Source: Antedon mediterranea
Taxonomy: Eukaryota > Animalia > Echinodermata
Direction: 5' to 3'
Length of the DNA stretch: 64,000 nucleotides
Assembly (NCBI RefSeq): GCF_964355755.1
Contig: NC_092675.1
Span: 30,972,912 to 31,036,911, forward strand
Positions 1 through 64,000 of this stretch are shown piece after piece; positions within the stretch are counted from its first letter, which is position 1; the number at the start of each line of letters is the position of its first letter. The notes beneath the pieces are model-generated. The model saw only the letters and a list, made by a program, of their open reading frames with translations. It had not been told where the DNA came from and did not search any database. A program made the translations under genes and the position numbers.

Positions 1-1771
1 AGTAGTAAACTGTATATTTTGCACAGGATTATAAAATAATAATATACTTGTCGTATACTATGATTAAAATTTGAATATGCAAAAAAACATAGGAAACCAT
101 TTTCAAAGTTGAAGGTTTTAGAATGCTTTAGCCGACACTGTTCAAAGCACAGACAACATGTTATACCCTGCTATTATGATGTGATTTCAGCATGTTTATT
201 GTTTTCAGGGTTGCAAGTAATTTCCTGAGGGGTGACTCGCCGTAAATTTGTATTTTTCTAAATTTATATGGTATGATGAGATAAAGGATTAAAAACTCAT
301 GTGATTGAATTAAGTGTCATGTTTTGATATTTCTTTGACCCTTGGCCAGTGCTAAAATGGATCTTAAGTTGATGCTTAATTAGTTGTGATTTCCATGCAT
401 TACAAAGACTGTATCAATATGCTGTAACTAAACCATAGACGAATAAGTTAGGATCTCCATACTTAAACTAATAATCACTTAATAACCAAAGGTTCAAAAT
501 GTTATAGAATTATGTTTTTTAACTAATTTATTGATGATTATTTTTGACATAAAATACAATGTAGTATTTTAAGATGATGTTGCATGTTAATTTGTAGTGT
601 TATTTTGATTATTTGTGCATTTATATAAACAATGTTTCTTGTTTACATTACCGTATAACAACAGACCAAACTTTGCCAATACCGAGTATATTATTACGAA
701 TAAAATCATATTTTACTCACACTAAAATGCTTTTTTCTCTTTTGAGTTTATGATTTCTTCAGAAAGCCTTACCACTTTATTAATTTATTATTTTATTTGT
801 TATTTTATTTTGTGATTTATATTATTACACCATACACTTATTCATCCACAATAATTTATTTACAACAGCATAATTATTACTAAACATTATTCATTGTTTT
901 CACGCTGCTGCTCTAGCCCGCTACGTCCCATTAGGACTACTCAATCAGAAGCTAAAGCAAGCAGCAGTTATAGTTCTAAGGACAGACAGTTTTGTGAAAA
1001 TGGAAACTCCACTATGATTTATTGATTCACAGTAGACCCAAAAAACGTCTGGGAAAGAGTCTATTAGGACATGTCATGCTAAAATTACAAATCCCAAAGC
1101 ATTTCTGGTATATTCACTGTCAGATATTCATTGAATTATTATCGAAACAGTCCATTAAAGTTTGTGTTTGTAATAGGATACTTCACAATTGAAATATCTA
1201 GGGTGATGAAGTGACCCCCAGATTTGACCTTAGCAATAAAATTAACTAAAGTGACAGAAATTGAGTATTCACTTCTGTAACAAAAATATAATATTTATTC
1301 ACATATAAAAAAAGAAAAGAAACCCAAAAACCATTGTCTGACAGACAATTTAAGTATTTGTTGCTTTAAATTACATTTTTTTCAGGTAAAATAACTATTA
1401 TGTGACAATAAAATGACACATTAAAAAACGTTTGAAATAAAAAATATTTTTCAATAAGCGAGCAGCGTTTTTTGTAAGAAATATTTCTTGTTCATTCTAT
1501 TTCAAGTAAGTTTATTATCATAAAACTAGTGGTGGCGACAAACATTTTAAAACATACATAAAGTGACGCGTCAGCAGCATGCAGGGTGGCAGCAGCAGTG
1601 TGGTTACCTACCTACCTTCGAAATGGAATAACCCATGTTCGTCACCAATTTTTTTCCGCTCGAGTTTCTTCCTTTTCGCTCGAAAAATTGCATCGCGCGG
1701 AAAGAAGGAATTGAGAGATTGGTAAGCCTACTACTACTAGCCTAGTACTAGGCCATTAGAATCGGGCAAAA

Positions 1772-4700
1772 ATGTCAGGAAGAAGAGACAGACGAGATTA
1801 TGACAGTGGAAGTTCTAGTTATAGATCATCAAGACATCATGACGGGGGAAGACATGGAAGGCATAGCTCTCATCATGATGGTGACTGGATCTGCTCGGGG
1901 TAAAACGATTCGATGATCATGTGCTGGGTGGAGTGGTACGGCCTAGGCCAGGCTAGCCTAGCTAGGCTAGACCGGCTCATCCATTCGGCTGCTCAATATA
2001 TATAGGTCTGGGGCTAAAGTAGACCCATTCCCCTAGCTATGAATAGGTCTAATAGTCCTGGACAATCAACCATGAATGTTGTTTTTTTTCCTTCTCCCTT
2101 ATTTTATTTTTTGGTTGGTGTTTTTTTCTTTCGTATGTGACTTGGCCTGGTATTTTTTGGTCAATTCTATTATTTTAGAGGGTTACATATAACTACCTAT
2201 TTAAATATCGGCATTATCAAATCATTGTTTGATCAAAATAATTGGGTTAATATTGTTTGTTAAAGCATTATTTGAACATAATAATATTATTTTATTTTAG
2301 AAATAAATATCGCGATTGACTGGGAGTAGTTTCATTGTCTTCTGTTGATCACAAAACATGACTTACTGCATTATGTTAATGTGAAAGAGTAGGCCTAGGA
2401 TCAAAGCCACCAGCCACATACCAATTTTGATGCAATTTTTTAAAGTATGAATAAGAGTAACAAAAACCTGGTTTGAACCATGTAAAGAATAATGTATACT
2501 GTAGCTTGTTCCATTTCAGTATCTTTATTTACCTCCTTATTTTTGTAGGTGTGGTAACAACAATTTTGCTAGACGAAGGCAATGCAATAAATGTGGACAA
2601 GGTATAGCCTGTTTAAAGCATTCTTTTACTTTACTCAAAGTATAGCATGAATATTGCAGAATCTTTAACATTTACATATTTAAAGCAACATGGAAGGGAT
2701 TCTTTTTTCCCTTCACATATAAAGTCTGGCGTTGACAATGTTTATTTGGATGCTTTTCTGACACTGGATTAGTAGTACTAAAAAATACAATGTTTTAGTA
2801 AAATTTACTCCTAACATAAACATCAAATTTTAATTTATTGAACACAATATCTGTAAATTACTATACATTTACATGAAAATTTAAATTTCAAGGGATCTAG
2901 ATAATATTAGATATTTATTACAAATAAAATAGTAAATACTCAATTTTTTTTTCAAAATTTGATTGTCAATTCATTGAATTCTATTTAATTTAATTTCTAT
3001 TGTTAGAATGTCTCGTCATATTGTAATTTTGTGAGGGTCCCTAATGATCAGCTTCGGCTGGATTGACCACCCTTGTAAAATATTGTTGAAATAAATAAAC
3101 CTTTTAAAATTCAACACTTGAAATGATAAGTTTTTAGACACTCGCCTCTTTAACTGAAATGTAAATGACTATTTACAGAGAAGTCTCATGCGAAGACAAA
3201 GTCAGGAGGAATAGAGATTGGGAAACAGCTGGCAGAGAAGAGCAAGGGGTTGTTTGCTGCTGATGACTGGCAGTGTAAAATGCAAGTTTAACACTTTTCA
3301 TTTATTTACTCATAAACTAGTTTTAAACCTTGTCTAAACTATCAAACTTTATGTGATGTGCCCATATATGGACATGATGATGTCATATCACTACCATATT
3401 TGTTGGGCATATTACTATCAAATTTGGGTATATCACACTTTTTTGTCAAACAAGTTTGATAGTGTAGACAGCTTTACTTTCAACGTTTTAAATTTTAATA
3501 CATTACATACTTATTTTTTTGGTCTAAAATATTAACTTTCTATGTACTGTGCATATGTTTTATGACATTAGTAACAAAGTGTTAACTTTCTATGTACTGT
3601 GCATATGTTTTATGACATTAGTAACAAAGTGTTAACTTTCTATGTACTGTGCATATGTTTTATGACATTAGTAACAAAGTGTTGGATTAATATAAATTGG
3701 TTTATATTTTAAACCCAGACTTGGTTGTCTATATGTAGGTTTATATTTTCAATTAAATTTATTCCGGATTTTATATGAACAATATAAACAAACATAACAC
3801 AACAGCAAACTGTACCATACAAAAGTATTGGTTACTTTTTAGTGTTTCTAAAAATATCATGAAATACTTTATTTTTGTTTTGTCAAATGCTGAAATGTGC
3901 CAACGAATTATGACAAAAAATAACTCTACATCATTTTAACAGAAACAGGATTTAAATGCACACGTTTAATGTGATAGTCAGATGCTGAAATAACAGAATG
4001 TGCTTCTAATTCCCTAATGTCATCCCTAATACCAAGAAATCTGAATGTTATAATATGTATTTTAAGCAAGAAATTGCTTAATAACTGATTAAAATTCAGT
4101 ATATCGCCACACGTCCATAAATACAGTTTAATAAACTAACCCTATAATGTTGTTTATAGGTTTGTTTCTTAGTTCCCTACGCTTCACTTATAAATTGTAA
4201 TTGCAGATACTGAATGGCTACTTAGTAAGCCTTCAATATGTTAACCCTTTGGGATACTCTGTTTACACTTAAAAACCTTTTTCTGACTACAGGTTTTAGG
4301 ATTTCTTTTTTGCACTACATATTAAATAATAATAATAATGGCTGCCATTATGTCATCGATGTCCACTATGTGTGCATGTCACTTCTATACACAGGTTATG
4401 ACACTACACTACCATTTGAATTTATGCCTAACAACCTATAATTAAAACAATAACATAGATAACCTATAATATACTCAATAATCATAGAATATCATATCAT
4501 AGTTTAATCTTTCATCTATGGATCCAATACAATAGTTGTTCTTTCACATTTCCATCTTCCACTTATATCAAATTATTTCTTTCTTTAATGTGATTGTGAT
4601 GCAACACTGGTATTACACGTGAAGCACACATAAAACAAAAACGTGAATATAGTATAAATACGCAATCACAGCATGCAACTTTTGTTGCAGGGGTCATAAT

Positions 4701-7301
4701 ATTACATTTTTAAATGAACATACACTCACACCAAGGACTATAAGTCATGTTCACACTAACAGTCACGATGATATTCTCAGGGTACATTTTCATTCTACTG
4801 CCCTCTATAGAGGAATACTGTAGCCTGTGAGGTAAAAATATGTTGTTTTAATACACATAATACATTTTATTTTTACAATTTAAAAAAAACATTGTTGTAT
4901 TGGTTGGTACAGGTGTGGCAATGTGAACTGGTCTCGTCGGTCTGAATGTAATGTTTGTAAATCCCCAAAAGTTGGATGTGTAGAGTCTAGAACAGGTAAA
5001 TAATTGACTTATTGAATTGAATATCTGACATTTTTGTATAATTTTTAGCTCAAAATGTTGAAAACAGTTATCTTAATTTAGTATAGTATATGTCATGTTT
5101 TTTTAAACATTGTGTCTGTAGGCTATGGTGGTGGATTTAATGAACGTGAAAACGTACAGTACAATGAAAGGGAAGATTCTGATGGAGAGTTTGATGAGGT
5201 AAAAACATTGCAACATTCATGTCATCAACTTTGTCATCATGGCCATGAAATCATAAGTCTTAAACAAAATGCCACAGGCTGGCTGATGAATGGTTGTAAC
5301 TAAACATGTATGGCTCTACTCCAATCAGATAGTCTTAAACAAAATGCCACAGGCTGGCTGATGAATGGTTGTAACTAAACATGTATGGCTCTACTCCAAT
5401 CAGATAGTCTTAAACAAAATGCCACAGGCTGGCTGATGAATGGTTGTAACTAAACATGTATGGCTCTACTCCAATCAGATAGTCTTAAACAAAATTCCAC
5501 AGGCTGGCTGATGAATGGTTGTAACTAAACATGTATGGCTCTACTCCAATCAGATAGTCTTAAACAAAATGCCACAGGCTGGCTGATGAATGGTTGTAAC
5601 TAAACATGTATGGCTCTACTCCAATCAGATAGTCTTAAACAAAATTCCACAGGCTGGCTGATGAATGGTTGTAACTAAACATGTATGGCTCTACTCCAAT
5701 CAGATAGTCTTATTTGTATGGTAGAATACTAAATAATTTAACAAAATTAAGTTTAAATTGTTTTGAAGAAATCATTAAAATAAAAGTCTCAAAACAAACG
5801 TAGGCCCCAACTACCCAACTATAATAAACTAAATTGACTGGTCGACAAACACAGAATTAAACGAATCACACAATAATTGTTTGGTGTCGCCGAAGCTTCC
5901 ATTTATTTGTTGTATTGGCTGCACCCAGCACGAAGCTCAATTGTCGACTGCCCCGTACAACATCCTGTGCAATGTTTATTTATAGCTAATTTGCATAAAG
6001 GTATAACAAAGAACAATACAGTATGCTCTATTGCACACTGATGTATTCACCTTCTGAACAAAAAGACAATTGGCCCATCGTAGTTGCAATTATTGTTTAT
6101 GTCAGAGGTCATTTAAATCCTTATTTTGGTGTAAGTAAGTACATCGATTAAGTAACTTTTCTTTTTCTACAGTTTGGAAGAAAAAAGAAGAAATACCGCG
6201 GTAAGCTTGATGATGAACGTAAAGAACGTGAAACAAAAAATGAAACAAATAAAAAAGAAAAAGAAGATGAAGAAGATGAGGAGGATGATGAGGAGGATGG
6301 TGATTCAGATGCGTACAAATTGACATCAGATGTAAGAAGAATAATCAGTATACATAGTAATAATAGTATATCACAATGTAGACTTACCTATACTTAGACA
6401 GCATCATACGATGAGGCTCGACGCAACGTCTTGACTCGTTGGTGCTGTCTGAGTTAAATCCCAACGAGACGCCTTGAGATAGCGTCGGGCATAGTTTTTA
6501 GATTGTCATGAAAAACTTTAAACATGTATAATTTTCTTCCGATGAGACAACCTACAAACGTACAATGTGACCTACAAGTCATCTATTAATAGTGATAAGA
6601 TGGCAGACTTCAAATTTGATACATTCAGATTTGTGTAACTTGTTCACTTAATGCTAGGTGAATAAAAAAAATCCACCACAGTATTTCAAGTTTTATTGTT
6701 TCACACAATACAATATACAATATAATACAGAACATAAATTAATAAATACAATTGTGTGAGGAGGACGCATTAAGCCAAGGCTTTAAGTTTAGTCCTCCAG
6801 ATGATCAGATGATGATGTTGGAAAGTATAACAAATAACATGATGGTACTAAACTTATTTGTTTCAGGAAGAAGAAGAAGAAGATGAAAATGATGTATCAG
6901 CTTATGATTTAGGAGACAGTGATGAAGACACAAACGATAAAAAAGATCCAAATAGCTCTGCTGCCAAGTAAGATCTTATAATGAATAGAACAGGAATCCC
7001 AAAATTTTAAATGCCCGACATGATTTTTTAATTGCCCCGGACATTAGGCTGGTGATTTTGCAATTGCTGGACAAATAATCAAAAATGAGAAAGTATGGTT
7101 TATAGACTTACCACAATACAAGGTGGCTATAATGTATTTATCTTACTGAAAAGTAAACATAAATTAAAAAGATTATTTATTTTATACTTGATTAGATCGT
7201 CTGAAAACAGTGAATCCGCTGGACACGACGGACAAAGGAAACGGGCAAGAAGTCGGTCAAGATCACATGAAAGAGAAATAAAGAAATTTGCCGAATCATG
7301 A
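1772..7301 (+). CDS. ZRANB2: Zinc finger Ran-binding domain-containing protein 2 (splicing factor), 8 coding exons, ~269 aa
   Basis: Exons 1772-1899, 2549-2601, 3179-3281, 4913-4995, 5122-5198, 6173-6331, 6867-6967, 7196-7301 join in frame (810 nt). Two RanBP2 fingers (DGDWICSGCGNNNFARRRQCNKC; DDWQCKMCGNVNWSRRSECNVC), linker GGIEIGKQLAEKSKGLFAADDW, then RTGYGGGFNERENVQYNEREDSDGEFDEFGRKKKKYRG, an acidic tract and a short RS tail. Intron 3 needs a GC donor. AATAAA near 7359 and 7511. Confidence 0.93.
3028..3099 (+). mobile_element. Isolated SINE/LINE 3' tail
   Basis: GAGGGTCCCTAATGATCAGCTTCGGCTGGA..ACCCT + AAATAAATAAA, homologous to the SINE 3' end. Confidence 0.55.
3328..3474. mobile_element. 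MITE family A copy
   Basis: ACTATCAAAC...GTGATGTGCCCATATATGGACATGATGATGTCAT...GTTTGATAGTGTAGACAGC. Confidence 0.7.
3532..3683. repeat. 50-bp tandem repeat x3
   Basis: TTAACTTTCTATGTACTGTGCATATGTTTTATGACATTAGTAACAAAGTG. Confidence 0.95.
5256..5711. repeat. 75-bp tandem repeat x6
   Basis: AGTCTTAAACAAAATGCCACAGGCTGGCTGATGAATGG...CCAATCAGAT, near-identical copies. Confidence 0.95.
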
Positions 7302-7726
7302 TAGCAAGAAAGGTTTTGGTAAAGCATGGCTAGGTTCAAGGGATTGTAAACAATTCGGAATAAAATGAATAATCTATTAAAAAACAATACAAATTATACT
7401 GCAGTGAATTGTTTTAAACATACAGTAGTCCATACTCTAGCCATTTTGTTTTTTTTAAATAATAGATTTAACTATGAAATTTGAAATTAATAGCAATTTC
7501 CAAATACTGGAATAAAACAAGTATCAAATTAATACACATTTATTTCTTTTAAATCATTTTAAAAATACATATTACCTGTTTTTCGTTTTGTTATGAAATT
7601 ATACAAATAATTCAAATCCCATATTGTTCATTAAATTATAAGAGGAAATTACAAGCAAGTTTTTCAATTAAAACGTGTGTTGCGAAAGCTATGTACTATT
7701 ATGGTAAATACATATGGTCTATTAGA

Positions 7727-8240
7727 ACACACACAGTACACCATTATTACACAACACACACCACAACACTCCACACCACACACACAACACACCACACACG
7801 CAACACTCCACACACACACAAAACACTCCACACACACACACAACACTCCACACACACACACAACACTCCACACACACACACACAACACTCCACACACACA
7901 ACACTCCACACACTCAACACTCCACACACTCAACACTCCACACACACAACACTCCACACACACAACACTCCACACACACACAAAACACTCCACACACACA
8001 CACAACACTCCACACACACACACAACACTCCACACACACACACACAACACTCCACACACTCAACACTCCACACACACAACACTCCACACACGCAACACTC
8101 CACACACACACAAAACACTCCACACACACACACAACACTCCACACACACACACAACACTCCACACACACACACACAACACTCCACACACTCAACACTCCA
8201 CACACACAACACTCCACACACACAACACTCCACACATACA
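7727..8240. repeat. Compound (CA)n / CAACACTC microsatellite
   Basis: CAACACTC alternating with variable CA runs; explains the His/Thr and Cys/Val ORFs in the track. Confidence 0.97.
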
Positions 8241-8694
8241 ACTCAATCACGCACAGACATAAATTTGAAAAAGAGAAAAAAACATGGAATTTGCACAATA
8301 ACTAGCTATACATAGAAATATTGCTATTAATTGATTTAAAGCAAGCAGTACCAGTACTGAAATAGAGCAGTGTCCTACTTAAACACAACTAGGACGATGT
8401 CATCAATTTGTCACTTTGTAACTTTAAATGACTTCATCCTCTTTATATAATCTTAACCTTTATAAAATATTGAATGACATTTGAAATGAAGTCATCACTG
8501 CAGAATGTGAATTGAGGCAGAACAACTTAATGTTGTCTATTAAGTATTTACTTTACTCTCTCTCTAAGTTGAATGATTTATTCTACAAGTTTTTACCCAT
8601 TTTGTTTTTACATTCAATCTAAGCAATTGGTTAAGAAAAGAAAATGTACAAATTAAATCAAATTATCCAAAAGTTTGGTTAAAAATATATCTTA

Positions 8695-8840
8695 AGCTAT
8701 CAAACTAGATTGACAAAAAAAGTGTGATGATGTGGCCAAATATGGTAGGGATATGCATAAATATGGAAGTGATATGACATCAGCATATCCATATATAGGT
8801 ACATCACATTTTCTTGTCATACAGTTTGATAGTGTAGACC
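8695..8840. mobile_element. MITE family A copy, followed by a 51-bp duplication of its end
   Basis: CTATCAAACTAG...TGTGGCCAAATATGGTAG...ACATCACA...GTTTGATAGTGTAGAC; 8822-8925 is duplicated. Confidence 0.65.
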
Positions 8841-11800
8841 ACGCCCATCAACAGATACTGGATATAGAATACCAGTTTGATAGTGTAGACCACGCCCATC
8901 AACAGATACTGGATATAGAATACCATTTTGGCATTTCTGAGTGGATTCCAGATTGACATACTATACATTGTAGTTTCTATCTGCCAATTCAATGCTGTTA
9001 TTAACTCTTACTGTGTTTTTTTTTCTATCTTTTTCAGATACTATAGTATTCAATGCCTTCTGTCTGTAAGTATATTAAGCTTCGAAGCTCGTTATAATTA
9101 CTACATTATAATACTTTTATTATAAATTTCAATTTTAATGACAATATTATTTTAATTTTATTTTAATTTCATTAAAGATACTTTTCTATTTAGTATCAAC
9201 TCTAGTATTTGCCTATTTAAAAACTAGTGTCTGATAATCATAATAATTTCTGTGTTATTAAGGTATTTCATTATACAAAATGTTATTTTTATTCGTAAAT
9301 TTATTCAAACCCTTTATTCACTATCAAACTTAAAATGGTTACTGTATTCATGCATCATGTTGGTTTAGCATGCAATGTGTTACCTTGAATTATCAACACA
9401 CCTATATTAAGGTGTTTTTAATCAGTTTGAATCTCAACAATTATGATTGTGTTAGAAAATCTTATTTTATGTTTTGTAATTTATATGAATATGACAAACA
9501 TGCAGCGCAGCAAGTGTGTATATATTCATTGTATCATTATTATTTAAAAAGTAAAAATTTGGCATATTCAATTTGGGAATTTAATTTTATTGTTTCTTTT
9601 GTTTTTTTTTTTAATTGAGTATTTCAGGCCTGACTACAAGCTTGAATTAATTATTGTTTACTAATCAAATACAACAATTATATAAGTCTGTTGAGATCAA
9701 AGGTTACCAATTGAATATGCCAATTACATACTTGCCAAGGCCCTCATATACATCTTAACTGAGGCATGTCAACAAATAGGCAATCCTTCAGTCAAATAAG
9801 TGCTGCATTAAAATCTGCAGCATTGCTAGCTTAATTATACAGTTCATTTTATCTGTCTAAAAGATAAATTGTTTTTCTTAATACAGAATGAATCAATTAT
9901 TATTATTTACGATCGTCAAGATTTGTAAGAAATTAGCTTTTTTTTCTAGTAGATAGATTTATACTAACTGTAGAATAGAATAATTATTTAAGAATACACT
10001 TATTCACTTGACTATGTGAAGGAAATGATGCTATAAAGTTTACACATCAAAAAATATCCAATAAATTACAATATTTTGATTTCTATACTCTTACAATAAT
10101 TACAATGAAGACGTTTAACAACTAAGAATATTATGTGGCAATTATTTCTGCTTTTACGTTTTAATAAAAATAATCTGTTTGTACCTTAAATGATGGAATA
10201 AATGTGCAGCTTAATGGAAACACAGGCAATGGTTCAAGTAATACAACACTTTGTGATTGGTCAAATTCTGTTTAATGTTGCTTGTGCTTTTCTATAGCCA
10301 GATACATGCCTTAATAACTCCCAACATTCAAAGTTTACTTGTTTACAACATGCACGTTAAGCTGAGTCACAATGAATCCTAGACAAATCAACGCTGCAAG
10401 GCTTGTTTCATCATTTATGGTATTTTATAAATAAATGAGATTTTTTACAGCCAGTGGGCTAAAAAATATTTTAAAATATGCAAAATACCTAATAAACAAT
10501 ACTACTTATAACACTAATATTGCTAATATATTTACACTGTTGTAGGCCATGACGGCTATAAAAAATTAAAAAGTTATGAGACCATGAAATCATAACGAGG
10601 CCAAATATTTGCGATATAATAGGAATTTAATGTCTGTATAATTGTGTGTATGTAGGCTGTATTACTAACTTTTATTAAAAGATTACAAATAAATTGAACA
10701 ATGCTGTGTAATGTACTTAATGTGTTTACGTGTTGGCTTATGTATTTAAGCATGGCCTCATGCTAAATTGAGCTTACAAATATCAATTTTAATATTAAAG
10801 ATCAAATTTTGTCTACTGCAGTAGCTGCATTTTGTTACTGCAACTGTAAACATCTTGCTACATAATGAACAGATAATAACTGCAGTAAACAAAGGTATTA
10901 ACTGCAGTAAAAACGATTTTAAAATGGTCTCTTAGTGATCTGTATTGCATAATTACCAAGTAATAAAACTAACTTCTTATGAATTATATTATTTATTCAT
11001 AACTGAACATACTGGTAGTTTCCAGCAGTAAAACAAACAATAGTCTTCCTCGTCAAATCTGAATTGAAATTCCTCAATAATTTACTTGAACCTCGCATAT
11101 TTAATTTATGCCACTTTTTTAAACATTTCCCTTCTAACAGCGTAAACGCCAATAACAGGATCGATACATACAATGAAAAGTATAAATAGACGTATAAAGT
11201 GAAGAACATTCATAAAATTCGCAAGAAAATACACCGAAAATTTATGATATATACGAGGTAAGAGTGATTTTTTTTACGAATAGTGACTTAATTTAAATGA
11301 TTTAAAGTGTTTTTTTTTTCTTTTGTTGTCATACTAAAAATATTCCTTCAGGAGGACAATATATCTTTAAATTTATTTAATTTTATTGACAAATATAGAA
11401 TAACAAATTGTTAAGACTAAACATGGAAGCAAGTAGGCACTAGCCTGAACCATGCAGAAATAAATAAGTTATTTCTCCATGCCTGAACTAATTCCATCAA
11501 ACATTAAGTAAACCTGACGCATAAAAGGCTTAATTATTCACTTCAGTCAAAAATTGGATCGAAACAAATTATTTACCTGAAAAACCTAATTTAAAGCAAA
11601 AACATTTCGCCCTTTTTTTTCTACGAAAGTGAATAACTATTAAATTGGAAATCTCAATTGTTCATGTTTTTAGTCGCGTGCAAACGCGACTCTACAGCTA
11701 GCTCACTATGTCGTTCGGTCTGTCGGTAAACACTAATTTGCGCACGCGACTGCAGCCATGTATATGGCCTTGTTAGGGGACATCTTTATAGGACTACATT

Positions 11801-12774
11801 TAGTATATTCGTTTGTTCAGAGTATTTATATAGGCCTATTATTATATTATATAATTATATATTCTGTATATAAATGTTATATGCGCCGGCACGACAATGA
11901 TAAATGACCGAGTTACATATGCCAATATTTGCTCAGTATATGAAAGCCTGGTTTATATGCTCCTTTATAATAACTTACAAAATCCATTTCTACAAAAACG
12001 TCTATTTTTAAATATATTATTATTAGAAAGAGGTTAAGTGTGTGCTATTGGCTAAGAGTGTGCGATATAACACATGCTGTAACTACTAGGCGTTTAAATA
12101 GTATCTGTTGGGGAATAAATTAAACTTCTTGTACGTGTAAATGGACCTTTATACGCTGGGGGCAGCCATTGATACCCAAATAGACCTTAGATCAAGCATT
12201 GGTTAACTAGTTTCTAAAGTGATAAAATAGCGCCCTGGTTTGGATGTTACGAAAGGTTAGAAATTCAGTATTGAAAGGTTTATAGATCTTCAATTTATTG
12301 CAACATTGATAATGTATTTGAGCTACTTTGTTTCTCATTTTTAATCAATTACATTTTAAGCCAAAATTGGTTTCTTGTTGCGAAGCGATGATTATTTCTC
12401 GTTGACGTAAAACCTGTTGGATAGATTAAACATAAAATAGTGTTAATATAGCTTTTGTTAGATGATTCTGAAATAGTTTGTTAAAATGTGTGTTGCAATG
12501 CAGTATTACGGTACCTTACCTTGCCTATCCTCTTCGTGTGGTGGTGTAAGTTTTCTTCTCCATTCAAACTGGACTTTGGCCACAGAATTGACTTTGTTTC
12601 AAGATCTCAATATCAATACCAAACTATGCGGCACTTGTACTTCGAACAACAGGCATGCCTCGTGAATGTATATGCTCTTTTTTCTTTGTTTGATTTGTTT
12701 ACAATTTAAATTTAATATTGTTATTATGCCTCATCAGAATTCTTAAGAACTTTGAGTCGAAAAGTCGTACAAAT

Positions 12775-12850
12775 GTTAGCACCTTGAGCACTTCTAGTGG
12801 ATATGTGCGCTTTATAAATTATTATTGTTATTTATTATTATTTATTATTA
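12775..12850 (+). mobile_element. L2-like 3' tail remnant
   Basis: AGCACCTTGAGCAC..GTGGATATGTGCGCTTTATAAAT followed by (ATT)n. Confidence 0.45.
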
Positions 12851-13538
12851 AAACTGAATCTCGTTTTGCAAAACATATCTTGTAACCTACATTCCATCAA
12901 CAATAATATGGACACATCGTTGCCATGGCTTTAAAATGAAATAAACAAACTACGTATCATAAGGCAATCGTGGCGCGGAGGAGGGAGATTGGTGGAACTA
13001 GTTCTGACAGACAGCCGCCGCGTCTCAAAAACGTTACTATCAAATTAATCTTTTGAACACATTAATAACATCAAGACGACGCGATTCAAGATTATGATAC
13101 CGATTTATGAACGTATGTGACGAAAGAAATGTTTTAACAACAAGAACAAACATTAATGTTTTTCTTTATCGTCAGACCGCGCCGCTTCTGGAGATGACTT
13201 CTTTTAAGACTTATTTTCCGTCTGAAATTAATGCGAATTTAAGTAAAATAGACAATATTCAACTAAACGAAATGAACTGGTTTGTACAGTCGTTAGTGGG
13301 CGCCACGTGGGATTTACACTGTCATTTAAAACACTCTTGTAATTATTTTCATGCTTTTTCAATTGATTTTTGTTGCAGACCGACACAATTGCTTTTTTGG
13401 TTTTCATTAGTTTTTGCAATCAGATAGGCCTATTTGCTGGCGTTTTGTTTTTATTATTTTTTATCGAATGTTTTGTTTTACCTTATCATGATTTTTTGGT
13501 TCACAAGTAGGAAGATAGCCTAGTCGCTATAACTTCCC

Positions 13539-13681
13539 TTTGGTTCCCACTATAGGACACAATACAATGACGTAAGCGCAAGTAATTTGACCAATCACAT
13601 GTGACGGTTCGGATGAGTAGTCGCGCTGTGATTGATCCTTGCGCGCTTACGTCTGCGTTGCGTCCTAGTGGGAACCAAGCC
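13539..13681. mobile_element. Palindromic MITE family B
   Basis: TTGGTTCCCACTA...TAGTGGGAACCAA termini with internal GACGTAAGCGCAAG/TGACCAATCAC. Related copies at ~21327-21476, ~22185-22252, ~22470-22700, ~62520-62775. Confidence 0.68.
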
Positions 13682-16261
13682 TCTTCAATTAATTCACCTG
13701 TGTGAAACCTGTGTTACAATTACCTGTGTTTGTTAACATGGTAGTAGAAAACGTGAAATGTTTCTAGAACATGCATATTGAAACACTATGCCGAATAATT
13801 CAAATAAAGCTCTGTTGATACCAATTCAGAAATCACGTTAGGCACATAATGTTACGCCAGAAATTGATTAAGACTAGTTTTCAAATCAAATCACAAAAGG
13901 TAAGCCGCCCTCAATGCAAACTATCTTACGTGTCTTTCATTCTTCTCGTAGGCCTATGATCAATTCGGTAAATGTTTTGTGTTTTGTAAGTCATGTACAG
14001 GAAGCCCTTTATTATTATTATTATTATTATATTATAGCACCAACGGTATCCTTTTAAAAAATGCATTAACTGCGCATGACGGTTATACAAATACATTTAT
14101 AAAAACATCTCTCTATTTTTCTCCTTAGTAAAGTTTTAAAAGGCTACTTCAACAGTAGGTCTGAAAAGTACCTGTTGTAGGCTATAGAACTCAATAAGTA
14201 AATTTATGAATAATATGCATCATCTTATTGATTATGGAAGGAATTACAGAACATTGCAATCTTATCTTTTTTTAATTTCATCTACGATCCATATTCATAA
14301 CTATTTGAAGAATGTCTAATAATCCGAAGCCTATAATAGTCAAAATGTAATTCTGTCTGTTTGTGAGAATCACGTTGGAAATAACATATTAAATCAGTGT
14401 TTGTAATGAAGGCGATAGAAAAAAAACCACGGCGCATGATTTTCACATTCTAGCACAACTATCGAAATTCGACTCCGCATTTCAATAATCGTAAAGTTGT
14501 ATTATTACTATCAGTAGGAAATTTAATTTACATAATATTTGATTGATATTGGAAGTGTACATTTCAGTGTAAATACAGTAGTTTATTTATCTGGTCCTTT
14601 GTTTTTTAAAGGTTTTTTGGTTCAAATTTTAGAGTCACCTTTGTTTATTTTATGTATACAATCATGTGACAAATGATACCATAAAGTTGGTTACAAGTTA
14701 TGTAGTTATTTTAAGTCAAAAATACCGTTACTGCTATACGGCTATTTTCACACTTGGTTATTTCGTATTTTTTCCATAATTCTTGTATATTAACTCATAT
14801 TAATTCATGAATTGTCGACTATTTTTATTACAAAGTCTTCAATGTATTTCGATTTTATGTATTTCAATTAGTTTTTAATGAATTAGAAATGACGTCACTG
14901 AAGGTTATAAATCGCAATATAATTATATTTATATTATCTTTATTTGTTCAAATGTTTTGCAACTCAATTTCATTTTTAATGCGTTTTTGCACTAATTAAT
15001 CGCACACAGCTAGGATCGGGGGTTTGCAGTGTATATAACATATTTAAAAGATAATACACAGTATTATAGTATCATCATTATTATTTGTATAGAATGAATA
15101 GCTTCACACAATGACTAAAGGTACAGAAAGTATGAAGATTATTGAGTGTATGAGGGTCATTCTGAAACGTTAAATAATAATTTTTCTTTGAATTTGTCAA
15201 ATTTTTAAATCATTTTCTTAATTTTAGTTGCAGATTAAGCATGATTAAAACGACCTTTGTATACCATATCGATCCTTTATACAAAGGGTACATGTTAGGC
15301 TATTGCTTAAATCAATCATGGAGGAGTTCCTTGTCTTTGACAACATATGAATGAACTTCATTTAATTAAAATAATTACACAGTTCAGAACAGTCCCACAA
15401 TCCTACATTGTTAAACGTCTGTTAGCGTTAACGTTCTGTTTATTATCGTCTTCGCCATCGCGTTGTGCGCAATTGAAAATTATATTTGCAAGAATTAAAG
15501 TGACCTGTTGAAAGCACGGGACGAATGGTGCAATAGAATTTCGATTTGAATCTTAGTAATATTATTGTTTTATTTGCACATAATTTATTAATATATTCAT
15601 TTTGTTTTACTGCACGCTTCTTTCTTCCGCGTCCATTATACGAACTTTGGTTCGCGCCATTCATGGTCCTAGTTGCGATGTGATTGTATCAACATTTAAA
15701 CAAGATAATTGATTCGGAATTTAGACGGATGCTAGAGAGGTAGTGAGGAGGGGTCTACTTAACACGTCACATGAATGATTTACTCCTACAAATACATTAT
15801 ATACTCAGAGTACACCGCTTCATCCGCCCAAAGTCATGATTATTCAAAAGTAAACGCTTACAATTTTTCTTTCAGCAAAACCCTTTAAACAAAATTTAAA
15901 GTCAATCTCTTTTAAAATTTGTTTTAAACGAATTTCGTTGAATCTGTTGAAGGAGTTTACCTTTTAACGATATCACGTGGTCATCAAACGGCAGTTAGAA
16001 AAATTATTACCCGGACGAGTGATTGACATTCAGACCAGGACAGCTTGGACATGTAATGCTTGTACGCGTTAATATGTTTATTGCTTAACATTTATTGCCA
16101 ATTTCGTTAGACTAAGTTCACCGTATGCGTGAAGACTGTGAATTTAATAGCGAAACCTCTGTGTTGTGGCTGCCTCTGTTTATTTGCATACATTTGTCGT
16201 GGTTTAGGAATTGAGCATAGATAACCTACCACCTGGATTATGTAAATTAGTTGATTGATGC

Positions 16262-16608
16262 AGGGTACTTGGTATCGATAAGCGTGGTTGGCTGGTGGTT
16301 CACCTTAGGTACTATTACAGTTGTGCCATTGAGACAATTGTTAGTAACCATAATTTGCATGAGATGGATTGTAGATACTGACCTTTGACATGAACCCATC
16401 AATTCAAATTCTTTATTGAATAGTAGGCTAAAACTTTGTCTACACAAAAAAAGGGTACTTGGTATCGATAAGCGTGGTTGGCTGGTGGTTCACCTTAGGT
16501 ACTATTACAGTTGTGCCATTGAGACAATTGTTAGTAACCATAATTTGCATGAGATAGATTGTAGATACTGACCTTTGACATGAACCCATCAATTCAAATT
16601 CTTTATTG
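16262..16608. repeat. ~157-bp direct duplication (period ~189)
   Basis: AGGGTACTTGGTATCGATAAGCG...CTTTATTG occurs at ~16262 and ~16451. Confidence 0.92.
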
Positions 16609-17630
16609 CAACAAAAAAATTACAATAAAACGAGTAAAAACAAAATATGAAAAATACAAATTCTCATTACCACTTTAAAAAGAAATTTTAAACATGTGAA
16701 AAGTTAAAAGTACAAGGAATAAGCACGAGTGAGATGTGCTTTAGGCCTCCTATGCATTTTAAACTGCTCGTGATTTCCGAAACTCATTGAAGAAAATCGA
16801 ATGTTTTATTTACAAGTATATACTTGTACGTGATTATTCATCGAAGTGCCAATAATATTGGAAATATGGAAATAGAGATAAAGTAAATTTCTAATGACGT
16901 CATAGTTAGTTCACATAGAACGAAGAAGTTTTCTACTTTTACGTACTTTTGTGACGCGAAAATTGCGCAACCAGTCGAGTCAGAACTCTGGAATGCTCGA
17001 TTCCACGAATAATGCGTAACCATCGTAATTGAAAGTTAACTTTCTCCTATTCCTTTTTGTGTTTAACAGAATGAGTAGGCGGTCGTACACAACATTCACA
17101 TGTAAATAAACTTCTATTGTATTTGAACGGTTTTACATAATGTTTGTAGGTTGTCGAACTCGACGGTAAAGCTTTGTGGGGAATTTATCGAAGAAGACAG
17201 TGTTTTTTTTTCTTTGAATATTTAATATAGTTGCATTATTTTACCTGCATTAAAACCCTGCTGCTTCAGTTTGCTAAATCATAAATGATCAGTAACGTAT
17301 ATTGAAACTTTGGATGAAACAATGTGACATTTATCGCTATTCTAGAGCTTGCTTGTAATTATTTCTGTGAAATGTAACTAGAATGCATGTGTTCACTGTA
17401 ATCTGGTTACGAAACGTTCTAGTTTTCCAAGTCTAGCAGCAGCACAGACTACTGCAGCTATCCTCAATATTTAGGCCTATTTCAGTCAATCTCTGTTTTT
17501 TTTTTAATGTACCGTTGTTGAAATTGACACTGATATTGCTGTAAACTTGTCATCTATACGCAACGTGCTAATGTCAATTAAACAAACCTCGTCGTTCACT
17601 TTCGTGAAAAAAATAAGTTGAAGAATAATG

Positions 17631-17760
17631 TTTATCGCAAATATCGTACGCGATGCATGCTGGGAAAGAGCAAACGTCACGACGCGTACATACATGATGA
17701 TTTGTTGTTTGTATGTACGCGTCGTGACGTTAGCTCCCAAACACTTCCCATAATGCATTG
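17631..17760. mobile_element. Palindromic element family C copy
   Basis: TTTATCGCAAATA...AACGTCACGACGCGTACATACA..TGTATGTACGCGTCGTGACGTT. Confidence 0.6.
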
Positions 17761-19150
17761 AAATCAACCTTATTAGAATATATACGGCATACAAGGTTCA
17801 AAGTGCTAGGCCTCATGTTTGATTTGAACCAGAAATATAATAATGTCTAAAATTTAATTCTTTTAAAAAATTGAGAACAAACAAATCTCGGGTAAGCTTC
17901 GATGATATTTTATTTGTTTTTTTTTTAAATTATGTTTTTATTATGTAAATACTTCTTACGAGCGCCAATATAATGATATCCATGAGCATATACTTACTTG
18001 CGAACTTTATTACTGGTAGAACTTTAGCCGAAAGTTGTTATTTAGTTTCTCCATCATCAATTTGATTTAATTATAACAAGCATTACACTTGTAATTAGGA
18101 ACTAAGAACACTAGTAGAATGGCAATGTACAGCATTGATTAATTGAAAGTATAATGGACAGTTTGAGAACGATCTTAAATAATGTGTTGGAATTATTGTG
18201 AACTTAGTAAGAATTATGAGATGAAGATCTTGAATTGGCAACAAGAGTAGTAGTATATATATATATATTGCGATAATTAGTTTTTATAATTATTCTTTAA
18301 ATGATATACAAAGATCTTTTTATTCCCAAAGGGCAGAGACACTGAAAATTCACATCCAAGTAATTGAATAAGACGAGTCAGTGCTTCTATTTTTATTACT
18401 AAATTATCTAAAGTGTTTAAATAATATATTATTGATGATCGTGCATATTTGAGATGATCATTGATGACGATGATGATAATGACGGTGATGCGTAACGCGC
18501 GCGTGTATAATGTGATGGTATATCAAGGAGGTTCCTTTTATTTTCTCCATGGATGTACACACTTACCGGAACATTAGCGTGAAGAAAATGTTTTAATTTT
18601 AAATTGTTATCCTTGAATAGTGAATTTCTACTGGTGTATTTGGCACACACCCTTTTAAATTACCTATCCGGTTCCAACTGAATGCGAATGTAGATTGACG
18701 TTAGAATGACGTTCTCTTTAAAATAAAATAGTATTACACGTTGATATTATAAAAATAAAATTATCTTATGTTGAAACAGAGTATACGCTGTTTTACAACC
18801 TGTGGGACCAATACTAGGAAAACCTAGTATTTTGACTTTTATAATTGTGCATTAATTATCTTTAATTTCACATAAAAATGACACTGCATAGATAAATGAC
18901 TTGATGATATCTGTATAAAGATCGTAATTCACGTTTCAATCGATGTTGGAAGCCCATAGTGTGTTACAAATCATTCTTAAACTCAAGTTAAAATGAACAC
19001 AAATTCCTTTAGCGTATCCCGGCGTTCAGTGACAGCAGTCTGATCTGTAATTAATAGTATATTATCTCCTGCTACAGCATACAATCGATTCACATCAAAT
19101 ACTTCATTTTTATACGTCTTCGTCTTACGTACAGTTATCGATACCTCAAC

Positions 19151-19315
19151 TGACCAATCAGCGAGTAGATGTTATTCCTTTATAAGCACATTCCTTGATT
19201 TCTTAGCATTGGTTGTGTATTGATGAGCTCACACTAGGTAACACTAGGAAACACTAAGGTAAGTTACGTTTTATTCATTCAGTGTTTAAGAACACCAATC
19301 ACCCCGACGGTAAGT
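19151..19315 (+). promoter_or_regulatory. Candidate promoter and non-coding first exon of the peptide precursor gene
   Basis: CCAAT in TGACCAATCAG at 19154, TATA-like TTTATAAG at 19179-19186, strong donors AAG|GTAAGT (intron from 19259) and ACG|GTAAGT (from 19310). The precursor ATG lies 10 nt after an acceptor, so an upstream UTR exon is required. Confidence 0.5.
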
Positions 19316-20988
19316 AAATTTTAGTTCAACACTAAGAAATTAATTTAAAGTAATTATTACAATTTTGTAGAATTTAAAAAACAAATATATGTGTTTTGGT
19401 GAAAATACAAAATAATTGTCTTTGTATGCCAAACATTATTTATATTGTTGATATAAAGTTTGCGGTACACCACGTATCTGAGTTTCTCCACGATTCGATC
19501 AATATGCTTTAATCGTCCTCAGGAGTGAGAATGTTTTTATTTATTTATATTATTCATATTCGAAACTAATTACACGTAAAAGTAAATTGTTATGAGAAGT
19601 ATTCTCAGTTTATTAAGCCAAGTGAACTGTGTCCAATTATTGTATATTCTTCAGCTACCGTATATCTTTTTATCAACTATAACACTGCAAAACCTTTACA
19701 AATATGTGTTTGTCAATATATTCAATGTTTATTAGAAAATTAAAACTTTATATTACAAATATGTAAGTAGGCCTACAAGTGAGTAGATAGGTGTAGGTTG
19801 TTGGTTCTAGGACACAATTGCAAAACGATATTTTGAAAGAACCGAATCACTTTCTGACTGACTATGCAGCATTTTCGAATCAAGACTGATTTATTTATAG
19901 ATAGTAAGTTATTAAAGTAGTTCCCTGGTATGTGTATTAAAAAGGGCGGGGAGATGAAGTTCTAACAAGTTATGAGTTTGTTAATTATATGCATATTATT
20001 TTGTTTTATTATGAGGGCCCTTTTCACACTACGACAATATTTAATTGTAGCATTGTTGAATTAAAATAAATACTATTTATAGGACAAGTTTCTAAATACA
20101 TAACGTGTAGAATCTATAGCAGAAAAGGTCATCAACATACAAACAATAAACATGTACACAAAATATAATTACCAGTCATATAATGTTTGCTTTGCTCTGG
20201 AATGAGCATTCAATGAACTAAAAATAGTAATTAATTTCCTTTAAAATCGTTCTTAAATCGAAAGATTACGTCGTTGCAGGTCTCAGTTATAACTGTGTCG
20301 TCACCAGTGGTCATATTCATATCACACTTTAGGAACATTTAAAATCTAAAAATTATCCAATTTAAGTAAAAACACTTCAGTAAAATCCTGAAATAGCCTA
20401 GTTATTGGCTTAATTAAACTATACTTAGAATTTTTAAAGAAAACTTTCTAATGTGTGATCGGTGAATGTACAGTCAGGTTGCCATGTATTTTAGGCCTAC
20501 ATATTGTGCGTTAGGTCAGTTTTTCACTCTTCCCTGGTTAGGAATATTATTCTTGAACTTTGCACGTATTTGGTGGAACGAACTGACAGTTTCCCGAATA
20601 CACTATTGCGCATGATCGGTACGAATGGGTTATTGATAGTAAATCTTTGTGATTAGTTGAGCATTATCAGGTTGCGCCAAATTATGTGGTTGTGATTTCA
20701 TTGCGCATGAGTGATACTGTGCGCGTCGATTAGTAGTTTACGCGATGGTTAGTTTGTGCTTGATTAACTGTGCGTGTATTCGGCAAGCGGTATTAGATGT
20801 CTAATGAGTTCGTATCCAACTGGGAATGTGTTGTAGTCACAATATATGTTTTTATCGTTGATTAATTTGTAAAGATGAAAGATCGTGTAAATTTTGGTAA
20901 TAAGGATATTTCGATTTCCGACAACTTAAGAACAATTAGTTGAGTCTTGTTATTTTATTTTTCGCAGCAGGGGGAAGTTGGGACGTGC

Positions 20989-21146
20989 TCCATACTCTAT
21001 TCCTCAATACATTGTTGGTGGTTTGTAGGTACGTCCAGGCGTATGTCTCCTCCATACTCTATTCCTCAATACATTGTTGGTGGTTTGTAGGTACGTCCAG
21101 GCGTACGTCCAGGCGTATGTCCAGGCGTACGTCCAGGCGTATGTCC
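20989..21146. repeat. ~61-bp duplication plus 12-bp GTCCAGGCGTAY repeats
   Basis: Read directly from sequence. Confidence 0.88.
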
Positions 21147-21326
21147 CCAAATCGTCGGTTTTCGAAAATAGGAAGCTCCCTAATGTCAGAGCACCCTATT
21201 TCCCTAATGTTCAATTTCAACAAATACATACTTGGGCTAAATTATGTTTTATTTTGTAAAAATGTTGTAACTTCCTTGTATCAAGGAGCAACACATTCTA
21301 CTACTTAATTTAATATTTACTCGCTA

Positions 21327-21476
21327 AAGCGTGATTCCCACTAGAGACGCAACGCAATGACGTACGCGTGCAACGCAAACGAGTTGACTAATGACAAGCC
21401 ACTGTTCGAATAATCCATCGCTTGTGATTTGCCAAGCTTTACGTTGCATTACGTCTTTGCGTTGCGTCGCTAGTGA
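21327..21476. mobile_element. MITE family B copy
   Basis: AGCGTGATTCCCACTAGAGACGCAACGCAA...TTGCGTTGCGTCGCTAGTG. Confidence 0.62.
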
Positions 21477-22469
21477 AAAATAATGACATTCTCGGAGGCT
21501 AAGTGAGGATTCTCAGAACACGTTTGCAAATGTCAATTTAAGAACCGCTATTAGACATTCAGGGGTCAATTATTATTAGTCAAAGTTTAACGGCGTAGTT
21601 AACATGTTTAGACTACATAAAATTAAAGAGGACATTTACTCCGAAAATTCCTCTGTACTAGCCACTGACAACCAAACAGAAGTTGTTTAAATGGAAAAGT
21701 TAGAGAAGACATTAAACTATAGGTCTCTTTGAGAGTTGAGATCACTTAACAGTTTTGTAACATTTTTGTGGTGATCAGGCATATCAAAAGAATTAAAAGT
21801 TTATGATGGTCTCTGCTGAACATGAACGAATATCATTAAATGTCGGTCGGCGGCGGTAAATGACATACTAGCGATAATATCAATAGGCCTAAATGCCGCT
21901 CGGTAAATTACATACTAGCCGTAAAATCAGAACTTAAACGACGCATATTATGCTCTGTCAATATCGAATTCAAATCACCAACAATTTCAGAAGTAGAATA
22001 ATTATATTACCGTACTACTAAATAGGCTCAAAATTGATGCACAACTTGTTTTGGGCGCGCGCGCCATAAACTTCGTAGTGTAGGAACCATTAAAGTGACA
22101 TAATAAATGTTTAGTATTAATGAACGCACTCAAAGTCTAAACGATAGAGACGCGCATACCTTTTCACCACCGCTGATATAAATCACATGCATTGCGCTTA
22201 CGTCGTTGCGTTTGAATGCGTTGCGTTGCGTTACCAAGTGGGAATCAAGCTTAATTCATACTCGGAGGACACTATACATAGTATGTTTGTAATGAATTCC
22301 AGGTGAAATCTAACTAAACATTGTATTTAGAGTAAGTGTTTATGTAAATAATTTAAGAAAGGCGGTTGTCAAAAGTGTCCATTTTGATGAGTTGAAAGCT
22401 GAAATACATATACATTGTATTATGAAATATTAAAAAGCGAATGTTAATGAATTGACAAGTAAAATTAAT

Positions 22470-22700
22470 CTTGGTTCACGCTTGGACGCAATGAAATTAC
22501 ATAAACGCAACGTATGGGAGTTAACCAATCACAAATGACAGTTTGAATGATTCATCGCTCGTGATTGGTCAAATTACTTATGCTTGATTTCCATTAGAAA
22601 CGCAACACAAGTACGTAACAGAACGTAAGTGATTTGGTCAGAAGCGGTGGATTATTCGAACTGTCGCTTGTCATTGGTCAACTCGCTTGCGTTGCGTCTA
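22470..22700. mobile_element. Two adjacent degenerate MITE family B copies
   Basis: CTTGGTTCACGCTTGGACGCAA...ACCAATCAC...GTGATTGGTCAA, then CTTGATTTCCATTAGAAACGCAAC...TTGCGTTGCGTCT. Confidence 0.55.
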
Positions 22701-23213
22701 CCAAACGGTTGCGTACCGTATTGACCGAATAAACCGTAACGACAGTTGACTGTAAACCAAACAAGCAATTACCCCAATCACAATTAAACATTGATGAGTA
22801 GGCACACAAATTCAAATTAAATTTGATTAATTTGAGCGGTCAAAATGAGTTGCATATATATTTATTATTTTATGAATGCCAATCATTTCGTGTGAATGGA
22901 CATCTAAAAACCTACCTTCTCAAATTAATTAGTAAACCAATAGTAATTTGATCACATTGGTGGGTTCTTTACTGTGTATGAATATATCCTTCAGCAAATT
23001 TAGTTAGTTAGGCCTAATATTATATTAAGTATTAATATACTGTCATCCAGCAGACAGTCACAGACATTGGGGCTTCCGACTATGAATATTCTATACTGAT
23101 ACTAAACCACACCTGCATTTCGTTCTAAAGACACACCTTAAAGACATACCTTAAAGACACACCTTACTAGTTTTTTGCTCCCTTGGCATTGTATTTATAC
23201 ATTATACTTATTT

Positions 23214-23801
23214 TTATATAGGCCTAAACAATGTTTAAATCATGCAACATACTATGGTCTACGCCTTTATATTGGCCTAAACAATGTTTAAATCATGCAA
23301 CATACTATGGTCTACGCCTTTATATAGGCCTAAACAATGTTTAAATCATGCAACATACTATGGTCTACGCCTTTATATAGGCCTAAACAATGTTTAAATC
23401 ATGCAACATACTATGGTCTACGCCTTTATATAGGCCTAAACAATGTTTAAATCATGCAACATACTATGGTCTACGCCTTTATATAGGCCTAAACAATGTT
23501 TAAATCATGCAACATACTATGGTCTACGCCTTTATATTGGCCTAAACAATGTTTAAATCATGCAACATACTATGGTCTACGCCTTTATATAGGCCTAAAC
23601 AATGTTTAAATCATGCAACATACTATGGTCTACGCCTTTATATAGGCCTAAACAATGTTTAAATCATGCAACATACTATGTTCTACGCCTTTATATTGGC
23701 CTAAACAATGTTTAAATCATGCAACATACTATGGTCTACGCCTTTATATATATAGGCCTAAACAATGTTTAAATCATGCAACATACTATGGTCTACGCCT
23801 T
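23214..23801. repeat. 53-bp tandem repeat x11
   Basis: GGCCTAAACAATGTTTAAATCATGCAACATACTATGGTCTACGCCTTTATATA. Confidence 0.96.
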
Positions 23802-24932
23802 TGTAGTGGCTCGAACTTCAACCTTGGTTTTTTTTTTTAAAGAAGTACTAATTTTAATTGTTATTTCGTTTATGAATATTTAATTAGTTTATTTTCAACA
23901 TTTATTTTCTGTGTAAGATATTTTTGTATTTAGTCGTGTTGAGAATTAAACACTCTCTCGTCATTTCTGTATTCCTAATACAATACTGCTTGCAGTGTAG
24001 ACGAGTGTTTTAGTTTTAATTGAACATTTTTAATTATTTTTTATTTTGTAATAGCTTGTTCACTCAAACAATCTGCAGGGTTAATATAGATATCTATACT
24101 GTCATTAAATAAAGCATAAACTTTAATGAAGCCTGCTATTTGATTAGAATGTGATTAACGTGGATATTGGTTATATGCATTAATTTACGAATTCAGTTTA
24201 TTTTACACTTTTATGGCACTGCTGTGCTAACAAATTGCTCGAGTATCCATAGAGATGCTGAGTTAATTGAACATGTCCAGTCTCAAGCTCAATATTTACA
24301 TAGAGTATGTAACTTCCAACAGCAGTAGTATGGCAAATAATGTTTAATTAATTCTAACATAATCAATTTCATTTCATAATTTATTTGGTCTATTTGAATA
24401 TATACATAACAAACAAAAACTGAAATTGGGGAGACCAGGGTCAACCTAAGTGAACTGAATCACTGTAGCTGAGCCGGTTGACCCAATTATTAGGAACTTA
24501 ATAATAGTAACTTAATATTGAAACATTTCGAAGAATTCTAATCAGTTATTTGTATGTATATCATTCATTGAACATAAAAAATGCCAAATTAATCTAAACC
24601 AATGAAAACGATAGCGTACGTCATGTGACCTTCATTCAACTTGCGAACTGCATTGTTATTGGTCAGAAGTATCATTGAGTTCTATCATTGTGGCTGTACT
24701 ATCACCATGGTTTCAATAGCCTGATAGACACGTACCTGCCAATTTAAACTGTCAAATTGTTAACGTAACGTCTAAAGGTTACACGATGTGATAGTAAAAG
24801 CGTATTTACCAAAATTGGTTTTCAACGTGATGAGAAAATTAAAATCTTGCATGCTAACCTTGTGCGATGAAGAATCAAAGTTAGATTTGTATAATAATTA
24901 TGGCTCTTCACAGCTTGACGTTTTAACAATAT

Positions 24933-25112
24933 GTTGATCGCAAATAGCTTGATTTCGCCATCCCAAGGAACGTCATTGCACAATCCATGATGGGAAGGGT
25001 TTGGGAGCAAACGTAATGACGCGTACGTACAAATAACAAATCATGTACGTACGCGTCGTGACGTTTACTCAAACCCTTCCCATCATGCATCGCGCACGCT
25101 ATTTGCGATAAA
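24933..25112. mobile_element. Palindromic element family C; inverted relative at 17631-17760
   Basis: TTGATCGCAAATAGC...GCTATTTGCGATAAA ends, nested hairpin ATGATGGGAAGGGTTTG...GACGCGTACGTACA..TGTACGTACGCGTC...CAAACCCTTCCCATCAT. Confidence 0.62.
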
Positions 25113-25380
25113 TAGAACGTACCTTAAACATTGTTAATATATCTCTGTTGTACCACTCTCCAACCTGGATCATCAATGTAATATGTTACATATTTAATTT
25201 GCCTAATTTAGTTGTATTACTTAGAATCGGTGACCAAAACTTAAAGTTCACTCACATTGTTTATGTCTGATGAGTGAATAGCTGCTTGATTACTATTATG
25301 TGACCCATCGCATTTACAAGTTGTATTTTCTGCTGACTGACGTTCTTATTCAAATCTTATTCTTTTCTAGACTCTTCAAA

Positions 25381-27315
25381 ATGTACGTGACATTTGCACT
25401 CATTCTTATACTAGTTCCAAATGGAATTTTGTCAGCCGAAAGTGTTATCGGCACAGAACCGGAAAAAGTACTCGTGAAACCAGTAAATACTAAATGTGAC
25501 AATGAAAAGGCCACAGATACAACAACTACGAAAAGTTCAGGATGTGTTGTGAGTGGTGATACAAAGGATTCAGATGAAAAACGAGGAAATTATTTTCAAC
25601 GTTTGCAAAAGGATACAAAAGAAATTAGCGACGACAAGGAAGACGACAAACGGGCCAACTATCACCGTCGACTAAGAAGTGACGGTGACGACGTTGAGAA
25701 GGAACCTGAAAAACGCGGCAATTTCCATCGACGTCTAAGAATGGATGAAACGGACATGGCGGCAAATAAAAGAGCAAATGACTTTGACGAAAGCGAGATG
25801 ACAGAAGAAGAAAAGAGAGCAAATTACTTTCGGCGTCCAAGGCCACGAGCGGCGGACGAAAGCGAGATGACAGAAGAGGAAAAGAGGGCAAATTACTTTC
25901 AGCGTCCAAGGCCACGAGCAGCGGACGAAAGCGAGATGACAGAAGAGGAAAAGAGAGCAAATTACTTTCGGCGTCCACGGCCACGAGCAGCGGACGAAAG
26001 CGAGATGACAGAAGAGGAAAAGAGAGCAAATTACTTTCGGCGTCCAAGGCCACGAGCGGCGGACGAAAGCGAGATGACAGAAGAGGAAAAGAGAGCCAAT
26101 TACTTTCGGCGTCCAAGGCCACGAGCGGCGGACGAAAGCGAGATGACAGAAGAGGAAAAGAGAGCCAATTACTTTCGGCGTCCAAGGCCACGAGCGGCGG
26201 ACGAAAGCGAGATGACAGAAGAGGAAAAGAGAGCAAATTACTTTCGGCGTCCAAGGCCACGAGCGGCGGACGAAAGCGAGATGACAGAAGAGGAAAAGAG
26301 GGCAAATTACTTTCGGCGTCCAAGGCCGCGATCGGCGGACGAAAGCGAGATGACAGAAGAGGAAAAGAGAGCCAATTACTTTCGGCGTCCAAGGCCGCGA
26401 GCAGCGGACGAAAGCGACATGACAGAAGAGGAAAAGAGAGCCAATTATTTTCGGCGTCCAAGGCCACGAGCATCGGACGAAAGCGAGATGACAGAAGAAG
26501 AAAAGAGGGCAAATTACTTTCGGCGTCCAAGGCCACGAACGGCGGACGAAAGCGAGATGACAGAAGAGGAAAAGAGGGCAAATTACTTTCGGCGTCCAAG
26601 GCCACGAGCGGCGGACGAAAGCGAGATGACAGAAGAGGAAAAGAGGGCAAATTACTTTCGGCGTCCAAGGCCGCGATCGGCCGACGAAAGCGAGATGACA
26701 GAAGAGGAAAAGAGAGCCAATTATTTTCGGCGCCCAAGGCCACGAGCGGCGGACGAAAGCGAGATGACAGAAGAGGAAAAGAGAGCAAATTACTTTGACG
26801 AAAGCGAGATGACAGAAGAGGAAAAGAGAGCAAATTACTTTCGGCGTCCAAGGCCGCGAGCGGCGGACGAAAGCGAGATGACAGAAGAAGAAAAGAGAGC
26901 AAATTACTTTCGGCGTCCAAGGCCACGAGCGGCGGACGAAGGCGAGATGACAGAAGAGGAAAAGAGAGCAAATTACTTTCGGCGTCCAAGGCCACGAGCG
27001 GCGGAAGAAAGCGATATGACAGAAGAGGAAAAGAGGGCAAATTACTTTCGGCGTCCAAGGCCACGAGCGGCGGACGAAAGCGAGATGACAGAAGAGGAAA
27101 AGAGAGCCAATTACTTTCGGCGTCCAAGGCCTCGAGCGGCGGAAGAAAGCGATATGACAGAAGAGGAAAAGAGGGCAAATTACTTTCGGCGTCCAAGGCC
27201 GCGATCGGCGGACGAAAGCGAGATGACAGAAGAGGAAAAGAGAGCCAATTATTTTCGCCGTCCTCGTCCACGTCCACGAAAAGATACAAAAGCTGTAGCT
27301 GAAGAGAATAATTAA
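25381..27315 (+). CDS. Secreted multi-copy peptide precursor, AN-peptide-like neuropeptide precursor, 644 aa, single coding exon
   Basis: Acceptor ttttctag ends at 25370, then ATG at 25381. Hydrophobic signal peptide MYVTFALILILVPNGILS, acidic propeptide, KR-preceded peptides GNYFQRLQ, ANYHRRLR, GNFHRRLR, then 69-bp/23-aa units KR-ANYFRRPRPR-AADESEMTEEE. N-terminal AN followed by aromatic and basic residues matches the echinoderm AN-peptide family. AATAAA at ~27361, 27376, 27749, 27874. Confidence 0.88.
   Translation: MYVTFALILILVPNGILSAESVIGTEPEKVLVKPVNTKCDNEKATDTTTTKSSGCVVSGDTKDSDEKRGNYFQRLQKDTKEISDDKEDDKRANYHRRLRSDGDDVEKEPEKRGNFHRRLRMDETDMAANKRANDFDESEMTEEEKRANYFRRPRPRAADESEMTEEEKRANYFQRPRPRAADESEMTEEEKRANYFRRPRPRAADESEMTEEEKRANYFRRPRPRAADESEMTEEEKRANYFRRPRPRAADESEMTEEEKRANYFRRPRPRAADESEMTEEEKRANYFRRPRPRAADESEMTEEEKRANYFRRPRPRSADESEMTEEEKRANYFRRPRPRAADESDMTEEEKRANYFRRPRPRASDESEMTEEEKRANYFRRPRPRTADESEMTEEEKRANYFRRPRPRAADESEMTEEEKRANYFRRPRPRSADESEMTEEEKRANYFRRPRPRAADESEMTEEEKRANYFDESEMTEEEKRANYFRRPRPRAADESEMTEEEKRANYFRRPRPRAADEGEMTEEEKRANYFRRPRPRAAEESDMTEEEKRANYFRRPRPRAADESEMTEEEKRANYFRRPRPRAAEESDMTEEEKRANYFRRPRPRSADESEMTEEEKRANYFRRPRPRPRKDTKAVAEENN
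25783..27280 (+). repeat. Coding 69-bp tandem array inside the peptide precursor
   Basis: First ANYF codon at 25819, last at 27244: 1425 nt = 20 x 69 + one 45-nt deleted unit. Differences between units are mostly synonymous or in the spacer. Confidence 0.97.
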
Positions 27316-29849
27316 CAAAACATTTGAACAATTACGTCATCCAAATATTATGACGTCAAAAATAAACTATTAAAAAATAAAACAAATCTGTTATTATGAA
27401 TTATGAAAATTATCTCTGTGGTAGCAGTGTTAGTGATGAAAAAAATCCGATAAACGACGAGTATTTTTCTATTAGACTAAAGTATTAGTAGGCCTAGACA
27501 AAAATGAATCGTGAATTTTAGAAAATGTATTAATGACATTCACATACAATTCATTTGTTTTGTTCTTGTTGTATAATGTTGTAGACCGCAAGTGTGTCAC
27601 GAGAGACATTCAGATTCATCGCCCTGTTAGATACTACCCAAGCAGACAATAGGGTGGGGGATATGTGAAGAAATTAAATCAATACGTCATGATACGCATT
27701 TAAGAAAGTTGTAAATAGAAAACTTAAATTTAAATATGTATATTGCAATATAAAAATATTTTAAATTGATTAATTTATTAACTAAATAATGTGTAAATGT
27801 TAATTAATGTAAAGAATAAGATGCTCTATAATGTGTGATTGTGTTAGACGATAGTCCTGTGTTGAAATGACGTAATAAAATGTTGATGCAATTGCGTAAC
27901 GTGTCAGTTTGCTCGTTGAAAGCGCTATCTCATCAAATGACGTCACAAATTCGGTTGTTTTATTTTGTTAATCTTTACGACCCCGATTTATCGTAAGGAC
28001 TCTCTCTATGGTTATGCTTTATTACGTCATCAAGTTCATTAATATATCCCATAATGTTCGACCAATTTTGTAACAAAGTTTACAAAACTTTTCCAACAAT
28101 CTCAAAAGAATGCCAAAGGGATTGTTGTTGAGCGTGATGAGAAGAAGCGGGAAAATCTTGAATTTTGAGGTACAAACAAAACGAACCATGCAATCTTCGT
28201 CGTAACCAACTCGCTAAGCATCCGTGTCGAATTCTCATATTGCTCAATATTAAAGTCGACACATACTCAATGTTTCGGTTCATTTCCTTAACTTCAGCTA
28301 AATAGCTCTTTCAGAAAAGAAAATTTATCTTTTATAAACTTACTAAAATGAAATTGAAAATTCTTTTCTATATAATTCAAATCTCTAAATTTCAGCAATG
28401 TTAATGCTATGTATAGTTTTTGTTTGTGTTGTATGATCGGATGCGTGTGCAGTTTTAATATCGCGTTAGTAACGCACATTAGTGAGTTTTCATAATAAAG
28501 CAAATTAGTCTACATGTATATCTTAAGGCAAATGAAACTAAGTTGAACAAACAAATCATGTCGAATCCATCGCTTTAGTGAAGGAAATCTCATATCGTTT
28601 GACACATTTTCATTAATTTAACTGCCTAGATTGTTGGAGACTTTCGCCAAAATGTCATCGGATACTATCAAATCAAATCAAATGATGCGGACGGACGGTC
28701 CGTATCTAGAACGCGTACACATATTTTGTAACGTATGGCAATAATATCGCACGCCAAAGCATAATGACGTTTCCGGGCGATAATTGAGAGTAAACAAAAC
28801 TGAATCGTCATTTAAAAAACGTATTTTAAGCAATAAAGGTTTAATATAGTTGGCCTCCTAAGTCCTTTCATTACAGATTAGTACGACGTAACAGTACGTT
28901 GATCTTTAATTGCATGATGCTCTTCAAATTAGAAATAGAAAACAAATTACAATACACTTAGAGATGTTTGAAAAAGGATTCTGTTTGCGCTCTGAATGTT
29001 ACGATGGGAAGACGATGGTTGTTGTGCTACTAATTAAAAACCCCACTCTTTGCCCCTCCTAGTTCACGTACCGTTCGTTTATAATGTTATGGTATGCTTA
29101 AATATTTAATCTATTGTTAGTCCATTCTTTCGACTCTCTCATACCACTGTTAAACAATGTATCACCTGGTGCATATAACCCGGCTCAATTAAGGGAGCTA
29201 TTTGAAAGCAAACATTGCGGGTAAAATTGACACACCGCCCGCCCCACCACATACACGCGAACAACACAGGCACTTTTTATTCCAAAATAATAATAAGTAG
29301 TTTAGTGCTGCGAGTACCTGATGCATGTGAATGCACAAATTATCTATAAATTAATGAAGTTGTATTTAAAATCGTTGGTTTTATTGATGGTATCCCACAC
29401 TAATGGCACATAACTATACAACTTGATTACTTTTCATCCCCAATGATGTGTGTTTAATCGCCGCTATTGCATTACCAACCAAATCACCTCCCCACAGACC
29501 ACATCAACTCTTTTATCAGTTTTTTTTTCGTTAAGGAAAATGAGTATTCGAAAGGGAATGTAGTAGTTGTCATGCATAACTTCCAGTTGACTCGTATCCT
29601 ATATTTTAATGTTGAGCACCTTTAGTGAATCAATAGTTGTATTTATTTATCTCATTAAATGTACATCATCTGTTTTCAAACGAAGAAGCTCAACGATAAT
29701 GATACAGTTATCATAATGATAGATAACTTTATTTAGAGCTTTCATTTGAACCTTTCAATATGCTCGTTGGACCTATCCAAACAATTCACCCACATCGGGC
29801 CAAAACCGCTAAATATACCTCATTAAATTTCTAAATTTAAAAAAATCTA

Positions 29850-30020
29850 TTATTACGGTGTCCAGTCAGTCAGAGCTTAAACACAAGGGCACTAGAACAT
29901 GTAAATTATTACGGTGTCCAGTCAGTCAGAGCTTAAACACAAGGGCACTAGAACATGTAAATTATTACGGTGTCCAGTCAGTCAGAGCTTAAACACAAGG
30001 GCACTAGAACATGTCAATTA
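29850..30020. repeat. 56-bp tandem repeat x3
   Basis: TATTACGGTGTCCAGTCAGTCAGAGCTTAAACACAAGGGCACTAGAACATG. Confidence 0.93.
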
Positions 30021-30919
30021 TAATGCTGTTGTATGGTATTCAAAACACTGAGCGGATGGAGACGTATCACGTGTTTGCACTAAGAACAATACTGTAGTGG
30101 GACGACCAAAAGAAAACTAAAGATTAAGAATTGTGAAAATGTGAAAGGTGTGTTACGGGCAGAGCTCAAGACATGGAGCAAATCGTGGACAAGAAACAGG
30201 TAGTAGGCCTATTATAGTGAGAGGTTTGGTTTTTTTTTACGAGATTGAGGCAGGCAGATTGTGTATTCTGTTGAGTCGTCGCTGTTTAACCTATAACTTG
30301 TAAAATATACTTGTGTTAGAAATTGAATTGCATCTGCAGTGTTAAAATGAGAAAGACGAAAACCTGTTGAAATAGTATAACAGCGATAAGAGATAGATAG
30401 ATTATTAAACACTTAGGATGATGGGAAATGTAATTTGAGATCCGATATCAATGATGCTAATCCTAAGCTTTCACGTTTTTATTACAAAGTCATCTTCTAA
30501 TTTGTCACATCACGTGTTATCGTGCTAAATATAACCCGCGTGCGTGGGCCTGGTAATGACATTACTTTCTCATTATTCTGTTTGGCGCTTCACATAGATA
30601 CTTATAATCACTTAATTTATGATGTCATGGAATAAGATAGGGAAATTCCCTAAGTGGGGCCCGACGGCTAGAGCAAGGGGATAAACGAAAGGAATGATTA
30701 CGAGCTGTTATGCCTTAAGATTAATTAGTTAACCGATATGTATGTGGAACGATAGTCATTATTCGATAATTCCACATAATCAACAAGCACAAATTGTCGA
30801 ATATAAGGCGTCTTCCTGAAATCGACACTAATATTTCATTATTTTTCATGTCAACGGCAACTTAAGCCTATAGCAATTCTGAACGAAGCCTATTTCAACA
30901 TAGGTCTGAAAACAACTTT

Positions 30920-31275
30920 TATTGTGCGATAATATTGCTATATATTGCGTTATAATCATCTTAATAGAGTGTTTGTAACCAGTTATGTCGAAAAAGAAAA
31001 GGGTCGAAATTTGGCCAATTTTGGAGAAAAAAAACCTGTACTATTAGTACAGGGATTTTGTCGGAAAATGGCCAAAATATCCACTTTTTAAAAGTCAATC
31101 ATTGTGCGATAATATTGCTATATATGCGCATATATTGCGTTATCATAATCTTATAGAGTGTTTGTAATCAGTTATGTCGAAGAATAAAAAGGGTGGAAAG
31201 GGATTTTGACAAATGGCCAAAATATGACCTTTTGAATATTCAATTACCGTACATTACGCGATAATGTGCTATATA
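30920..31275. repeat. Diverged ~180-bp duplication
   Basis: ATTGTGCGATAATATTGCTATAT...AGAGTGTTTGTAA.CAGTTATGTCGAA repeated. Confidence 0.75.
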
Positions 31276-31319
31276 CTGTATTCGCATACTGTATATCAAC
31301 AAATGACCAAAATAAGTAA

Positions 31320-31456
31320 AGCTGTCTACACTATCAAACTAGTTTGACAAAAGAAGTGGGATGTGCCTAAATATGGTAGTGATATAACATTATCATGTCC
31401 ATATATGTGCACATCACATTTTTGTCACATCAAGTTTGATAGTGTAAACAGAGTTT
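31320..31456. mobile_element. MITE family A copy
   Basis: AGCTGTCTACACTATCAAACTAG...GTTTGATAGTGTAAACAGAGT. Confidence 0.72.
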
Positions 31457-32719
31457 AAGTTTGTCTACATATGGAAATCTCATCAATCATTAAACCTTGA
31501 ATAGTGTAAGTACAAAGTAATACTGTACTGTAATGCCTCTGAAAGATTACTTTATGGGGATTTGTTGTTGCTGCTGTTACGATCACCAATTTGTGGTCAC
31601 CACCCTACGCCACCAATATCGTAATCAATATTGAATGAGCAATGTCTTTTTACAAGCAAAAGTTCTTCTTGAGAAAAATTGATATAGGTGTTAATTATGT
31701 ATGTGTTATTAGTAAGCACCAGGGGGGTTACATTAAGTGGTCATATGTTCACATGCCCGAGGCTCTACAATTATGATGTTAAGACATTAAGTATTTCTGC
31801 ATTAAGGTTTTGACATCAAACGCTGATTCTCATACTAATTCTCGTAGCTTATTTACTTATTGTTAAAATTTAGATAACACAAATCAAACCAATGCCATAG
31901 GCTCCTTTACAATTTCACTTTTTACTTTTTCTAATAGAAATTCATTCAATGTTGTGCTTTTAAATAATAATCATTTTAGAGTAACTATTAATAGTAACAG
32001 TTCACACAGATCTAATATATGCATTCTGTTACTGAAAAGAAAAATATTGTATTACACATGTTGTACTGCATCTCTATCTCTACAGAGTTCTTGCAACAGA
32101 GGCATTACGGTACGAATAAAAGACAAAAATCTTACTATTTAAAATAAAAACAAAAACAACCAGATACCAGTATTTTTACTTATAATGTTTTTGAAATAAA
32201 TTATACAAAATTAACTTCTAATACATATTAAAACAAATTCAAAAACTAAATTAATGAAATAAATTCTGTTAAAAATAATACAATTTTCTGTATGTTCAGC
32301 TTATAATGTTTTATTTAGTAAAAGAGCCATGACAGCAGTATACATATTAAACAGTGATTTTTACTAAACACATAATTGAACCTTGTTTAGAAGTGAAACT
32401 AATGTTGTTATACTTTACTCGGCGGGCCTTCTTTACTAAATCTAATTTTATCTGCTTATATTATGAATTTTATATTTGACTTTCTTACAAAAAATTATTG
32501 TCTAGCAGTCTGAACCAAACATAATAGAGCATTTGTACATATATAATCAATAAGTTGATGTAGCATGATTATTTTCTACAAATTGCATACGTAATTGTTT
32601 TTATAGTAATGAATACAAAACTAAATGAAAGCAAAAGTGTAACAGTTTTAAGAGTTGAGTTTCATAATACTGAAATGTTTTTTAACAATACACCAGTTGT
32701 ATTAATTATGTCTTAATAC

Positions 32720-32893
32720 TTTGTAGAATAGACGTCTGTTCACACAGCATTGTAGCAGGAGTTTGGAGCATTCTTATGAAATAAGAAGTTTGTAGACTAG
32801 ACGTCTGTTCACACAGCATTGTAGCAGGAGTTTGGAGCATTCTTATGAAATAAAAAGTTTGTAGACTAGACGTCTGTTCACACAGCATTGTAG
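32720..32893. repeat. 69-bp tandem repeat x2.5 in the FZR1 3' UTR
   Basis: GACGTCTGTTCACACAGCATTGTAG at 32731, 32800, 32869. Confidence 0.9.
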
Positions 32894-32934
32894 TATGAGT
32901 TAGTATTCATTTGATACATCCTGCCTACTATTAG

Positions 32935-35900
32935 TTACCTGATGTGATTTAGTAGGTTCAAAACAGACTTTGATTCCTGAGTAAAAAAACAGAACATTCT
33001 GGTATTCAAAATAAGCAAGAATAAAACTTGTAAATCACAAAAATACATTTAAATAAATACAGATCTATTAAACACAATTTGATTTCAGTATAATTAGTAT
33101 TATTCATGCGGTTATTTTGATAAATTTGTATTAGAATTTATAAATTTTGTAACTTTGATCAAGTCATTTCAATTTTTAAATCCCTCTTCTCAATGTTTTA
33201 TTACCTGTATAATTTGTTTATTTCTTTTTTAATGTATTAGCAAACAAATTCAGCCATTATTATTATACCAAAATAAATAGTAGTAGTTTATATCATGTAT
33301 TAAGCTCTGTTTACACTATCAAACTAGTTTGACAAAAAAATGTGATGTACCTAAATATGGTAGTGATATGCCCAAATATAGTAGTGTTATGACCTCATCA
33401 TGTCCATATATGGGCACATCACATTTATTGTCACAATAATAATAATAATAAATTATGATAGTTTGGACAGAGCTTTAAGTGTGATTTAAATGCAATTATT
33501 TCTATCGCAATGACTTTCATTTGTTTATTCTTTATAACAATTATTAATGATTCAAAATAGTAGTGGGAATCAGGTGTAATGTAATGCCTACTTTTATTAA
33601 ATAGTGCCGTGTGCATAATAGTGCCGTGTGCATAATAACATTGTAATCATTATGCGCACATGCATCATCACCTTGTTACAAGTTTTTAGTTATCAAATTT
33701 GGGTAAAAAAAGTCAAGCATTTGAAAATTAAGGTTGATGATGATGTAGATTGAAGTATTACAGAGTGCATTTCATAAAAGACAAATGATATATGATTATT
33801 ATACAATGTATGTTGCTTAAAGTAAGTAAAATAAATATTATTATAATATACAATGTATGTTACTTAAAGTAAGTAAAATGAATATTAGTTAGTTAGTTTT
33901 TCATTTATCTGTTTTTGTTTCTCAAAGCAAACATAATTTCTATGTATATTTTATATGCAAATGACAATAAATAGAAGTAATGTTCCACCGATGAATAAAC
34001 ATACTGTTGTATACAGTGGCAGTGTTATGAATAAAAATGTTATTCATTATTTATTGATATTGTAATAATAATATTTTGCTTCATATTTAAAATTCCTGTC
34101 ATCTCACCATTATATAAAGTCTACTACTACTGCCATTTATCTTATTTACAGCAATTGCTACTCAATGTCCGAATATTTCTCATATTATTTACATATTATT
34201 TTGACGTATTGCAATATTCCGTTGTTATAAATCTTGATTTAATGGATTCAAGTTGGCCCTGTTCTGAATACCAATAAGAGGTTTGGTTCTAATTGAATTT
34301 AAACATTGCCAACATTACTATTATTACTTTATCCAATACACGGCTATCTTGTTTCTTTCAATCAAATTTAAACACCGCAAACATGGTTACTGCTTCTTTC
34401 AATTGAATTTAAACATCGCAAACATGATTATATCGTTTTATTCTTTTTTGCAAATTTACAAATAAGAGTTATTATTATTAAACTCTCTAAACCCTTTGGG
34501 AATTTAAGAAAACTAAAACATAAACGAAAGAATTCTATAAAAAGGAGGAATTAATAACTTCAACTTACCTTAGTTGACCTAGATTTGCTAAAAACGTTCC
34601 AGAAGCGTAAAGTTTCGTCCCCCGCCCCGGTAACTATGGCTTCACCATCGGGAGACATTGCCTGCATAAATTAATAAATAAAAATGTATCAAATAACTTA
34701 GTATTGATTTTAAAGATGTTAAAGCTATATATCAATATAGTTCTGAATTTCAAATGTTACAAAATTGTTTTTTTTTTTCAAGTTAATTATTTTTTTGTGA
34801 ATTGAGAAATTATGTGATGTGAAATTAAAATGATAACATACTGTATTCAACAAAAATATGGTACAATACATAGAATTGAGGAGGAAATAATACATTTTAA
34901 TAAATAAATAATACATTTAATAATACATACTCAACACAGACAAACAAACATGTGTATCCATTGAAATGTACAACATGATGATGTGAAGTTGTGATAACAT
35001 AAATAACATTCAGATTGATATCACATTAATGTCAGGCTGTAGTTGTTGAAGCTCATGTTTCTTAATTACATACTGATGATTCAATTACAAAAAATAGAAA
35101 TAAGCATCTCCTTAACCTTTTCAACTACGATTCTTGACAGTAACATTGGCAAGCTGATTTAGTTGACTTTATTGCTGCACCATACATACATTTGTTGGTT
35201 GCTGTCTTTGGAGGCTATGTTGATCAGTTCATATACATTCTCATTTGTATTGTAATCATTAGAGACACATTGGGCCAGTAAAAATAATGCAAAATATCAC
35301 GTTTAAATCTACTTACCAGATACAAGACACGATATGAATGGCCAGTAAGTTTAGCTACTTGTACCAAGGATGGGTATTTCCACACTAATATCTGATTCTG
35401 TGAGTAACCATGTGTGCTAACCTGAAACAAAAAAATGTACATTTTAATACGCTATATTCTATTATATTTTTTACTGAGGTAAACATAATGTTGAATGGGC
35501 ATTGATTTGATTTGATTTGAGGCCAAAAACTGGTGAGACAAGGTACAATAGATTAATACCTGTAAAAATATAACATTGTTTTGATGCCAAAAACTGGTGA
35601 GAATACTATATTAAATCACTCCATATATAAAATATACATGCCCATTATATAACATACAAAGGTATAAACAAGGTATATAAAATTATAACATAGAATATGT
35701 TTAAACTCCCTATAGAGTTTATTTGCTAAAGTTGTTAGTAATGTAAGAATCATAACTATCGGGATAATTACAGCAGCCAATGTAAATATGTACCACAAAT
35801 TTAGTGACCTAAAGAAAATGGTAAATTTGTGAAAGTTAAAAAAAAAGGTAAGATGGAAAGCCTATATGTTAGGTTATTTTCAAATGGTATTAAAAAGATA

Positions 35901-38900
35901 ATATTTCAAAACTAAATCTTTCATCCCACGTCTATTGTAAAATCTCAATCATCAAAAGATTAAAAAACATTTCAATGTGTTTTACTGTGAATAAAATGGA
36001 TAGTATTGCAAAGCAGATATTTTATTTGATAATTTGTTGAAGATTTATATTGTAGAGTGTTTGTAAAGTATATAATTTGCCTGTTACCGTCATTAACACA
36101 TCAGTTTATAAAGAAAACATAAAATTCACATTTGTACAATATGTGAAATCAAACAAAAACGATGAAAGTCTAGACAATACTGCCTCCTTTTCCTCCCTCA
36201 AAAACAACAAAAACAAAAAACAACACTGGCAAATACGATCCTTTCTAATAATCAATTTCTGGTTCAATAGCTTTCAAAATTTAAGAGAATTGTTCACACT
36301 TTTGATGTGAACTTTACTCAACCTTATCCGGACGGACAATTTAATTTAGAATAATAGTTATCACTTTCTCCCATGAGGTGGGCATCTTTCTCTGTTAACA
36401 AATGAGTTTGAATTGAATCACCATCAGTAAGTCATGTTTAAACTGGATACTGACCACAGATAAAAAACAGGCATTTATTTATTGTTAATGATATTTAATG
36501 TGTTGTAACATTGATGTTGATAATGATGTTGATAATGATATACCTGATGATAATGTGGAGGTAATATTGATTATAATAATATCAGTGATATGATGATGAC
36601 ATGTGTATAATATAATTTAAATTACAAATTTACTATATGTGTAAGTAATGTATCAAAGTTCGATAATACATTTTCTTATGGCTAAATAAAGCCAATTAAT
36701 TTCCTCAAGAGCTAGCGTTTATGTGATAAGCCAACGGTAAATTAAGAAAACTCAACCAAACATAAAGATAAAACAACTCACTATCAGACGTAATGATCAT
36801 ATCATCATCATTGGTCATGTACAATGAACATTAATAACAGTAAACAAGTTGTTTATAATGCTGTTATAGTTTCTTTCTTATCATAATTCTGTGCACTGTA
36901 GGTTAAAATGATCATTTACACTCAGCAATTTGAGTTGACAATAACAATTGAGTTTTTAATGATTGTAAGACAATTCCAAGGTGTATGTTTCAAGATTTGT
37001 TATAATATGTGAGGAGGACGAAATGAGATGTTGATTACTCTAGTGTGAGAGAGCGATACTGTATAGGTAACTGACAACAAAAAGTTTACAAACGGACTAA
37101 AAAAAATTATGGGCAACTGATTTTTTCCATACTGTACAAGTTAGTTTGTAGAGTATCTGGGGGAATTTTAAACACTGTCACATGTTACAACTGTATGATA
37201 GGAATTACTGTATTTTAAAGGTACTGTAGGTTAAGAATAATAGCATATGTTACAACTGTATTTAGGAATGTGGCCATGATAGACAGGAGAAGAAGGAGCT
37301 TCTCATTTTCTGTACAATCTGCTTTTGGGAAAGTTCACTGTACAATAATGAATTAATATTAAATTACATAACATCTCGTTATGAAGTAAACTGTATGTCG
37401 CAAAATCATTTTGGCTATGAGAAAAATATAGGGTTAGCAATCAAGCATTTTACCAGCCAACTTTTAGTAAAAACAAAAATATAAACCAAATGTGTTAGTT
37501 CTATATTGAAAAGAGCTGGAACTTAACACAAGGTGGTCCTGGCATTTGGAAACAGCTACAATAAATATATATTCTTACACTGGTAATTGGTATTTCAAAA
37601 GATCTGTATTCAATAAAAAGTAAAAATACAAAAATAAATAACAAACAAAGTGGTACGTACCAATTCATTATCATGTTTAGACCAGGAAAGATTGCAAACT
37701 TGTGAGCCTGTATCTACTGTCTGTAGTGGTTGGCCTGTTAAAGTATTCCAGAACCTGATACAACGGTCAGCGGTACCCCCTCCTGACGCTAACAAACCAT
37801 GTTGGTGAGGGGACCACGCTATAGCTTTCACTGCTGCTATGTGGTCTGTATATTGCTGCACTGGTGTTAAACTTGAGTTGTTCCATACAAATAACTATAA
37901 GAATTACAAGTAAATTAAATAAAAATGTAGCAAATTAATTATTACTTTAAAAAAAAACCATTGAACTAATAATTAAACACTTTCAAAAAACTTTGAGAAT
38001 CATAAAAGCAAGAATTTCTATTCCTTTAAGTCCAAAATATTCTTCCTTAATATTCAAAATGCATTTTGGAAATTGAATAATGAAAAAAAAGTTAAATTAG
38101 TATTGAGAGAATGAGTTAAAAGCAAGTACAGTAGGTTGTAATAAGTAACAGTTGATGACTCTGAGTGTCCAACGCTATCATCAGTCTTGCATGACTTTAA
38201 ATGATATTGCAGCATCTGCGAATACAATCAAATAAAAGCTTTACTAAACTAACTTGATATTATTTACTGCTTACTTTCTTAAATTTGATTCTAATAATAT
38301 AAGAGAAGATTATATGTTGAGATAGAATTATGTATTTTGATATTATTTCATACGTATATCAATATTTGATACATGAAATGATAATATTAAGTTTATCAAA
38401 GTTTGAAATAAACCATCATTAATATCGGAAGAATAAATGTATTCAACAAGATGCAGATGTAAGTGGGCAGGCAGCTGTTATTGTCTACTCTGTGCCTTGT
38501 TTGATTTGAATCTATTAGGAAAATCATCATAAAAAATACATACAAAGAAGTGGAGTTGAGGTTTGGTGGTTATGATGCATGGCTACTACCACAAGGGTCC
38601 TGGGTTCAAGGATTTTTTCTAAGGACAAAATTACAACTCCACTCCAAAAGACTTGTAATAAGATATTGTTTATGTATAGCATCTTGCATCTATATCTTTG
38701 TTTTGTGAACCTCTGAGGGTCGCTAATGATCAGCAATTTCTGGATGGATTACCCTCATTTAAAAAAATAAATAACATAAATTACAAACATTACAAATAAA
38801 TACATTTATAAAAGATTTCCATTGGGATCATTTTATAATCTAAAATAAAAAATATAAACGTATAAAATAAACATATAAAATAAGTTATTTAAAAAGACTG

Positions 38901-41900
38901 TGATTGACTTGTAGTTAGTTGGTTGAAAAGAAATGTGATTTAACATTTTTTTAAATTACTTTTGTTGGGTTTAAATTAAAGAACAGCTTCATTGTATAAA
39001 CATTATTCAAACATTGTACAATTTAAATTTAACCGTTATATTTAGAATGTCAATGTACTGTTCGCTTGGTCAAATTAATCAGGTTACTCTGGAGATTTAT
39101 GCAAACACACATATCTCTGATTTAAGTAAATTTAAAGTTATTACTAGTAGTAAATGCTCAAACATTATCTCATAAAATTACCTGAAATAAAGTTAAAACC
39201 AAACCTATTATTGTAAATTGAAAAGAAGACATTAGTTGGTAACCTTTATCCTCTCATTAAATTATCAACAAAACAATAAAAAAACATTCTAATGTGACAT
39301 ACTTAATTTTAAAATTCAGAAAAAATAGTAACCAGTTGTTATATGACTCTTAACAGATTGTATGACCTTAACCAATAAAACATAAACATCCTATTTTAGT
39401 ATGACTTCTTTCCTTTTTTATTCTGAAAATATTCAATCAATCAATCCTTTACTTTGCAATCTTTCTGGACTAGATGATCCAATAACTTTTACAGGGCTCA
39501 TCATTATCATACTAGTGTAATACAATAAACTCACCACAGGACACAGAATAAAATGTTGAAAACAGTGAATAAAGCAACATCTTTTCTCTACAATTGATTT
39601 TTCTACAAATTGAATTAATTCCCGATAGAAACAACTATCATTTTCTGTAAATTAGAATTTGATTACAAATTATGTTTTCTTTTGGGACAAATTGTTATTA
39701 AGTTGAAAGAAGCAACAACACCGTTGTTGTTACTGTAATTGTCCCTATTATTCTATGCATAATAATAATAATGAAAATGAAAGCAATTCAACTTGTGTAA
39801 TCTATACATTCTATTTTAAAAATTAGTACGATACAAAAATGTTGCCCTCTGGAGCCATAAAGGATGTACAGTCGGTGTCACGTTTTAAGAGCGTGCTTAA
39901 AACGCATCTGTTCACTAATGCATACTGAGTTTTTCCTAGGGTAGGAGGCGCCGGAGTCCAAGATGACCGAGACATAACTGGTGCTGTTCACTAATGCATA
40001 CTGAGTTTTTCCTAGGGTTAGAGGCGCCGGAGTCGAAGATGACCAAGACATTACTGGTGCTGTTCACTAATGCATACTGAGTTTTTCCTAGGATAGGAGG
40101 CGCCGGAGTCCAAGATGACCGAGACATAACTGGTGCTGTTCATTAATGCATACTGAGTTTTTCCTAGGGTTAGAGGCGCCGGAGTCGAAGATGACCAAGA
40201 CATAACTGGTGCTGTTCACTAATGCATACTGAGTTTTTCCTAGGGTTAGAGGCGCCGGAGTCGAAGATGACCAAGACATTACTGGTGCTGTTCACTAATG
40301 CATACTGAGTTTTTCCTAGGATAGGAGGCGCCGGAGTCCAAGATGACCGAGACATAACTGGTGCTGTTCATTAATGCATACTGAGTTTTTCCTAGGATAG
40401 GAGGCGCCGGAGTCCAAGATGACCGAGACATAACTGGTGCTGTTCATTAATGCATACTGAGCTTTTCCTAGGATAGGAGGCGCCGGAGTCCAAGATGACC
40501 GAGACATAACTGGTGCTGTTCACTAATGCATACTGAGTTTTTCCCTAGGGTAGGAGAGGCGCCGGAGTCCAAGATGACCGAGACATAACTGGTGCTGTTC
40601 ACTAATGCATACTGAGTTTTTCCTAGGGTAGGAGGCGCCGGAGTCCAAGATGACCGAGACATTACTGGTGCTGTTCACTAATGCATACTGAGTTTTTCCT
40701 AGGGTAGGAGGTGCCGGAGTCCAAGATGACCAAGACATTACTGGTGCTGTTCACTAATGCATACTGAGTTTTTCCTAGGGTAGGAGGCGCCTGAGTCCAA
40801 GATGACCGAGACATAACTGGTGCTGTTCACTAATGCATACTGAGTTTTTCTTAGGGTTAGAGGCGCCTGAGTCCAAGATGACGGAGACATAACTGATGCT
40901 GCATCTGTTCACTAATGCATACTGAGTTTTTCCTAGGGTTAGAGGCGCCTGAGTCCAAGATGACCAAGACATTACTGGTGCTGTTCACTAATGCATACTG
41001 AGTTTTTCCTAGGGTTAGAGCCGCCGGAGTCCAAGATGACCGAGACATAACTGGTGCTGTTCACTAATGCATACTGAGTTTTTCTTAGGGTTAGAGGCGC
41101 CTGAGTCCAAGATGACGGAGACATAACTGATGCTGCTGAACAGGGTTAAATTTAGACCGATCAATACAGTATTTTGGTTTTGGGGTTTAGCTTTTCCCCC
41201 CCTCTCAGTATGTACAGTGTTTAGAGGTTTCACATAAAGAACTTATTATTAATTATATTATTATTAAGATACTATTTTTATTAGAGCTTTAAAATAATTT
41301 GTTCTTGTTTAAAATCTCACGTAATTCAAGTAATAGCAATTTGAGAGGGTGTTTTCTTGTTCTAATGGTACTATTTTCAGTAGTAAACCTACATATTGTA
41401 GCAACAAACATTTTGAACTACTGTAAAGACAGTCATGGCGCAAATGTGAGTTTATCTTTAAGCCTATTCAGATATCTCCAATCTAATTACAACTACAGTT
41501 CTTGTTTCAATATTCGCTTATTTTTTTACTCTCAAATGCTCTATTTATTTGGAGCATTTGGCCTCGAATTAAATCACCAAGGTAATAAAAACCACATTTA
41601 ATTACGATAAAAATACTCTCAAGAATAGGGAACATTGTATTCCAAGATGTGATAATAGAGTTGTCCTCAATTACATGCTTTTTATAATTTTATATTCTAG
41701 GTTTGATCGTGAACTAAACCTTGTCTATACTTTATGTGACAAAAAAATCTGATGTGCCCATACTGTATATGGACATGATGATGTCATTATAACTACTATA
41801 TTTAAGCATATCACTACCATATTTGGGCACATCACATTTTTTGTCAAACTAGTTAGATAGTGTAAACTGGGCTTAAGAAACAATTATTATCAATTGATAC

Positions 41901-44900
41901 CCACCCTATTATCATTTCCTCCTGAGGCTAAATGCTGATGGTCAGGTGACCATTTAAGTCCGCAGACTTCTTGACGGTGACCTGTAAGTCGTCTGTCGCC
42001 CATAACGTTTGAATTACGTAAATCTCGTTGAAGAATGACGCGATCCCTGCTTCCAGATGATAGCATATCGCTGTTCCAAGCTAACGCTCCTGAAAAAAAA
42101 CCCAGAATAATTAAATAAATTGTAGAAGGGTACTCCGTAAACTTTTATAGTAAAACATTTATTTTCCCCTTAATAAAATATTAATTCTCTTACCAACTCT
42201 TGCTGAATGACCTTCTAAAACATTCATTTTCTTCTGTGCCCCTGCATCCCATACTTGAACAAAGCCTTTATTGGTTCCAACTGCTACTAGATTACCCTTT
42301 AAATTACAGTATGAATAATGAATTAAAGATCAAGCATGATGTAAAACTGTATATTGCTCAAAACCCATCATAGTGTGTGATTTCATATTCTTGACACTCT
42401 CTGATTTCTTGTACTCTTGGCTTTCTATTTATTTTGTAGTGATTTATTATGTTATAATCATATTGTGGCTGTTAAAATGTTTGTGTAAACATAAACTCAT
42501 GTTGACTAATTGAAACCAAATTGGCCAACAGTAGTTCCTCAAAGAATCCATCTCAATTCCTCCGTTACAAACCACCACAAAGATCCTGACAAGTTTTAGA
42601 GCGACAACTTACTTTAAAAGTATATTGATTGTTGTTTTAGAGCGACAACTTACTTTAAAAGTATATTGATTGTTGTTTTAGAGCGACAACTTACTTTAAA
42701 AGTATATTGATTGTTTTTTTTATTCTCTAATTATATAAAAGTTCACTCATATTTTTTATGTAAATATAATCCCTTTTATTAACCAGATATTATATTTAAA
42801 TAAATATTCCTTCTTCATCTTCAATTTCATCTTTAACTCAATTTCTGAGTGTTTATTTTGTAAGGTATTAGTTTTGTACAATAAAACAATATCATATTTC
42901 ATAAATCCTTCTTTCTTGATTTCTTCTATCAATTTTATTAGATTTATTTGGAATTAAAACCAAATGTATATTTGAATTTGATTGCAATAATTACGGTACA
43001 TCATAGACAGTTTTGAATTAAAATCATCAGTTTTTTGTTGAAGGCCCCATTGAATCATCGCTGGTAGGATCACCTTAAAATATGGTGAAATAACAATAAA
43101 TCAATGCAGTTTATTTTATATTTAGAATTTATTATTATTATTGATAATTAATCTGAAGCAGCACAAATTTTGCATGAAAATTGAATAAAGAATTTTAGCT
43201 AAAAATGTTAATTACTTGGCAAGCATTGCAATATAAAGGAGGTTAAAAGGTCAGACAAGAAAGTAGTAAGCTGGCTTGTTTAAATACTGAGCAAAATTAA
43301 ATGGCCTAGTTATTACTCTACATGTTGTTGCAAGTAATTGATAGGCAAAATAACCAGAGTGTAAAATAGTCTGCAAAAAGCAACAATTTAGAAATTCCTT
43401 TTGTGGTCCCCAGCTTGGAAACGATTTACATATCTTTAAAATATCTATGATTCAAATGTTATAGCATAGAGGTCCTATTAAAGGATTTTTTGAACTCTAG
43501 TTTGTACCTTTATGTCGGTTTAAGGGAAGTATTGACTGAACAGTGTTGTTCCAACTGTATTAATTTAGCCCTTTAATTGTTTAAATAATGATTTCGATTT
43601 TTTCGAATTTTAAAAACTAACATCATGTCACCAAAATAATTAAATTTCATTGTTTGTTCTTTCTATAAAACGGATTAATTTTAACCTTTTTAATTTATTC
43701 CCATGTTTTCCCGTTGTGTATTGTCTCATTCAGTTCATGTCGGATTAGCAGTGAAGTAAAAAAAAAAGGACCATACAGGTGCAATATCTACAGTATACCT
43801 ATAGGCTTTTATCCTGTAAAAATATTTTTTTTAATAAATAAATTAAAAATAGCATGTTGACATTTTTTACCCCTTTTTGCTTACTACATGTGTGTATGAG
43901 AAGAGGAATGAATGAATTTGGATTTGATAGAATAAAGATGATATTGCAAGTCAGCATCATAAGATAGTAACGTCAAGCGTAAATATCTATATTAGATTTT
44001 TATTCTAGTAGTAGTAAATGTTATAAATAGAAGGATTTATGAAATCTAATACAGTTTTATTTATACAGAAGTAATACCTTAAATAAACACTCAGAAATTG
44101 AGTTAAAGATGAAATTGAAGATGAAGAAGGAATTATCTTTACACAAATACCAAGTGAAGCTTTTATGGAAAATAGCGAAAACAAATAATTGTAAATGGTT
44201 TTACAAATTATTTTCACCAATACAAACAATAAGTGTATAAAAATATTGTGAAAACCATTGATGATCGTATTAATCTCAGAAATTTAAAACACCTGAATCG
44301 ATTACGCTTCTAGCGATTAGGAATGTATGAATATTCATGAGTAAAGATCAATATACAGGCCAATTCTTGGACAGAAATCTTCAATAAAGTCGATTTTGAA
44401 CCACTTTAAAGATGTAAATATAACTTCTAAACATACACGTACATTTCAACATGATCAATTTTAAATCATTACTTAATTGTTGACATACAGAACACACAAA
44501 TGTACTAATCAGTTTTGCATACATATGGTGCACATTTAGAAGTATATACTGTAATCTAGATTAAAAATAAATATTAAACAGTATACAGTACACTATAAAG
44601 GGTGTGTCTAAAACCTGTGGATAGGTTGTAAAAACCAGTACTGCCATGTACCTACTGTACAAGTACAGGTGTTTCCTGTAAGGGTGCTATGTTGACATTC
44701 GTCTGGGCGGGAGGCCTTAAATAATGGGCAGAAGAATAAGGGGGCCACCTCAGCCTGGCAGCACAATTAAATATACTCCTTAAATATCAGAGGGTTTAAA
44801 TTTATGATTCATATAGAATGAAACAAATACATGTGTAGGGAGTTGAATGTGCAAAGAGCATGGATACGCAGGAATAAATATGAGCAGGTAGAAGGTCACA

Positions 44901-47900
44901 GGTCAAGATATAATTAAATCCTAGATTTGGTTATAACATTTCTATAATAGACACAATACAATGTAAAGTATGTTTCTTTCTTAAACCTTCTCAACATTAA
45001 TAGAGGGTGCTATACAATGTCACTGCAGTTATCAGAAGTAGTGAACATCACTGATAGGAATTGTATCATAAAATGTCCTATAAAAGGTATTCACTGAAGT
45101 ATTACAGTAATTGTTAGTAAGTGACTAAATAAAGCTCACCCTTTCATTCCATGAAACTGAAGTAACTGTGTCACCATCCACTGATAAATCACATAATTTA
45201 GTTACCTGAAAATATTAATATCATTTACTTTTTACTGTACAACACATGAAGTACTAAGAAGACTAAAGGTGCTTTCACATCGCGCCCGAATCTGTACCTG
45301 ATTCGGGCTCTGAATTCGTAGCAATGGATCACGAAGCCATTTGTTTTTGGAAATCAGCAGCAGTGGGCATGACAACAGATAACCGAATTCAACGCTTGAG
45401 ATATTTTTCTCAGCGCCAGGGCCGAATCTGGGCGTGATATGAAAGTAGCTTAACACATAAAATGATTGAATTCACTTACCTGACTGGTACAAGCACTCCA
45501 TAAGTATACACATGTACCAAGACCAACGCTTAAAATATTTGTGGAGGACCAATCTACCAAATTTAAGTAAAAATCATCTTGCAGTTCAGGTGCATCTAAC
45601 ACTTTAAACGGTATTTTTGAAATTTTTCTAATTGGTTTTCTTGGAGATCTCAGTAGCTTTTGACTGAAAAATAAAATAGTGATTATTAAAATTAAATAAA
45701 AACACAATGATAGTAATTATATTGACGAAACAAAGATACAGTTTAAATAATAATACACTTTACATGAACTGTGTAGATTTTTTATGTGGCAGTTACTCAT
45801 TATTTTGTATTCAATTTTCTCTTACTTACAATTACATTAGTAAAATATATTTTGTAAACTGCAGCACCCTGTATTCATAATATCTCAATTATGACTCACA
45901 TTTCAATTTAGCCAATTGCACTAAATATTCACACATAATAATGTTTAAATTTTGTGACCCACCCTAGAGTCTCTTTCAATATTATAGCCACCCCAAGGGT
46001 CTCTTTTAATCTTGCTTCTAGAACATCAAAGAATTTTATCGATTAATATGATGAGCATCATAAAATTCCAACAGGGAAATTTGTTTATTAAATATTTGAT
46101 CAAACAAATATTTAAAAAAAAAAATAAATATCCTTGAAATTCTCTTATTAGCTGCCATCACCTTATAATTCATCTTCGATTGGTTATTATAATTCAAATA
46201 AAATAACGGAACCAGTAGTTTTTTAGAACTGAAAATGGGTTGTCACAAAAAAGAACCAAAAAAAAGACAAATCACCACCAGAAAAACTGCACTCATTTTT
46301 TCAATTTAAACTGCAGTTAATTGATGGTCTACAGTAAGTCTAAGTTCTGTAAATTAAGATCACTTTGTAATGCGCTGTTTGTTGGAACAAATACAAACAA
46401 ACTCTTTATACTACTGTATACTGTAATATCACACAAATACAAACAAACTCTTTATACTACTGTATACTGTAATATCATACAAATACAAATAAACTCTTTA
46501 TACTACTGTATACTGTAATATCACACAAATACAAACAAACTCTTTATACTACTGTATACTGTAATATCACACTAATACAAACAAACTCTTTATACTACTG
46601 TATACTGTAATATCATACAAATACAAAAAAACTCTTTATACTACTGTATACTGTAATATCACACAAATACAAACAAACTCTTTATACTACTGTATACTGT
46701 AATATCATACAAATACACACAAACTCTTTATACTACTGTATACTGTAATATCATACAAATACAAACAAACTCTTTATACTACTGTATACTGTAATATCAC
46801 ACAAATACAAACAAACTCTTTATACTACTGTATACTGTAATATCATACAAATACAAACAAACTCTTTATACTACTGTATACAGTAATATCACACTAATAC
46901 AAACAAACTCTTTATACTACTGTATACAGTAATATCACACTAATACAAACAAACTCTTTATACTACTGTATACTGTAATATCACACAAATACACACAAAC
47001 TCTTTATACTACTGTATACTGTAATATCACACAAATACAAACAAACTCTTTATACTACTGTATACTGTAATATCACACAAATACAAACAAACTCTTTATA
47101 CTACTGTATACAGTAATATCACACTAATACAAACAAACTCTTTATACTACTGTATACTGTAATATCATACTAATACAATACAACAAAATTACTAAATAGA
47201 ACAAATATTTGAAAACAATTAGAGAGTGACAGTCAAGGCTGATCAAATGTTAAGTCAATCAGATCCACTGTAGTAAATGTATTTAAACCTAATGAGAGTT
47301 GTGGACTTACAGCGGTCTATAATAAACAAATATTTTATTAACATTCCCTGTGGATAATAGTACACAAATAATGCATAAGTCAGAGTGCGTTAGTGGAGAT
47401 GCGGCGTACTTGAGGGTATTTATAATGTTGCAACATGCACAAAGCGTAGCCTAGTGCATGTTACACAACACTGTGAATACCTGAACACATCCTTGAACCC
47501 AAACAGTATTACTGTAAATGTTGTAATTGAAGATTGAAATACAACTTATGTATTGAATAATAAAAAGCTGGTTTTCGATTGTAATCCTCCAGTGAAATAG
47601 TGTTCAGGTGTTAATTGTATACAGTACACAAGTGAACAATTAGTAAACAGCTCACTTCACATGGCCGACAAGTACGCAACAGTAATTTATTGATTGAGAC
47701 TTTTTCATAGAATTTGTATTAACTATTTATTTAATCATTTCTAATTATAAATAATTGGAAGATGGCGCCGTTCAATTTATTATATAATTTTTAATTAATT
47801 ACCAAATGAGCGATTTTTTCAATAAGAATGACGGACTAAAATAAATTTAATTTAAAAGTTTTTGACCGTGACAAACCATGGTGCTTTCTCAGGAATTAAG

Positions 47901-50019
47901 ACGCCAACCTACTTATGTTTGTATTACAGTACATAGTACATTCATTGTTCAGACTGTTTAGAAAAATCAGCATTGTGTGTACACTATTCTTGTACCGTAG
48001 TGAGCCACAGGGAGTTCTAGTTTTACTAGTAACATTATTATATTATTTATTCTTTATACTGGGTTGCCTCTTAAGTCAAAGAGGTCAACACCGATTGAGT
48101 ACAGTAGTGATGAGTTTTGTGTACAAGAAGGCAAAGAGTGACTGTGTGTGAACTATTACACCGGGTTAACCCCGATTGAGTACACTAGTGATGAGTTTTG
48201 TGTACAAGAAGGCAACAGTGGCTGTGTGTGAACTATTACACCGGGTTAACCCCGATTGAGTACAGTAGTGATGAGTTTTGTGTACAAGAAGGCAACAGTG
48301 GCTGTGTGTGAACTATTACACCGGGTTAACCCTGATTGAGTACACTAGTGATGAGTTTTTTGTACCACAAGGCACGCATACATGTAATTCATACCTTTTA
48401 CTACCAACAGGTGAGATTGAGTACGGTGATGAGTCTGCATTTTGTGTACTTGAAGGCCTATAAGCATGTACTTGGTAATGAAACAGGTTCTTAGGCACCT
48501 TCTGTGGTGTTACCATACGACGGTCTTCTGATTGTGGGTCTTTTATTGTATCAATACCAGATCCTAACAGTTCATTCTTTAACAGACAATGGTAAGCTAA
48601 TGTATCTAGCAAAATACAAAGGTACAATGTTTATTATTATTATAGTATTACTTTGTTATCAACTAAGTCAAACATTTAGCCCATACAGTAGGTAGTTGGT
48701 AATTGTTGTATCAACTGAAAACATTTGTATTATGTTAAATTATATAATTAATAATAAAATTAATAGTTTTAAGCAATTTCATATTTATACTCATGCCTCA
48801 AAAACCATTATAAAGAAATTATTGGGGAATTTTAAACTAAACATCTTCTACATGAAAATAATCACATAGAATATGTCATTTATACATCATTTAGGAGTGG
48901 AGTTGTGGCTTGGTGGTTATGATGCTTGGCTACCACTCTAAGGGTCCTGGGTTCAAGTCCCGTCAGGATTTTTTCTAAGGACCAAATCACTCCACTCCCA
49001 AAGACTTGTAATAAGACTTTGTTTATGTAGAGCATCTTGTGTATATGTTTGTCTTGTGAACCTCTGAGGGTCCCTAATGATCAGCAATAGCTGGATGGAT
49101 CACCCTCATTTAATATGGTAAAAAAAAAAAAAAAATAATAATACAGTCAACTATGCCAATAAAGACACCTGTCTTGTTTACAATATAACTCATACAGTAC
49201 GTCGTCATTTAATGAATGAATGCCTACAGCACCCACATAATGTACCTTTGCCAGATTCTACATTGTTATCCCTTGGTCTTTTCATTGAACTGGAATTCTT
49301 GTTTTTATCTTCAATTGTATTGAACCCTACGTGCCAATTTGTTGCTGCTCTACTTGGAATAAATCTATAACAAAATATAATAGTTAAATATTATTGTACA
49401 CAGTGATTTATAAAAATAAACTATGCATTATTACAGTAGGCCCCCAAATTTGTTTGTTAAATACAATCAAACTAACCGGTCTCCATATCTGTCTTTTGTA
49501 GGTGATGCTGCTTTCCCGGGTGATAGTGGCTAAAAAGAAAGGAAAACAAAATATTATTCAAGTGTGACCGGCAAGACAAGAACCAATTTGAGGTTATGTT
49601 GGTGTTACCTTCACATTGTGGGTTTGATTTAAAGATAAAGCTCTGTCTACACTACAGTATCAGTTTGACAAAAAAGTGTGATGTGCCCAAATATTGTAGT
49701 GATATGACAGGCACATCACATTTTGTTGTCCCATAAAGTTTGATAGTGTAAACAGAGCTTAAGAGTTATTTTCCAAATGAATCAAATCATGCAAATTTGT
49801 TTTTTAGAAAAGCTGTAAGGGCAGATAACCACATGGGCGGAATTTTGTTATCTTGTTCAATTACCAGTTTTGTTTTGTATTTTACATAACAAAAATTTAA
49901 TATATGGTAGCTTTTTAATTAAGTTTTAATTAGTACAAACTGACCACTTTGTTTGGAGTTCCAATCGTGCTCAGTCCATTCCGCTGTCTCAACAACCGAT
50001 TCTCATAGTCATGGTCCAT
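32935..50019 (-). CDS. FZR1: Fizzy-related protein / Cdh1, APC/C co-activator, 12 coding exons, ~489 aa
   Basis: Exons (minus) 50019-49945, 49529-49477, 49364-49246, 48605-48395, 45663-45480, 45205-45140, 42296-42194, 42089-41905, 37894-37661, 35421-35317, 34661-34569, 32976-32935, all GT-AG, 1470 nt in frame. Starts [12 protein letters not shown]; C-box DRFIPSR; [24 protein letters not shown]; WD40 repeats ([33 protein letters not shown]); C-terminal IR tail (LNHIR*). Confidence 0.97.
33303..33475. mobile_element. MITE family A copy in the last FZR1 intron
   Basis: AGCTCTGTTTACACTATCAAACTAG...GATAGTTTGGACAGAGCT. Confidence 0.72.
38548..38775 (+). mobile_element. tRNA-derived SINE, second copy
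   Basis: Colinear with 48894-49143; B-box partly deleted; AAATAAATAA tail. Confidence 0.72.
39842..39928 (+). mobile_element. L2/CR1-group LINE ORF2 C-terminal remnant
   Basis: Translates [28 protein letters not shown], matching the LP...S...FK..LKT(H/Y)LF end of L2-type ORF2. Confidence 0.7.
39908..41140. repeat. 76-bp minisatellite x16
   Basis: CTGTTCACTAATGCATACTGAGTTTTTCCTAGGGTAGGAGGCGCCGGAGTCCAAGATGACCGAGACATAACTGGTG. Confidence 0.97.
41717..41875. mobile_element. MITE family A copy
   Basis: Same internal core GATGTGCCCATA...GGACATGATGATGTCAT...GGGCACATCACA...GATAGTGTAAAC. Confidence 0.68.
42593..42717. repeat. 41-bp tandem repeat x3
   Basis: GCGACAACTTACTTTAAAAGTATATTGATTGTTGTTTTAGA. 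Confidence 0.93.
45267..45450. mobile_element. Harbinger-like MITE filling most of FZR1 intron 5
   Basis: TAA|AGGTGCTTTCACATCGCGCCC...GGGCGTGATATGAAAGTAGCT|TAA. Confidence 0.68.
46387..47178. repeat. 46-bp tandem repeat x~17
   Basis: CAAATACAAACAAACTCTTTATACTACTGTATACTGTAATATCACA. Confidence 0.96.
48090..48372. repeat. ~80-bp tandem repeat x3.5, next to the FZR1 exon 4 donor
   Basis: CCGATTGAGTACA.TAGTGATGAGTTTTGTGTACAAGAAGGCAA...CCGGGTTAACC. Confidence 0.92.
48894..49143 (+). mobile_element. tRNA-derived SINE, full-length copy
   Basis: A-box-like TGGCTTGGTGG, B-box GGTTCAAGTCC, body, 3' hairpin GAGGGT..TGATC-AGC..GCT-GATCACCCTC and A-rich tail. Second copy at 38548-38775. Confidence 0.78.
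49639..49759. mobile_element. PIF/Harbinger-like MITE family A, best-preserved copy
   Basis: TAA|AGCTCTGTCTACAC...GTGTAAACAGAGCT|TAA; internal GTGATGTGCCCAAATAT and GCACATCACA. Confidence 0.72.
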
Positions 50020-50409
50020 ATTTGGTTAGTCTGTAAACAAATCTTAAAGTTAGTTTTACTGTATATTGTTCTCAGAAAGTAACACTTATTGGAACAATGG
50101 AATAGTATTAAGCAGGATGTTCAATTTAATTAATAATAATGCTACTAACTGCTAAATAGAGCCAACAATGTTAATTTTAAATTCTGTTAAAAATACAAAA
50201 TTTCAGTAGTTTTTAAATAATTTTTCCATAGTAAATGTTTTAAGTGATTTCAACTCGTTTAGCGTAGATTTAATAGTTCGACCGTGAGTGAGGCCTATCT
50301 ACACACTATATCTAGCTACTATTCTGTATAGTAGGCCTACTATAGCTAGCTACTATTCTGTATAGTAGGCCTACTAGCTAGACTAATTTATTAACTTGTA
50401 TTGATGTAA

Positions 50410-50640
50410 TGTTCTTGATCTTGATTGAATAATTGATAAACTCCAACTGGAGTATCACTCAATGTGTGAGTAGAGGTTGAGGAGGGGAGAGCTAATCATA
50501 GATTAGTTTGGTTTAGTGATTTACTAATTAGGTTTTAGTGATTGTGATCGAAGTTCTAGAGAACGGGAGAGCATTCCAGTCTCTAACTGTGTTAAGGAAG
50601 AAAGAGCTCTGGAATCGGAGTGGCATTCCATCAGAGTCAG
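50410..50640 (-). mobile_element. CR1/L2-group LINE 3' remnant
   Basis: Minus strand translates FQSSFFLNTVRDWNALP; tail ends in ATCAAGATCAAG repeats. Confidence 0.62.
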
Positions 50641-50699
50641 GTTCCTGACTGATGATGTACTCTCTATGTAGCCTAGCCTTTTATAGACTTATTATATAA

Positions 50700-51342
50700 A
50701 TATAGTTTTTAGTATAGTTAGTTGATCCGTAAATTTTTAAAGAAAAAAAGTTAAAGTAGATGGACGAACAAAAATACCGGCACTAAACTAAACCTCGGTA
50801 ATTGACCTCGACCTTGGGCGAAGCATCTTTTGTTTTCACTGGCCGCAACCAAACAAGCTTCGACACCGAACTTCCGAAGCTTTTTGTTAGCGAGGACAGG
50901 CCTAGCTAAGCTTGTAATAATTTCATAAAAACACATATATCTAATTATATTACCTTAATTGGTTGATTTTTAGTATATTAAGGTTCGACTCTATCTATAT
51001 TTCATTAATTAAAACTAGTATTTTATAGCAAATAATGTAAAACAAGTAAGCCTGAAAAATATCAGGCGCATTTAAAATCCCGTTGTTGTTTTCATTTTCT
51101 ATGGTGCTAGGAATTGTGGGATATCAACAGTGACCTTCGCCCTCGTTTCTATGACAGCATTGTTTGTTTTTATATTTTGTCAACCATGAACAACAAAGCT
51201 CATCATCACACACAAAAACACACGTCAACAGTCATTCAAACCAAACCAAGTCATTGAAAAGTGAAAGGCTAGGCTGCACACAGGCTAAAAAACAGTACCA
51301 ATATCTGTTTTTCTTCTAAGTTTTAGTATAATTTTGTTTTAA
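50700..51342. promoter_or_regulatory. Head-to-head promoter region FZR1 / CFAP144 with an RFX X-box-like site
   Basis: Start codons diverge 1.3 kb apart; FZR1 ATG exon has an acceptor at 50031 so a UTR exon lies upstream; local CpG enrichment; GTTTCTATGACAGC at 51145-51158 next to a forkhead-like TGTTTGTTT. Confidence 0.45.
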
Positions 51343-54248
51343 ATGGCAGCGCCAGCAAGAGAAAAAGATCCTGTAAATATTGTCCATCAAAATGCAATTT
51401 TATGCGAGACAATAAAGAAGGAACAACAAACACAGAAATTATATACAAGTTACAGCATTAATCCGTTCAAAAAGAGTAAGTTAATTGTACTGTCACACCA
51501 AAATCAGTCCAGGCCAAAATCGGTCCGGCGGACCAGTTTTGGCTGCCAAAATCATTCCGGGGGACCATTTATGGCTGCCAAAACCTGTCCGGCCGGACCA
51601 ATTTTGGCCGCCAAAACTGGTCCGGCCTGGATAAAATCGGTCCGGGCAGTAGGACTGTTTTTGGCCGCCAAATATGGTCCGGTCTTACAAATATATGGTG
51701 CGCAAAATGAGTCATAATGTATTATATCATTTTAAAAAATGTATTAGTCATTATATTGAAAACTATGGGTTTTATTTGTTATTTTAATATTATAAATTAA
51801 GCCTGTTTTTTAAATTATCATTATTAGTAGTAACTCATCAATAATAAGTACTAATTGTTAAGCTTTTTGTATACAATATGTATCTCTGCCTGTTTTTAAT
51901 CCATATTGTTCTTTTTTAACATCTTCGTTTCCCCATGATGTTAAAAACAATTTAATTTATTAATTATTAATGGTTGATCAATCAATATCAATTCAATACA
52001 ATTATTATAAAACAATTATCCAATATTGATTAGGCTGAGGACGGAAAAAGGCCTCAATCATAAATAAAATCTAGCTGGCAATATCAGCGTCTCATACCCG
52101 TTCATGTGAGTGTGTGGCAGGCCGAAATATGAGTGAACACCTAAGTCATGTTTTTAGATAAAATACATTTATTTATAGTATTTATCCGACAAGATAACTT
52201 ACTAATATATATCATGGGATATTTTTCTAGCCATAAACAACTTAAAACAGCATCATAGGCCTAGTAATTCAATTAAAATCAACAGAAGAAAAGCCCGGAC
52301 CGATTTTGGCAGTGGCGGACTGCTTTTGGCCACAATTTTAGAGCCAAAACTGGTCCGGCCGGACCGATTTTGGCCCCGGACCATATTTATCGTGACAGTA
52401 CATTTTCACTATTTATCAATCATGTTATCTTATTTTAAAGTAATCCATCTTGTTTTTGTATTTATTGATATTAATAACTTCTTTATTATTACCTCACCTT
52501 ATTGTTTCTTAATTAAAGGGTCTCGGCTTATTAATTAAAACTAAAAGCATTTGTTTTTTTGTGTTCAGTTTCCTTTTCCATATTTTGTTGATCATCTTTC
52601 TTAGCTTTGTACATTAGCCTATATCCTTAGTTTTATGGAATAAATTGATTTTGATTGATATTTATATCTATGATTTATACAGTAATTATTAAAATATGTG
52701 TTTCTTTTTAATCTCATGTTTTATACTGAGTGAAACATGTTTTTTTCTCCTAAAGATTGGTGGAATTGCATTCTTGAATTGGATGTATTCAGTACAGTGG
52801 CTTATTGGCCTACAGTTATGTCTTTTGAATGATCACCAGTATTCATTACAGTGGCTTATAGGCCTACAGTTATGTCTTTTGAATGATCACCAGTATTCAT
52901 TACAGTGGCTTATAGGCCTACAGTTATGTCTTTTGAATGATCACCAGTATTCAGTACAGTGGCTTATAGGCCTACAGTTATGTCTTTTGAATGATCACCA
53001 GTATTCATTACAGTGGCTTATAGGCCTACAGTTATGTCTTTTGAATGATCACCAGTATTCATTACAGTGGCTTATAGGCCTACAGTTATGTCTTTTGAAT
53101 GATCACCAGTATTCATTACAGTGGCTTATAGGCCTACAGTTATGTCTTTTGAATGATCACCAGTATTCATTACAGTGGCTTATAGGCCTACAGTTATGTC
53201 TTTTGAATGATCACCAGTATTCAGTACAGTGGCTTATAGGCCTACAGTTATGTCTTTTGAATGATCACCATTTCATTTTATTTTGTTTATTACAGTGTAC
53301 ACATTAACTGGAAAGCCCAACTCAGTTCATGACTCAGCAGATGGTGAAGAAGATGGTGAGTTTTAAAAATCAAATCAACAATGATTAGTGAAATTATTGA
53401 TGTACTTTACACTAAATATTCTGCAATAATTCTATATTTTACTCATGAGCTATTGAAGAAATAAAAATGTTAGGACAAGAACCCATAAAAGACATAAAAA
53501 AAAGATAAATAGTTCCATAATTACTAATAATAATATTCTTTCAGATTATTTGCGCCTTTCACCTACAGACAAGTCGCCCTAACTGTATTTTTATTGCGAT
53601 TCAATTATTTAATTTTATTTGTTCTTAATTTTTCACATTTTATAGGCAACTTCCTACGAATTATTAAACGAGCTTATCAAGAACCAGTTAAAAAGTTTGA
53701 ATCACCTCAGACGGAAGCACAAGAAATAGGCTGGTACTACAAGCCCTTGGTATGTTTAGTATTGCCTACTATTTCTAGTAGTATTTCTGTAATAACTTAT
53801 CCTATCACATGTTTGTTTATATATTCTGTAAATTTAATATTCTCATTCCACATGTTAAGTAACTTTTTATGTAGTAAGCTGTCTTAAAGTTTGTTCAACC
53901 AACTTTCTGCAATGACAAACTAATACAGTAGAACCACTATTTTAAGGGGACACCTTTGGGACCCAACAATGTCCTCTTAATTGGGAATTCCCACAATTAC
54001 AAACATATTGCCCTCATTTGTTTCCCTTATAGGGGTGTATCAAAGGAGAAGTTTCGCTGTACTAGTATTACTAAACATGCTACAATTATTTGTGAATACA
54101 CTAATTCTGTTATAATTTCTGTGTATTTTTTTAGCTTCCGCAAGACAGAGAAGATCGACGACTTAATTATCCACGAAAGAACTCTGAAATAACAACATAT
54201 ATGGATGCAGCTTGGCGTCAAAAAGAACAACAGGAAAATCTACAATAA
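51343..54248 (+). CDS. CFAP144: Cilia- and flagella-associated protein 144 (FAM183 family), 4 exons, ~136 aa
   Basis: Exons 51343-51475, 53296-53355, 53646-53749, 54135-54248 join in frame (411 nt). Motifs HQNAILCETIKKE..KLYTSYSINPFKK, LTGKPNS, PQTEAQEIGW, RRLNYPRKNSEITTYM are typical of FAM183. Confidence 0.88.
51491..52397. mobile_element. Non-autonomous TIR element, Ginger-like, in CFAP144 intron 1
   Basis: Termini TGTCAC...GTGACA, ~55-bp imperfect TIRs, GTAC on both flanks (51487-51490, 52398-52401), subterminal palindromic repeats GCCAAAA..GGTCCGGCCGGACC..TTTTGGC. No transposase ORF. Confidence 0.75.
52786..53270. repeat. 54-bp tandem repeat x9, ending just before the CFAP144 exon 2 acceptor
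   Basis: TATTCA(G/T)TACAGTGGCTTATAGGCCTACAGTTATGTCTTTTGAATGATCACCAG. Confidence 0.96.
53926..54059. mobile_element. Tc1/pogo-like MITE
   Basis: TA|CAGTAGAACC...GTTTCGCTG|TA with degenerate TIRs. Confidence 0.5.
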
Positions 54249-54835
54249 TACTGAACTGAAATCATGGGTATAGCAGCAATAACTAACATTTTATAGTAGT
54301 ATAGCCATAGTAACAATACCTCTATGAGCACTGAATTCAATGCGCAATTTTAAACGTTTTAATTATTAAATTAGGATTAAAAAGTGTTGTACAGTTGAGT
54401 AGTTTCTTGTTTTTAAACATTGCTATGTAAGAATAACCAATCGCAAAGAATTTGTTAATGTTTGAAAATTGTTATTGATAATGGAGGAATGCATTACAAC
54501 AGCAAGTTGTTTGTATATACAATGTATTCAATAATATAATGCATGTTGAATGATCAAGTTGTCTAAATAATTATACTGTAAATACATTGAAATCCACCGC
54601 ATTGGATGATTCGATCAAACTTGAGAGTAGAAAACAAAGATCAAAATTCATTATCTTTATTACCAGCTTACATAGAATAGGTACTCAGTTTAGTAGTTTA
54701 GTAGAATTGGTTAAATAAAATCAACCAACAAATGTTCGCTTCATTACTTCAATAAATATTTATAGAAATATCACTTGATTGATGTGGTTATACAATTTTA
54801 TATAGCCCTAAAAAGTTAACAAACAATGCTGAGCC

Positions 54836-55130
54836 ACACAGACTTAACAGGTAACCCTACAGACTTGAAGAATGTTTAGTACTAGACTTAACTGCTGACC
54901 CTACAGACTTAGATGATGTTCAGTCACACAGACTTAACAAGTGACCCTACATACTTGGAAAATGTTGAGCACTGGACTTGAAAAGTGACATTACAGACTT
55001 AACAATGTAAAACCATAGAATTAACAGGTGAGTCTATAGACTTAGATGCTGTAAAGCCACACATACTTAACAGGTGACATTACAGACTTAGATGCTGTTT
55101 AGCCCTTGACTTAACAAGTAACTCTACAAG
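54836..55130. repeat. Diverged ~43-bp repeat x~7 in the presumed EBNA1BP2 3' UTR
   Basis: ACAGACTTAACAGGT.ACCCTACAGACTT.GA.GATGTT.AG, with an internal ~21-bp sub-period. Confidence 0.8.
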
Positions 55131-55167
55131 CCTTCATTATTTTAGTGGATATTTGAGTAATGTGTTT

Positions 55168-58100
55168 CTATTTCCTTTTATTCTTTGTCTGTTGTCTTCT
55201 GTTCTTTCCTGGTCTCACGTTCTTTCCGCCCTTTTTTCCCTACAAAAAAACAAAACATTTATGCATGTAAATTAGAAATTGCATCCGATATCAGTGTTAA
55301 CTGTTATATGGTAAAACCTTCATTTTACAAACAAACCCACCACTCAATCATTTTACCCAGCCTACATCAATGTAGCCTACACTTAACTATTTTAGCCTAG
55401 ATTCAACTATTTTAGCCCACACTCAACCATTTTAGCCCACACGCAACTATTTTAGCCTACACTCAACCATTCTAGGCCACACTCAACTATTCTAGCCCAC
55501 ACTCAATTACTTTAGCCTACACTCAACTATTTTAGCCCACACTCAACTATTTTACCTCACTATTCCACCCATCCTCATTTTAATCAACCTAACCCCATAA
55601 AAGACCATTCAATGACTGAAATTATCTGCTCAGGTTTAGTCAACACCCATCATGATACACTGGCACACAAACATACCTTGTTCATTTTTCCACCACTAAA
55701 TTTTCTGTTCATACCAGTACTTTTCGGGTTCTTAGAGTTTATGTTGTCAACTTTTCTAAAACTATCCTTGGTATTTTGTTTTTGTCCTTTCTTTCGACCA
55801 CCAAATCCAAATTTTTCATTTTTAAATTGTCTTTTTTGCCCTGGTCTGAAAAGAATATATTTGGTATATTTAGTGTTATTTTTTTTTAAAATGTCATCAT
55901 ATTAGCGGTTTAGAATTTGTTCTGTGCATGTGGTGTTAAATGTTATTTTTAATTGTACAAATTTGTTTAAAAAGTTGGGACTATGTATTAGAGATGATAC
56001 ATACCCTTTAGAGATGATACATACCCTTTAGAGATGATACATACCCTTTAGAGATGATACATACCCTTTAGAGATGATACATACCCTTTAGAGATGATAC
56101 ATACCCTTTAGAGATGATACATACCCTTTAGAGATGATACATACCCTTTAGAGATGATACATACCCTTTAGAGATGATACATACCCTTTAGAGATGATAC
56201 ATACCCTTTAGAGATGATACATACCCTTTAGAGGTGATACATACCCTTTAGAGATGATACATACCCTTTAGCTTTAGAAACACCAGGTTTCTTTTTATCT
56301 TCTTCATCATTGAGAAAATCAAGTTCCCTCTTTTGTCCTAAAATAATAAAATAGCGATGATTGTGTTTTTATGCTTACATCAAAGGTTTTAAAATGCTAG
56401 TTCTCTTTTTGAAATGTTCCAATACAATGTACCTGTCCTACTCAGTGACTTAGTTACTACTACTTGGTTAAATCTCTATCAAGTATATTGCCGAATTTTA
56501 CCTTTGCGATATTTCTTGACTGCTTCAATCATTTCTTTTTTTTCTTTCTGTCTTTTTAGTAACACTTCATGTTGAACCTAGTAAATAAAACAATACTTAC
56601 AAATTGGAAATGCTTTAGCAAATTTGCTTAAAGAATGAAAATGGCCAAATGAATTACGTAACAAGACATGATATAATTGTCAGTGGTCAGTTGGTTGTCC
56701 AAGACACATGATATAATCGTCAGTTGTCAGTTCACTCACCTTTTTACCATATTTCTTTAATTCCCTCAGTTTCTTTGCCTTTTCAGACTTTTCTATTGAT
56801 GCTTTCTTTGTTATTATTTTTTGTTTAACCTGTAAAAAAAAAAAGAATCAACCATTAAGTTGTATTGTGCAGTAGTCTACTCAACAATAAAACATATGAC
56901 AGTTTGATTTCTGTGATAATGATTAGGGAAAAATGCAAAATCTAGGTAGATAATAAATCCAAAAATACTGTATAAAGTGCTAAATAGGAGAACATAGGCC
57001 CTGGCCTGTTTTAGCATTATAAGTAAACATTACATTATAAACTTTAAATTTCACCAAATATTGCTAATTGTCTCTCCATACCAGATTATAATTGTACCAG
57101 CAAACACTTCATTGTCTGGGTGCAGTTGACATTTGTTTCAACACAAGGTAACAACTGAATTATATGCATGTGGACATCTGATTTGACCATTTGACATTAA
57201 TTTGTTTCAACAAATCATTTTGCAAGGTAACAACTGACCTTTTGCATGTGGACATCTGATTTGACCATTTCAGCATAATAATCAGGTGGTCTTTTTGTTG
57301 GTATTCCAAGTCTTTCAAGTTTTGGTAAAGATTTTAATACTGCTTCCTGAGCTTGCTGATAACTAAATAATATCTGATAACTTTCAATTTAATTATTTTA
57401 TTTCATCAAGCACTCTGGCTCGAAAATTGTCTTGCTTGTCACATACATATACAACATTAAAAATATGATAAAATGGGTAAAGTCAAAAATAGTGAGGCTT
57501 TAAAAACAATCATCTTTCTACGGCTTTTTCCATTTTTATGTATGTTCTGTATTTTTAGAACTTTGAAATCCATATTTATTTGAAATATTTGGATCAAACA
57601 TTTATAACATTTAGGAGACTTCTAAATAAATTGGAATGTTTGGAACTACAGTATATGATCCGACTAAATTGATAACCAACAAAAAAGATTTTACACAAAA
57701 AAAACTTACAATTTTAATTCTCTTTGAAAATCATCGTCATAATTAGTTTCATCTTCTTGATTATTTTGTATTGTTACATCAAGTCTTTCATACCATTCTA
57801 GTTCATTTGACAACTCTTCTAATTTACTTTGCAACCCAGCCTATAAAGAGAATACAAAAAGAAAACATTTAGTTTTAGTCCTAAAATCCTAAAATCATTT
57901 TTGTGTTGCCTGACCTGGACGCGATTTTTTTTTTCGTACATAAGTTGGGGACCCCTTAATGAAACGTCACAAAATAAACATGAATAATTCATCAGTTAAA
58001 TTTTCTTGTTCCGTGTGCACCCAAGCGTATACAGTAGCAACAAGAAGTGACACTGCGATACGATTCTAGCCTATCTCCGCTGTGGTTGCGGCGTGCGATT

Positions 58101-59997
58101 TCATAAAAGAATAGCGGCGTTTTGTGTGGATTGTCGAAATAATCAGCCTTTAGTTTATGATAGTGTTTTTAATATAATGTACAGTATTACTAAAGAATTA
58201 CGTGTTAAAATTATAGTTTCTATTAATACTATTAGGCCTAATTATTAGTCTCTAAAGCCCATGTCTATTCTAGTAGTCTGTGTGGGTGTGACGTGTGTGT
58301 TACTGTTAGGTATGACACAGTCCGAGTAATCAGCAAAATTAAACAATTACATTACACAAAAATACATTTTTTATTCTCGTGGTTCTAATCTTTCCATCTC
58401 ATGTGTTCATAATTTAACGCGCATTTTTAAAGTTCATTTGAGTACATGCATATTGTTTGATAATAAAATAGCAGAATTAAAAAATTACAGTACACAAATT
58501 ATACATCTTCTTGTGGGTCTAATTACTACCGTATACTTAGTTGAATGTCTTGCCTAGCTGTCGATTAGCCTCGACACATTTTGCATAGGTTGGTGTGTGT
58601 GTGAAGAAGAGTGCGCGAAGGCAATCACATGAATTGACCTAGAATCCTAGGCCTAGAAAGTATCGTATCGCAGTTGTAATCACTTGTTGCTATACGCTTG
58701 GGTACACACGGAACAAAACATTTAACTGATGAATTATTCATGTTTATTTTGTGAGGTTTCATGAGGGGTCCCCAATTTATGTACGAAAAAAAAATCGCGA
58801 CCTGGACCAACCCAAAATTCTAGACAATCCTGGGACAGCTTTTTTTGGCACAGTCAACTCTCCCAATACCAGACATCTTTGGCTGGCTTATTATGTCTGG
58901 TTTTCCTCGGAAAGTCTGGAATTCGGAACGTGTGTTTAATGGTAAAAATGAATCTATGATTAGGAAGTATACAGTAAGTTTTTTAGCAGGACCTTAATTA
59001 TTAAAGTGTTTCTGGAATAAAAACATTAAGAAAAAAGAAGCATGAGGACATAGTTAATATCTTACCTCATCATTTGAGTATTGTTTTGGAGCAGCAACAG
59101 CAAAATTTAAACCAGGTTTAAGGCTTCCCTCTTTAAGTGCCTGTTGCAGCTGAAAAGTTTTTGGAAACATAACTAAAGTCAACTAGAATATAGATTGGAT
59201 TTGCGAGCAAGGCATTCAATGCTATTGGGATTTAAAAAGCTTTGGTCTAATTTAATACGCATTTACAGACAATCAGGGCCCATTTTTATATGTGCCCGGT
59301 TGTCTTATACGTTATACAGATAGCCAAGTGTATCGTTTGTAAATCTGTTCCATTACATTATGGTTTCTCGGCAAACAATGTTTATATTATTAATGGTAGC
59401 CATTATTATGTGCGATTAAAAAAGATATGAAAATTATTTGATTAATAAAGGTGGTGTATAAGCTAAAAAAACCCCACCACATTTTGTCATTTGGTAACTG
59501 TATATCTGTGTCTACCTATTGCAATTATTTGGCAGAGAGAGAGAGAGAAATTAAAATTGAGTCCCTTTTTTAGCCTAAATGAATTATTTGAAAAAAATAA
59601 TGACCATGTCCCTTTAAATAGGGTAATCATAATAAATAATAATAAAATATTTTATGGTGAACAATTATAAATCCAATTCGTTTCCATGGACACGATAGTT
59701 TTTTTCCCTTTATTTTTATAATGGGCCCGATCGTCTAATTATATTGGGCCCGAACGTACGGAATCACCAACGTACGTCCGCACGCGTTGGTACCCGATCG
59801 TCAATCCTCTAGCTAGGCCTACTACTAGTTAGGCTAGTAGTACTCTACTACTATCTAGGAGGCCTCTAGCCTAGCTAGCTAGGCCTAGCTCTTTTAGTTT
59901 TACCTCTAAATTAGATTAAAATCAAACAGTACACATATTCATAAATTGAACTCACTTCTTCATCAGAATCTGAAAACTCATTTGAATCTGATTCCAT
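55168..59997 (-). CDS. EBNA1BP2: rRNA-processing protein EBP2, 9 exons, ~286 aa
   Basis: Exons (minus) 59997-59956, 59149-59066, 57840-57710, 57362-57239, 56829-56740, 56577-56502, 56337-56265, 55845-55677, 55239-55168, 861 nt in frame. Motifs DSDEELQQALKEGSLKPGLN, LEWYERLDV, DDFQRELKFYQQAQEAV, PTKRPPDYYAEMVKSDVHMQKV, KNEKFGFGGRKKG, RPGKNRR. Confidence 0.95.
55340..55560. repeat. Diverged ~20-bp repeat x~10
   Basis: CACACTCAACTATTTTAGCC. Confidence 0.85.
55991..56270. repeat. 20-bp tandem repeat x14 containing the EBNA1BP2 exon 7 splice donor
   Basis: GAGATGATACATACCCTTTA; minus strand TAAAGG|GTATGTATCATCTC. Confidence 0.97.
57921..58798. mobile_element. Mutator (MULE)-like non-autonomous element in EBNA1BP2 intron 2
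   Basis: ~150-bp imperfect TIRs (GCGATTTTTTTTTTCGTACATAA.TTGGGGACCCC...) and 9-bp TSD GACCTGGAC at 57912-57920 and 58799-58807. Confidence 0.8.
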
Positions 59998-60389
59998 TAT
60001 GACTGGAGCAAATTTAACAACTAAACTTAAAATTATTAAATTAATCTCAACATAACATGTGTTTTCCTCTTGTTGCTCGATCGCGTGTGCAGCGTATTTA
60101 TGAACATACGCCCTCTATATCGTCACCCACGTTGTTGTTGTTCTCAAACACAGTAGGCCGAATGGACGCACAGCGTCATAAAATTCATGTCTAAAAAATG
60201 TATTATTTACAAACGAATAACCTAAAGTTCTGTTGTTAATAGAGGGTTCATCTCATCTAAAACATTAGGTATATGTCTGTAAACTGTTCAAACTATATTG
60301 ACATATATACCGGATTGTTTTCTTAAGATCCATCGAGTGTAGGCCTAGGCCTGCTGCAGTGCTATATACCATGGAGGTATATATGGCTT

Positions 60390-61108
60390 TGTTATGCGCG
60401 ATTTGAACGATTTGCGCAATTTGAAATTGCGCAAAAAAATCCTTGCGCAATTTGAATTGCAAATTGCGCAAGGTTTTTCGACAGATTGTGAAATCATGCA
60501 CACCCATATTTTTATAGTAATTTCTAAGAATGATTCAAAATTAAAGATAAATATTGCATTTCCTTATTTTAGTAGTGCAAATATTGTTATAAGTTAGCAT
60601 ACCGTCGAAGAACCGACGAAGGAAAACGAAGCGGTGGTGTTCCACCAGGCGGGCGCGGCGCGGGCGGCCGGCTATAGCCTACTACTCTAGCCTAGCTAGG
60701 GTCTGGACTACTGATACTGACTAGGTTACATGGCCTAGCTAAACTAATATTAAAAACTTAAAAAGTGAGTATTAAACATTATCTTCATTGAAATGGTCTT
60801 ATTTATATAATAAAATACTAAATTTTAAACTCCTCTGCCTAGGCCTAGCCTAGCCATGTATGGGAAAATTTACAGTTCGTTTTCAAATTGCGCAAAGGTG
60901 TCATATTGCGCAAGAACTACCTTGCGCAATTTACAAATTGTGCAGCGCAATTTAAAATTGCGCAAAGATTTTCTTGCGCAATTTGAAATTGCGCAAGTTG
61001 ATTGCGCAATTTGAAATTGCGCAAAAAAATCCTTGCGCAATTTTAAATTGCGCAAGGATTTTTTTGCGCAATTTCAAATTGCGCAAATCGTTCAAATCGC
61101 GCATAACA
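60390..61108. mobile_element. Non-autonomous TIR element, Ginger-like, with TTGCGCAA palindrome arrays
   Basis: Termini TGTTATGCGCGATTTGAACG...CGTTCAAATCGCGCATAACA, ~70-bp near-perfect TIRs, 4-bp direct TSD GCTT (60386-60389, 61109-61112). Confidence 0.82.
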
Positions 61109-61863
61109 GCTTTACTGTACTCTCGCAAGTTTAATTTTTAATTATTAATTAACAATTTATTAAAATGATTGTGTAGCAGTTTTCTTTTTTCCAAAATGTT
61201 AAGGAAGAAATTACATTTATGGCGAGGGAGATCATTATTCGTTAATTTAAGTCTATCAAACAATATCCTTGAGGATCGGTCTACTCCAACCACAAATATG
61301 CCATGACAGACGGTTGAGACGCCTTGTAAATTTACATAACGGTCATGTCGACTTTACGTCATACATAAGTCGCGTTTTACAATTGAGGATTTAATACATT
61401 ACCAATATATTACTACCTACATTGTCCACCATATTTATTAAAGTCATGTGGAGAGTGATAGTTTATACATGGTTTATAGTTCTGTAACTCGCTTCAATTC
61501 TTTTTATTCGGAAGTCTCCCCCTTATTTTTTTATAACGGTTCAAGACCCATTTATTTTTGCCAGTTTAGTAATTGTTTTTTTTTTATTGTTATAGCTTTT
61601 CTAGGATATGTAGTGTTAACAACGTCACAAATAAAGCATCGTTTATTTATTTATGTATTTCAAAAACCTCCCGAAGGAGAAGCATAAAATACAAATATTT
61701 ACAATGCAAAAAGTCTACAAATACTACTTACATACATCGTTATGAAATAAAAATGAGTTCACTCCTATCACAGATTCCCATGACAAAAACAGTAGTTTTT
61801 CTTTAAATATGATTAAAATAAAAAATAGATTTAATAAAGAACAATTTTCACGGTGAACACAAT

Positions 61864-63992
61864 TTAATTAATTAATTCAAAGCAGAGTTTTAATCCTGTT
61901 CCCTGCATTCGTTCATGGTACACTCTGTCGTACTCTTCGTTCTGCGTAACAGTAAAATAATTCTTCCAGTCACCTACCTCACCTGTGGAAAAGATGTAAA
62001 TAATGATAAAATTAAAAGACGATGGAGGACGATTGATGTTATGCCGGTTTTTACGGTAAAGTAGATTACTGTCGTGATAGCAAGCGTAAAGTAGATTACT
62101 GTCGTGATAGCATGCGTAAAGTAGATTACTGTCGTGATAGCATGCGTAAAGTAGATTACTGTCGTGATAGCATGCGTAAAGTAGATTACTGTCGTGATAG
62201 TATGCGTAAAGTAGATTACTGTCGTGATAGCATGCGTAAAGTAGATTACTGTGTCATGATAGCATGCGTAAAGTAGATTACTGTCGTGATAGCATGCGTA
62301 AAGTAGATTGCTGTCGTGATAGCATACGTAAAGTAGATTACTGTCGTGATAGCATGCGTAAAGTAGATTACTGTCGTGATAACATGCGTAAAGTAGATTA
62401 GTGTCGTGATAGCATGCGTAAAGTAGATTACTGTCGTGATAGCATGCGTAAAGTAGATTACTGTCGTGATAGCATGCGTAAAGTAGATTACTGTCGTGAT
62501 AGCACGCGCATGCGTCTTTATGGTTCACACTAGGACGCAACACAAGGTTGACGTACGCGCAACGCAAGTGATTTGGCCAATCACAAGGAATGGATCACTC
62601 GTCATTGGTCAACTCGCTTACATTGCGCCTACATCATTGCGTTGCGTTTTAGTAAGAAAATGGCGTACCACCTCAGCGCAAGTAATTTGACCAATCAGAA
62701 ATTAGGGTCGGATGATTGATAATATTGTGCATGTACGTGTTTTTGTTTATTCCTCCTCCTTCTAGTGGGAACCAATTTAACAATTAATCATTGCAAACCT
62801 TTTCTAATAAATGATGTTTTACTGTAAATCTTATGATCAAACAGTGGCAGCCATGTACCGATAATGTTGGATTGTGCGTCATCTTTCATACTTGAAAACG
62901 ACGAGTGTTTCACAACCTCGTCAATAGCTTCGTCAGACAGATTGTGACCTAGGAAGTCTGCCATCTGAATAACCGTACTTCTTGGATCCTATAAACATGA
63001 TTATTAACGACATGTTTAGGATTATAATTTTGCTTTATCTTTGTTGCAACAGATAATACTCGGTATGTGTATGTATTTTTAATGAGATACAAATAAATCA
63101 AATCAGAACAAACATGATCATAGTTGTCATCCTCTCATATCTCCCACCATCGCATCTATTGTTTATTTTATTTTTATTTTATTAATTTTGGCAAAGACAT
63201 TTAAACAAACAAACAGATAAAAATTAGCTAGATTACGCCAAGGAATGCCAAAAAAAGGCAACAGCTTCTGTCGCCGATTAGGCGTGCCACTCTAACAAAA
63301 GGCTAAAATGTACAGAAATGAATGAATGAATTTATGATAAAATCATATGTGTATATATAATTGCTTTTTTAACTCAATAATAATATTGATAAGTCACTCA
63401 CCATTTTTACATCCTCATATTTAAAGAAAAGAATGTTTGGTAAATGACGTCGTTTCCACCAAAACAAATTGTGATCAAACCAAGATCCATAAATAACTGT
63501 TAAAATACACATATATTTTTATTTTGAGACAGAAGTTGAGAAGTTTTTGTGGGACCCGGGTCTCTGTTTTTTTTAGGTATCTAGTTTCGTAGCACCACCG
63601 TGGTAAATCAAGTTTACACGGCCGGCCTCCGCAGAACATTCGATAATAAACAGCGTTTCTCTAACGGTGATTTCTTCATGAGATCTAGATGCCACCAGGG
63701 TTAATCAGGGTGAGAGTAAGGGTAACGAAAGAAATTACAATTTCATTCTCTTGGACTATGATTTGAAATCCTTAAAGCTATAAGGACTGAAACAAATAGG
63801 TGATGTGCTTAACTTAGGTCTTGCCAAAATGTTGCCCTAGTCCCGTCCTGCAATTGTATGCTTACCTTCGTTTCGAACAAAATCCTGATAGAATTGATTC
63901 CACTGCGTATATCTAGGTAAGACCACGTTATAGTTGTGGAAATGGAAGTAAGATACAGCCACGTCCTTTGGATTCCTCGATATGTAGATTAC
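61864..63992 (-). CDS. Cytosolic sulfotransferase (SULT1-like), 3' four exons; 5' part lies beyond the window
   Basis: Exons (minus) 63992-63866, 63496-63402, 62988-62799, 61982-61864. 3'-phosphate-binding motif IYISRNPKDVAVSYFHF, YGSWFDH, FKYEDVK, PAPS motif FIRKGEVGDWKNYFT and dimerisation motif KNYFTVTQNE. Confidence 0.94.
62076..62505. repeat. 30-bp tandem repeat x~14 in the last sulfotransferase intron
   Basis: CGTAAAGTAGATTACTGTCGTGATAGCATG. Confidence 0.96.
62520..62775. mobile_element. MITE family B copies in a sulfotransferase intron
   Basis: TGGTTCACACTAGGACGCAAC...CCAATCAC...TTGCGTTGCG and CTAGTGGGAACCAA. Confidence 0.6.
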
Positions 63993-64000
63993 CTAAAGGA

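What the first reader, a model, noticed from the sequence alone, without database searches (positions are those of the whole stretch)
25381..27315. Highly amplified AN-type precursor releasing ~21 copies of a non-amidated Arg/Pro peptide, ANYFRRPRP(R)
Seen: signal peptide, three divergent KR-preceded peptides (GNYFQRLQ, ANYHRRLR, GNFHRRLR), then 21 copies of ANYF(R/Q)RPRPR, each preceded by KR and followed by an acidic spacer; no copy has a Gly amide donor or a C-terminal dibasic site. Known: AN peptides are an echinoderm family of poorly characterised neuropeptides (sea-urchin forms resemble ANYFRGRGRKP), and I know of no established receptor. Inference: this is a divergent member with an RPRPR C-terminus, released at a monobasic Arg (P6 is Arg), and the Pro before the final Arg may block carboxypeptidase trimming. 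This looks like an orphan peptide signalling system with very high dose per precursor.
Basis: partly seen in the sequence, partly recalled or inferred. Interest (0 to 1): 0.85.

Follow-up and report, generated by a model that had tools for sequence, protein, structure and literature searches.

The report
Feather-star AN neuropeptide precursor, completed
This is the full-length version of an already published feather-star gene (PCNP1, AN-peptide family) whose protein carries 21 copies of a short arginine/proline peptide that is likely cut out and released by nerve cells; the gene and family are known, and only the repeated part was missing from the published fragment.

Summary
In detail: a 644-aa ORF with a hydrophobic N-terminus, three divergent KR-preceded peptides and 21 KR-ANYF(R/Q)RPRPR copies, none followed by Gly. 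The gene is already published. Residues 1-145 match, by eye, the partial Antedon mediterranea PCNP1 that Aleotti 2022 files as the crinoid AN-peptide precursor. That transcript stops just before the first repeat and is spliced from a non-coding exon ending at 19258, so the gene is expressed. Gly-less, Pro-Arg-ended AN peptides already appear in the Florometra (ANYxRRPR) and Anneissia sequences of the same paper. The Antedon form adds two residues. Those relatives help fix the product: 12 of 18 Anneissia copies have a basic pair directly after Pro-Arg. With carboxypeptidase E blocked by penultimate Pro, the likely mature peptide is ANYFRRPRPR-OH, keeping its Arg. Repeat variation is synonymous in the peptide (6 synonymous, 1 replacement) but not in the spacer (3, 7). 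Processing, receptor and function are untested; I found no receptor paper. Verdict: known gene, completed; low interest.

The parts
19154..19186 (+). Candidate core promoter: CCAAT at 19154 and TATA-like TATAAG at 19181, about 35 nt upstream of the first transcribed base seen (inferred)
   Evidence: Sequence only; not tested
19219..19258 (+). Non-coding exon 1 (minimum extent) of PCNP1
   Evidence: A 20-nt motif from the published transcript's 5' UTR has one exact match at 19239-19258 (0 expected by chance); by eye 39 of 40 nt match the transcript's first 40 nt
19259..25370 (+). 6112-nt GT-AG intron in the 5' UTR
   Evidence: Donor GTAAGT and acceptor TTCTTTTCTAG; the published transcript joins the two sides
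25381..27315 (+). Single-exon CDS of the 644-aa AN-peptide precursor PCNP1 (exon 2 begins at 25371)
   Evidence: residues 1-145 match published AmedPCNP1 by eye
25381..25437 (+). Predicted signal peptide (about residues 1-19; cut site inferred)
   Evidence: Hydropathy; conserved in three crinoids; a predicted signal peptide was a selection criterion in the paper
25585..25611 (+). Divergent peptide GNYFQRLQ(K)
   Evidence: in the published fragment
25654..25677 (+). Divergent peptide ANYHRRLR (P4 Arg)
   Evidence: a contig of run X6 (organism B) skips 25658-25690 in frame, removing this core
25717..25740 (+). Divergent peptide GNFHRRLR (P4 Arg)
25774..25812 (+). Degenerate copy without the basic core (ANDF plus spacer)
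25819..27282 (+). Array of 69-nt units: 21 copies of ANYF(R/Q)RPRPR, each after KR and before an acidic spacer; the last copy ends RPRPRK
   Evidence: mean pairwise unit identity 0.949; 15 distinct sequences among 20 full units
26785..26823 (+). Degenerate copy without the basic core (ANYF plus spacer; 45-nt unit)
27316..27890 (+). Likely 3' UTR (end approximate; AATAAA at 27874)
   Evidence: Signal positions; deep contigs of runs X1 and X5 stop at 27751 and 27826 while the flat run X6 goes on (a weak hint only)

Best explanation
This is the complete gene for the published feather-star AN-peptide precursor PCNP1: a spliced transcript encoding a predicted secreted protein that is likely cut into about 21 copies of an unamidated decapeptide, ANYFRRPRPR, which probably acts as a neuropeptide on an unidentified receptor. 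Shown: the ORF, the repeats, the intron and a transcript covering residues 1-145. Inferred steps: (1) the signal peptide sends it into the secretory pathway of neurons; (2) a prohormone convertase cuts after each KR, giving the Ala-Asn start; (3) it cuts again after the last Arg of RRPRPR, a single-Arg site with Arg at P6 and a small residue at P1', while the inner Arg-Pro bonds resist cutting; (4) carboxypeptidase E/D cannot remove an Arg that follows Pro, so the peptide keeps a free Pro-Arg end and, with no Gly, is not amidated; (5) the acidic 11-mer spacers (net -6 against +4) are by-products; (6) the peptide signals through a GPCR, as most neuropeptides do. The copy number likely grew by unequal crossing-over of a 69-nt unit.
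For: Residues 1-145 match AmedPCNP1 by eye, and the paper assigns PCNP1 to the AN family. The transcript is spliced across a canonical GT-AG intron. Purifying selection acts on the peptide, not the spacer (Fisher P=0.025). Counting by hand, all 18 Anneissia copies end their basic core in Pro-Arg. Twelve carry a basic pair there (7 PRK, 5 PRKR), which marks the boundary, and 5 of the 6 single-Arg copies have P4 Arg. Ten Florometra copies read ANYxRRPR with P4 Arg. The Antedon +2 extension keeps an upstream Arg at an even position (P6). CPE removes basic residues except after a penultimate Pro (PMC5434747), and human CPD did not cut Phe-Pro-Arg (PMC5683605). The one AN peptide I saw reported from MS, sea-cucumber ANRYNALR, is unamidated and Arg-ended. 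AN precursor mRNA or peptide is neuronal in sea-urchin and starfish larvae.
Against: No crinoid AN peptide has been shown by MS in the papers I read; the authors ask for such tests. The Q copy lacks a P4 or P6 basic residue, and one Anneissia copy (GNYYLHPR) also fits no upstream-Arg rule. The even-spacing rule for single-Arg sites is recalled; my search for a citable source found none. The CPE/CPD data are mammalian. ANRYNALR ends Leu-Arg, so it does not test the Pro block. Neuronal expression is shown for other classes, not for crinoids. Identity to the published fragment was read by eye. Copy number rests on one assembly of a 1.5-kb tandem array.
Confidence: 0.72

Rival explanations
1. Same gene and family, but only the KR sites are cut. 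The released peptide is the 21-mer ANYFRRPRPR plus acidic spacer (net -2), or a form trimmed later by other proteases.
For: KR is the only classical site in 20 of 21 copies. Sea-cucumber peptidomics found longer-than-predicted peptides and acidic flanks pointing to other proteases (PMC11868395).
Against: The spacer tolerates replacements (7 replacement against 3 synonymous variants) and differs between species while the Pro-Arg end is kept. Five Anneissia copies have KR directly after Pro-Arg.
Confidence: 0.14
2. The single-Arg cut happens, but the Arg is then removed, giving ANYFRRPRP-OH (M 1175.631).
For: Carboxypeptidase trimming is the default after a convertase cut (PMC5434747); crinoid enzymes are untested.
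Against: Penultimate Pro blocks CPE and CPD in the mammalian data; the sea-cucumber MS peptide kept its Arg.
Confidence: 0.08
3. The cationic Arg/Pro peptide is mainly a defence (proline-rich antimicrobial-type) peptide or an externally released cue rather than a neural signal.
For: Net +4 and Arg-Pro repeats recall proline-rich antimicrobial peptides made from multi-copy precursors with acidic spacers (recalled, not tested). In crown-of-thorns starfish the AN precursor is listed as female-biased in sensory tentacles (PMC9759900).
Against: Orthologues are in neurons in sea urchin and starfish. The conserved part across classes is the AN/GN start, not the Pro content. The peptide has only ten residues.
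Confidence: 0.05
4. The ORF is an accidental open minisatellite or an assembly artefact.
For: The window is rich in tandem repeats (48 rows); protein database searches were blank.
Against: A spliced transcript, orthologues in two other crinoids, a synonymous bias and 15 distinct units among 20. Contigs of runs X1, X5 and X6 carry the same repeat.
Confidence: 0.01

Closest known systems
Antedon mediterranea PCNP1 (Aleotti et al. 2022, PMC9793003, supplementary files 2-4)
   Same: Residues 1-145 identical by eye; the 5' UTR matches exon 1 (39 of 40 nt) and the start of exon 2. This is the same gene, or that of a near-identical congener.
   Different: The published contig is 486 nt and ends before the first ANYFRRPRPR copy; the remaining 499 residues, the copy count and the intron are not in those files.
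Florometra serratissima PCNP1 (partial) and Anneissia japonica PCNP1 (XP_033115130.1, 411 aa, annotated 'trichohyalin-like')
   Same: Same signal peptide, cysteine pair and KR-AN/GN-peptide-acidic-spacer layout. No Gly donors; cores end in Pro-Arg. Florometra has ANYFRRPR itself; Anneissia has 18 copies, two of them GN.
   Different: Antedon adds one Pro-Arg (RRPRPR against RRPR) and is more homogeneous (20 identical copies). Anneissia alternates three peptide types, 12 of 18 with a basic pair at the end.
Eleutherozoan AN-peptide precursors (SpANPP, ArANPP, AjANPP, ophiuroid AN)
   Same: Multi-copy precursors with KR before an AN/GN start, a basic C-terminal half and acidic spacers. The sea-cucumber copies I read also run to a single Arg before the acidic spacer. 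No receptor reported in what I read.
   Different: The brittle-star copies I read mostly end in GKR (amidation signal), and 3 of 6 starfish peptides have a C-terminal Gly; the crinoid peptides have none and are Pro-rich.

Membership tests
Echinoderm AN-peptide precursors | Several peptides starting Ala-Asn (or Gly-Asn) directly after a dibasic site | tested here: met
   All 26 KR sites are followed by AN (24) or GN (2); definition
Echinoderm AN-peptide precursors | N-terminal signal peptide | tested here: inconclusive
   Single N-terminal hydrophobic stretch, conserved in three crinoids; no SignalP run; a predicted signal peptide was a criterion in the paper
Echinoderm AN-peptide precursors | Orthology to a precursor already assigned to the family | tested here: met
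   145 of 145 residues match AmedPCNP1 by eye; the paper assigns PCNP1 to the AN family
Echinoderm AN-peptide precursors | Transcribed gene | tested here: met
   The published transcript is spliced across the 19259-25370 intron; it covers residues 1-145 only
Echinoderm AN-peptide precursors | Expression in neurons | not testable with these tools
   Shown for sea urchin and starfish; I found no crinoid data
Echinoderm AN-peptide precursors | Processed peptides present in tissue | not testable with these tools
   Needs mass spectrometry; I saw only the sea-cucumber ANRYNALR report
Amidated neuropeptides | Gly before the C-terminal basic site | tested here: not met
   0 of 24 copies with a basic core
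Tachykinin-type precursors | Amidated C-terminal FxGxR/FxGLM-type motif (recalled) | tested here: not met
   No Gly or amide motif in the copies; the Atlas feature score of 0.81 is below the 0.9 lead level; Semmens 2016 treats the likeness as probable convergence
Proline-rich antimicrobial peptides | Antibacterial activity and expression in immune tissue | not testable with these tools
   Only the composition resembles them (recalled)

The most novel reading that the evidence does not exclude
Crinoid AN peptides are a uniform class of unamidated ligands ending in a carboxypeptidase-proof Pro-Arg. This basic, amide-free end may be the ancestral echinoderm state, with amidation in brittle stars and starfish secondary. 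ANYFRRPRPR, made in 20 identical copies per precursor, would then be the cleanest probe so far for finding the orphan AN-peptide receptor and linking the family to a bilaterian signalling system.
Probability: 0.3. Interest if true: 0.45.

Novelty: already known. Interest (0 to 1): 0.2.

Why it matters
It matters modestly. AN peptides are one of the few echinoderm neuropeptide families with no function or receptor in the papers I read. Antedon mediterranea is being set up as the crinoid model (PMC11336682, search listing). The published fragment contains none of the main peptide, so anyone working from it would synthesise the wrong ligands. The full gene supplies the dominant peptide, a specific MS target (ANYFRRPRPR, M 1331.732) and the gene structure. 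It does not reveal a new system.

Tried and rejected
Protein searches gave nothing: the search for homologous proteins on the whole protein (0 of 7991 scored) and on residues 1-190 (0 of 6044), both limited to 354-1127 aa; representatives search with residues 1-192 (0 hits); exact look-up (absent). These collections evidently lack the crinoid orthologues that the paper lists, so the blanks are not evidence of novelty. The Pfam hit to Nitr_red_alph_N (E 2.6e-17) is rejected: 0 stretches pass on their own, so the score is summed over repeats. The ESM Atlas holds this exact sequence. Its five listed feature hits are all multi-copy neuropeptide precursors but score 0.75-0.81 (leads only), and its structure hits are uninformative (TM by query at most 0.25). 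No whole genome is held, so paralogues, convertases and receptors were not searched. Sequencing runs: no RNA holder listed. X1 and X5 cover the CDS and 3' UTR deeply and the flanks thinly, but they are contigs of unrecorded type and count only as a weak hint. No contig crossed the splice junction in the stretch laid. The short-motif literature search returned noise. PMC5943159 (sea-urchin MS) is not held and Rowe and Elphick 2012 was not seen, so sea-urchin AN sequences are unverified here. No source for the single-Arg rule was found. Earlier scan findings: none. No structure or complex prediction was run, since the precursor is disordered and no receptor candidate exists.

Full report
Observation. 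The + strand 25381-27315 gives a 644-aa protein with no internal stop. It has 26 KR pairs, each followed by AN (24) or GN (2). None of the 24 copies with a basic core has a Gly after it. The only hydrophobic segment is at the N-terminus. SignalP could not be run.

It is a real coding gene. Among the 20 full units, the ten peptide codons carry 6 synonymous and 1 replacement variants (binomial P=0.0025 against site counts), the spacer 3 and 7 (P=0.21), and KR 1 and 0. Peptide plus KR against spacer gives Fisher P=0.025; distinct variants were counted once and the copies are not independent. The terminal copy differs from the consensus at 7 of 30 bases, all silent.

Identity. The supplements of Aleotti et al. 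2022 (PMC9793003; I read passages, section 36, rows of files 2 and 3 and all of file 4; Figure 8 and image content were not seen, and table cells are cut at 400 characters) list Antedon mediterranea PCNP1 as a 145-aa partial protein. By eye it matches residues 1-145 here exactly. The paper calls PCNP1 the crinoid homologue of AN-peptide precursors. The published contig is 486 nt. Its 5' end leaves the genome at the AG at 25369-25370, and a 20-nt motif from that end matches once in the window, at 19239-19258 (0 expected by chance). That match is followed by GTAAGT, and by eye 39 of the first 40 transcript bases match 19219-19258. So the gene has a non-coding first exon, a 6112-nt GT-AG intron and a single coding exon, and it is transcribed and spliced. 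The contig ends one residue before the first ANYFRRPRPR. RPRPR has 0 hits in the paper's 7 text supplements, and ANYFRRPR has 0 hits in the main texts of the listed papers. The array itself therefore appears unpublished in what I could search.

Sequencing runs. None is on record as RNA. Contigs of X1 and X5 (organism A) match the CDS start with 0-1 differences, at depth 541 and 167. Their deep cover at the 3' end stops at 27751 and 27826, with depth 3-4 beyond, while X6 (organism B) runs on flat at about 205. With an AATAAA at 27874 this hints weakly at a 3' UTR of about 570 nt. Organism B, a close relative, has the same RRPRPR repeat and an in-frame 33-nt deletion that removes the ANYHRRLR core.

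How unusual is the peptide? The same paper gives Florometra PCNP1 with 10 copies of ANYxRRPR (3 of them ANYFRRPR) before acidic spacers, and Anneissia PCNP1 with 18 copies (counted by hand). None has a Gly donor. All 18 Anneissia cores end in Pro-Arg: 7 as PRK, 5 as PRKR and 6 as a single Arg, of which 5 have Arg at P4 and one has no upstream basic residue. The Antedon peptide is the Florometra octapeptide plus one Pro-Arg. Outside crinoids, the sea-cucumber precursor row that I read (cut at 400 of 555 residues) has copies running to a single Arg before acidic spacers (PMC6586643 supplement). MS in that species found an unamidated, Arg-ended AN peptide, ANRYNALR, which the authors called unexpected (section 32). 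Brittle-star copies mostly end in GKR (PMC5627052 supplement passages), and 3 of 6 starfish peptides have Gly (PMC4772807 passage).

Mechanism. Shown: gene, splicing, repeats, selection. Inferred: secretion; a convertase cut after each KR; and a second cut after the last Arg of RRPRPR. The second cut rests on the recalled rule that single-Arg sites need a basic residue at P4, P6 or P8 and no Pro at P1'; I found no citable source for it. The Anneissia copies with KR right after Pro-Arg independently place the boundary there. Carboxypeptidase E removes basic residues except after a penultimate Pro (PMC5434747 passage), and human CPD showed no activity on Phe-Pro-Arg (PMC5683605 passages). PRK, PRKR and PR ends would therefore all converge on a free Pro-Arg. 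The most likely product is ANYFRRPRPR-OH (net +4), with an acidic 11-mer (net -6) as by-product. A neural role is inferred from sea-urchin and starfish larvae, where AN mRNA or peptide marks neurons (passages of PMC6224346, PMC6209648 and PMC8427176). Other expression notes are female-biased sensory tentacles in crown-of-thorns starfish (PMC9759900 passage) and the pentactula stage in sea cucumber (PMC9598280 passages). No crinoid expression or MS data turned up. A GPCR target is assumed from general knowledge. Searches listed no AN-peptide receptor paper; subscription journals are not covered.

Against this reading. There is no peptide-level evidence in crinoids. The Q copy and one Anneissia copy fit no upstream-Arg rule. 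Sea-cucumber peptidomics shows that predicted peptides are often absent and longer forms present (PMC11868395 abstract, section 5 and passages), which keeps the 21-mer rival alive. Copy number rests on one assembly. Protein databases returned nothing, the Pfam hit is a repeat artefact, and the Atlas hits are sub-threshold leads towards multi-copy neuropeptide precursors in general. Supplementary figures that are images (for example the cross-class AN alignment, Chen 2019 Fig. 1U) and the sea-urchin MS paper were not seen. They could bear on how widespread unamidated AN peptides are.

Verdict. This is a known gene of a known family, here seen complete. The useful additions are the dominant peptide, the gene structure and the argument for a Pro-Arg-OH end. 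Novelty: already known. Interest 0.2.

Noticed in passing
window 24950-25112 (intron): A hairpin element with two nested 27-nt arm pairs (24977-25096). Many deep, diverged contigs in all four runs laid pile on it, so it is a high-copy dispersed repeat, probably MITE-like.
   Followed up: partly
window 24365-24490 (intron): A second high-copy dispersed repeat, judged from contig pile-up in all four runs.
   Followed up: no
window 21370-22695 (intron): 58-nt inverted arms 1210 nt apart, 90% complementary, with a nested 26-nt pair at 21339-21475; a possible non-autonomous DNA transposon.
   Followed up: no
window 25658-25690: A contig of run X6 (organism B) lacks these 33 nt in frame, deleting the ANYHRRLR core. 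Together with the two core-less copies in the window, this shows repeated in-frame loss of peptide cores.
   Followed up: partly
window 25495-25548: Two cysteines in the pro-region (residues 39 and 56) are kept in all three crinoid PCNP1 proteins; a possible disulphide loop of unknown role.
   Followed up: no
window 1-64000: AT-rich and dense in minisatellites (48 rows); the other ORFs of 100 aa or more mostly overlap these repeats. Neighbouring genes were not annotated.
   Followed up: no
PMC9793003 supplement 3: The Anneissia orthologue is annotated in RefSeq as 'trichohyalin-like', so automatic names hide this family.
   Followed up: no
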